From Neoconidiobolus thromboides FSU 785 (Eukaryota > Fungi > Entomophthoromycota), in assembly GCA_025603075.1 (NCBI GenBank), contig MU626356.1:17305-81304 (forward strand): a stretch of DNA of 64,000 bases, read 5' to 3'. The translations under genes and the position numbers were made by a program. Shown here one piece after another: positions 1-64,000 of this stretch (positions within the stretch are counted from its first letter, which is position 1; the number at the start of each line of letters is the position of its first letter). The notes under the pieces were generated by a model. It saw only the letters and a program-made list of their open reading frames with translations, had not been told where the DNA came from and ran no database searches.

Positions 1-943
1 TACTTGCTTGAGCTTCCCTACTTTGTGCAACCGCTAATTTAACAATCTCATTGAACCTAGAGTTATTATTTGGAATTGCCATACTTAAAGTGTTTGCTGC
101 TTTACGGTTTTCACCGTTGTTCCTAGCAATAAGGCGTCGTAAATCCTTTATTTCCATCACCATAGTAGAAAATTGACTATCAATCTCTTTTTTAAGGTCG
201 TTAGATGAAACTAAAAGATTAATAAGTATAAAAATTAAATTATAAAGAAAGTAAATTACTTGTTACATTAAGTTGTAATATCGAGCCATCCTTTACTTCA
301 TTTACATCCTCAAGTTCATAAAAAACATTAACAAAAGGGTCGCGAATATATAAAGCTGGAAAAGGATCCGATCCTGGATGATAATGAAAGTTTTCAACAA
401 AAAGCATATTCAGACTTGCTATAGTTAATGGACCAGTATAGATTATTTTTTTTGTTTTAGAGTCCAACTTAATAAATAATTTTTTAAAACTAACGATTTT
501 TTCTACAAAGTTTTAATATCGTAAACTAGATTTTCATGAAAATTATTACCTGAAGTTAATTCTTTATCCATTTCAAAACTTTCTTTTTCATTTATAGTAG
601 CTTCTACTAATTTTTTATTCAAATTTTCAAGCGTTGCAGCATCGGATATTTCTCCATTTTTTAAAGATTCTAAAGATGCTGGATCAAAGTCCATTTTTGT
701 TACCGAAGACATCCTATTCCTAGCATTAGCAAGTCTAATAGAATTAAGCGGTGAAATATTTTCTTGTTTCTGTTGCTTTTCTTCTGCGTTAGGCTCTTTA
801 CCAAGTTCAAGTTTAATTGAGCTAAGTGCTCGGATAGTTGTTGCTCTACGCTTAAGCTTTTCGAGCGCCACATTGGAGCTGGAAGTCAAGCGCGGCATTG
901 CTGGCCGATCTGAATTAAAACTTGAATCTCTATTGTTTTCCAT
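1..943 (-). CDS. BUD6: Bud6/Aip3 actin-interacting protein homologue, 5' part (runs off the left edge)
   Basis: ATG at 943. Exons ~503-943, ~240-467 and 1-~210 are joined by short introns. The motif LFVENFHYHPGSDPFPALYIRDPFVNVFYELEDVNEVKDGSILQLN matches the Aip3/Bud6 N-terminal domain and is followed by a coiled coil (LKKEIDSQFSTMVMEIKDLRRLI). Confidence 0.75.
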
Positions 944-2697
944 TTTTCCTTTTTATTAACTAAGTTTATAATTAATTAACTTTTAAAAAGTAGAAATTGA
1001 TTTTATAAATTTAACAAGACCTTATATTTAATAAAAGGATTTGATTGGTTAGAGTTGCTTATCTTTAGCAAATGGATTTAAAGTTAACCTTATATTGTTC
1101 TGTTTTATACAAAATTAGTTTAGTTTATATTTGAAATAAACGACATAGTAACTAATAATGCTCATTCGATATATAGCAAATTAACACAGAACATAAACAA
1201 TACTAAACAAAAATTATCGTTATTAATGAATAATCTAAAAGGATATTTTTAGATTTCATAATGCTTCAATGAAATGTTTGTAGGCTTCTAAATTAATGAG
1301 TTCTTTGAATGAAAAATTATATTGTCCTAAAGCTTTACGAAAATCAGAAATTAATGCTTAAATAAGATAAAGTCCTTATAACTCTACTCAAAATAAATGA
1401 GACTGATCTACTAAGAACTATCCGGTAAATCTATCCCACTTTTTTGAGCACACTTTATAGTCTAGATGGTAAACTCTACTTAACCTAGTTAGAAATTAAT
1501 AGTCTTTAGGACAAATATAATTTAGAATCGTTTTTTAAGAATAATGATTTATAAGTGTTATTAAATGGTGGTAAACTCAAGTACATGTAATTCATGTCTA
1601 TTTTTAATAAATGAATAATAGTTAAATTTTATGATAAAAGTTTCATAGTTAAATGGCTTTATAAATATCTTGAGGCATAATACCCTTATATAATGAAACA
1701 ATTAAAGGTAAATTAACTATCAACCTTAATTTTGTTGAATTTTTCAAGTGAAATTGAACAAATAGTTTAATTAGGCGGAATTATCCGCTCTTTAATTTTA
1801 AGGATAATGTGATCCCTATTCATTTTTTAAATTTCTGAAAACAAAATATTTATTTTTATTTAACTAATAAATTGAAATGATGAAATAAATATACAAATTA
1901 TTATATAAGATGAAATCTTTTAAATAAAAGTAAAATTCATTTTACGATACAACTAACCAATAAAATCGATTTTCTGATCCGAATGGGCATAGTTGATGGG
2001 TTAAGATTATAAATAGCCTCAACCTATGATTTCACTATGGTATAATTAATAATCTAATAACGAATTAATAATCATTTAGCCCAATCATTACAATGGATTT
2101 TTGGTAGATTAAAAACTGATTTTTTGAAAATTATGCAAATTTAATCTAAGTTTCAATCAAAATCAATTAAGATTCCTAATAATTGTTTAATTTTGCTAAC
2201 TTCATTTGTAAATTATTAATCAAATATTGATTTGAGTTAAAAAAATTATTAATGATTTTGATATTTTGCTAAGATTGTGTCGACTTATTTAATATTTGTT
2301 TGGATGCAAGTTATATAAAAACTTCATTTTTTATTATAAAATGTACTCAAATAATGTCAAAGATGTCAAAAAAATACAAGTTTAATATTTAATTTAAAAG
2401 AAAATTTTAATTCATAAAAAATTCTGGAGAAAATTTATTATGGAAACTTGCCTTTCTGAGAATCTCCACAAATCACATTTTAAAGTTTATACTGCATTTG
2501 TAAGCTTAAAATCACATGATTGGCTACTTTGACTGTGGGAAAGATTGACAGATTACTAATTTAAATCATTCGAAATGGTGTAATACAAAGAAAGTATGTT
2601 GCAAGGAGGTATTATAAAAATGATAGCAATGGAGGTTCAATGAAAAAATAAAATTCCTTCTTTCACTTTTTATTGATTGATTTATATAATATTCAAT

Positions 2698-4020
2698 ATG
2701 GTCCATAACGCCAATAAAACTTTAAAATTCGCTACCCTTGCTATCCACGCTGCTCAAAGCCCAGACGCATCAACTGGCGCTGTAATTCCTGCCATCTCTC
2801 TTTCAACAACCTTCAAACAATCTGCTGTTGGTGTTCATCAGGTAACTATAACTATAAGATTATTTTACTTTTTTATTAATATAATATAGGGTTTTGAATA
2901 TTCCCGTTCTGGTAACCCAAACCGTGACTCCTTTGAAGCTGCTGTAGCTGCCTTAGAGCAAGGAAATCATGGTAAGTTTATCCATACTAATTCTTTCAAA
3001 TTTGGTATTAAATTATACTAGGTCTTGCTTTCTCATCTGGTTCAGCCACTACTGCATCCATTGTAAACATGCTTCCATCCGGCTCTCACATTGTCTCTGT
3101 AAACGATGTTTATGGTGGAACTTACCGTTATTTCACTAAAGTCGCCAATACTAAAGGTATTAGTGTTGACTTTGTTGATTTATTGGAGCCAGAGAATTTA
3201 TCCACCGTCATTAAGCCTAATACTAAGGTAGGTCACTTAATATTTTTTATTTACAACTTTTATTTACAATCTATCTTAGATTGTCTGGATTGAAACTCCT
3301 ACCAATCCTACTTTACGTTTAGTAGATATCAGGGCTGTTGCCGAAATCGCCCATAAAAATGGTGCTATTTTAGTTGTTGATAACACCTTTTTATCCCCAT
3401 ATTTCCAAAACCCATTAACTTTAGGCGCCGATATTGTTATCCATTCAGTAACTAAATACATTAATGGCCACTCTGATGTCGTTATGGGAGTAGCTGCATT
3501 AAATGATCTTAAATTATATGAAGATCTTAAATTCCAACAAAACTCCTTCGGTGCTGTCCCATCTGCCTTTGATTGTTTCCTTGCTCATCGTGGTCTTAAG
3601 ACTTTAGCTCTTCGTATGCGTCAACATGAAGCTAATGCTCTCCAAGTTGCCAAATACTTAGAAGCCTCCCCTTATGCCACTAAAGTTATCTATCCTGGCT
3701 TAGAATCACATCCTCAACATGAATTAGCTAAGAAACAAATGAAAGGGTACGGTGGTATGGTATCCTTTAGAATCAATGGTGATGGTGATGTAGCTGATAA
3801 ATTTTTGCAAAACCTTAGAATCTTCACTTTAGCTGAAAGTCTTGGTGGAGTTGAATCTCTTTGTGAACTTCCATCTAAAATGACTCATGGTTCCGTTTCA
3901 GCTGAAGACCGTGAAATTTTAGGAATAACTGATAATCTTATTCGTTTATCTGTAGGTATTGAAGACGCTGAAGACTTACTTGAAGATATTGAACAAGCTC
4001 TCAAAGCTTCTTCAGAATAA
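2698..4020 (+). CDS. CYS3: Cystathionine gamma-lyase (Cys/Met metabolism PLP enzyme)
   Basis: Motifs: FATLAIHAAQ, VIPAISLSTTFKQ, YSRSGNPNR, DVYGGTYRYF, ETPTNP, VVDNTF, HSVTKYINGHSDV (PLP lysine), FTLAESLGGVESL, RLSVGIED. Three short GT-AG introns. Confidence 0.95.
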
Positions 4021-4460
4021 GTCAATCTTTCTTGATTATAACCTTCGCTGATTGTTTTTCTTTACTAATAATCTATATTACACTGTTATATTGAAGGGCT
4101 GACTTTTTTGTAAAGTTAATCTCTTCAATCTATTAATTAGATAATCGAACATTTATAAATAAACTATAAATAAATTTAAAATGTAAATGTTTTTAGTTTT
4201 ATTATTTTTACAAACATTTCAATACTTGTCATTTTTATTAGAAAGCGTTATTTTAATAAAGTATTGAAGAGATATATTATAAATTTTAAAAATAAAGCTT
4301 TAATTTAGCTAACACCTCCACTTGGAAAAAAATTAAAAAACTAGCTTGCAGCTATAAATAACACTTCATTATCAACCGATATTGAAAATGCTATAACCAA
4401 AAATATTACATAATCATTTACATTAAAAGATAAAAAAGTCAGTTTGATAATATCTTCGTA

Positions 4461-7400
4461 TTATTGATAAACAGGACTAGTCCCACGCTTCTTTTCCTCT
4501 GCTTTTTTAAGCTTTGATAGCATAGCTTCCGATCGCATATTAAAATTTCTAGTAGGATCTGGTAATTTACTGAGTGGGAAGCCATGGTGCGTTGGTGCTG
4601 TGGAAGGTCCATTACCCACATTACGTGCTGTTGGCGAACTAGCTTTGGAATATTTAAGTCGACGCCATCCTTCAATATCTATCAATGCCTGCATACATCC
4701 CCATTCCATTATTTTTTTTTCAAGCCAAACTAAAGAGACTGGTTTAGTCAGGAAATCATTACAACCTGCAGCTAAAGCATCAATACGATCTGTCCTTAAC
4801 GATGAGGCAGTAAGAGCTACAATAATAACTGGCGATTGGATTGGAGTAGGAGGTGTACGTGGCGATGGTGTATTTGGCTGAGAGTGAGTTGGTAACTTCA
4901 TAGGCTCACTATTTGAAGAAGTTGGCGGGCTAAAAAAACTGATTTGTCTACTTTTTTCGATTTTTCGTATCTCTTTGGTAGCTTCGATACCATCCATAAC
5001 TGGAAGTTGAATATCCATCTAAATAAAAGAATGAGCAAATGTTTTATGTTAATTAAAAATTATTTACTAAGACAATATGAAATCCACCCTTTTTCCATTT
5101 TTCGACAGCCTCTTGTCCATCATTTGCAACTGCATATTTTATCTTTCGCTTTTTCATAAATGTAGCAAGAATCTTTTGATTAATCGGATTATCTAAAAAG
5201 TTAGTTATTGAACACAAATAAGAACAAATAAAATTACCTTCAACTATTAAAACATTGATAGGAAGTGACTGGACTTGTGGAAAATAAGAACCAGAATTTG
5301 CTCCAGGACGCTTAGCTGAGTTCGGTGAAAGCATTGGTCCATCCTTTTTACCTTGCTTATTTAATTTTGCTAATTTAGCAGCAGTACGTGATTGTTTAGA
5401 TTTTGAAAGAAGTTTGGATAAAGGGGTTGGTGATGATTTAACCTTTTCATCTGTCACAACAACATTTGGAATAGAAGGATTTAACGGCTCAGGATCTTCG
5501 ATTTTCGGTATAACCACTCCTTCCGGCGATTTGACTTCAACTAATACTTCTGGTTTTATTGATGAGGAACTTCCATTGGAGTTTGAATGCCTGTGAAGAG
5601 GTCTTGGTGAGTGAGGGGAGCGGGGAGACTTAATTTCAGGGGACTGAATTTTGTTTTGTGACAAGCTTTTATTTTCATTGAATAACCTAAACCTACCCGG
5701 AGAATAGCTATTTTGTGAAGCATTCACATGGGAAACATATAAATCAACAAATAGTCTAAACCCTACGGGTTTAGGTATTAATGTAATGCAAGGATAAAAT
5801 AAAGAATGGCATTGGGATAAAGTTGTTTCTAAAAATTGAAATACTTCTGGGAAACTATCTGGTGACAGAAGATAGATAATGCTTGTATTATTGACTCTTC
5901 TACAGTGATCTCCTGTATTTCTTAGCAAAATATCATGAATGATAGTTTGAAATGAAGTGAAACAATCGTTGATAATAAAGCATACATCTTTTGATATTAT
6001 ACTTTTATCATTTAAAGTTCTTAAGCAGCGAGATAAGGCGGGAGTAGAATTTGGTACTAAATCAATGTTTGCACCAAGCAATTTAAAACAAGAATTAAGA
6101 AAGTTCCCAAAAGTTGAGTCCTGGGAAGTAACTAAATATAACTCATGATCAAGAAATAATTTTCTTGAAGGATGTTCAATTACATTTTCATCAAACGATT
6201 TATTTAGTATTGCGTGACACTCCTCAGACATTACAAAGGTACATTTTATATAAATAGTTTTCTTATTAGAATCGCCAAAGTAAGTCAATTTAGCTCCCAC
6301 TTGCTTTGAAAGTAAAACTAACGGGCTATTCATATCTAAATTCAAATCAATTATATCTGTTGAAGAAGAAGTACTATATGAAACTGTAAAAATAAATGAA
6401 ATTGGAGTATTCACATCAATAGGGGCATCTTTATCTTTTTTTGATTTAGGTATTTTTACTCCGAGTTCAATACTTGAATTGGGCAAAGCTGATTGAATCG
6501 CAAAGTTCAACATCTACAAACATTAAATATTTATTTAATATAACCAAAATAAACTTACTCTGACTAGAATATGATTCAAAGCTATACCTTCACCATAAGC
6601 AAACAACTTTGTGAAAACGAGCTCCAAATCATTAATAATAAGCTCTAATTTCTCTCTAGCTGCATGTTTCCCTAAAATATCACCACATAATTGGAGTACA
6701 TTGGTGACATCGAAACGATTTTTTGATTTATAAGAAGCTACAAATCCTAAAAACCGACCAGAGCTAAGATCCCTGTAGCTAGTAAGCACATTGCAAATCT
6801 TTGAGAAATGTTTGAAAAAAGTGTCCAATTTTAGCTCAAATACTTTACAGTTGTTGCTATCTAACACATTTGATTCTCCAAATAAAGCTAATGTTTTGGA
6901 ATGTTCTTGAATAACAGCGACGATTGTTCGAAGTTCTTCAACAAAAACACGGATGATTTGTACTTCTTTATTTATATATGATTTATGTGAATTTTCCGTT
7001 GCAACACATGCGGTCATAAATTGGTTTCTAATTTCTGCTTGAAGTTTCAACCTATCTTTCTCGTATAAATTTATAATCATTAAAAGTACAACTACGAAAA
7101 AGAAGGTGAATTCTGGTAAAGCCCACGAAGAGTAAACTAATATAGATGTCGAAGAATCCCCAGTAAAATTATGCTCGTTTAAAGTTCTAAATCCACTCAT
7201 TATGTCAAACATTATATGCAATAAACAAGCAAAAATAGCCATATAAATCGAACCTTTGGCATTTCTTACCAACCTCTCAAATGTCTTCAACACTAAAGAA
7301 GACCAAACACATATATTAAGAAATAAGTAAAAAGAATTACCGAGCTCGGATTTGAGTGAAAAAACAAAGATAAATGTTGAAGAGAAGCAGTTTAGATAAT

Positions 7401-7539
7401 AAACCAATGATAAAATTGTTTTCAATCTTGATTCAAAAAAGTTATTTGTTGAAGCTTCAAAGTTTGGGTCTAAATAAGATATATGTTGAGAGATATCTCT
7501 AAAAAGGTTGTCACCGCTATAAAATAAATCGCTTTTCAT
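4461..7539 (-). CDS. SSK1: Ssk1/Mcs4-type response regulator with N-terminal transmembrane and pseudo-histidine-kinase region
   Basis: Receiver domain INVLIVE|DNPINQKIL...MDIQLPVMDGIEAT...VALTASSL...AAGCNDFLTKPV, followed by the Ssk1-diagnostic WLEKKIMEWGCMQALID. ORFs 6535-7539, 5053-6513 and 4461-5018 are linked by short introns. Confidence 0.85.
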
Positions 7540-8141
7540 CGTTTCTAAAGATCAAGTAATATGTTTATTTGTAAAGAGTTTGATGCCGTATTAATTTTTT
7601 GTCATAACCTTATAATTTCAACAACTATTTTATCAATCTATAAGAAATGTTACTTATTCTTTTCTAATTTACCCTAAATAATGCAACTTTGCATTAATGA
7701 GCGAATTTCATTAAAATCTTTTTTATTGGTTTGAAGTATTTGCAAATTAGTTAAAGTGAGGAAGAAAGTCCACCTTTTCAAATTGTAATAAAATAGCAAA
7801 TATGAAATCTTAATTTGTTTTAAAAAATTCAAATTAAACAATATGATTATACTATAAATAGCTCAAATAAATAAAACTATATAAATATATTTTAACAGAT
7901 GACTGATCAACAATATGACAAAGCAAGTTTAAAAGCACAATTATATAACAAAAAGCTGTATAATAAAGGAAATATCAAATAGATTTAAATAAAAAAATTT
8001 AATTTGATGTCATTTTAAAATTGCCAATAAACTTTATAAAGAGTATCAGAAATCTGAACTTTTAAAAGTATTATTTTCAAAGCTATCTCTTGCAGTTTTA
8101 ATCCTTGATATATCACAAAGCTATACACATGACAATGATGT

Positions 8142-8236
8142 AGAGATGTATTTTTTGTTTAAGAATTTTACTAACAATCTTTCTGCTCAAATAGTGCTTA
8201 AAAAAAGGAAAAAGTGATGAAAATAAAAAACATCCC
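8142..8236 (+). mobile_element. MITE family A copy (~97 bp)
   Basis: AGAGATGTATTTTTTGTTTAAGAATTTTACTAAC...AAAAAACATCCC, flanked by ATGT/ATGT. Confidence 0.85.
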
Positions 8237-8638
8237 ATGTCCTTATCATTTATATTACTTAAGGGCTGGTTTTTGCATTAAAAAACAGTCGAATATGTAC
8301 TATTTGAAGTCATTTATGAGGAGTTATCTAGTGAATAGTAACGTTGCTAGCAGTACAAAGCAATACTATTAAACTTGGAAAAATAATAGAAGACATCAAT
8401 ATTGCAGTATACATGATTAGAAATCAAATAGTAATAGTAATAACCAATTAGAAATTTAAAATTTTATATTTTAATGAAAAAACATCCCTTTATTTCTGAC
8501 ACAATTAAGTTTGAAACATCAAGAGTTAGAGTTTGGTTAAATTTTAAACTCTAGTAACAACTTTATAGTGTGAAATTCTATTGTTTAAAACTTTAACTTT
8601 ATGTGTTTATTAGAAATAGGGTTTAATAACTAAATTCA

Positions 8639-10239
<1,601 letters not shown>

Positions 10240-11392
10240 CAATTAAGAAAGATACTTAATAGCAATTACAAATAAAAAACTAAATTTTAAAATTGAGAAT
10301 AATTATATACGTTGGACAATATTTAGTGGCTTCTAATTTAATGCTTTAGTTTAATTAAACCTGCCACTCATTTATTGCATTTTAATTTGTATTGGTCCTT
10401 TTATTTGTTAAAAATTGATTGCTAATTGGTTTTAACACTTTCATATTCTTAACATAATTTATAGTCAATAAATTTATAGAACTGCAAACGTATTAATAAA
10501 TTAAAATTATTAATTATATCCGAATGTTATAAAGTTTGTATATATTGAAATCTAATTATATCAAATTGCTTGGATTAATATATTAATATTCCAGTTAAAA
10601 TTTTATATTGAACTTTATAGAATATAAATTTATTAATGTTAATTAAACAAAGTAAAATGCAGTTTAATAGTGTACAATTTATGCAATACTACTGTTAACT
10701 TAAATCCGCTATTAAATTGTTATTTAATAACAATTTAGAGATTATTATACAAGAAACATAGGATCTAAAAAAAGTGGATTTTATTAACATTGTTTTTAAC
10801 AATGGTTTTTTTTATAAGCATTACGGCTATCGCACTATACTCCCCTTAATTTGTAAACGAACGTATCAAGCATGCTGGTTTGATGACTATTGTTAAATAA
10901 AAGCATGTTTTGTATTAACATCTTTTTTAATAACCTTGCTATAAACAGAAGTATGATCAACTACTATTAATAATTATAAAAAGAGACCAGCAAGTAGCAA
11001 AAATGTGTAGATAACTTTAATAAGATTATTTCATAAACTAAAATAAATACCTCTATTGTATTGTAATTCAAAGCTAGAAACTGTTTTCTAATGTCAACAA
11101 TTTATTTTTACCAACAATAATTTTTAAATAGAACTAAAATTCCCTTTCAATGATAGCAACTAATTTATCACCAAAATTCCGATAGGTGTTATCATACTTA
11201 AGTAATTTTTGTTACTAAGCATAAGTCATTAAATTTGGCTAAAACACAGCCAAACTGATCAGAGATTCATTAGCAGAATTTCCAAATTTATTCAAAAAAT
11301 AATAAACTTTGGGAATTTATGGAAAATCGTTATTAAAAATAAGAAAGAGTGGAACAAGTAAAAATTTAATTAATCTTTCTTATAAATAAAAT

Positions 11393-12459
11393 ATGTCTTT
11401 TAACGATCTTGAAGCGGGGTTTGGTGGTGGTTTAAAGAGCAATCAAAACTCAGGTAATATATAGTTGATAGATCTATTCAAAATACTAATCATTATATTC
11501 AGATGCTTTGACTAAATCCATTTCTCAAAAAATATTCAAGATAACTTCAAACGTATCCAATCTTCAAAGGATTGTTAATTTACTTGGAACTCAAAGAGAT
11601 ACTCAGGCGTTAAGGAGTCAAATGTAATATCAATAATATACTGAATTTAAAGTTATTAAACAAAAATAGGCATGATGTTACTGAGTCAACGAGAGAGATG
11701 ATAAAAGTTACCACAAAAGATATAAAGTCACTTACAACCAATACTAGTAGTTTATCTTCTGAAGAATTGGTAATACTTACTAAGTTTTTAATTTAAACGA
11801 ATAACCGCTTTATAGAAACAACGTAAACTTGGGCAGCACAAATTAACGAAAGACTTTCAAAAAGTTTTGGCTCAGTTTCATTCGATTCAAAAAATTTCTG
11901 CTGAAAAATCAAGGGAAGTTGTTGACTATATACACAATGTGCAAGAGTAAAACTTTATTAAATTGATGAAATTTAAATTAATTGGCTTTTTTTAGGGATG
12001 AAGAAAAAGAAGAGCAACCATTGCTTTTGCAATCTAACCAGAGGTATTACTGGCAATTTCTTTAAGAAAATAAAATTAATTTTTTTTAGGGTCCAAGTTC
12101 AATCATTAGATAACGAGATTGAATTTAACCAAGGCCTTATCGAAGAAAGAGAAAGAGAGATCCAAGAGATAGAACAAGGAATAACAGAATTAAACGAAGT
12201 CTTTAGAGATTTAGGGACATTTGTCAATGAACAACAAGGGCTTTTAGGTAAATGCTTATTAATAAATAGATATTTATTAATTTAAAATACAGATAATATC
12301 GAATCCAATGTTTCCAATGTTGCAGTTAATATTTACCAAGCTAATACCGAATTGAACACTGCTAACGAATACCAGAAGAAGTCTAGAAAAACAATGTGTT
12401 ATATCTTTTTAATTTTGTTTGTTGTGTTGTCCATCTTTATTTTGGTTATATTCTCTTAA
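11393..12459 (+). CDS. PEP12: Vacuolar/endosomal syntaxin (Qa t-SNARE, Pep12/Vam3-like)
   Basis: Starts MSFNDLEAG. Habc helices, then the SNARE motif EFNQGLIEEREREIQEIEQGITELNEVFRDLGTFVNEQQGLLDNIESNV, and a C-terminal TM anchor ending IFS*. Confidence 0.85.
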
Positions 12460-13379
12460 TATCATGTTTATTTAAATCTAATTTTACTTTAATGTTAATT
12501 TTGGTTTTCTTTTTAATATAGTATAAGTCATACTTTAGTTTACACTAGTTATACTCTTATTTCAAAGTCGTATGCTCTTTACCCACTAACAAAATACATT
12601 TCAATATCTCACTTATAGCAGTTTTGTAAAAAAAACAAATTAATTGTATTGTTGTTTAATCTTGATAAGGGAAGTTTCTACATTATTACTGACAAATGCA
12701 AATCCTCCTTATTAGAATGATTCTAAAAAGAGTAAATTGTGCTTTTAGAAAACTCATACTCATAAAAAGAATTATTAAGTTTATAATTAGCACACTAACT
12801 CTAGCTTTACAATTGAATATTCCTATATTGATTATATTAGATTCATTAAAAACATAAGGTTAGGATTTGCTCAATCCTTCTTTTTGAGCTTGAATATTGA
12901 GCAAATCATAAATCAAAATGAAAAAAAATGTATCATTCAATCAGTCAAATAAAAATCCCAACTAAAAACATTGCATTTAATGAAAATTAAAATTTAAAAT
13001 AAGTTGAAAAATCCAGCCAAAGATTAAGAACCTAAATTCATAAAAATCAGAAAGCTATTTATTATCATATCGAGTAAGGAATAAGTATAATTTATCATCT
13101 TCACGACTATAATTGTTTTATACTTTAACTCTACAGCTAAAATATTCTGATATTATTCTCAAAGTTATATTATTAAAATAGTCACGGAAACAGTTATTTA
13201 AATCATTAACTATAGTTTTATAAATTAAGCATTAATTAGTTAATTAAAATAGTATACTTTAACGCCATTCTGTTAGTTTGAAGTACTTTCTGTATCAATA
13301 ATTTTTTCACACTATCGATAACTGCTAAATGTTGTATAAGATCAACTAATAAATTATTTTGAACTTTATCATGGTTTAT

Positions 13380-13483
13380 TTAAAAAATGGAAAGTGATGA
13401 AGCTAAAAACACCCCCGTATACTTAAGTGCTATTTAAGCAGAAAAATTGTTAGTAAAATTCTTAAACACAAAAATACATCCCC
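13380..13483. mobile_element. MITE family A copy with an internal ~40-bp inversion
   Basis: The right-end segment in + orientation (TTAAAAAATGGAAAGTGATGAAGCTAAAAACACCCCC) is directly followed by the remaining segment in - orientation, ending CATCCCC-ATAT. Confidence 0.8.
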
Positions 13484-14089
13484 ATATAAATACAGATTCA
13501 ATTCTAAATACTATTTGTAAAATATACATATAATATTAGAATAAATTAAAATATAGCTGAAGTTTTTTAAGCTAAATAAATTAAATGGATTAAACAAACT
13601 AAACGTTAAGTTCACAATGTTCGTAAAATATAAACAAATGTAATAATAATTAATATGGATGTCTAAAGGCTATTCTATAAAGTCTTTTAAAAGTATCTAT
13701 CACCTCAATGTTAATTTTTAAGTAAACATTCGATTTAATAATTCAAACAACTAGTTGAATTTTATGATAAAGCTTTATATAATGTTCTTTAAACAATGAT
13801 ACTTTACTATATTTGAAACCTTAGTAAAAAGCAGTGTTTATATGACAATAGTAGCATTATATAATAAGAATAAATAAATAATATAAATTTTTAAAATTGC
13901 TATAGCCATAAATGTTAAAAATTAAAATTGATTTGTTATGCTTCCAAATTTAATCTAGGATTATTATAAAAAGGGGTCACAATAAAAATGATCGTACCAT
14001 TTGTTGTCCACAAGTATCCAATCATTTAAATCAAGCTTTTTACTTTAAAGAATCAAAATGCTTTTTTATAAATAGCGATAACAATAATA

Positions 14090-15352
14090 ATGAAAACAGT
14101 TGTCATTACAGGGATTACAGGGTATAATTTGTATTATCCTTTACGTCAATTTATATCTGATGTTTAATTTTAGAGCAGTTGGTAAAGGTATTTTGATTTC
14201 CTTACTTACCCGTTTCACAGACATCAAGATCTATGGAACAGCAAGAAATGCTGACAGAGTCTTAGCTTTATTTGAAGAAGTAATACTCAATTTGCCACCA
14301 ATCGTAAAGAAAGCAATTGAAGAGGGGAAGGTTGTTTTAATTCCTTTGGAATTGGATACTTCGGACGTGGATAGTATTTCAAGTGCTTGTAAAAAGTTGA
14401 GTTCAAGGTAATTTAATACCTGCTTAATTAAGTTCCTTGAATTAATTTGGTCTAGTGAAGATAAAATAGACACTTTGTTTTTAAACGCTGGTGCATTGAT
14501 AGCAAATGGAATTTCTTATTGGGGTATAGTTCATCAGCTATTGTTTGATATTCGAACTTTTCCAGTTAAACCAAAGTATATTAACCATGATGGAATAAGT
14601 ATGATCAATAAAGAGATTTCAAAATCTTTTTATACCAATGTATATGGGCACTATATTATGGTAAAACAGAATACAATAAGTGAAGTCTATAATAATAATT
14701 TATAGATCAGAAAATTAACTGAAGTTTTAAAAAAATCCCAAGATGCTAGAATTATATGGACTGGATCTTCAGAAGGAGAAAAAGAATTTTTCGATATTGA
14801 AGACATACAAGGGATGAAAAGGTATGTTACTAACAATAATAATATATAATAACAATATTGAACTTTGTATCAAGTATAAACCCCTATGGCTCCAACAAAT
14901 ACTGCCTACAACTCTTATCGGAACTTTTCAACCAAGAATTTAAAGCTAAAAACTATCCAATTACATCTATTGTTACTTCACCTGGTGTCATAGCAAGTAA
15001 TATAGCAAACACTTTGCTTCCTCCATTATTTGTGATGATCTTTATGACCCCAGCTTTGATTATCGTAACTAATACTACTTCATCCTCTTTTAGACTAATA
15101 CTAATTTTCAACTAGATGAGATTATTATTTGGCATACCTGAACTTACCATCAGCCTTAAGAATGCATCTGCTTCCATTTTGTATTCTTTTGAAATTCCAC
15201 TGGGTGAGATTGACTCTAAATGTAGATATGACGCTACTTCAGATCGTTTTGGAAAATCGAAGGTGGTTAAAACTAAGTTTACTGATTTTACACAGGAGGA
15301 TCTGAAATCTTTGGATTTATATTTGAAAGATTTGGATAAGAATACCTTATAA
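14090..15352 (+). CDS. ERG27: 3-keto-steroid reductase-like short-chain dehydrogenase (Erg27/HSD17B7)
   Basis: Rossmann motif VVITGITG|AVGKG across an intron, LFLNAG, FYTNVYGHYIM, RIIWTGSS, catalytic YGSNK and SPGVIASNI. Confidence 0.75.
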
Positions 15353-15753
15353 TGACAAAAAAGAAGTACAGAGTAAATTTTAAATCATTAGTAATTGAAT
15401 AATTATATCTTGGAGTGATGATGTTTTTGAATAAGTATTAATAATATACTTTCTTTATCATTAAATATTCTAAGTTGAACTATTAGTTTATAATATTTCA
15501 ATTTCAAGTCTAAAATAAACAATAAAATTAATAATAGATAACAATTACCTGATATTCAATTTATTATAAAGCTTTAAGAAATAATGTTATTAAATAAAAT
15601 ATGAAATATATGCGCTAAATAATTTTTAATACATTCTTTAAACATAAAAATATCTTAATCTATTTTAAGAGCCAACTTTTTCCCATTTATTCTAAGGTTA
15701 AAATTAACTTTTACTAAACATATTAAAGCTTAAACTAAACATTGATCCTTTCT

Positions 15754-17400
15754 TTAAGCTTTGGTTTGTCCTTGACGATGAGCACCAGCAGCTTCTTTAT
15801 TATTATGACGACGATTTGAGTTGTTCTTAGCTTTTGATTGATCCTTATTAACATCAGCAATAGCATTGTCTCTCTTCTCGATGCCATTCGCTATAATTTG
15901 AGTTTGGAAAACAGCGTCCCTAGTCTTTTCAATCATTTGACGATAGATTGATGTATTGATAGGGTTCATCACTACTGAATTATCATTAAAATCAATCTTA
16001 GCGTCAACTCTAGCATCGCGGATAAGGTTGACAATCCATTTTTCGCCTTCTTCAGGTGATAAATTGAGTAATTTAGCAAGCTGTGTAATGTTGATACGTT
16101 GATTAATACGACAATAAGCTTCTAAGATTAAGGTACGAGCGTTTTCAAGGAACTCATCAAGTGAAGAAACTAAAAAGAAATCATTGGCAAAAAGATTTTC
16201 GCATTCTTTAAGTTTAGATTGAGCTTCATCAAAGTCAAATCTTACATAAAGTGCTTCTGTAAACTGAGTGATAGGGTCATTGTAAGCATGTGCTTCTTGT
16301 TGTACTATTTTAATCAAATCTTTGATAACATTCTTACGACGACGGTTGATAATAGCAGCTGCAGATATATAACGTAAAATCCATGGACATGAAGTTTGTA
16401 TAGTGTTGATATATTGAGGTTGGAAAAATAAATCTAACAAATATTCTTTACCCTTTTGATGATTAAAGAATACAAATAAGGACCAATGGATGAGGAAAGT
16501 TCTTTGATGAAGTTGATGAATGGAAGAAGTATCTCTCTATATAAATATAAGTACCCTGTTTTTCATATTAAATTATAATATTACGTTTGTTTCAATAGAA
16601 TCTTTCACTTTTTGTAACTCTGTAAAAGCATTATCCCAGTTTCCAGTAAGAATCTCAGAAGCTAATCTACCCCAAAGAGAAGATAATAATAAGTTATCAT
16701 CTACGGACTATAAAAATTAAGTAAAGCTTATCAAAACGATTCATTTATAAAATTACCAAAACTTGAAAGTGATAAAGCATTTCAGAACAACCACCATAGT
16801 TACCACAGCTAAACTGAAACTGTCCAAACTTATATAAAGTTTCAATTGATTTTGCATCAAACTTAAATAAAAAATGAGTATTTTAATTCATCGTAAAACT
16901 ACCTTCTATTGTCTATTATATTTTATAATCAACTTACATCATGATTCTCATTTAAAAACTTCAAGTTAAACTCTTTGTCCTGACGTAAGGCCGAAATAAC
17001 TTCTGGGTTTTCAATAACATCCATAACTTTTTGAGCTTGCTTATTTAATTCCTCTAAGTTACTTAACACTTTCTCACGTTTGACAATAAACTCTAAATTC
17101 TTGTTAATACCATGTTGATAATACTCTTGCTTTTTAAACTACCTTCTGGAACCTCTTCAGTACTGTTCAATTCCTTATAAAGTTTGGCAGTAAAATCCAC
17201 CATATTTGTTTTGGAAAGTAAATCGTACTTGGCTTTTGTGACATCAGTAGAGTTATAGATCTAAGTTTATATGTTAAATTTATTGTATATCTTCAAATAA
17301 CCAAAGCTACCTCATTGATCGATAAAAATTCTAATAATGGAAAGGTAAGATGACGGTCCAAATAAGGTACCATCTTCGCGGTTAAATCATATTCGGCCAT
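15754..17400 (-). CDS. INT6: Translation initiation factor eIF3 subunit E (Int6)
   Basis: Starts [26 protein letters not shown]. Also [31 protein letters not shown] and the PCI domain [11 protein letters not shown]...[11 protein letters not shown]...[16 protein letters not shown]. Confidence 0.95.
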
Positions 17401-18169
17401 TATTGGGACTCGTTGAGTTTTATTAAAACAAGGGATTTAATGGCTTGAGGTTTATTTTTTTAGACATTTTTTGTAAATTTGAATTTTGGATTAATATTGG
17501 ATTTATTGTGGGTTGTTTATTAGTTCTTTTAATCTAGTGATTAAATAAAAAATAAATGGTTTAAAAAATAAATAAAAAATAAAAACTACGAGTACTAGCT
17601 AATTTGAAGAAGTATATTAAGCGAATCAGATATACAATAATGGTATGATTTACTTTATTATATAAACACTGAATCAAGAAGCATGCTTTTGATCATAATT
17701 TGCTATAATAGTAAAAGTTCATATCACTTTGAATCTAATAGGATAATTTTTTAATTATTTTAATTTTTAAACTCAAAATTGATCAAATGCTTAAACTGAA
17801 ATAGAAAAAACACTCTTTTAATTAACTAATAGAGATCATCATTATAAACTTATTGCTTTGAAAAGTAAATTGTATTTTTTAAATGTAATATCGAAATAAT
17901 CGAATTTAATAAGATAAATTCAAAATTACTGGAAAAGATCGTTATTAGAGTATCAGATAAGAGATGAGCTATAATTCTAAAATCTATATATATCCTTTGG
18001 TAATTCTATTTGATTAAATCAACACTCCAATTAATTATTCCGTTCAAGTACCAAAATTAGTACAATTAAAATTTTATCTAAAACTGTCTTACTTTTTTAA
18101 CATTCAAATTTTTAGCTTTAGTATAGATAGAGAGTAGAATGATCAAGGGAACGAGTAACTACGACATAA

Positions 18170-19447
18170 TATTGACCAAATTTTTAATAAAATAAACAAT
18201 GAGGCTGTAAGCAACGAGATCAAAGCGATATTATGAGAGTCAGTAATTAATCAGGGAAAGATTATAAAAAAGGTAACAGAAGAATTGTGTATAAACTATA
18301 ATGCTATGTCATCAATTGTTTTTCGAGAAAAAAGGAGATTATATGAGTAAGCATTTACAGAAGGAAGAATGGAAGATGACAAATCGAAAGATGTCGTTAC
18401 TAAAATATAAAGCAAGTGATGGAAATGAGAAAGATATGTGGGAGTTAATAGCCAAGCAAGAGGCATCTTCAAAAGAATCGATCCATCAGTTAGGGATTAG
18501 CTCTAGTAGTGCGAGCATAATTTCGTATGAAAGGGAAAAACGATCAGAAGACAACTTAAATTACCGAGAAGCGAATGTGAAGGGTAATGGTAAACTAAAA
18601 GTATTCCTGCACAGTTTTTGTGGCAAAAAGTCTTCAGAGTATAAAGAAGATTCGTTAAACATAATTACTAAGCATAAGAAATCCCCAAAGAAAGCAGTAG
18701 AATTATTGTCTCTTAACTTTCATTCTCCAAAAGCAATCGCTTGTAGGGAAACGAAAATAATAAGAGAGACTGTAGCCAATAAAGGAATAAGTAGCAACAA
18801 CAATGATGACTTAGCTAATTTTATCAAATTACCATATAGTGTAATAGGCGAAGATACCAAAATGGATTTATGGGATATAGTTATGAATCAAGGAATGTCG
18901 ATCAAAAAAGCTAGCGAACAGTTTTCTATTGGTTATCGAGCTGCAAAGGAAGCTATTGCTAAAGAAAGAAAGAAAGAAAAGAGATGGAGCTACAAATAGG
19001 ATAGTGGAAAATAGTGGAGAAAATAGGAAATGCAACAATACTGTTACTAAATCATCAGGTATAAGTAGCGATACCAAGAAACAACTATGGGAGTTATTGG
19101 TTAATTGAGGAAAACCAATGAAAGAAGTAGCTAAGCAATTATTTGTTGAATACAACCCAGTGACAGAAATTATTCATAGAGAAAAAGAAAGATTAAAATT
19201 TATGAATGAACGAAAAAAAACAAAGGAAAGAAGATAGCTTAAATAGCTTTATCAGTGAAACCTATAATAAAACAACCGATGAAATTAAAAGAGAATTGCA
19301 TGAGTTTTTAGAAAAATATTTTTATTTTTTTGAACAAACATCGGATTTATTAAGGATTACATATCATAAAGCAAAAGTGGGTGTAATAAATGCAAGAAAG
19401 AAAATAAGTGAAAATGAAAATAAGTGAAAATGAAAATAAGTGAAATT
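18170..19447 (+). pseudogene. Disrupted paralog 1 of the six-HTH-repeat gene
   Basis: All six modules are recognisable (e.g. IL*ESVINQGKIIKKVTEELCINYNA, DLWDIVMNQGMSIKKASEQFSIGYRAAKEAIAKERKK, QLWELLVN*GKPMKE, LHEFLEKYFYFFEQ) but broken by TGA/TAA/TAG stops and frameshifts. The 5' boundary is approximate. Confidence 0.8.
19400..19447 (+). repeat. Tandem 16-bp repeat x3 (GAAAATAAGTGAAAAT)
   Basis: Read directly at the 3' end of paralog 1; the third copy has one mismatch. Confidence 0.85.
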
Positions 19448-20230
19448 AATTGCTCAGAGATCGATAAAATAAAGGACGCCAAAGGCTGTTGGAAGTTTAA
19501 AAAAATAATGAAACTTGAAAGATACTATCATTAATGGCAGATAATTATTATATCTTCATTAGAAATATTATTTATTACTTATTGCTGTATAAATTATTTA
19601 CTTTTAAAGCAGCAGGGGATTACATATGGTTGTGAAAATAAAGTGCAAAAATCAAATTTGTGAAATTTTATCACAAACAGTTTTACTTAACTTCCAATAA
19701 AAATAAATTTTAAATATTGTATTATATAAAAAGTGAATGAAGTACTAAAACATAAAACGCTTTCGTAAAATCTTTAACACCCCCTGCTTTAAATTTTAAG
19801 TAAATTATATTATTAATAAATATTTTACATAATTAAAATGTTAAATATTATTTTAAGCTTAAATATTGAGCAAACTGTTGACTGAATTGGCAGAAAAAAC
19901 ATAACCTTTTGATTAGTTGATTGAAAATTTTGTTATTATAAATGTGCCTTAAAATGGGGATTTCTATTTTTAAAGTATAGTAAAATTGAAGTATTTGACC
20001 ATCATTTAATAAGATAAAATTTACCCAACTTGGACAGGTTCCATATCAAAATATAAAAAAAATAAGGTAATATTAAGATGATCGATTACATTTTCTAGAT
20101 TCATAACAAGTTACATTAAACTTCAACGCTTCAGTTAATGAATTGTTTTAGGCGATACAATTGATACATTAATGCCTAATTTAAAAACGATCCTCTTTAT
20201 TTAGTTTTAATTACCATTTTTTAGATTCCA

Positions 20231-21547
20231 ATGGATAAAGAAACAGGTGAACAAAGTAAAAAGAAGTCAAAATACAGTAGTAAGCAATTGAGTCAAACTC
20301 GTAAAACAATTACTAAAGAAGAGAAAAAGAATTTGTGGAATTTAATAGTCAATGAAGGAAAGCCAATAAAAGAAGCATCTGAAGAGTTATCTATTAACTA
20401 TGGTAGTGCTTTAAAGATTATTGCTAAAGAAAGAAAACGAATCAAAGATGCTGCCAATGCTGGAGAAATCAATGTAGAAAAAGACGATAAACTAAAAAAT
20501 TATATTAATAGAAAACGTAATAATATAAGTGATGATATCAAAAAAAAATTATGGGAGTTAACAATTAATCAGGGAAAACCTATGAAAGAAGCAGCAGAAA
20601 ACTTGGCAATTAATAAGGAAAGTGTCAAACGGATTATCTATAATGAAAGAAAAAAAATAAAGGAAAGTTTAAATATTGGAGAAATCAATGGAAAAACTAA
20701 TGGTAATTCAAATGAAAATGGCATCCAACTTTATGTTAAAAAACCCAAAGAATATAAAATTAAATTATTGGAGTTGGTTATTGATCAGGGAAAATCTATA
20801 AAAGAAGCAGTAGAACAACTGTCAGTTAATTTTCGTACTGCAGAAACCATTGTTTATAGAGAAAGAAAAAGGCTAAGACAAGCTGTAGCTGCTGGTGAAG
20901 TAAATACTGAAGGAAATGATCATTTAGTTAATTTTATCAATAAATCAGTTGATACAATAGGTGAAGATGCCAAAAAGGATTTATATGAGTTAGTTATTAA
21001 TCAAGGAAAAACTATTAAAGAAGCCAGCGAACAGTTGTGTATTGGCTATGGAAGTGCAAAAAAAATCATTGCTAAAGAAAGAAAGAAAATTGAAGAAGCT
21101 ACAGTTGGAGTGGAGGGAAACAATGTGGGGGATGGTAAACGTAATAATGTTGCTACCAAACCAGCAGATAAAATTAGTAATGATACCAAAAAACAGTTAT
21201 GGGAGTTGGTGGTTAATCAAGGAAAGCCAATGAAAGAAGCGGCATCAATGATGTCACTTAAGTATAATACAGCAATGAAAATTATTTATCGAGAGAAAAA
21301 GAAATTAAATATTGATGCAAGTGCAGGAAATATAAGTGTAGAAGAAAATGAATTGAATAATTTTATCGACGAAGCTTGTAATAGAATGAATAATGAAATT
21401 AAAAATGGATTACAAGAATTAGTTGAAAAATACTCTTATTCTCAAAAACAAGCATCTAAGTTATTAGGTATTATAGCTCGTAAAGCAACCACTATTTTAT
21501 CAAATGAAAAAAAGAAATTAAAAGGGGCAAATAATGAGGAAAGTTAA
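20231..21547 (+). CDS. Intronless 438-aa protein of six tandem helix-turn-helix modules (Tc1/IS630-transposase-like DNA-binding repeat, no catalytic domain)
   Basis: Uninterrupted ORF with consensus Ix(D/E)xxKxxLWELVINQGKxIKEAxExLxIxxxxAxxIIxxERKK six times at a ~72-aa period. Highly basic; no DDE/D motif seen. Confidence 0.8.
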   Translation: MDKETGEQSKKKSKYSSKQLSQTRKTITKEEKKNLWNLIVNEGKPIKEASEELSINYGSALKIIAKERKRIKDAANAGEINVEKDDKLKNYINRKRNNISDDIKKKLWELTINQGKPMKEAAENLAINKESVKRIIYNERKKIKESLNIGEINGKTNGNSNENGIQLYVKKPKEYKIKLLELVIDQGKSIKEAVEQLSVNFRTAETIVYRERKRLRQAVAAGEVNTEGNDHLVNFINKSVDTIGEDAKKDLYELVINQGKTIKEASEQLCIGYGSAKKIIAKERKKIEEATVGVEGNNVGDGKRNNVATKPADKISNDTKKQLWELVVNQGKPMKEAASMMSLKYNTAMKIIYREKKKLNIDASAGNISVEENELNNFIDEACNRMNNEIKNGLQELVEKYSYSQKQASKLLGIIARKATTILSNEKKKLKGANNEES

Positions 21548-21676
21548 GTAATTATAAGCTAGAAAATACAAAGAATATCAAACATTGCTTTAAATTTAAA
21601 AATACAATGAAATCTAATGAGTTTTACTTTTATTGTTTGATATTTACCATATTTTGATATGAGCTACATGAAATAA

Positions 21677-24600
21677 TTATTCATTATTTACTATCTTATA
21701 GGTGATAATACTCAAAGCAGGAGATAATTAGTTATAGTTGAAAATAAAATCAAAGTGACAATTTTAATTTTGTAATAACTTTTAACTTTAAGTTTTATAA
21801 TTAAAATGAATTGCTTAGTTTAAAGTAATTGCAAAAAAAATTTTAATAGTTTTTTAATCTTTCCTTTACTTTTTATAAAACACAAAGTTTAAATAAATTT
21901 AAAATAAACAATATATAAAATATTTATTTTTAACATAATAATATGAGGAAATTACCTTATTATAGGATGTTAATATTAAAACTATGAATAAAATAGTCAA
22001 ATGTATTTTACTTTATTTTCCAATTTTATTCAATTTATTTAAAGTCATCATACTGTTTTTACTTTTGATATTTAAAAAAACTTACGTTATATTTGAATTC
22101 TCAGTAACGCCTATTTATTACTTTGTTTTATCCTTTTGCATTAATTAATTCCAATCAAATGAAAAATACTTGCACAAAGTAATGGAATATTCAATGAATT
22201 TTCTAAAATAAGATTATTTTGTATTAAATTAGGGTAATTAAAATTAGTATCTTCAATCCATTTTAAATTTATAAATGGATAAGATTCATTATTAAAGATA
22301 TTAAATTTCAATGTTATTAATGAATCAGGTAACTGAAATACAACAGTTATCTTATTTGGCACTTCTTCTATTAGTAACCAAATTCTTATTACATATTCTA
22401 AAATAAAGTAATATTAAATACCAATATTAAATATGTTTGTATATATATCGTTATTATAATAATCAATCTTACTTTTTTCAATTTCATAATCAAACGAGTC
22501 TAGTTCTGGTTGATATGTTTTTTCATTAAAACAAGATTGTATTAATGTGTTAAATCTTAATTGATGTCGAATTACCTAATAATTACAAAATAAGTTGGTT
22601 TATTATTATTGTATTAATAATATCTTACATTGAATACAGGCAATAATTGAGTTGGATGATTAATTGGTACCTTTAATAAATTATAACAAATATTATGTTC
22701 GCTCATTAACCCATATCTTTGTAATTTAGTATGACTATTTAATTTCTATTCAAAATAATATTTATATAAATATAATATATAATATATAATATATAATATA
22801 TAATATATAATGTAATATAATTCAATACTTACTGCTATCCATGGACTATTATTAATATCGATATTATTATTAACATTGAATGGTTCAATAAATTCTTGTT
22901 TTTGAATTGACTCATTTATCTAAATATTGTTTTAAGTATTATTTAAATTGATTCAGTAGACTCGCTTACTAATACTTCACAAAGATCGGGGATAGGTTGA
23001 GGATCAAATAAGAATAGAAATTCATTTGCTAAAAGAATATAAATCAACATAATAATAATAGTAATAAACTTACTCAATAATTGTCCAACAATAATTGAAA
23101 TCTTAATGATTAATTGTTGACAAATAAGAATTGGTTGTTTTAAATTAAAATACCATTTTAATGGTATTGATAGTTGATGAGCTAACTCAGTATTATTTGG
23201 ATCAAAATATAGCATTTTAATTGGTTGGTTTATTAATGGATAAGTATGTGGCATTATATTAAAGATATTTTGATTGCCTTCATTTAATTGAATGTTTTCT
23301 TCTTCTAAGTAAATATATTTTAATATTGTATTTGGTAATACTAAACTATGCATTCCTGATTCTTCTATATTTAAATCTCCCATAATAAATTGTTTATTAA
23401 TATCTTTGTCTCCTAAAAACAAAACAAAACAAAACATTTTAATGTTATCTTGTGTTTATTTTATTACAATATATTTACCTTTTTTAAATAGTTCAATTAC
23501 ATCTTCTGTTTTGTTGATATTAATTGAGTTAGTCCAAAATATTATAGTTGGACCAATAACATTATGAAATTTTAATGGAATTCCATGGCCAAAATCAAAT
23601 AATCGATTACAATCACCGTCACTAATAGATAATATATTATTATTGTTACTATTATTACTATTCAAATTACTTCTCATTGTTAAATAAAAAATCAATATCT
23701 TTATTCATTACATCAATCAAATGAAATAAATTAATATTTTGATTTTTTAAATATTTTGAATTCAATTTAGTTATAAATTCTAAATTATTTCGAAATTGCT
23801 CCATATCATTTATTCTATATTGAAAATAGATTAATTAATAAATAGTACAAAATTATTAAATCTATTTTTACTTTATATTTTTAAGTAATACATTTTCAAT
23901 CTATAAAAATTAAATTAGTTTAATTACAAATTAAATAGTTTTAAACTTACAACATCCTTTTTTAACTCTTGATTGGGATGATCAATGATATCTACGCTAA
24001 CACCTACTTTTGTAAATTTAATCTAATAATAATTAATTATAACAATTAACTAAATAATGATAAATTCTATTTTACATCTAAAACAAATTGATGTTCACTA
24101 AAAGTATATAAATTGTGATCATCTGTTGTATCATAAAAAAATTCTAATCTATAAAAACAAGATTAATTAAACATATATTTCAATTGAAATATTAAATAAA
24201 TAAATAAATAAATAATAATTTACTTTAATTGTTTAGATATAAATTTAAATATACTTTTGTAATAATCTTGATTAATATCCTTTATACTCATATTATATCC
24301 AAGTCGGTTTTTTATAAAATTCAAACTTTCCGATAATTTGTTTTTCCATTTTAAAGGTATTGATTCATTCTATTTATAATAAATATTATAAAATATTTAT
24401 TATTTATTAATACTTACTTCAATACTACCATCTAACTTATTAATATCTACGGTGCTTACTAAGATTTGAAACTCATTAAAACTAGCTGGATTATTTGATA
24501 TTGACAATAATAAACTCAAATATTTATTTAAATATTCTTTTAATATAGCCATTTTACTCATTATTGTAATAGCATCATTCTTATTACTATTTGAACCAAA

Positions 24601-24843
24601 TGGATGATTATCTATATATGTTTTAAATTTGAAGGTTTGATCATAAGCTATGATACATTAACTAAACAAAATTTATTTACCTAAACCAAATAAGCCAAGT
24701 CCTTCCAATTCACTATTTCTAATCATTTGTTCAGTATTTTTAAATACAAAATCTACTACATCTTCTCGTTTGAATGTTAATAAAAATTCCTTTTTAATCT
24801 CTTGTAATAATTGTATAATCTGATCCTTATTATCGATACTCAT
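21677..24843 (-). CDS. Mediator subunit Med1-like protein (many introns; 3' exon structure tentative)
   Basis: ATG at 24843 (MSIDNKDQIIQLLQEIKKEF). Spliced segments FVLDIKF, EQFRNNLEFITKLN...NLFHLIDVMNKDIDFLFNNE and DFGHGIPLKFHNVIGPTIIFW resemble fungal Med1 domain blocks. Putative stop near 21677. Confidence 0.55.
22771..22811. repeat. (TATAATA)n microsatellite, ~6 units, inside a MED1-like intron
   Basis: Read directly in the sequence. Confidence 0.85.
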
Positions 24844-24846
24844 TAT
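24668..24846 (-). repeat. 179-bp segment (MED1-like exon 1 plus 5' splice site), identical to 31301-31479 in inverted orientation
   Basis: Base-by-base comparison of the reverse complement found no mismatch. Confidence 0.95.
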
Positions 24847-25384
24847 TTAAAACAATTAACTTTAAAAAGTAAACGATTTAAATTAAAATTCAATAGAAAT
24901 ATCCTTGCACTTAAAAAAGAGATTAGTTGTTTTTTTACTCTGTTTTTAATATTTTGTACTTAAGAAATAGAACAATTTATCAGTAAAATTCATATCAAAA
25001 AATACTTAATGTATTAATTGAAAAAAATCCTTCTTTTTGATTAGCTGAAAAAAAAACACTTTTAATCTTGCTTGGTTTCAAGAAAATTATTTTTCTAACA
25101 TAATTAAATTATCAAAGCCCAAAGTATTCAACAAAACCAGATTTATAACTGGAAAGTTATCCATTATTGTGTTAAGTAATGAATGTCTCATAATTCAATA
25201 CTTTAAACTTATTTTGTTTCACTACAATAGTTACTTTCAATTTAAATTCTTAATCAAAATATTATTTGACTTAAAAAAGGAAGTTAATAAAAATAATACT
25301 TAATCTGTAATTGTTTTACTGTTTTGTTTTTGATAGTCGAAGTTATAAGTCTTAATAGAAAAAAGAGCAAGCAACTAAAATAAC

Positions 25385-26190
25385 AAGGGTCAAGAAAACA
25401 GAAGTAATTGAATCAATAAGATTAGCATTGAAGCTGGAAAGAGATTATTTGAGTTAGTATATGAACAGCAAAAGTTCATTAGAAGGATATCGAAGGAGTT
25501 GACTATTAATTTTATGACTGTAGTGTCAATTTTTGTAAAGAGCAAAAAAATAAAGGAGAGCCTAAATTTAGGAATGAAAGTTTGGAACAAGATAGTAATT
25601 TAAATCGCTATATTAATATAAGTTGCAATAAAATAAGCAAGAAGACCAAAAAAGAACCATGCAAATTATTAGTTGAATAAGGCAAGCCCATAAAAGAAAG
25701 GGCAAAAAAAATTGTCTGTCAACTATGGTATTTCACTGAACATTTTTTTAAAAAGAGAAAGTTTAAAAGATACTGTAAATGCAGAAGAAATAAATGTAGA
25801 AAATAATAACTTGAGTGACTTTATCGATAAAAGATGTAATAAAATAAATAAGGATATTAAAAAGGATTTGTTGGAGTTAGTATTAAATCAAGAAAAAGTC
25901 ATAAAAGAGACAGCGGAACATTTACTTATCAAATATAAAAACACATTAAATATTATTGCAATGTAAAGGAAAAGATTAAGAGAGGGTATAAATGTAGGAA
26001 AGATTGGTATAATGGAAGGCAATAAGTTACATAATTTTGTCAATAAATCTTGTGATAAAAAAACAATGAATTTAAAATGAATTTATCATACTTAGTAATC
26101 AATCAAAGAAATAATACAAAAGAAACAGCGAAGCAATCAGTCATCAATTATAATATAGCATGTAGTATTATATTAAAGGGGGAATCAGTT
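25385..26190 (+). pseudogene. Disrupted paralog 3 of the six-HTH-repeat gene (about four modules visible)
   Basis: Fragments KRLFELVYEQQKFIRRISKELTINF, KLLVE*GKPIKERAKKLSVNYGISLNI and KDLLELVLNQEKVIKETAEHLLIKY, with stops and frameshifts. Confidence 0.75.
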
Positions 26191-26643
26191 AAGAGAAAGT
26201 CAAAATAAGGGAAATCAAATATTCAAAAGCTAAAAAAATTAAAGAATAATATATACTATTGATGATGAACTGTCATTATGTTTTTATGTAAATTGTATAA
26301 GATTGATTATTTATTAGCTATATAAAATAACATTTTTTTATAAACTGGAAAGAGTTAATTATGACTATAAAGATAAAGTGTATAAAGTACTAAAAAAATT
26401 TAATATAGTCAATTTTAAACTTGACAAGATTTTATTTAAATATAAATATAAAGCTTTAATTTATAATTACAAAGTTCAAAACTATTTTTTATTTCAATAG
26501 TAAAATTTAGTTTTTAATAAAATTTAAATGTAAAAATGTTCAATGAAGTTAGAGCTATATAACAATATTTAAGTTTATATTTGTTATTACAACAGTTTTT
26601 AATACAATCTATTATTCTAGAATTTAATAAAAAAGGACAATAT

Positions 26644-26741
26644 GGTAGTATTTTTTTTGGCGTCGTTACTTTTTCCATCTTTTAAGTGCTGTTTGAGTGG
26701 AAAATTGTTAGCAAAATTCTTAAACACAAAAATACATCCCC
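26644..26741 (-). mobile_element. MITE family A copy
   Basis: GGTAGTATTTTTTTTGGCGTC...AATACATCCCC, flanked by ATAT/ATAT. Confidence 0.85.
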
Positions 26742-26961
26742 ATATGCTTTTAAAGCTTGTGATTTTGAGCAAACTGGATCTACAGCGAATAGGGCTCCAA
26801 TCTTACAATCTTATAATATTTTTTTGATGTACAAATTACATTATAATTAAAAATCTTATCTTTAGGCACTATACCGAGGGCTTCAGTCAAATTTAATCTT
26901 AGTATTAGGTTTGTGGTGATAAATAATATTCTATATTAATTATTTCTCATGATTAAAAATA

Positions 26962-26994
26962 GTGAGTCATTACTAGAAAGGTGACGTATAAAAA
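26962..26994 (+). promoter_or_regulatory. Gcn4/CpcA-type site (GTGAGTCAT) plus TGACGTA and a TATA-like element upstream of ARG3
   Basis: TGAGTCA at 26963-26969 and TGACGTATAAAA from 26982, ~40-65 bp before the ATG of an amino-acid biosynthesis gene. Confidence 0.55.
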
Positions 26995-27029
26995 GAAAAA
27001 AAAATCAAAATTAACCCTTTAATATTAAT

Positions 27030-28300
27030 ATGTTTTTAAAATCAATTCAGTCAAAGGCATTTCAGTCATTGAAATACAAGACAGGGATACGAAGCTATAG
27101 TAATAAGATTACCAGCTTTGAAACTTTAAAAGATTTAAACGCCAATCAGATTAATCACTTAATAAAAACATCCATAAAATTCAAAAAGGATATTAAAAAC
27201 AATGTTACCAGCTACGATCAAACATTACGCTCCAAATCAATAGCACTATTGTTTTCCAAACGTTCCACTAGAACCCGATTAGCAACAGAGACTTCAGCTA
27301 ATCTATTAGGTAATTTTTTTATCAATAGTTTTGATTTAATAGTTAATTTGTTTTAAGGTGCCAAAACATTTTATTTAGGTGCTAATGACATTCAGTTAAA
27401 TGTGAATGAAACTTTATTAGATTCGGCAAAAGTCATATCAAGTATGGTAGATTGTATTGTAGCTAGAGTGGGTAGCCATTCAGAAATAGAAGTAAGTATT
27501 TGACAACATTTTGTTTATTTAATTTGACAAAACACATAGGAACTTATGAAATATTCAAGTGTACCAGTAGTGAATGCATTAAGTGATAAATATCATCCCA
27601 CTCAAATTTTAGCGGACTTAATGACGTTACATGAAACTTATTGTCAGGAAATGAATATTCAAAAAGCAGAAGATACGGATTTATTTCATACATTAGGTGG
27701 GAAAAAAGTGACTTGGATTGGAGATGTCAATAATGTATTATATAGTTTGATGTTAACATTACCAAAATTTAAAATTCATTTATCAATTTCAAGTCCCAAA
27801 GGTTATGAACCATTAAAAGAAATATTATTAATTGCAAATAATGAAGCAAGTAGATCTGGAGCTAATTTGGAGATTTTGAATGACCCAATTGAAGCTATTA
27901 AAAATTCAAATGTTATTGTTACTGATACTTGGTAAATTAATAAATTTAATATATTTGATTTGTAGTAATTTTATCATTATTTATTAGGGTTAGTATGGGA
28001 CAAGAAGAAGAATTTGATAAAAGAATCCTAGATTTTAAAGGATATCAAGTTACAATGGATTTAATTAGCAAATCAAAAGCTAACCCAGATTGGAAATTTT
28101 TACATTGCTTACCAAGAAAACCTTATGAAGTGGATGATGAGGTAATTAAATGATAGCTAATGAACTTGAAAAGTTATTAATGTTTTTAGGTATTTTATTC
28201 AAATCGTTCATTAGTATTTCAAGAAGCTGAAAATCGTAAATGGACAATAATGGCTGTTTTGTACTCCTTAATGCATTTGAAGCATTTTCCAGAAGCATAA
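27030..28300 (+). CDS. ARG3: Ornithine carbamoyltransferase with mitochondrial presequence
   Basis: Motifs: [65 protein letters not shown]. The N-terminus is basic and hydroxylated, as in a presequence. Confidence 0.95.
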
Positions 28301-28539
28301 AGGAGCACCTTTTAGTTATAAAATTTAATATTTTATTTAATAAAATAGTTACCTGTTCTATCTTGAAGTTGTTTAATATAACAACGATTATTCTAAGTGT
28401 TAAAATCTTATGAGTTATAAATTAAAATTTTATTTTTTATTTTAAAATAATCATAGCTTTTAGGTAGTTTATTTCTATCATAAAATGATGAAACAAGTAT
28501 TTTGAAATTTAAGTTCAATTTGAATTTACATAAACATAT

Positions 28540-28636
28540 GAGGATGTATTTTTGTGTTTAAGAATTTTGCTAACAATCTTTCCACTCAAGCAGCGCTTGA
28601 AAAATGGAAAAAGTAATGAAATCAAAAAAAATCCCT
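28540..28636 (+). mobile_element. MITE family A copy
   Basis: GAGGATGTATTTTTGTGTTTAAG...AAAAAAATCCCT, flanked by ATAT/ATAT. Confidence 0.9.
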
Positions 28637-29335
28637 ATATTACGTTCTATTATACTTATAAATTGAATTTATAGTGAAATTTCGGTCTTTTAATTGAAAC
28701 AATATGGACAAAACGATAGACAAAATTTAATAGAAAAATACTTTAACTATTACCCTTTGGTTTAATGAACATCTACGTAACTATTCTTATCTTTAAACAG
28801 GTTAGAATTCTGAGTTGAACCGAAGAAGGTGTTGATTTCCACTTTGAGATAAATCATTGGCTTTGTTTTGCAATTGAATATTATCAAGTTGAAATTGGAC
28901 TAAACTAATATCCAATTTAGTTATTACAGAAAAAATAAATTATATTGAAATCTTTAAAGTAATACATATTTAATAAAGTGAGCTTTTAAAACTATTAAAT
29001 AAAGATGATAAACTATTAACAATATATTTTGTTATCTTTGAATTAGTAAGATAACTATTAATAATAAAACTTAAATTACTGCTTTCAAATTGATGGGGAT
29101 TTAGTAGTTAGTGTCTAAATTTAATCTCCACGTGATGTGAAAAAAAACTCAATTTTATTAAAGATGATCTAAATAAGGAAAACGATATTCACTACAAAGT
29201 CACTAGCAAATCAAGACCCTTATATCTTAAGCAGAAACCAATAAAAGAGTGGATTGATGCCTTATTTCCAAAACTTCAACTTCAACCAATATCAATTTAA
29301 AAAAAAGATTCATTTCAATGTGTTTAATTTTAAAA

Positions 29336-30222
29336 ATGTTCACTAATAGTCCCCCATTATTACGAGCTAAAACAGTACCCTTAATGAAGTCAGTAGAAGA
29401 TGGTTTTCAGTTAGAACCTCAGAAAATCAATTTACTAGGTAGAACTACTAATGAACATGTATTAACTCAAAAGATGGCTAATAAGGTAAATAAAAATTGG
29501 AATTTATAGATTTTATATTAAATCAAAAGAAAATTATTAGTTAGTTGATAAATTACCTCCAACCTTAAAGTTAGCTAGATCTTGGAGCTTATTGTACAGT
29601 ATTGATCAACATGGTTTAAGTATATCTACTTTATTTCGCAGAGCTAAAGATTCAGGTCCTTGTATATTAGCTATTAGAGATTCAGAAGATCAGGTAAGCG
29701 AAAAATAGTTTGGAATTTAAAACGTATATGATTTAATGAGTTTTATTTTATAAAAGGTATTTGGTGCTTTTTTATCTGATCAAGTGATGTCACATCCTAA
29801 TTATTATGGTACTGGGGAATGGTAAATATTGTATTTTAATTATTAATTTTAAAATTTATTTAAGTACAAATAATTTATATAGTTTTTTATGGCGTTTTGG
29901 TGATCCAAGAGAAATAGCAGCGACAAACGACGATAGCCATTTATTTACATTTGAATGGACAGGTAAAAATCATTATAATATTTTATGTGAGACAACGTTT
30001 ATTTCAGTGGGTGGAAGGTAAATTTATATTTAATATATATTACATATCTTGTATTTAATTACTATTATATGTATTAGTGATGGTAAATATGGTTTGTGGA
30101 TTGATAGTGATTTAAATTTAGGAATATCTAGCAAATGTTCTACATTCGATAATTTACCATTAGCTGGTCCTCAAGAAGAATTCAATTGCGTGGAATTGGA
30201 ATTATGGCGTATTGATATTTAA
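29336..30222 (+). CDS. OXR1: Oxidation resistance protein 1 (TLDc domain)
   Basis: Motifs: WSLLYSIDQHGLSISTLFRR, VFGAFLS, YYGTGECFLWR, ISVGGGDGKYGLWIDSDL, CSTFDNLPL, ELELW. Confidence 0.9.
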
Positions 30223-30474
30223 ATTATTCTATTTTTATTGTATGGTTGATTCTGTTTTTTATATCCTTATTAAAAATTATACTTTGATTTATTATCGTTG
30301 AGCTATTACTTTTTAGTAAAGTTTTTATATTTATTTGAATACTTAACTGATAAAGTTGGCTTACGTTGGCGTTTTTTGTGCAAATTTTTGTTTTTTTACC
30401 TAGTTGCATAAATTTAAAATCGATTTTATAAAAAAAACTGTTTTTAGTGTAATTTATATATAAATTCATACAAA

Positions 30475-31220
30475 ATGGTATTTGATACTAGCCAAATTAA
30501 CCAACATCAACTAAATCATTCAATTAGTCAGTGACTTTACATACCGATTTAGGGGATTTGAAGATAGAAGTATTTTGTGAAAGTGTACCTAAAGCAGCCG
30601 AAGTAAATTAAAAATCATTTATTTTAAATTATCTGAGTTTTAAGAATTTTTTAGCTTTATGTGCCAGTGGATATTATGATAACTGTTTAATTCATCGAAA
30701 TATTAAAGGCTTTATGATGCAAGTATGGAAATTAGTTTCATATTTTTATTTATTTATTTATTTATTATTTAGACTGGTGATCCAACAGGTTAGAGAAAGA
30801 GATTTTGAAAGACTATAAGAATAGTATTAACAAATTAAAATATAGGAACTGGTAAGGGAGGAGTATCAATATGGGGGAATAAATTTGAAGATGAAATCAA
30901 ATCTACATTAAGAGTAATTCATTTATTTATTTTCTAATATTCATAACTAAACCTTATTTTAGCATCATTGTAGAGGGATAGTCAGTATGGCTAATAGTGG
31001 AGCTGATACTAATGGTAGTCAATTCTTTATTACTTATTCTAAACAATCCCATTTAGATACCAAGTATACCATTTTTGGTAAAGTCATTTATGGATCAGAT
31101 ACTACTTTAGAAGACATTGAAAATACACCAACTGATGAAAAAAATCGTCCATTAAAACCAATACGTATTCAATCTATTACTATTCATGCTAATCCAATTG
31201 CTGAAAAAGCAGAGCAATAA
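30475..31220 (+). CDS. CYP10: Cyclophilin-type PPIase, PPIL3/Cyp10 subfamily
   Basis: Spliced M|[36 protein letters not shown]...[21 protein letters not shown]...[18 protein letters not shown]...TIHANPIA. Confidence 0.93.
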
Positions 31221-31300
31221 ATCAAATTGTTTATAATTATTTTTATTATATAACATTTTTTTAGAAATTTTAATTTCAAGCTTTCAAGTTTTAATTTTTT

Positions 31301-31479
31301 ATAATGAGTATCGATAATAAGGATCAGATTATACAATTATTACAAGAGATTAAAAAGGAATTTTTATTAACATTCAAACGAGAAGATGTAGTAGATTTTG
31401 TATTTAAAAATACTGAACAAATGATTAGAAATAGTGAATTGGAAGGACTTGGCTTATTTGGTTTAGGTAAATAAATTTT
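31301..31479 (+). repeat. Orphan identical copy of MED1-like exon 1, 80 bp after the PPIL3 stop
   Basis: ATAATGAGTATCGATAAT...GGTTTAGGTAAATAAATTTT equals the reverse complement of 24668-24846. No downstream MED1 exons follow. Confidence 0.95.
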
Positions 31480-31659
31480 ACTCATTTCAAATTGTATTGT
31501 TGTTATTGAATTAAGTAAGAATAAAAATGATATCGTTACAGTTGTGAATAACATTAATATGTTTGACTGTTTTTAATAATTTCAATAAAGTTAAAATATT
31601 TTATAAATGATTAATATTCTAATAATAACATATTCTATTAATATTATTATTTGACATAT

Positions 31660-31757
31660 GAGGATGTATTTTTGTGGTTAAGAATTTCACTAACAATTTT
31701 TCCACTTAAAGAGTGCTTGAAAGATGGAAAAAGTGATGAAGTCAAAAAAACATCCCT
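31660..31757 (+). mobile_element. MITE family A copy
   Basis: GAGGATGTATTTTTGTGG...AAAAAAACATCCCT, flanked by ATAT/GTAT. Confidence 0.88.
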
Positions 31758-32474
31758 GTATATATCATTGAAACTTAGTAGTGATAACAATAAATTCAAT
31801 TAGGCAACATATAAAATTGGTGCTTTAAAGGAAATAACAAACAAAAACTAACAAGTAGCATTATCATCACTTATAGTTTCAGTATATTTTCTTAATAAAT
31901 GCAAAAGTTTTAAACTTGATATAAGTAGAAATGAATACAATTATTTAAATAGTTGTTAACAATAAAATACTAATATTATGGTTTATTATTAAAAATACAA
32001 AAAAGCTAAAAACAAGCAAATCAAAATTGCTACATTTATTTAATAAGTTAAAGAAACGTAAAATAATTTTAATTAAAGTTATAAAATCTATAAAAAAGTT
32101 AAAAGTTTAAAAATTAACCCCAGCTTATCTTATAAAAATAAGTTAAATTTAAAAATTCCAACACTCATTAGATAAATAAATATTTATTGAATGATGTAAA
32201 TCAATTATTAATAACTAAGTTAATAAATAATTAAAAAGCAAGTAGCTATAGTAATAAATAAAAATTACTACTACATTACTTGTATTATATAAAGATGATT
32301 AACTGTAGTTTTAAAGTTAAATGCTTTCCCCCATGTAACTATTTACTAATTTAGTAATATATTAGTAATGTAGTTATAATATTAAAATGGTTCATTTATT
32401 TAATCCAAAATCTGCAATATTAGCTATAAAGCAGTCAGCAGTAAATATTTTTCAATAAAGTTTTATAGTAATAT

Positions 32475-32575
32475 GTGGAGATGTTTTTTTTGGCTTCATC
32501 ACTTTTTCCATCTTTTAAGCACTATTTAAGTGGAAAAATTGTTAATAAAGTCCTTAAATATAAAAATATATTCCC
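32475..32575 (-). mobile_element. MITE family A copy (diverged)
   Basis: GTGGAGATGTTTTTTTTGGCTTCATCAC...AATATATTCCC, flanked by ATAT/AGAT. Confidence 0.82.
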
Positions 32576-33237
32576 AGATACTTATTTGCATATTACGACT
32601 TTGGTTAATATCAATATTGATCTTATTACATAAATTATATTGGCAAAAACTTTACTAATCTGGGAATCTCTATTAAATTTAATATAAATTTGATCAACTT
32701 ATAATATAAATTGTAATAAATGACTTAAAACTGTATTAAATACTTTTACTTTTAACAAAAAATTTATTATGAAATTTTGAGCAAAGTTTCCAAAATTCAA
32801 AATATTTAAAGGGGATAAAAAAATAAACCCGATTTGAATATTTTTATATATTAAAATAATTATAAAAAACAGTTTGGTTAGTTTACTATATTATAAATTT
32901 TATTTTTATAATCACAAATAATTAATACTTACACATTCATATAATTTATATAATAATAAGTAATTAATGATTAGCTTGGCATTTTTAACTTGTGATAATG
33001 TTTTTTGTCTTTTTTTAACTGCTTTTTTTTAAAATGTAATATTGTATATTATATAACATTTAATAAATAATAATTTAGCTGCCTTTTTTTGTAAAATAGC
33101 TACATTCCTCGATTAAACTCTATAACTTTTCTTCAATCTCATCATTTATTTTATTATGTGTCTTATTAATATAATTATTTATGTCTTTTCCTTCTATTTA
33201 TTTTTTTCTATTTGCAGCTTCTTTAAATTTTTTATAT

Positions 33238-33335
33238 GGGGATGTTTTTTTTGTCTTTATTACTTTTTCCATTTTTAAGCACTATTTGAGTGGAAAGGTT
33301 ATCAGCAAAATTCTTAAACGAAAAAATACATCCCC
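33238..33335 (-). mobile_element. MITE family A copy inserted in HTH paralog 4
   Basis: GGGGATGTTTTTTTTGTC...AATACATCCCC, flanked by ATAT/ATAT. Confidence 0.9.
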
Positions 33336-33946
33336 ATATAAATAAGCTATTTTATATTATCATGTTCAATAAATGAACTTACTACTACTTTTTTAATAGG
33401 TTTTGTTTTTTTGTTTTTTTTACCTATCTTATCGTTTATTTTGTTCATGTTTATTTAAATTATCCTCTTTTTATACTTTATTTTTTTATTTTTTTCAACT
33501 TTTAATTTTTATTATAAGTAATAGTTTCTACAGTACTATATTTAATAAACAATTCTTTCTCTACTTTTTTTTCAAAGCTTTTTTTTATTTAATTACCAAC
33601 TTTTATAAATTTTTTTAAGTACCTATTTTATTATTAAATTTTCTAATAAGATGTAGTAAGTTGTTATTGCTTTTAATATCCATCTTTTCTATATTTGCTT
33701 TATTTTTACTTTTTTTTAACACTAGTTTTTAACGCGCTGCTATAACTAATAGATTGTTTCTTTATTGTTTCTTTAAAAACATCTTTTGTTTGACTACTAA
33801 CTTCTATGAATCTTCCTTATTTTCATTACTTGTTTATCGCCTGTTTTAATAATAACACTCTTAGATCTACCATTCTCTTCCATATTCTTTTACCTTGCAC
33901 TTATGTTTTTATACAGCCTTTTTTCGTTTTTCTACAAACAAATTAT

Positions 33947-34042
33947 GGGGATGTGTTTTTGTATTTAAGAATTTTACTCAATTTTTCCGCTCAAATAGCG
34001 CTTAAAAATGGAAAAAGTAATGAAGACAAAAAAAACATCCCC
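33947..34042 (+). mobile_element. MITE family A copy inserted in HTH paralog 4
   Basis: GGGGATGTGTTTTTG...AAAAAAAACATCCCC, flanked by TTAT/TTAT. Confidence 0.9.
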
Positions 34043-34529
34043 TTATGCTTCAATATAATATTTAATAAATAATGGTTCAACTGCTTCTTTTATAGACTTT
34101 TTTCAATTGCTAACTTATATAATTCTGTTTTGGCCTTTTTACTTAACTTATTTTAGGTTTCATCACCACTGTTTTCTTGTTTCTTATTAATTTGTTTATT
34201 TTTCCATTAAGACCTGTGATTTCAATTACTAAAACTAAAATAAGTACGAAGTTCTTAAATTAAGCAAAATGTACCAGTTTTGCTTCTTGATCAAATAATA
34301 TTCAATACCAAATTTATCCACATTGTACTTTATGCATATAGTAATATTGAACTTATTTACCCTAAGCTGACAAACTATAGGATTTTTAATAGAAAAATTG
34401 ATTAATTTACTATATTTAACTTGAAACGCTTACTATGTCATCAAAAAAATTGCTATTTAATTGGATAATTGATTTTTAGATATTAATGGAAATGACTCTC
34501 AATCCTTTAATGATATCTTTTGTATTAAA

Positions 34530-36187
34530 ATGGGTAGAAGGCGTTCAGCTGTAAAAAAGCAAAAACAAAAAAGTACGTACAATTGTTTAGATTAGTATAG
34601 TGAGTCTGATGTAAAATAATCTTATTTGAAACCAACAGTTAAGCATTTTAGTAAATTTGGATCCATCATCTGATATAGCAAACAGTGTAGTGCCAAGTGA
34701 AGACTTGATTTACAAAAAAGAAAAGCCGGACATAATAATTAGATACCTAGGATGTCAGTATGTAGATCCAGAAGATGCAAATTATAAATGTGAAAATTTC
34801 AAATCGTTTATTTTTGATAATGACAAAATCAAAAAAATATATATATGTAGCGAACACCTTTTATATTCATCAGACTCGTCCCAAAGCGAAGAAGGTAATG
34901 TAAAAAATATTGGTAATAGATTGCCTTATGACACGGATTGCACTGTACGGTATTGTTCTTATTTTGATGAATATGGAAGCTACTGTAAAAAAACTGATAT
35001 ATCAGTAATTGATTATGGTATGCCTATTGAAAGATGGTTTTGTTATAACCACCAGATGATGCATAGAATGGAAGAGCAATCAAATAATTCGAATAAAAAT
35101 GAAAATTACCTACACGAAAGGTATTGCACCAAAACTTTAAACAATCTGAAAATTTGACTAGAACCTTTAGGCTTCCAAGGATCCTTTGTCCGTCTTCTGA
35201 TCTTAGTAGGTAAAGACAGTTTGTAAAATTAAATCACAAACTAATCAATAAAGCTATTCTGAAGAACATAAATCATTTAGAGCATCAATCTCAAACGACA
35301 AAAGTAATGAAAGTGAAAATTACCTACATGAAAGGTATTTGCACCAAAACTTTAAACAATCTGAAAATTTGACTAGAACCTTTAGGCTTCCAAGGATCCT
35401 TTGTCCGTCTTCTGATCTTAGTAGGTAAAGACAGTTTGTAAAATTAAATCACAAACTAATCAATAAAGCTATTCTGAAGAACATAAATCATTTAGAGCAT
35501 CAATCTCAAATGACAAAAGTAATGAAAGCAATCAAAGTGATGAAAGCGTCTATAGTAAAAAGCCAATACCATCCTCGCTATTAAAAGGTTTAAGCAATGA
35601 TGTAATTGTGAACTTGAAAGAAATTTATAATAAACAAGGAGATAGTAAATCGGGGGACATTCATATTTATGCAACATTACCGCCAGGAAATAATAAAAAT
35701 AACAGTGCCTCTAAAAGCACTAAATCAAAGCTAGCTTCGTGGAAATCAGGAGGGAAAGTTTACTACAAAATTGGAACTTCTATGGATATAAGGTTATCAA
35801 ATCGAGATAAATTAATACAATGTCCTGTATTCAAATCGTGTTGCAAATCTGATTCGCCATTAAATGTTAACTATTTATTATCAATTCAATGTAATGACAT
35901 CTACAAATTAAAAGAGTTAATCAAACTCCATTTAAAACAAAAACTTGTTCCTTTTGGAAAGGCGAGTAAAGTAAGGTTTATGGTAATATCAAAAAATCAA
36001 TTTTATAATTTTATAGAATATTTGTAAAGGATGTGAAAGCAACCATGAAGACTGGTTTCTAGTAGATAGAAGTATATATTTTAAATTACTTACGGAAGGC
36101 TTTGTTGCATTGAAGGATTTTTACCCTGGGTGGAAAAATATAAAGAATATCGTACTTAAATGGAGTGACCATATCAATAACAGCTGA
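34530..36187 (+). CDS. Protein with two CxnCxnCx2H zinc-finger-like motifs and a T5orf172/MUG113 (GIY-YIG-like) domain
   Basis: Hand-spliced open frame: C..C..CSEH and C..C..CYNH motifs, then GDIHIYA...YYKIGTS...IQC...LKELIKLHL...CKGCESNHEDWF...GWKNIKNIVLKWSDHINNS*. Six GT-AG introns keep the frame; exon 1 is the least certain. Confidence 0.65.
35101..35528 (+). repeat. Tandem duplication, 214-bp unit x2, containing two introns and two exon pieces
   Basis: The copies start at 35101 and 35315 and differ by two substitutions and a 1-bp intronic indel. Confidence 0.95.
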
Positions 36188-36309
36188 AAATAAATTATTA
36201 GAAATCATATTTTGTACACTTTTTTAATATATTGATTTTAATAAATAGTAATACAATTAAACTGTTATACTAAAAATAGTGCAAATCACATATTATAAAA
36301 TTGACAAAA

Positions 36310-36510
36310 AAATGCGCGATGTATGAGTTTTTCAAAAGACTATAAGCTAAAGTTAATAAAAAACACCAAGGAATGCCTATATGAACTAACATATTAACCA
36401 TATAGTATCAAAGAGGCTATTGTCTAAAAATAGTTAAGGAAATTGCCAAATCCAAATAGCAAAAATTACCAAATGCTCAATAAAGACCTTATTTAAAAAG
36501 ATCTAAGCAA
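36310..36510 (+). pseudogene. Probable HMG-box gene remnant
   Basis: KNARCMSFSKDYKLKLIK followed by IVKEIAKSK*QKLPNAQ*RPYLKRSK follows the HMG-box helix pattern, with stops at the conserved W and K/Q positions. Confidence 0.4.
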
Positions 36511-36713
36511 TCTTGAACTACAAATTTTTACTAAGAATCAAACTATTAACACTATCACAATTTCAAGTTAGATATAGAAATACCAGAATGATGGTAAAAC
36601 ACAATTACTTCCTACCGTTGGTAACCAATCAATAGTTTTTATGCAGTCACACACATCATACCAATAGCAGTAAATTTTATTTTAATTTTGTCTATTATTC
36701 ATAATTACTATAT

Positions 36714-36809
36714 AGGAATGTGTTTTTGTTTAACAATTTTATTGATAATTTTTCTACTCAAATAGCGCTTAAAAGATGGAAAAAGTGATGAAACCAAAAA
36801 AACATACTC
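36714..36809 (+). mobile_element. MITE family A copy (diverged)
   Basis: AGGAATGTGTTTTTG...CTCAAATAGCGCTTAAAAGATGG...AAACATACTC, flanked by ATAT/ATAT. Confidence 0.85.
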
Positions 36810-36929
36810 ATATACCTAAATAAAATATAAATTAAGGATACTTGAAAAGCTAAAGAAATAAAAATAAAAATAAAAACATTTTCTTAGCAAGATTTAATGA
36901 ACTGATAATTACGAAAAGCTTATACATAA

Positions 36930-38290
36930 TATAAGTCATCTCCAAATTAGAACTTAAGATTATAACCAGGCTCTGCTTCCAAAAATATATCGCATTTTAT
37001 AAATTCAAAAGATCTTATACTTCTAAAACGCTTTACAATGTAATTAATAAAGATAATAAGAGAGTCGGCACTCATGGTTTGCTTATAGGTCATGTTAGTT
37101 AGGTTCTAATATATTATTGTCCTACGGGTCGAATGCAATGTATCAATATCAAATTTACACCCTTCTAGTTCAAGGTTATATAGATTAGGGGATGGTATAT
37201 ATATAAAATCTAAAAATTCATATCCTAAAGTAAAACCCTCAGTTCTTAGTCTTATTGTTTTTTTGGAATAAACTTCTTTAACTAAAATTAATGATTTGCT
37301 ATGTTGTTCATATAAATTTATGTATCTGAGTGCTGACTCATTGTCTTTTACTCATAAATTCAAGTGTGTAAGGGCTAAAATACTAAAAGCCAAATATTAA
37401 AATATAGAGTCATGCTTGTTAAGAAGTTGTAAACTTAATTGATTATTTTTGGAAATACCTCATTATTTAAGCTTATTTTAGACGAGTCAGAATCAGATAA
37501 TAATGATTCTTTTAAATTAGATTTTCCATCAAAGGTCAATTCAACTACATCTTGGTAATGAAGTGCCTCAAGTTTTAGATAGTTGTTTAAATTTGTGTGT
37601 ATTTCTGGGTCCCTTGTATGTATATTACCAGCATACAATCTAGTTAGATACAAAAATTGTATATTTAATAGCTGTATTTCTCTGATCGGAGTCCGACCTT
37701 GAGTATCTTGATTACCTTCAAATTATTGAGTCTATTCAATAATTCTTTAATATATGGGAGTTCATTCTCAAAATTATTGCTATTTTTTATGCATAATGAA
37801 TTTAAAGTTGATAGCAAAATTGATATTTTGATGTTCAAGTATTTACTTGGCCTAAAAATTTACAGTGCTTTAAATCTTGAAAAGTTTTTTAATAGAAATT
37901 TTCTCTAAAGATATATATTTTTCAATTGGTATACGGGTAATAGTATATTTATCATAAAGATCTACTAATGGAACATCTTATGAAAGATTTAGCATATTTA
38001 AAATAGCTATATAAACGCACTTTAATCTTTTTACAGTTTATAAATGCAGAAAGGAAAATGAGAAAATCAGTGCCTCCTCCAAAGTCTAAATATCTAACAT
38101 AATATGCACATTTTATAAGTTCTTTTTTTATATTCTTTTCATACTCATTAAATTTATTATCTATTTTGGCATCTTCCCATAGTAAAGGTATCACCCTTTT
38201 ATTATATCATTTACAACATACGAAAAGGTTACATCTGTCTTCGTTTGAAAAATAGAATAGCGTACCTTTGATTATAGTCTTAAGACCCAT
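36930..38290 (-). pseudogene. F-box/leucine-rich-repeat pseudogene
   Basis: MGLKTIIKGTLFYFSNEDRCNLFVCCK*YNKRVIPLLW is F-box-like with TGA at the Trp position. Broken LRR-like segments follow; paralogous to 54471-55920. Confidence 0.6.
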
Positions 38291-38521
38291 GAGGTTAAAT
38301 AAATTATCTATTTTAATATTGACCTGAATTTTAGAAGAAAAAACAAAGAAAATATTTAGTAGATATTACACAATTATATTGAAAAAGCTATAAATATTTA
38401 TATAGAGTAAAGTAACAAAAAGCTATTTTAATATCAAATAGTTTATTAAAAATAAATAATAAAGACAATCCGCAACAAGAATGACCAATATTAAACTTTA
38501 TTACTTATAATATATATATAT

Positions 38522-38620
38522 GGGAGTGTCTTTTTTGACTTCATTATTTTTTCTATTTTTTAAGCGCCATTTAAGTGGAAAATTTGTTGGTAAAATTCTT
38601 AAACACAAAAATACATCCCC
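38522..38620 (-). mobile_element. MITE family A copy
   Basis: GGGAGTGTCTTTTTTGAC...AATACATCCCC, flanked by ATAT/ATAT. Confidence 0.9.
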
Positions 38621-39049
38621 ATATATTATAAATGCTTTTTCATTGAAACATGTTTGATAAAGTATTATCTAATTAGCTAATAAAATATTTAAAAAAGTTT
38701 CTTTAACATGCTATATACTAGTAAAATCAAATAAAAAAAACTTATACAAATACAATAGTATTAAACATGAAAGTCAAAATAGTAAAGCATTTATAACAAA
38801 ACTGATACTAATGAAAAAAGCAAACAAGGCATATATATAAGAAAAACATAGGCAAAAACATATAAAGAAGCTAGGAATCAATAATCAAAAATATTAATAT
38901 AAAAAATTCTTAAAATAGGTATTAGGATTTGTTATTAAATTAAGAAAAAAAATGGCTTTTTGTAAAATAGCTAATGGTATTTCAAAGCTCAATCATATGA
39001 TAATATTTTATTATACCTAAAACACAAATGCTAAAATAAAGTTAGATAT

Positions 39050-39147
39050 GGGGGTGTTTTTTTGACTTCATCACTTTTTCCATCTTTTAAGCGCTATTTG
39101 AGTGGAAATACTGTTAGTAAAATTCTTAAACGAAAAAATACATCTCC
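39050..39147 (-). mobile_element. MITE family A copy
   Basis: GGGGGTGTTTTTTTGAC...AATACATCTCC, flanked by ATAT/ATAT. Confidence 0.9.
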
Positions 39148-41235
39148 ATATATTATAATTATTAAAAGATGAAAGTTAGTGCTAAATGTTTAACTAGAAA
39201 AAACTAAAAAATTACTAAAAGCTGTAAATTATATAAAATAATCATCATTATACAAATAGGTATAATAAAAATAAAACAAAAATTAAGCATTTGAATAATT
39301 ATAAATATTTAAAGTAACTTATCATTATAATGTGAAATCTGGTACTCAGTGGTTTGAGTCAAAAGGTTTTAGTTTATGTAACTAAGATAGACTTGAATTA
39401 TGAACAATACCATGTAACAGGCTACAGATTATACATGGCAAATAGGATGGACAATACTACTGTAAAATCTGTATGAAATATTATCATAAAGATTTAGTGG
39501 CCCTATTAAAGATACGATATCAGGAAGTAATCCAACCAAAAAGTCTAGAGCTATTATGTTGAAGAATCACTTTTATACTCCAACAAATATGGATACCAAA
39601 ACGAGAAGATAGTTCTTCGGAATTACGTGATAAAAATTCTCGTACCAAATCAAAATAAAAGACTTGGGGTTGATTGTGTCTGAACTTGAGGACACATCAA
39701 CTTAAGTGATTATTATGTTATAATCCATCATACAGCTGACAAAGTAATATTTTACAATGATTAAACTATAATTGTTAAACTTCATAAGACAAATTAAGCT
39801 ATGATAGATATTATTTATAAAAATAACTCTGGCTAAGCGAAAAAAAATTAATAATTAAAAAGTAAATTAAGAGTTTTGAGTTAGTTAAAATAAAAAAATT
39901 AAACTGCTTTATATTTAAAAAGTTAAAAAAATCTAATATTATTTTTTTTAATATTCTTGTTTTTATTTTAATTTTAAAAATAGACAAATATTAAATTTTT
40001 TAGTAAATTTATTATAACTTTCAATAAAGCTATTAGTAAGCTATTGTTTATTTTATATTTAAAATACTTAATTGTGTTATTATTTTTAATATTAATTTTA
40101 TAAAAGTCCTATAACATAAATGTTAATATAAATTAAAATAAATAGCATAAACAATAATTTTAAATGCTTTTTAATAAATTTTTTAATTATTATGAGAATA
40201 ATAACTCTACACTAGAGTCTATAATGCCAAAAAGTATTTATAAATAAATCTAGTATGTTGCCACTTTGATTATTATATTAGTTTATACTAAGTAGCTTTG
40301 TTTTTTATTTTTATTTTAGTTTAGTTTAATTATTGATTTTTAAGCAACAGACTTTAAAAAAATCAGCTAGTGAAATGGCTAATTCTAAAAAATACCTCTA
40401 TTTTTTTCAAGATGAACTAACCTGCAGTAACAAAATACATAATTTTAATCATATTAACACAATCATTAATAATTTAAAATTTGTTTATCTTTTTGCAACA
40501 CCAATGAGCCATTTTATCATAACTATTAAACAGTTAACTTTACAAAATTGCACTTAAAAATTCCATCTTTATTATTTTTGATTTTTTAGCTGAAACAAAA
40601 TTTAATCTCCTTGGAACCAATAAACTTATAATTTTGAAACATTGCGTTACAAGCTTTAATTTTACTGGTGCTGAGTTTTAAGGAAGAATTGATTTCTAAT
40701 TTTTATTTTCCGATGAAAAAACATAGAATTATAACAAATTATTCCATTTTGTGCGAATGATTATCTAAAATTTTAAAGTAAGAATATTCTAGATAATTAG
40801 ATGTTGAGCTGGCTTCTTTTTTTATTATTATTATAGTACTAATTCAAATACTATACTTCTTTCACTTTTTAGCACTAATAATACAATGCCTTCACCACTT
40901 AATTAGCCATTATTTTGAAATTATTAGCTCCACTAACTGTTTACCCAATGAAGTTCCACTTAATCTTTTCAATTTTTAACAAGGTTGATAAGCTTATCTT
41001 TACACCAATTGGTTAATAATGAGATCATTTTCGTTTAACTTTGACGTCATGGTCCTAATTGATTAGTATTTTATTAACTCAACCAATAATATATCAAACA
41101 GTTAGGTTTAGTGAGGTGGCTAGTTGAAGGGGAGAACAAATGAAGATGGATAAATAAACTTAATCAAACATAAAACCATCTTTTTTATTTAAAAACAAAA
41201 CTCCCACTATTTCGACTCCAAGTAAAAAACAAAAA

Positions 41236-44138
41236 ATGACGAATTGTAAAGATAGCACTGAAATATTGGAACCTAAAAGGGTCATTCATGTCTCCCACTT
41301 TATACCTTCTGTTTGTAATTTAAATACCGATAATAAAGAATGGTCTTTTCACTTACGTCGGGGTCATTCAGCTATGAATGTGGCAATCGGCTCTCTTAGT
41401 AAAGATTATGATAATTATCATATGGGATTTGTAGGAAAGGTGCTTAAAGAAGATGGTAGTGTACTTGAGTATGAAGTGTTAAATGAAGAAATGAAGGAGG
41501 AGCTTAAAAATAAATTGGTTAGCCAAAAGAAATATATACCAGTGTTTTTTAGTGAGGAAGAAGCCAGCAATCATTATGAAGGTTATTGTAAATCAGGTAA
41601 GATAATTTATTGGATTTTAGTTTATTACATACTAATAATTTATAATTTTAAACGAATAGAACTTTGGCCTATGTTTCATTATTTATTAGAAGATATGCGA
41701 GTGGACATGAAAATTCAAAAAGAACACTGGGAAGGTTATGTTAATGTTAATCAACATTTTGCTGATTCCATTATTCAATTTTATCAGCCTGGCGACTTTA
41801 GTATGTTAAATCAATTTATTTTGGTTTTATTAATTTTAATTGTTTTAAATAGTTTGGATTCATGATTATCATCTTATGCTTGTACCTGAAATGATTAGAA
41901 AGGCTATTCCCGATGCCAATATTGGTTTTTTCCTCCATGCTCCTTTCCCTTCAAGTGAAATATTTCGTTGTTTACCAAGTAGACTTTATAATTATTATTT
42001 TATAAGTTTTTTACTAATTGTTTTTTTAAATAGGACGTAAAGAAATCTTAAAGGGTATACTATCCTCCAATTTAGTTGGTTTACAAGTAATTTTATTTGA
42101 TTATCTTATTTATAAGAATAATGTATTCATATATATTATTTAGACATATTCTTATGCTCGTCATTTTATTAGTACTTGTACAAGAGTACTTGGTCTTGAA
42201 CCAGCACCTGAAGGTATTGACTATAAAGGTAGTATTATTACAGTGGATGTATTTCCGATTGGTGTAGATGCTAAAGTATCTGAACTTCATAGGTAATTAA
42301 CATTGGTTATATATATGTATTATTTATTTATATTATTTATAATTTAGAGCTTCTTTTGGAGTACAACATAAAATTAATTCATTAAAAGAATTATATAGTG
42401 GCAAAAAAGTAATTTTTGGAAGAGATAAGTTAGATCAAGCCACTGGTGTATTACAAAAATTTAAAACATATGAATTGTTTTTACAAAAATATCCAGAATG
42501 GCAAGGCAAAGTAGTTTTAGTACAAGTATCTTCTACATTACATAGTTTACCTAATCTTGAAAAAAAAATCAGTGAAATAGTAACACGTATCAATAGTCGC
42601 TTTGGTTCTTTAGAATATTCACCTGTTCATCACTTTCAGCATTCTATTGAAAGAGAAGAATACTATGGTTTATTATCAATGGCAGATGTAGCTTTAATCA
42701 CTTCAGTTAGAGATGGAATGAACACTACATCTCATGAATTTATTTTATGCCAAAAAGGTAATTATTCTCCATTGATATTATCCGAATTTACGGGTACTGC
42801 TGGCTCCTTAGAAGAAGCTATTTTAGTGAATCCATTTGATTATTCGGTATGATCCTAATTTTAATTTTAATTTATATTTTATTTATATAGTTGATTAATT
42901 TAATAGGGTGTTGCTGATGCGCTTAATGATGCACTTACTTTATCACATGAAAAGAAAGTGGAAGTACATAATGTAAGTTTAAATTATTATATATTTGATT
43001 ATATGATATTAATATTTTATTTTTATTTAGGCATTATATAAACGAGTAACCACCCAAGATGCTACTTTTTGGGCACAGAGTTTTGTAACAGCAATGAAAA
43101 AATGCTGTTCATCTTTTAATAATTCAAATCCAACTCCCTTTTTAGAATTTGATTTAATCAAGAAAGTTTATTCTAATAGTAAAAAAAGATTAATTTTATT
43201 TGATTATGATGTAAGTTATATATATATTAGACATATTGTTAGAATATTAATTATTTTCATTTTAATAGGGTACATTAACTGAAATCCGATCTGTACCCTC
43301 TGCTGCTATACCATCCGAAAAGATGTTAAATGCCTTAAAAACTTTAACTAAAGATCCAAAAAATGTAGTATGGATTATCTCAGGACGTGATCAAAAAGCC
43401 TTAATTGAATGGATGGGAGATGTACCTAATTTAGGATTAAGTGCTGAACATGGATGTTTTATGAAATATCCAGAATCAAATCTATCAGAATGGATTAATC
43501 TTGCTGAAGATATTGATTTAAGTTGGAGAGATGATGTAACTGAAATATTTACTTATTATACAGAAAGAACTCAAGGTAAGTTAATTATTTTATTATATAA
43601 TTAAGAAAAATGTACTAAAAAATGGTTATTTTTTATTATTTAAATTAGGTTCTTTTATTGAACATAAGCGTGCTTCTTTAACTTGGCATTATCGTATGGC
43701 TGATCCTTCTTTTGGTTCGTTCCAGGCAAAAGAATGTCAGAATCATTTAGAGAATGCAGTAGTATCTAAATTGCCAGTGGAAATATTAATTGGTAAAAAA
43801 AACATTGAAGTTCGACCAGTGGCTATTAATAAGGTAAGTTAATAATAGAATATAATAATTAAAATCTATAATATATCAATAATCTTTTTAATTTTTAATA
43901 GGGAGAAATAGTGAAAAGAATTATTAGTGCTAATCCGGATTGTGATTTTATATTTTGTGCTGGTGATGATAAAACAGATGAAGATATGTTTCGAGTATTA
44001 AATAATTGTGATATTGAAGAAGATAAAGTATTTGGCACAACTATTGGTACTTCAAGTAAAAAAACATTAGCTAACTGGCATGTTAATGATCCTCAACAAA
44101 TTATTGAAATTATGCAAAAATTACCAGAAAATAATTGA
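41236..44138 (+). CDS. TPS2: Trehalose-6-phosphate phosphatase (Tps2; GT20-like domain plus HAD phosphatase)
   Basis: Motifs: WIHDYHLMLVP, IGFFLHAPFPSSEIFRCLP, RDGMNTTSHE, LSEFTGTAGSL, and the HAD motifs LFDYD|GTL, IISGRD, LSAEHG, CAGDDKTDEDMF. Confidence 0.93.
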
Positions 44139-44376
44139 ATTGATGGATTATTGTTATAAGTTAATTATCACTGGTGCTTAAAGGATTGATATTTATAATA
44201 CTTTTAGCTTTATTCACATATATCTTCTTCTCTATGGAATAAATTTATACTAATTCTATTATATATTTAAGTTTCAATATCACGTTTTAATTTTAAATTT
44301 TATTTAAATTATTATTTGATATTTATGAATAGATGATGATATACTATCTAATATAATGAAATAAATTAAAAGATAT

Positions 44377-44473
44377 GAGAGTATTTTTTTGACTTCATTA
44401 TTTTTTCCACTTTTTAAGCGCTATTTGAGTGGAAAAATTGTTGGTAAAATTCTTAAACAAAAAATACATCCCC
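44377..44473 (-). mobile_element. MITE family A copy
   Basis: GAGAGTATTTTTTTGAC...AATACATCCCC, flanked by ATAT/ATAT; lies between the convergent TPS2 and PDT-like genes. Confidence 0.9.
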
Positions 44474-44651
44474 ATATTATATTTATAAGAATAGAAAATA
44501 AATTATTAATTAAGATAAGAGTACTGATTTTTTTATTTATAAATTTAAAAAATAATAGAATAATAAAAATGATAGACTTTATTTAAATCTTTAAATATTT
44601 AAAGTAAAAAAACAAAGCTAACAAATACGATTGAATATTTCCAATAACAAT

Positions 44652-45704
44652 TTAAAGACCAACTGGAGCCAAATCAAAAGTAGGTTTAGCAAAATATCTA
44701 TTTGAAAAATGAATATTAATACAACTTTGAACATATAAAGTAAACTAAATAAAAATTACCTAGGATAACTTCCTAATACATGAACATTACTTGCAAATTC
44801 TTTTAAATTTTCAATAGCTCTTTCTAATTTTTCTTCAACTTTAGGAGCTCCATCTACATCCACAATCATGGTGTATTCCCAAGCAGAATTAGAACGTATA
44901 GATCTTATAGAAGCACGGGATTCGACTTTACAAATACTAGAAATAAAAAAAAGAAGATCAATAAAATTAATAATAATAACAATAATAATAATAAATGAAA
45001 AGAGTATATATAACTTACTTAATATCCCTTAAAGCGAAAGTAGAAAATACTTTCATTAAAGTACCTGGTGAATTTTTTAAAGTGATTGCAATCGAAGTTT
45101 TTGGTAATTGATGACGTTCTGGAAAAGTAGGGGAATTTGAAATAATAAAGTATCTAGTAAAATGATGATTGGAATGTTCAATTAAATTTTTAGTTATTAG
45201 TTTTAAATTATATTTTTGGATCATTGATATATTTCCTACAAAGCCAGCACAATTTAATTCCCCTTTAGAAATCGATTCAATACTTGGTAGAAGATCTTGA
45301 TTTATTTGATAAATTATTTCCTTTTGTTTAAACAATTGATTTAATTCCACTTTAGTTTGTTCAATAATTTTAGTATCTAAAATCACTTGTTTAATATTCT
45401 CTAATTCTACAGAGGGATGAACTCCAAGGCCAATTTCTTCATGTAATATAACTTCACCAATAATATGTAATTTAGGATAACGTAATAAAAAATCTAATGA
45501 GTTCAAAAAAGTACCAGATAAACTATTTTCATATGGTAAAATAGAATGAGTAATAGAATTATTTTCAAAGGCTGTACCAATAGATAATAAATCAGAATGG
45601 GCTTCAGATTCAAAGCTGGCATTGTCTGGAAACGCTTCATTCATAATAGTAGTTAAATCAGTACCTTCTGATGATTGATAGGCTATTTTGATAGAGTTAG
45701 ACAT
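44652..45704 (-). CDS. Prephenate dehydratase-like protein with ACT domain; active-site motifs diverged
   Basis: IAYQ, ILPYENSLSGT, LHIIGEVIL, HFTRYFII, then the ACT domain KTSIAITLKNSPGTL...NICKVESR...WEYTMIVDVDG...HVLGSYP. Two introns. Confidence 0.8.
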
Positions 45705-45784
45705 ATTTTATAATCGATAGTTTATAATCAATAATTGACAATTGATTTGAGTTGAATTCTAATTTTAAATTTCAACAGTCACTC

Positions 45785-45888
45785 TATTTATACAAGTTGC
45801 TGACGTAAGTCTCAAAAAGTCATCCTTATATTTTAATTAATGGCCACAAATCATCATTCATGAAATTTATAAAGTTAATATGACTCAT
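45785..45888 (-). promoter_or_regulatory. Gcn4/CpcA site (ATGACTCAT), TGACGTA and TATAAATA upstream of the PDT-like gene
   Basis: ATGACTCAT at 45880-45888, TGACGTA at 45801-45807 and minus-strand TATAAATA at 45785-45792, 80-185 bp before the ATG. Confidence 0.55.
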
Positions 45889-46397
45889 ATTTAAAAATAT
45901 AAAAAATAAATTATATAGCTGAAATCAAGTATATCGGTGCTACTTAAAGGGCGAATCCACTATAGTTGTTACTTATAAATATTAAGCCTTTAATTGAAAT
46001 TAAAGTATTTAGTTAAAAAAATAAGCTTTACAGCTAGAAATTGTATTTTGGAGTCACTTAAAGAAAGAGTATGTAGGTTGCTCCAACTTTATTTAAAATG
46101 TAGAATGAATTTTATCTAGCTTTTTAAAACAACTGAAATTGTAGAATGTTTTTAATAGCTTACTTAAATATAAACACTTTTATTACTAGTAATTTATTTT
46201 TATTATCATATTATTTATTTGAATGTTCAAGTTTTTATTTAAAATGTAAAATGAATTTTTAAAGGTTGCTTAAAGTGAATTTTAATTCAATCTAGTACTT
46301 TATGTAAAATAGTTTCTATTTTTTTTAAATTCTAAACTTTGAAAATGAACATAATATTTAATAAACTTTACCTTATCATTAGTTCAACTATTAATAT

Positions 46398-46496
46398 GGG
46401 GATGTTTTTTTTGATTTCATTACTTTATTCATTTTTTAAGCGCTATTTGAGTGGAAAGATTATTAGTAAAATTCTTAAACAAAAAAATACATCCCC
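46398..46496 (-). mobile_element. MITE family A copy
   Basis: GGGGATGTTTTTTTTG...AATACATCCCC, flanked by ATAT/ATAT. Confidence 0.9.
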
Positions 46497-46932
46497 ATAT
46501 TAACTTTTGAAAAAAGTCCTTAAATAAAGTTCATGCTAGTATTAGCTATCTTATAATGATAATTTTATATATAAAATTACTTGAAAAGTTACTAAATCCA
46601 ATTATTTAATGTGGCTTAATTAATGTTAATAATTTTTGATAAATATAGCTACAATAAAGAATCATAAATCATATATAAATTTTATTAATAAAATTTAATA
46701 TCAAGATAAAAAAGAATTGCGGTTTTTAAAATAAAATAAAAATCTATCATTTATGATCTTTTTATTAGAGAATCAATTTTATTATTATGTTTATTTTATT
46801 CTAATTAATTATATGATTTTTAGTATAATTGATAATAACCAACTTGATTTTTTTATCATTATAATAAATTGATCTTAATAATTATTTTATAGTGAATGAA
46901 ATAATATAAATAATCTTGCATTTATATTATAT

Positions 46933-47029
46933 GGGGATGTTTTTTGTGTTTAAGAATTTTACTACCAATTTTTCCACTCAAATAGCGCTCAAAAATAGAA
47001 AAAGTAATGAAGCCAAAAAAAACACTCCC
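46933..47029 (+). mobile_element. MITE family A copy
   Basis: GGGGATGTTTTTTGTG...AAAACACTCCC, flanked by ATAT/ATAT. Confidence 0.9.
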
Positions 47030-47566
47030 ATATTTTAGCCTTGAAAGTTGAAATTCGTAAAAACTCATCTATTTCACTTTAATAATTTAAACTATTTATC
47101 ACTTATAATACTTTGTTCCTAATAATAATTTCAAATTAATTATCACTGATAATAGTTTGATCTTGATAGTTATTATAAACTTATCAAACTAATATAAATT
47201 ATCTTGTATTAATATTAAATACTTTAATCGTAATATTTTTAATTCATAAATTTTAGTATTATAGACATTAAGTATTAAATTGTTGAATAATAAATTTAAA
47301 ATATATAGCTAGATTTATTCTAGTAATTTTATCTAAAATTCAGAATTTATCAACTACTCACTAGTAAAATCATTTTAGATACATTTTTAAATACAGTTTC
47401 CATAAATTTTAATAAAATCCTTAATTAAAATGTATAAACACGAATATAGTATAAATTTTTATGCGATATTAAATTATGATGCTCTAAGTGAAATTACAGT
47501 TAAAATGTGATAGAGTTTAAATTAATACTCAGTTATTTTTATTAAGTAGTTGTTTAGTTTTAATAT

Positions 47567-47737
47567 GGGATAGCCTTGTTTTTACTATTCAATATCTATT
47601 TTTCCGGGTTTGTATTGCATAAAAATAAACAAATATATAGTAACATCTTTTTCGGTTACATTGTTTTATCGGGTTTTTTCCACTCAATAACGATTAAAAA
47701 ATGGATAAATAATGAAATCGAAAAAGATATCCCTCCC
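47567..47737 (+). mobile_element. 171-bp longer relative of MITE family A
   Basis: GGGA...TCCC ends with ATAT/ATAT flanks. The right ~65 bp align to the family A right half; the interior is different. Confidence 0.7.
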
Positions 47738-49755
47738 ATATAAAACTAATAAAACATTCCCACACTTATCTCATATCATTTATATCACAAATACACAGAT
47801 TTAGCATATTTAGTATGCTTAATTGATATCAAGTTATTTATAGATGTCTTTTACACAAAAATTACATAGGCATTGTAATGTATTGAAATAAATTCCAATT
47901 ATCTAAATAGAAGTTGGTGAAAAATTAAGGTTCAAGGTAAAAACTAATAAAGCTGATAAAACTTTATAGACTAAAATTTTGGGTTATCAATGCTATCATT
48001 ATTTAGAAAATGTATATTGAATCAAAGGACTAATAATAAGTTCTTCATATAACAAAAAGAAACTAAGCAACTACTTTATTTTTTGCTACAGTTCATAAAT
48101 GATATTTCTATAAATTATTCGTTTTAAGAAGGGTTAAAAGTGAATCTTTACTATACCCTTAATTGTTCTTATAACAAAATAAAAATAAGTCTAAGTAGTT
48201 TTATTATAATGTCAACCATGTAAATGCTGATATTAGATATCTTTGTATCATTTCAATATAAAAGAGTTAAGTATGTATATAAATATATGAAAAGAATGAA
48301 ATTTTAATAATATTCTTTCTAAAATCAGAATTTAATTGTGTAATAAATAATAATTAAGGTGTAAAATTAGCTTTAATTTTCAAATAAATTATATATCTAA
48401 TGTTGATTTTGATAGGACTATTTCATCCATCAGCTTATTTAATTAGCTTAACAAAATTTCTATTTATATGTAAAGCCATTATCAATAGGTGGAATATTAA
48501 CCACTAATAGCTAATAAAGATAGAAATAGGGGAGAAAGAATAAAAAAAGGGAGAGATAATAAAATCCCTTAACGTATCATTCGGATTAGAAAGGTATATA
48601 AATAAATGGATTTTACTTACGCTTTATTTTTTCAAAATACATTAAATTGATTGGAATGTGTAACATTATGCTGAACGTTTCCGTTAATTTGTATCATAAT
48701 CACTATAATATAATTAATATCTTTACTGTTACACTTTATAGTTGAATTTGATTTCACATGGACTTGTAATTGGCTTTATACTTACACCTTAATTGTTAAT
48801 TTCATTAGATTATATTGTAATTGATTGGCTATAGTTAAATGCACTGTTACATCAAATTTAAGGGAGTAAACTATTATTCCTCAAATTATCCACTTTTTAA
48901 GGGATGATTTTGGCTTTTAATAAATTCAGTAATATTCCTAATAATCGTAACTTCTTATCATTGACTATTCAATTCCATGTGATAATTAAACATTATAGAT
49001 TAAATTAATCTTGGTGACTCCTTTTATTACTACGTTTATGCCATTTTTATTTTTCTTATCTTTTAATCCAAACCAGTTCAATATGGAGCTTAATATCATA
49101 GCTTTGAACTTGGCCCAAATCAACATTGAATGTTGATAGTTGATTTGTGTAAATCTTAAAATTTAAAATCATTATTATAATAATACAAGTTCGAAACTTG
49201 TTAATTAAGCATTCTATATCATCATTATAATGAATATTAAGGTTAATTTCATTTTATATAGTAAAGAACTAATTCAATTACTTACAAGATATACTTTTTT
49301 GTCTTTTTATTATCATTCATTTTTAAATTTCTTACATAAATTTTAAATTTAGTTAATCATATGCTAAAATTAGCAATAGCTTAATTCAAATCTATTAATT
49401 TAAATCTTGCTTATTTGATTGGTTAAGCTCTGTTCCTTTTCATTGAAATGAGATCATGTTTAGGAAACTACGTTATTTTTCATTTATTATTGGCTAAGCT
49501 TTTTAGATTGAGCGAATAATGATGGTAACGTTTAAAAACAATGTTTGGATCAACTAAATGTCACATGCTGTAATTTTGGATCATAAATCTGCTCAAATTA
49601 TGAGGCAGCTATTGCATAGTTTGTTCAAATAAAGATTTGTAGGGATTAAGGGGCAAAAAAGTATATAAACGCTGGAATTCTATTTTTTCCTTCTTTTATT
49701 AATAAGAGCTATCTCGAGCCAAAAACATCGATATCAAAGTTTTAATTTTATAAAA

Positions 49756-50925
49756 ATGATGGCAACTCAAGCAGAATCCCAAGTTGAACCTCAACCTAAC
49801 CAAAAGGTTGTTGTTGCTTCCGCCCCAGAATCCCCAATCCAAACCCCAACCGAAACTCAAGAAATTCCTGAATTTAATGAAAAAGAATTCCCTTCCCTTA
49901 ATTCTCCAAACAGCGAATCTTCTAAAGATTCCGAAGCTGAAGCTAAATTATTAGATCGTATCAATTCTATTCCAATGGTTGTTGAAGGACTCAATTTGAT
50001 CAAAGGTTTTGTAAAAGATGATACTAAAACTTATAATAGATTTATTAAGTATGCTTATAATACTGCCGAAACTGCCTTCACATCTGCTACTGAAATCGTC
50101 GAGAGCCGTTTCCCTAACCAAGTTAATGCTGCTGATCAACTTGCTTCCAAGTCCTTGGATTACTTGGAAGATCAATTCCCAGTAGTATTCCATCAATCCT
50201 CTTCCGAGGTTTATGAAACTTCTAAGCAAGCTATCTCACAAATTGTGGCTACTCCAACTGCTGCTATTGACTCAACTCTTGTTACCGTTGCTAACAGTGC
50301 TGAAGCTGTCCTTGATCGTTTCCTTCCAGTACCAACCGAAGAAAAGGAAGAATTATCCAAAGATGCTGGAATCGCTAGACTTCGCCATGTTGGTGTAGAT
50401 GCTCAACGTCGTGTTGTCAAGGTTGTTCGTTCTCAAATTGATAACATTTCTTCAGTGACTACTGGGGGATCTATCCTTCAAATGCGTGAATCAAATGCTT
50501 ACATCCAACGCGCTTCAGATGAAATTGCCTCTATAAGTGAAGGATTAACTACTCTTATCACAAAAGCTAAAGATAACATTGGATCTATCAAAGAATCCAG
50601 TGGTGAAATAATCTACCAAGCCCAATCTAACCTTACCCAACGTTTAAAGACTGAAATAGACTCTGTTTATAAATATATTAATGACAACTCAAATAAATTA
50701 CCTGAGACCGTGGTAGCTCAACTTGAACCTGCCTTTAACACTCTTAAAGAGCGTGCAACTAAAGTTACTCAAGAACTTCAAAGAGACGATCAGACCACTC
50801 TTCAAAAAGCCAATAATGCACTTGCTATTGCTACAGAATCTATCCCAATAATTGACAATGCCCGTATCTACCTTACATCCTTCATTGTCAAGCAAGAATC
50901 AAAAGCCGCTGAATCTAGCAATTAA
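49756..50925 (+). CDS. Perilipin-family lipid-droplet protein (PAT domain), intronless
   Basis: RINSIPMVVEGL...AYNTAETAF...ADQLASKSLDYLEDQFPVV is the PAT signature, followed by long amphipathic helices. Codon usage is strongly biased, suggesting high expression. Confidence 0.8.
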   Translation: MMATQAESQVEPQPNQKVVVASAPESPIQTPTETQEIPEFNEKEFPSLNSPNSESSKDSEAEAKLLDRINSIPMVVEGLNLIKGFVKDDTKTYNRFIKYAYNTAETAFTSATEIVESRFPNQVNAADQLASKSLDYLEDQFPVVFHQSSSEVYETSKQAISQIVATPTAAIDSTLVTVANSAEAVLDRFLPVPTEEKEELSKDAGIARLRHVGVDAQRRVVKVVRSQIDNISSVTTGGSILQMRESNAYIQRASDEIASISEGLTTLITKAKDNIGSIKESSGEIIYQAQSNLTQRLKTEIDSVYKYINDNSNKLPETVVAQLEPAFNTLKERATKVTQELQRDDQTTLQKANNALAIATESIPIIDNARIYLTSFIVKQESKAAESSN

Positions 50926-52479
50926 TTTAATGTTTAGCTTATTCTAAATTGACTTGTAATGGTACCTTGTAGACTAACATCAAGGCTAGGTACTATTTTT
51001 TTATTTACTCTTTAAAATTACTCTTTTAATATATTTGGTTTCAATACTTAAAATAAAGTTGCTTTATTATTTTTATCTTTTGAGTGTATAGTATTATTTG
51101 TTAAACTTTATTAATATTTAATAGGTGTGTATTATGTCATTTATCCCCAAACTTTCTCCAAATGTTGTTCAGTTATTGTGATAATGTTTATTAAATCAGC
51201 TGATCCGATGGCATTGTTTTATATTTTTATTATGCCATAAAGAGTTTTGCTAGATGAATAAATGAGTTAACCTTAAAAGAAACTAAGAATAAAAGGGAAT
51301 GTTAGTTTTATATATTATATTAAAGATTCAATGAACTCGAGAGTTTAGTGCTAATATTTTTTTAAAAGTATACTATATAAATATAAAACTGCAAATTGAT
51401 ACTAAATTTAATTTACTTTTTGATTATATAGAAATTGAATTGAAATTAAGAAAAATGTTCAAAATCTTTTTTAAATTTCAACTTGAGTTTAAGCTTCATT
51501 AAAAAAAGAAAAAGGAGGTACTTCAATCTATAATTGATAATAATAGATACAAGTCAAGAAATATTAAATTTACCAAATAGCAACAATTTCTCCCATTTTC
51601 CACCTAATAATGTAAGCTTACCAGATAGATGGAAAATGTTTTAAACTTTGAAATTTATTAAGTCTACTTAATAACTTTGTTGCTATAATTGATAGTAAAT
51701 AATATTCGAAATTTTTATCAATTTTTTTCATAAAATATTATTTTGGAGTAATTTTAATAATTTTAAAAATAGAATTCACTTTTGTAAGGTTAATCTCTAT
51801 TTAAGTCTTTTATAGACAAAAATCGGGATAGTTATATTGTTTGAGTTATAAACATATTCTATCATACATTTACTTAATAGTAAATGAATAAAAATTTGTA
51901 AAAAACAGTAAAAACATAAATTAAAAAAAGATTTTAAAGTAAAACATCATTAATTTTAAAGCTTATGAAAGCTACTATAGGTATGAGTTATTTTTAAAAT
52001 TATTCATCTATTCAGAAAGTTTAGTTTACCCAAGACAATTGAAGGATAAGAAATGACGGGTAGGGAAGCTAGATCTTGTTAGACTGAGGGTTGGTGAAGG
52101 TTGTCACTTTCTATCAATTTAATCCTAGAAGTTCATATACTTTTTGGTGAGTTTTGGTGCGATGTTGAATGTAAAGTAACTCCTTTCAAAATACTTCTCT
52201 TGGTTTTAGTACTGTCACTTATATAGAAAGAGAAGCAATAGTTTTTTTTACTATAGTTTGTTTAAAGTCTGGTGGGTGATCTAGATGGTATTGCCAATAA
52301 CTAAAGCACTGAATTTTTAAAAAATCAGTTACTATTATAAAGATAATAAACAAATCTAATAAACTTGATGATACCCTTTTTTAGGAACCAGTTACTAATT
52401 GACTTCAGCACTATAATCTTAATTAATACGCTAGTAGTTTCTTCTACCTAAATAAAAGTTACAAACCATTTGCTATTTG

Positions 52480-52536
52480 TGAATATTTTTGGTTTCATCA
52501 CTTTTTCTATTTTCATAAGTGGAAAATTTCTAGTGC
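52480..52536 (-). mobile_element. Degenerate partial MITE family A copy
   Basis: TTTTTGGTTTCATCACTTTTTCTATTTT...AAGTGGAAAATT matches the consensus with an internal deletion; termini are lost. Confidence 0.45.
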
Positions 52537-53339
52537 TTAAAATTTAATAGATAACATTATTGATAAAAGAATTAAATCATTAATTTTACTTCGAGCTTTA
52601 GTTCAATAATAAAATATGGGTTTTGTTTGTCGTTAATACCAGCCAATTTATTTGTATGGCACTAATTAGTTACAACTCAGGTCCTCTGTGCTTTATATTA
52701 ACTATATATGTAATTCAGAAGTATAAAAAAGTTGATGTAGTTTATAATATAATAACAAAAATTATATTACCATTAATATATTTAATAATACTTAGGGGGA
52801 TTTTCTATGATCTTTTCCTTCAGTTTTAGCTTACTAATAAAGGGACTATACAGTAAACTAGTACCAATATATTTTATTATATTTTAAAGATGACAATAAT
52901 AAAACTCTGATCTCAAAAACACTATCCTAATCATGGCCAATGGTAATACATTGCTTTGGTTTAAACGTTTAGTAAGAACAAAATGAGTATCTCGAAAAAT
53001 CATCTTAGAGGCATAATTTTCTAGCTTATCATCTGTTTTAGTTCCTTCACACTCTAGTATATCAAACACGATCGCGATATATCCACCTTTTTTATCGAAT
53101 ACTCAATTTAATATTTCTATCGATACTACAACTAAATAACATAGTTGTAAAATTAAAATCAAAACTTGATTTGCTCTTACTTCTGAGGAAGTCATATATC
53201 GTTGATACATAAAATGCGCCTTACAAAATTTCTTCAATGTAGTCTGAAATATTAGCATTATGTCCTGCTTATAGATAGAAATTAGCATTCTTATGATGAA
53301 AAGATTTAAGGTTATTCAAACCGAATTGAACCACCATTT

Positions 53340-53438
53340 GGGGATGTATTTTTGTGTTTAAGAATCTTACTAACAAATTTTCCGCTTAAATAGCGCTCAA
53401 AAAATGGAAAAAATAATGAAGTTAAAAAAAACACTCCC
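53340..53438 (+). mobile_element. MITE family A copy
   Basis: GGGGATGTATTTTTGTG...AAACACTCCC, flanked by ATTT/ATTT. Confidence 0.92.
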
Positions 53439-53734
53439 ATTTTGATTATGTTATATTGATAATTTTCTTTGCTTTTATTTATATGTTTTAGTACTAATTA
53501 TGAAATAAACATCTTGTGTTGTTTATTATTGGACATATTTTAAAAAATATTGTTTCATAAAAACTACTCTTTGATTGATATTAAAAACTATTTTGACTAT
53601 TGATTTATCATTCAGTTTATTATTCATTTATACTACAGATATAGCTCAAAAATATCGTGTTTTTCATTAATTTCTTACAGCTCTTGAAATACAATTAATA
53701 TTAAATATTTTGTAGCTCTTTTTTACTATCATAT

Positions 53735-53831
53735 GGGGGTGTTTTTTTGACTTCATTACTTTTTCCATTTTTAAGCGCTATTTGAGTGAAAAAGCTATTA
53801 ATAAAATTCTTAAACACAAAAATACATCCCC
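53735..53831 (-). mobile_element. MITE family A copy
   Basis: GGGGGTGTTTTTTTGAC...AATACATCCCC, flanked by ATAT/ATAT. Confidence 0.92.
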
Positions 53832-54470
53832 ATATCATCATATTTCATTAAATCAATTAGCAAAAATATTTATTAAAGATTCCAGTTATATGAATTAATT
53901 TAAATCTTATTTAATAACCCCGTGTTATTAAATATAGAAATATTTTGTGTATCTATGGGTTTATTGGCAATTTCTATTATTACAGCGAGCATCAATAAAA
54001 TATTTGATTTTTAGAATTACTGTTTTTTGACATATTCTCCTATATTAATGGTTTAAAATGGGTTACATCTTTTTTATGAAGTATGAGCACTTACATTGAT
54101 TGAGGTAAAAATCCAAATCTGAAAAGCGGTTAAGTCAGATGTGTTTATCAGATGCCAATATTTAATTTTAAGATTAACTTTTATTTAGATTCTAAATATT
54201 TGATTGAGTTTTAAGTTTAAAATAAGGATAATTAAGTAAAGATAGAGTTTAGAATTTTATCTTAAATTTATTATCATTTGGAAATTTGTATAACTAACTT
54301 TGAGGAAAGAAGTAATAATAACAAACCAGTTAAAGGGACAAAACGCCAGATAATCCCTTGATTTTTAATTAATTGGCTATTGTTTTATTTTTGATATCTT
54401 TCCTGTAAGCTCTTTTTATAAATAGATACCCTTTTGTTTTTTGACTCTTATAGCATAAGCTGGAATTATA

Positions 54471-55920
54471 ATGAATAGCTCATTTAACTTTTGGAACATT
54501 GGAAAATCAATAATCAAAGGCATATTATCTTACCTTTCAAAGAAAGATAAGATCAATATACTTGTGTACTGTAAAAGATGTAGTAAACTATTCACGTCTT
54601 TATATAGGAAGGCGTCAAAATAGCTGAAAAGGACTACAAGCATAAAGATGAAACGAGAAGTACCTTTAAAAAGTATGGTCGTTTTATTAGATATTTAGAT
54701 GCTAGAGTCTTCCCTCGTTTCGTGGTTTACCCAGTAAATTATTAAAATATTTCAAAGGGGCATTTATCTTTGGATAACTACTTTAGGTATCTGGAATATT
54801 TTACATATATCTCATTAATAGATCTTTATTGTATATGTTATATTGATGACTATGAAGCTGAAGGGTTTATAAATATGTATGAAGTCCTTTTCAAAAAAGC
54901 TGTTTAACATCTAAGGTGTTTAGAAATCCATTGTTCTGACGATGAATTTACAGATCCAGTACTACCACTTTTGTCATCAACTTTAACTTCAGCAGCTAAA
55001 GATTGCTATTCCAGGAAAGTTGCCTATTTTGAAGAATTGCTAAATAAGTTTGGTAACTTAAAGGTATTCAAACTAGATTGGATTAAGCTTCAATCAAGGG
55101 AGTCTAGTTGCTTTTTAAACAAGGAATTCCAATACCCAACTAGTTTACTCATCAAAAATCCGGATATGATAGATACAAAAGAAGTATGTATAAACTTAAG
55201 CAATTATTCAAAACTTGAATTGTTTTATTATCTACAAGGAGATGGGTTTATATTTAGTGGGGGATCCGACTTAAAATTAAATTTAGACGGCACTGATATA
55301 AAAAACAAACGAACAATGAAATATTTCCAAAACTAAATCATTTGAGTTTAGAAGTTCGTGGTAAGCGCATATACAGGCTTTTGTACTTCCATTCAATTTA
55401 CTTACACTTATGCGCTTAAAGTTAACATAATACAATAGTGAGCTATTATTTCTAGAATGGTATAATGGGCAAGTACTCTTGAAAAAATCATCAAAAAGAG
55501 GAAACAATATAGAGCTGTTTTTTTGGTTTCATTGTTTTTCCATTTTTTAAGCACTATTTGAGTGGAAAGATTGTAATAAAATTCTTAAACAAAAAACACA
55601 TCCCCACAAATAACATTAGAAATTGAATGTTCTACTTTGGGAACTGAGTTTTTGAATTTTTTATATACGTCATGCCCTAATTCATATAACCTTGAATTAG
55701 AAGATTATAAATTTGATACCAATATACCGTTTCCAGATCAAAAGCTAGTAGAAAACCACACATCAATAACCTAACACCTGAAGACATATCTAGTTCCGGT
55801 TCTATTGCTATTTCTGTCGATTATATTTCAAAGTATTTTAGAAACATAGGCTCTTTTAAATTTACAAAATGCTGTGGGTTTATAGATAAAAATGTTAGCA
55901 GAGATCCTATATTTTATTTT
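54471..55920 (+). pseudogene. F-box/LRR pseudogene with a MITE insertion
   Basis: MNSSFNFWNIGKSIIKGILSYLSKKDKINILVYCKR is F-box-like; stops and frameshifts follow. LEIECSTLGTEFLNFLYTSCPN is LRR-like and YFRNIGSFKFTKC matches the paralog's AFRSIRSFEFIKC. Confidence 0.6.
55511..55605 (-). mobile_element. MITE family A copy inside the F-box pseudogene
   Basis: AGAGCTGTTTTTTTGG...AACACATCCCC; the flanks are imperfect (ATAT/ACAA). Confidence 0.85.
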
Positions 55921-56639
55921 GAGAAAAATCAATCCTTTATATTACTTTTTTCTGTTCTTATAGTCAATAGTATGCTTTTGTTTTTTTAATCTATACTTTA
56001 TTCACATTTGCAGTAATTTTATATTAATACTATTAAAGTAAGATTAATCGTAAATAGTATTGTGTACTAGGCCACGGAAAAACTGTAAATTTTTTGCTAA
56101 CATTAGGAGAAAAATTGGCTTTGCTATTAAAGTTCTGATGTCTTTTACAGAACTTTGAGATTGTAGTAACATTGATAATTTATTCCTTAGTTGACATCGC
56201 AGCTTGTGAGTACTTGAATTTGTTTAAATGTGTTTTTTTATTAGTGTTTGGTGGTGTCTTAATCGCCTTGGCTTGATATTTCTAAATTTAATCCTTATTC
56301 TAGCTAACGTGCTCTTTGATCTCATATAGTTTGCATGCTTTATATATACATTTCTAGTCAAGAAAGTCCAAAGATTCAGAAATTTCTGACTATAGACATA
56401 TTAAACTACAAAATTATAAAATTTAAAAACTTTATGTGGTATAAATATGAAGAATTCAAACTAAAATTAACAGACAATTGAATCAATCAATTATATTTGA
56501 CTATTAAACCACTATCAGATAATATATACCATATGCCTTTATTAAACATAATTATATTATTAAAATAATAATAATAAAAGTATATAATCTAAATACGGCA
56601 TCAATTATAAATAAAAAAACTTTCAACTAAACAAACAAA

Positions 56640-57925
56640 TTAATTTCTATAAGATCTGATAGCCAAAAGAGCAATCACAGCAAAAGATACTGCCATACTA
56701 GAAATTAAATTAACGGATGGTAAAAATCGATGAAATCTAAAAAATGAATGTTTTTTCTTAAATTTTGCTAAATTTTCAAATTGTGATAAATCATTTTTAA
56801 AGTATAAAATTAAATTCAAAGATAAATGATCTGATGCAAGATAGTTTAAATTGGATTTAAACATAGATAATATCCCGAAACCACGAAAAAAAGTCCAATC
56901 TAATTTGGCTTTATAAAAACCATAGTAATCTGGATTATCAAGCGTAATATCTAAGTCTGGATGCCAAGGATCCAATAATCCAGGATTTCTAGCATTCTTC
57001 AATACATTTGGATGGTTATTTAGTTCCGGATGGCTGTTTAATAATTTTAAATTAAAAGGTCCTTCACTGATATGAAACGACATTATGTTTTCATACCACC
57101 ATAGGGATTCACTAAGGCCAATTGAACGCCAACGAAAAGAATCCTTACAAAATTTACTTGATAATCTTGCAATAGAATGTCCCATTGTATTCATATCTCC
57201 AAAAACCAATTGATAAGGGAATTCATCTAAATTCTTTTGACTATGCTCTAATATTTCTGAAAACTGTAAAACTCGATGCGATAACCCGCAAAATACCTCA
57301 AGGTGAGCAGAATAACACAATACTGGTGAGCATGGGGTTATTACTTCCGCTATTAAAGTATACCTTTTACCCAATCTAGGCTCTTTTAAACTACTACCTT
57401 CACTTTCCCAATTTACTGGTTGATATTTATGCTCTATTTTATCAAACATCATATCAAACTTAGAGAAAATTGCGTTTCCATGAATTCCTCCTCCCTTTTA
57501 TTAAAATTCAGAAAGCTTCATAAAAAAGTAATCTACTAAATACCTGATCTCTGTTACATCTAATATCGGATTCTAGCTCTAGAAACTCTGTAACAAAACC
57601 ACCCAGCCAATTTAATTCTTTACAAATATGCTCCATCTGATCTATCTGTAAGCTTCTTTTACAACCAATATCTACTTCCTTCCAAAATAAATTAACCAGG
57701 TAACGTTTAAGTAGGATTTACCTGTATCATTGCTATATCTGGATCAAATTGCTTAATCTCTTCAATTATCTGATCTAATTTATACCCTCGCTCAATATTC
57801 CATTGCATAACTTTTAAAGCATATCCTTTAAAGCCTATATTTTTATTTATGCCACTAGCTTCGTCTTTATTAACTCTATAATCATATCTCAATATTTCGC
57901 CTGGTTTTGCTTTTATAGTGTCCAT
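56640..57925 (-). CDS. Endonuclease/exonuclease/phosphatase (EEP) family protein with C-terminal hydrophobic anchor
   Basis: Motifs: VMQWNIERG, IAMIQ|EVDIGC, GNAIFSKF, YSAHLE, FGDMNT, KLDWTF, ASDH. The C-terminus LISSMAVSFAVIALLAIRSYRN is TM-like. Confidence 0.85.
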
Positions 57926-58206
57926 CTTGTTCTATAATATTAATTCTAATAAAAATAAAATTTAAGAAGTAATTTTGAAGTTTGGATTTCTTTCAAAATG
58001 CTTGTCAACCAGATTTTGCGTTTTTAAATCATTAAAATTTGCTGCAGAACACTAATATACTAAATTTATGATTCTTTGTTGAATTTATCATTTTAATAAA
58101 TCAACTTTGATTAAAAAGAGTATTTTAAACTACGCTACAGTCAGTAATAAACCAAAACCTGTATTAATAGCATTGAATTAACAAAGTAACATATATAGAT
58201 ATAGTT

Positions 58207-58695
58207 ATGGAAAATGACAAACATATCTCAGCATTGAAATCGAAATTAACGGAGATAGAAACTAAATTAAAAGAAGAAGACAATAAGGGTAAAGAATTAG
58301 AAATAAAGTATGAGACGTTGGTTAGCGAGATTGAAGCACAATTAGAAAGGGTTGAAGAGGGAGAAAATATTAAAAAACCAAGCTATGAGAATCTTGATCA
58401 AGCTATTGAAAGGTGTGATAACAAGAAGGGTCATTTAAAAGAAATCGAAGATGAGATAAACAATTTGAACAAGAGTATAGATCTAGAACTTACATGCCAA
58501 GAAAATAGTAGAAAGATATCTGAAGCTATTGGAATAAACTATGACGAAATCAAGGATAAAGATAAAGACATAGATTTAAATACTATTAAAATATCTAAAT
58601 TTCCTGAAACTAGGTTGCATTTACTTAAGTTGGTAACAGAATATTTGGAAATTGAAAACAATAAACTTAAAGAGAAGATTGCCTCGAAAGAATGA
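58207..58695 (+). CDS. Uncharacterised coiled-coil protein, 162 aa
   Basis: Clean ATG-to-TGA ORF with heptad-like E/K-rich composition and purine-rich coding bias. Confidence 0.6.
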   Translation: MENDKHISALKSKLTEIETKLKEEDNKGKELEIKYETLVSEIEAQLERVEEGENIKKPSYENLDQAIERCDNKKGHLKEIEDEINNLNKSIDLELTCQENSRKISEAIGINYDEIKDKDKDIDLNTIKISKFPETRLHLLKLVTEYLEIENNKLKEKIASKE

Positions 58696-58931
58696 AAATT
58701 AATTGCTATATAATAAAAATTGAACTAAACGTATAATATTCTTTTAAAACATGATTTGGTAATCTGGTTCTCAAATGTAAAATATGACTACCATCTGACT
58801 TTATGGTTTACTAATTATTTTATACATACTGGTAAATATCTTACCATTTAAAATTGCTTTATAGTTTGCATCATAGAGATATAATCCAATATAAAAACTG
58901 TAGCAGTTTATTAAATAATCTATTTTTACTT

Positions 58932-60426
58932 TTATTCAAAATGATTTTTACGAATATTTTCACCGATACCATCCTCTGAAAAATCCTGATGAAAAGCCAC
59001 TTCATAAACATATTCATTAGATAAATAATCTAATGAGCCTTCTTCTGCAGGCCAGCAAGAATTTGGGCAAGAATAAATAAAATAAGAACCCCAATCCATG
59101 GAATCAAAACTAGAATTATCCAATGGTAAATAATTTAATAATTGTGGCATAATCTAAAGATTATTAACAAAGTATACAATTAGATATAATATTTAAGTCA
59201 CCTGTAGCTCGAATACCCTTGGAGAATAACATTTTTGACAAGGAAGGATATCAGAGGGAGTTGGTTTACCCTGTTCTCCAACCCAGAGAGGCTCAATATC
59301 TTGACCTTCTTCATCTTTATTGTATGTACGCACATATCTTATTACTTGTGTAGGATCAAACTCCACCCTCCTTTGGAACGCTAAAAAGGCAGCATCCACT
59401 TCTACTTTAGTATTTTCGTATTTTTCATCACCAGGTACAACAAGTGCTTTACTATCGCCTTCTTCAGGGGCTTTGTTGACTGTAACCTCTTCCATAAGCT
59501 TTTCCACTTTTTTCATAGTCTCTTTTTTCATTTCTTCTATACTTTTTTCAGGTTCTGAATCGATATATTTTTCTGGAAACCCAACTCTATTAACTTTTTG
59601 CTTGTATTCTTCTATATTTTCCTTAGTTATTTTATCGCAATTATGCTTATGCGATCCAATGGTCCAATCCCATACTTGATGTTCTTTACTACAGTATTGG
59701 GCTAAATGACATTTCGAACATCTTTTGTCTCCTTGCAAATGGCATACCCAACATTGATTTTCCACTAAAAATTTAATTTGAGATAAATTTTGTCAAAAAT
59801 TGATTGTTTTCGATATACCTTTTACATCATCTTTCAACTTCCAAAACTCTTCTTCTTCATAAAATTCCTCGTCTTCTTCTCCATCAATATACTTACTTTT
59901 ATCTTCATCTAAAACATAATACTTGTTTTCTCTAGGAAGTTGACTTCTAATAACTTTAATACTATCAAAATTAAATTTAATACACCCAAATTAAAGACAA
60001 TCAGTTATAAATTTATCATATACCTAGTTTTCCTATTAGCCTTTAAGCACTTATTAGCTTTACAAATAAAAACGTAAAGTACACGATGATAAGCCTCTGG
60101 GGGATCATCTTCTGGTGTATAAATCTGCAACAAAAAAGAGAGCGGTTTAGAGCAAACTCCGCAGTTAAGATCTGCAGCACTTGGCGATTTATCAGGACAA
60201 AGCCAAACCTTTATGTTTTTAAATTCATTCAGCCAGTACAAAAATACCATATAAAACTTACTGGAAACCCTCCTAATTTGGTTAAAAAAGCCCCATATTC
60301 AACTCGCTTCTCATTACTGTTGTCTATAAATCCCAATTGTACTGCCGACTCTTCTCCTCTTTCTTCAAATTCGGGCTCTACCTCATCGTAATCTTCTATT
60401 GTTGTTGGATATTCGTAAGGTGGCAT
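58932..60426 (-). CDS. PDCD2: PDCD2/Tsr4 (uS5 chaperone) with MYND zinc finger
   Basis: KLGGFPVWL, CGVCSKPLSFLLQIY...HRVLYVFIC, MYND finger CWVC...CSKC...YCSKEHQVWDW...H..C, and PDCD2_C C..C...RVFELQIMPQLL...DWGSYFIYSC. Confidence 0.9.
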
Positions 60427-60820
60427 CTCTATCTGTTTTTTGTTTTAATGTTATATTTCAACTACATCTCAGATATCGTTTATTTTACCTATTTATTTAG
60501 TTCTATTTTTGTCTATTTTCTTTAATTATTAGCAAGAAACGAATAAATTAAAAATAAATTGAATTTCTAAAAGCAGATTTTAAAAAAGTCATAGTCAAAT
60601 TAACGCTAAACTAAAATTATGTATCTCTTACTAAACTTGATGGAACATGTATATATACATATTTAACACGCCACTATATTATATACATTAAATAAAAAAC
60701 ATAATCCTTTATATATATAGCTTAACGAAAATTATTTAATTAATAATTAATCTTAAATTATTTATTAATCTTTAAAATCTTTGAATTTTAAATCAGTATG
60801 AGTGTTCATAGGTTAGTATA

Positions 60821-61379
60821 TTATTCCCCCCTATAAGAAGCAGTATTTCTATCTGTTTCATGGATTTTAATTTCGAACAACTTAGCTTTGGGCGCAAATG
60901 GTAATAATTTTTCATTTAAAGCTTCCCATGCAAAAACCGCTAGATTTTCGGCTGTACTAAAAGAATATCAATGTTTGTTTTAAATGGATCACTCAACTTA
61001 CCTAGGTTTATCAAAAAAATACTCTACGTCTTTATCCTTAAAATTTAATCACTTTTAAATTATACTATTTATAAACTTACAATATTCTTATGGTCAAGAG
61101 GCTCGATAATCAAATCCTTCATCCATTGTTTCAAATCTGATATGTTAATTATCATTCCAGTTATATGATCAATCTATTCATTAACTTAGCTATTATTTAA
61201 TATTTAATAGAATTTACTTCTCCTCTAATAGTAGCCTCAATGGTATAATTATGTCCATGACAGTTAATATGGTTGCACTTTCCATAGATGGCTTGATTTT
61301 CAGAATCCGATAATGAAGTTGCATGTAGTCTATGCGCTGATGAAAATTTTTCTACTCGTGTGATATATCCTATTGCCAT
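60821..61379 (-). CDS. PTS: 6-pyruvoyl-tetrahydropterin synthase
   Basis: FSSAHRLH (Zn His), YGKCN (catalytic Cys), HGHNY, GMIINISDLK, LDHKN, TAENLAVFAW, IHETDRN; ends YRGE*. Confidence 0.92.
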
Positions 61380-61944
61380 CGTTTGAAATTTTTAAAGAAT
61401 AAAGCTTTATTTTTTATCTGATTTTTAAAAAAATCTTTATTTTTTATTTTGACATTTGGAAGATTTATTTCAGTAAATTAAAGTTCTCCTTAATTTTTAA
61501 AACTAAGCAAATGATGCAACTTTGATGGCTGGAAACTTATTTAGTAAAGGGGACTTCTATCTATCATTAATAGTAATAAGTAGAAGACCTCATTAATAAA
61601 TCAATATTGTTATTGTCATAGTTTTTAGTAAATTAATGGTATATTGATTTAATACTCTTGAATAGCTTGCAAGATATATATGATACATATATGAAATAAA
61701 CTATTGAAGCTTAATATGTTATAAAGCAAGCATTTTATGTTTTAACAGATATATAACTCGTTACTTACTACCTTTATGAAAATATATTTTACCAAATGCT
61801 ATCTTTTTATAATTAAGAGTGCTATGCATCTAAGTGCTTCACCAACAATAAGCAAAAAATGGGTATAGTTTGTTTAGAATTAATAATATGAAAGAAGAAA
61901 TATACAATCCTAGAGATTAACAATATTTATGTTCATGACTATAT

Positions 61945-62043
61945 GGGGATGTATTTTTGTGTTTAAGAATTTTACTAACAAATTTTCCACGCAAATAGCG
62001 CTTAAAAGACGGAAAAAGCAATGAAGTCAAAAAAAACACTCCC
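61945..62043 (+). mobile_element. MITE family A copy
   Basis: GGGGATGTATTTTTGTG...AAAACACTCCC, flanked by ATAT/ATAT. Confidence 0.92.
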
Positions 62044-63554
62044 ATATGAATTAAAAGCTCATTTACATATAAAATAGTATTAGCTTGTCATTTTAGACTA
62101 GTATACTAGACTTTTTAAAATCAATGAAAGAAAGCTTGAAAAATTCATAAAAACTTACGAGAACAATGGAAAAAAACTTGAGCTGTTATAAGTTATAATT
62201 TATTCTACTATTTTAGAATATAATATTCATTGTTGTATTAATCACCGGATTTCCATCGCATTTCAATATCGAGCTAAAGTGGTATAGATACTATTTATAA
62301 CTCCCATCACTTTTATATAATATCTGCATCATAAATCATTCAACATTAAATTCAATTTAAATGTTAGGGAAAATAACAATTTCAACAAAAAGTTTGAGAA
62401 AATGAACAAAATAAGATACTTTTTACTTGAGACTTTAGCTCATTTTTTAAAAGTTTTAAATTTAAAATATAAGCAAAGTTAGAGGGAAAAAAACCATTCA
62501 AAGTATTTTTTTGTTACTATTAAAACATTTGTTAAACTTTTACATATATTCGGGTATATATTTACAACTTATATTCTATTTAAAAATTCATTATAATTAA
62601 ATTTTTGTGATTTCTATAATAGCTTTTTTAAGCTTCAAGTTTTCTTAGCTCTTATATTCTCACTCTACAACTCATTTTTAAATAAAAAGCTTTTAACATG
62701 TTAGCTGAAAAGCTTCAAATATTATTTATGTCAAAACATTAAAAAAATTAAAAAACAATCAAGTGTCAACGTTCTAATTGCATTTTATAACTTTAATTTA
62801 ATTTAATTTTGAATCCTTGAAATTTAGTATAAATTAGAAAGTTTAAAAACCTGTTTGAATTTCCAGGTATTTTTTTTACTTAATCTAAATATGCTTTATA
62901 AATTTTATTTGCTTATTTCAAGATTGAAGGAAAATAGCAGTGATTTTCATGTTATTTACCCTTAACGCATAACCTTAACAACTGATCAAGGTTGAAAATC
63001 GAACCTTATGTTCAAATGAGCCTATGTGGAATAATTATTTCCTTCAATGTTTTGCTCATTTTTTAAGCTTAAAATTTCAAAGCACTAATTAAGTTCTCTT
63101 ATTAAAAAAATATGACCATGGCTACTATTCTTAATTTTTTCCATCCGCATGTCTAATTATAGAGTTGCTTTAAATTAAATGGAAATTTTTCAAATTTTAA
63201 AAGTGCTTATTCAAGCAAATCAAATCCATTCCCGATCACTTCCTATTTGCAGTTCTAACTTTAAAGAATTCGACACCTCATTTGAACTTTGAAACTATAA
63301 AGTTCTTAAATAGTTACAAATGATATCATTAGATATTTTGATTATTACCAATAGATAGATGCCTTGATGATGGATAAACAAGAGCTATAAGTATAAGCGA
63401 TCAATTTTTTGGCTTTCAAGATGTAGGAATATGAGCAATAGATATTTGAAACAATCAAGACAGAATAAAATGCGGAAATTCTTCCGTGAAAAAATAGCAA
63501 TTTAAGAAAATGTATAAAAGCAACTGAAAAATCAAAGCATCATTTATTAAAAAA

Positions 63555-64000
63555 ATGTCAATAACAATTAGTATTCTATTAGTAGTAGTCACTATATTCA
63601 TTGGAATATATGTCGCTTTCTTTAAAAAGCCATCCAATTTAAGTCACTTACCTTCCCCAAGTTTAGCTGAATGTGTTAAAACCCCCTTTGAAGATAAACC
63701 TGCCGATAAAAAAATCCATGATTTATTGTCAAAAAGGTTACATAAAGAAAAAGTACAACTGATTTGGAGAAACGGTGGGTGGGTAGTAGCTTTATCCTCA
63801 GCTGATGCAGCTCGTTCAATGTATAACGACACTACCACTTTTGTCAAAAGATTACCTAGCGAAGTAAGACCCAATTTATTGTTTTCAAAATTTTTGGGAA
63901 TCAATTTAGTGTTTTCGAACCATCAAGTTTGGAAAAGACATCGTAAAGTATTGAACCCACCTTTTAAGAAGCAATTTGAAGTGGAGCTTTTCGAGGAATG
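63555..64000 (+). CDS. Cytochrome P450, N-terminal part (runs off the right edge); missing from the ORF track
   Basis: MSITISILLVVVTIFIGIYVAFFKKPSNLSHLPSP (signal anchor plus Pro hinge), then LGINLVFSNHQVWKRHRKVLNPPF (C-helix WxxxR). The frame is open to the window end. Confidence 0.85.
   Translation, partial: MSITISILLVVVTIFIGIYVAFFKKPSNLSHLPSPSLAECVKTPFEDKPADKKIHDLLSKRLHKEKVQLIWRNGGWVVALSSADAARSMYNDTTTFVKRLPSEVRPNLLFSKFLGINLVFSNHQVWKRHRKVLNPPFKKQFEVELFEE

Follow-up and report, generated by a model that had tools for sequence, protein, structure and literature searches.

The question raised by this locus is whether a reading frame composed of six tandem helix-turn-helix (HTH) repeats resembling those of transposases is a gene of the host or a leftover of a mobile element, and what the encoded protein would do if it is the former. 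The frame lies on the forward strand at 20231..21547 (stop codon included) of the window, by which we mean the entire 64,000-nucleotide stretch of Neoconidiobolus thromboides FSU 785 DNA that was analysed, taken from contig MU626356.1 of assembly GCA_025603075.1, and encodes a protein of 438 amino acids, P0001, which is basic (pI 9.5, 16% Lys, ~50 kDa) and has an acidic N-terminus (MDKETGEQ...). We conclude that P0001 is a real, lineage-restricted form of transposase-derived HTH DNA-binding proteins.

An earlier note, made from the letters of the sequence alone, had described six repeats of about 72 aa built on a fixed scaffold, and this description was confirmed both by a motif scan, which placed the anchor L-[WYLQ]-E-L at aa 35, 107, 179, 251, 323 and 394, and by a module HMM, which matched each of the six modules with E-values of 1e-21 to 1e-35. 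Four of the five intervals measure exactly 72 aa (216 nt) and one measures 71 aa, five module copies lie exactly 216 nt apart at the DNA level, and this exactness, together with the HMM scores, places the repeat far above chance. All on the forward strand, the modules span 20297..20512 (module 1, aa 23-94), 20513..20728 (module 2, aa 95-166), 20729..20944 (module 3, aa 167-238), 20945..21160 (module 4, aa 239-310), 21161..21373 (module 5, aa 311-381) and 21374..21544 (module 6, aa 382-438), of which module 6 diverges most and has no linker. The scaffold L-W/Y-E-L-V-I-N-Q-G-K-x-I-K-E-A and the basic ERK(K/R) tail are likewise real, and linkers of ~25 aa, of fixed length and with a short extra helix, separate the HTH units. 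When the 19 modules of the intact proteins of this genome (P0001 and two paralogs described below) are compared, the conserved positions are L35, L38, V39, G43, K47, A49, A50, L53 and I55, followed by Y57, A60, I63, I64 and E67-R68-K69. The recognition helix was said to vary from module to module, and it is indeed there that the variable positions are found: helix-3 positions 58, 61, 62 and 65 (that is, +2, +5, +6 and +9) reach entropies of 2.8-3.2 bits, whereas those of the scaffold stay at 0.6-1.5 bits.

As for the history of the array, the earlier note held modules 1/4 and 2/5 to be the most alike and saw in this the duplication of a three-module block. The first pair does have the highest core identity (62%), and the second (52%) is no closer than modules 2/4 (58%) or 1/2 (52%), with modules 3/6 at 38%. 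A tree of the modules grouped 1 with 4 (82/68) and 2 with 5 (86/73), in agreement with the proposal, but left 3 and 6 ungrouped, so that a block duplication is possible and, from the module sequences, weakly supported.

The modules are predicted to fold as HTH domains. With whole P0001 as query, the Pfam families HTH_28 (4e-9), Sigma70_r4_2 (6e-9) and HTH_23 (1.5e-7) were matched above their cut-offs, and single modules matched Pfam HTH families weakly (E 0.003-0.07). When AlphaFold was given whole P0001 and no alignment, it predicted three helices in each module with no confident packing between modules, and with a pLDDT of 56.6 this model was too poor to serve as a fold-search query and was set aside. 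Module 1, modelled with an alignment of 71 sequences, reached a pLDDT of 86 and a pTM of 0.68, with helices at 7-18, 24-30 and 35-54 and a short linker helix at 64-71. The leading PDB matches of this module model were all tri-helical HTH domains, namely sigma region 4, LuxR/GerE, the Pax5/Pax6 paired domains and the Myb domain of Cdc5; homeodomains, CENP-B(1-129), the IstA HTH and the Tn3-resolvase HTH were also among the tri-helical matches. These had Z-scores of 5.6-6.7 and rmsd values of 1.2-2.2 A over ~50 residues, which is usual for so small a domain and establishes the fold, nothing more; Foldseek E-values for the 72-aa model were all above 0.8.

The origin of this fold was clarified by sequence searches. 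An exhaustive phmmer search of P0001 against 1.84 billion cluster representatives (E <= 0.001) returned just 10 matching proteins, which fall into three groups: paralogs from the same genome, HTH arrays from Mucorales, and the proteins P0010 and P0011 from metagenome or Logan assemblies. A word-index search, whose list was full at 8000 candidates, had given back the query alone and missed paralogs that phmmer recovered, so that it does not speak for an orphan protein. The latter two carry one such HTH, followed by HTH_32 and then by DDE_3 (E 3.6e-23), and are thus ordinary transposases of the IS630/Tc1/mariner type. Module 1 is the closest to the transposase HTH: over 46 residues it shares 59% identity with the HTH at the N-terminus of P0011 (E 3e-13), and the other modules of P0001 have 36-40% identity to it. 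A search with P0011 recovered 56 proteins at E <= 0.001, nearly all of them DDE_3 transposases and P0001 included, and 35 of them have a single match to the module HMM, located at the N-terminus. Furthermore, a profile of the 71-sequence family matched the PAI subdomain of the Sleeping Beauty transposase (PDB 2m8e/6urs; E 0.0012) over the entire subdomain; a profile of the six P0001 modules alone found nothing significant among PDB sequences, so that the larger profile was needed to reach this match. The identity to P0011 and the Sleeping Beauty match together identify the P0001 module as the PAI-type first HTH of a Tc1/mariner-superfamily transposase, and the resemblance to the N-terminal HTH of Tc1/IS630-type transposases claimed earlier therefore has support in sequence. 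Two further candidates were rejected as relatives. The protein P0006 (2426 aa), with 13 matched stretches, has only SH3-type Pfam matches and was taken to be a spurious repeat or low-complexity match, and the multi-HTH proteins of Bacteroidota with DUF7317 reached feature scores of 0.82-0.84, below the required 0.9, P0001 itself having no DUF7317 match; they are kept as a possible analogy only.

The remaining parts of a transposase were looked for in the protein and around it. A second, RED-type HTH was absent from P0001 as judged by Pfam (no match to HTH_32, HTH_Tnp_Tc3_2 or HTH_29), there was no Pfam match to DDE_3, and tblastn searches using catalytic parts taken from five transposases found no match in the window or in the paralog loci L003 and L004. 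The earlier statement that P0001 has no DDE domain thus holds for the protein, and it can be extended to the window. Terminal inverted repeats (TIRs) with a TA target duplication were not found around the gene, the search giving only inverted matches of 42-53 nt and 77-79% complementarity in AT-rich DNA. These flanking matches, I1 and I2, were rejected as TIRs, because the arms of the two pairs are not ordered as in one inverted repeat and because BLAST gave them E-values of only 1e-3 to 1e-4. At the three intact paralog loci the common sequence is limited to the coding modules and an unrelated MITE of ~100 bp, with no joint flanks or TIRs. The window is AT-rich (~25% GC) and contains ordinary fungal-type genes (PCI/eIF3, Med1, OTCase, syntaxin, prephenate dehydratase and a perilipin-like protein); the upstream neighbour of P0001 is a dead paralog, and the Med1 gene lies on the opposite strand ~870 nt from the stop codon. 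The lack of any DDE remnant, the closeness of Med1, the dead paralog upstream and the lack of TIRs argue together that P0001 is not the 5' half of a transposon.

Evidence of expression came from Logan contigs of four sequencing runs, aligned to 17900-22400. The run type was guessed to be RNA, and a spliced joint in the contigs favours this assignment. The joint, aligned at 20064/20223 (cut +2), connects 20066 to 20225 and skips 158 nt; it was found in runs X1, X2 and X4, with a depth of 74.6 in run X1. The P0001 transcript, as seen in the RNA contigs, is therefore spliced and runs from this joint to ~21767. It comprises a non-coding 5' exon 1 at 19986..20066 (forward strand, its start being a minimum given by the 81 letters upstream of the joint in run X4), an intron in the 5' UTR at 20067..20224 (forward strand, 158 nt, GT..AG with the ends GTAATA / TTTTAG), the coding sequence, and a 3' UTR at 21548..21767 on the same strand, the RNA contigs ending at 21759-21767 and the RNA depth being zero from there up to the next gene. 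In run X1 there is also read-through transcription into exon 1 from the dead copy upstream. No ATG lies between an in-frame stop at 20010-20012 and position 20231, which leaves the ATG at 20231 as the start of P0001. The gene had been described as an intronless frame in an intron-dense genome: this is true of the coding sequence, and introns are implied in at least five neighbouring genes, whose spans exceed 3 x aa, but the 5' UTR holds an intron, so that the word applies to the coding sequence only. The coding sequences of the paralogs P0002 and P0003 are intronless too (gene spans of 3 x aa + 3).

P0001 belongs to a small birth-and-death gene family. Its relatives in the same genome, with paralogs on other scaffolds of the assembly among them, are P0002 (757 aa), P0003 (673 aa), the fragment P0009 and P0004, an annotated protein of 232 aa that corresponds to the longest frame of the upstream dead copy. 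P0002 is intact, with six modules of which 2-5 are at 72-aa spacing, P0003 is intact, with seven modules and longer linkers, and both sit among ordinary genes. The dead tandem paralog at 18204..19421 (forward strand) retains six collinear modules in frames 3, 1, 1, 1, 2 and 3, with frameshifts and stops, and is transcribed; its module spacing of ~216 nt has been kept, and this retained period suggests that linker length is constrained. A second dead paralog, at 25412..26253 (forward strand), has ~four recognisable modules and several stop codons. A further candidate at 32971-34207 on the reverse strand was rejected as a fourth paralog (module HMM E 0.1-0.6, nothing by tblastn). In the module tree, modules 3-6 of P0001 (A) pair position by position with those of the dead tandem copy (U): A3-U3 at 97/75, A4-U4 at 98/92, A5-U5 at 90/0 and A6-U6 at 99/94, with B5 joining A5. 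The differentiated six-module array is consequently older than the tandem gene duplication. Members of this family are known from this genome and from sequencing runs only, and conservation is accordingly shallow, within a narrow fungal lineage. For a comparison of synteny the material consisted of RNA contigs from other organisms, no second annotated genome having given a match.

The sequencing runs also offered a view of selection. Organism C has a contig of 1503 nt over 20223-21721 with 106 differences and 4 gaps relative to P0001, which represents an expressed copy of ~93% identity, and the same variant is present as a second allele or copy in the runs of organism B. Within the reading frame, 23 of the 28 listed differences are synonymous (82%) and 22 of the 28 fall at third codon positions; the count covers these 28, with 149 others across the whole 17900-22400 stretch left out. 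Under the expectation for transitions in the P0001 frame, 34% would be synonymous (binomial p 3e-7 for the observed number). The one indel listed in the frame is a 3-nt insertion that keeps it open, and the five listed replacements are K248R, V299G, T421I, I422L and K429R, none of which (0/5) lies in helix 3 of modules 1-5. This pattern indicates purifying selection on P0001, read from the listed differences to a copy that is an ortholog or a close paralog. The earlier note had proposed a check for diversifying selection on the recognition helix, and at ~93% identity there is no sign of it. P0001 thus bears the marks of a domesticated sequence, in that the mobility functions are lost, the gene is expressed and it is under purifying selection, the last as seen in a partial list of differences to an ortholog or close paralog. 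Four outcomes had been named beforehand as contrary to a domesticated array, namely modules that do not fold as HTH, lack of expression, neutral evolution and a frame that forms the 5' half of a transposon, and the analysis came out on the other side of each.

How P0001 relates to known systems can be considered feature by feature. It shares with the PAI subdomain of Tc1/mariner transposases, represented here by the Sleeping Beauty structures and by P0011, the same three-helix HTH. In contrast to these transposases, which have this HTH once, P0001 has it six times in tandem and lacks a RED subdomain or second HTH, a GRPR-like linker, a DDE domain and TIRs; of four features that define such a transposase, three (RED subdomain, DDE domain and TIRs) are thus missing. 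The ERK(K/R) tail and the linker 'N-x-GE-x-N ... L-x-N-F-I' are in turn found in the array modules and were not seen in the transposases. Among host proteins, CENP-B/Abp1/Cbh and Pax have likewise retained the HTH DNA-binding part of Tc1/pogo-type transposases. Unlike P0001, in which the first HTH alone was retained and then multiplied, they keep two different HTHs (PAI and RED, or the pair of CENP-B_N and Tc5), and in CENP-B a dead DDE fold has survived as well. For transposase HTHs arranged in tandem, the nearest precedent is Pipsqueak of Drosophila, which has four tandem Psq repeats and binds GAGA repeats. Pipsqueak is pogo-derived and has a BTB domain and four units, whereas P0001 has six units, no BTB domain, and belongs to a zoopagomycote fungus. 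HTH_psq (PF05225) was absent among the 18 Pfam families that matched P0001 at E <= 1. The HTH-Psq family is described, in a passage of PMC10027918 citing Siegmund and Lehmann 2002, as transposase-derived, pogo-type HTH DNA-binding domains reused by the host, and P0001 is similar to it in having tandem HTH repeats of transposase origin. Myb-repeat, C2H2 zinc-finger and TALE arrays are tandem arrangements of small DNA-reading units with varying exposed residues as well, and here the analogy is functional only: they differ from P0001 in fold or origin, and for P0001 a recognition code, the reading of adjacent sub-sites and rapid diversification would be conjecture.

Arrays of four to seven HTH units are also present in Mucorales, in P0005 (Pilaira anomala), P0007 (Mucor saturninus) and P0008 (Thamnidium elegans, named 'Transposase' in UniRef). 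The Mucor saturninus frame at L005:5023-7071 (682 aa) has five HTH units and an intact-looking DDE_3 domain (E 8e-11), and P0005 of Pilaira has seven units and a second HTH, with no DDE domain. In the Mucorales arrays, unlike in P0001, the second HTH is still there, accompanied by DDE_3 in the Mucor protein. Since their units have 19-32% identity to module 1 of P0001, they look like an independent amplification, which probably took place in another transposase lineage. They differ in the recognition helix too, the whole of helix 3 being nearly invariant from unit to unit in Mucorales; among single-HTH transposases, position 61 has an entropy of only 1.3 bits. This descriptive pattern, as distinct from a test of selection, fits differing unit specificities in Neoconidiobolus and a repeated identical specificity in Mucorales. 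Literature searches gave no description of tandem arrays of the first (PAI) HTH.

Taken together, we consider it probable, at moderate confidence, that P0001 is a host gene in which the PAI HTH of a transposase was amplified, and that it is a multi-headed, sequence-specific DNA-binding regulator in the nucleus. It would have arisen by tandem amplification of the first, PAI-type HTH of an IS630/Tc1/mariner (DDE_3) transposase, of which neither the second HTH nor the catalytic domain nor the ends of the element are present. The linkers are poorly ordered in the model of the whole protein, so that the six units may be arranged as beads on a string, each of which would insert helix 3 into the major groove of DNA, with the basic tail adding contacts to the backbone or the minor groove. 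Because the exposed helix-3 residues differ between units, P0001 would bind several non-identical sub-sites at once, clustered or composite. Its DNA binding, the reading of multiple sites and the nature of the target are what we infer from these features; the most natural guess for targets would be sequences that descend from the ends of the ancestral transposon. Accordingly P0001 could potentially act as a competitor or repressor of the ancestral element, or as a transcription or chromatin factor in the manner of CENP-B/Abp1 or Pipsqueak. The long composite site and the role as transposon repressor, both put forward in the earlier note, are hypotheses at present, as are binding to the local MITE and diversifying selection on the recognition helices. 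A bolder version, which we regard as unlikely, would make the family a fungal counterpart of the KRAB-zinc-finger-type readers of transposons, in which each of the six or seven PAI-HTH units would have its own short sub-site, the 72-aa spacing would set the register, and the protein would read one long composite site, for instance at the ends of transposons or MITEs, with birth and death of genes and helix-3 variation retuning specificity.

Other explanations of the same data can be weighed against a DNA-binding host regulator. P0001 could be functional with its HTH modules having ceased to read DNA sequence and now serving as protein-protein or RNA-binding units, which would be in line with the presence, among the top fold matches, of the spliceosomal Cdc5, of sigma4 bound in anti-sigma complexes and of proteins of the mitoribosome, and with the scans of the window for tandem and inverted repeats, in which no suggestive binding-site array for P0001 was found. 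The Sleeping Beauty PAI subdomain is reported to mediate protein-protein contacts too, which counts in the same direction. We nevertheless judge this improbable, as the closest sequence relatives are the DNA-binding HTHs of transposases, the protein is basic and lysine-rich with a conserved basic tail after every helix 3, and the variability lies on the exposed face of helix 3, the pattern expected of DNA readers. Even less probable, and in our view very unlikely, is that P0001 belongs to a mitochondrial Bot1p-like or sigma-like class or is a selfish remnant devoid of host function, and of these the mitochondrial or sigma-like factor is scarcely credible. It would be suggested by a Pfam match to Bot1p (PF12298; 27.6 bits against a cut-off of 23) and by the small-subunit proteins of the mitoribosome among the fold matches; the Bot1p match, however, covers 40 of the 172 profile positions (8-47), an HTH-like segment, and the mitoribosome matches have an rmsd of 6-8 A. 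In addition Sigma70_r2 is missing, the Sigma70_r4_2 score of 35.8 bits is summed over the repeats, and mitochondrial presequences are unlike the acidic N-terminus of P0001.

The selfish remnant, by which the frame would represent the 5' region of a Tc1-like transposon, decaying or non-autonomous, or a fragment captured by one, draws on a larger set of observations. The HTH is of transposase origin, the family undergoes birth and death, at least two copies in the window being dead, the gene is flanked by the weak AT-rich inverted matches I1 and I2, and the Mucor relative retains a DDE domain; in addition, one contig from organism B, belonging to the divergent copy, connects 21830 with the other strand near 19741. 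Against it, nothing of a DDE domain is left anywhere in the window, the space up to Med1 is small, I1 and I2 do not make up one collinear inverted repeat and are no better than chance matches, and the three intact paralogs have no flanks in common. Moreover, the listed differences are largely synonymous, and the six modules have remained distinct and evenly spaced since before an old duplication.

The reuse of transposase DNA-binding domains by the host is well known from CENP-B, Pax and Pipsqueak, and a six- to seven-fold array made of the PAI HTH alone, in which the period is fixed and each unit has its own recognition helix, is different from these. Considered together with the arrays of Mucorales, P0001 suggests that tandem amplification of a transposase HTH recurs in early-diverging fungi. 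If its units read DNA independently, they would constitute a small, all-helical modular scaffold for the recognition of long sites, and the family would be a testable case of a transposon-derived regulator or repressor in fungi. Should the KRAB-like reading be true, this would be a modular, HTH-based DNA reader of a kind not described before.

Upstream of the intact six-module HTH-array gene we found a dead tandem paralog on the same strand (18204-19421, +), which also carries six modules and is disrupted by frameshifts and stop codons, its lesions including a TGG>TGA change and a stop that replaces a conserved Q codon. The longest ORF left in this copy (18301-18999) is what GenBank annotates as the 232-aa protein P0004. 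Transcript depth over the dead paralog is appreciable, and a single contig of run X1 spans from it across the spacer into the intact gene's 5' exon; read-through transcription from the dead copy into the intact one is therefore possible. The dead paralog has at its end a 16-nt unit (GAAAATAAGTGAAAAT) repeated perfectly 2.9 times (19400-19445); this repeat is polymorphic, since organism B has one unit fewer.

The runs from organism B (X2 and X4) contain two versions of the gene over 20350-21830, one that matches the window almost exactly and one that is about 8% different, with the differences of the latter shared with organism C. Past 21830 the divergent version resumes on the opposite strand, near 19741. 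The two versions could represent different alleles or nuclei, a pair of paralogs, or a mixture of strains.

Beyond the Med1 gene, at 25412-26253 (+), lies a second dead paralog, in which about four modules can still be recognised and several in-frame stops occur. A candidate fourth paralog at 32971-34207 (-) was unsupported, as the profile of the HTH modules reached only E 0.1-0.6, and tblastn gave no match there with E <= 0.01. Approximately 200-400 nt 5' of the intact gene's 5' exon is a foldback-like element (TTTAAAGCAGCAGGGG ... CCCCCTGCTTTAAA, 19604-19793), which is solitary, no further copies being found within the window. A MITE-like repeat roughly 100 bp long is common to the window (26639-26746) and to both scaffolds that hold paralog loci in the same genome (L003, 5058-5166 and 314-397; L004, 13437-13529 and 13738-13830), at 78-84% identity; these positions do not fit a role as termini of the HTH genes. 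At 35092-35528 a 215-nt unit is present as two tandem copies with 97% identity.

Multiplied HTH units were also found in Mucorales. In Mucor saturninus (GCA_016758985.1) an intact ORF of 682 aa (L005:5023-7071, +), which the partial GenBank model P0007 (530 aa) cuts short, has five N-terminal tandem HTH1 units followed by a second HTH and a DDE_3 domain, and is a Tc1/mariner-type transposase with its first HTH multiplied. In Pilaira anomala, an ORF of 696-701 aa (L006:4986-7091, +) carries seven near-identical HTH1 units and a second HTH and stops ahead of any DDE domain. This appears to be an independent Mucorales array that lacks DDE.
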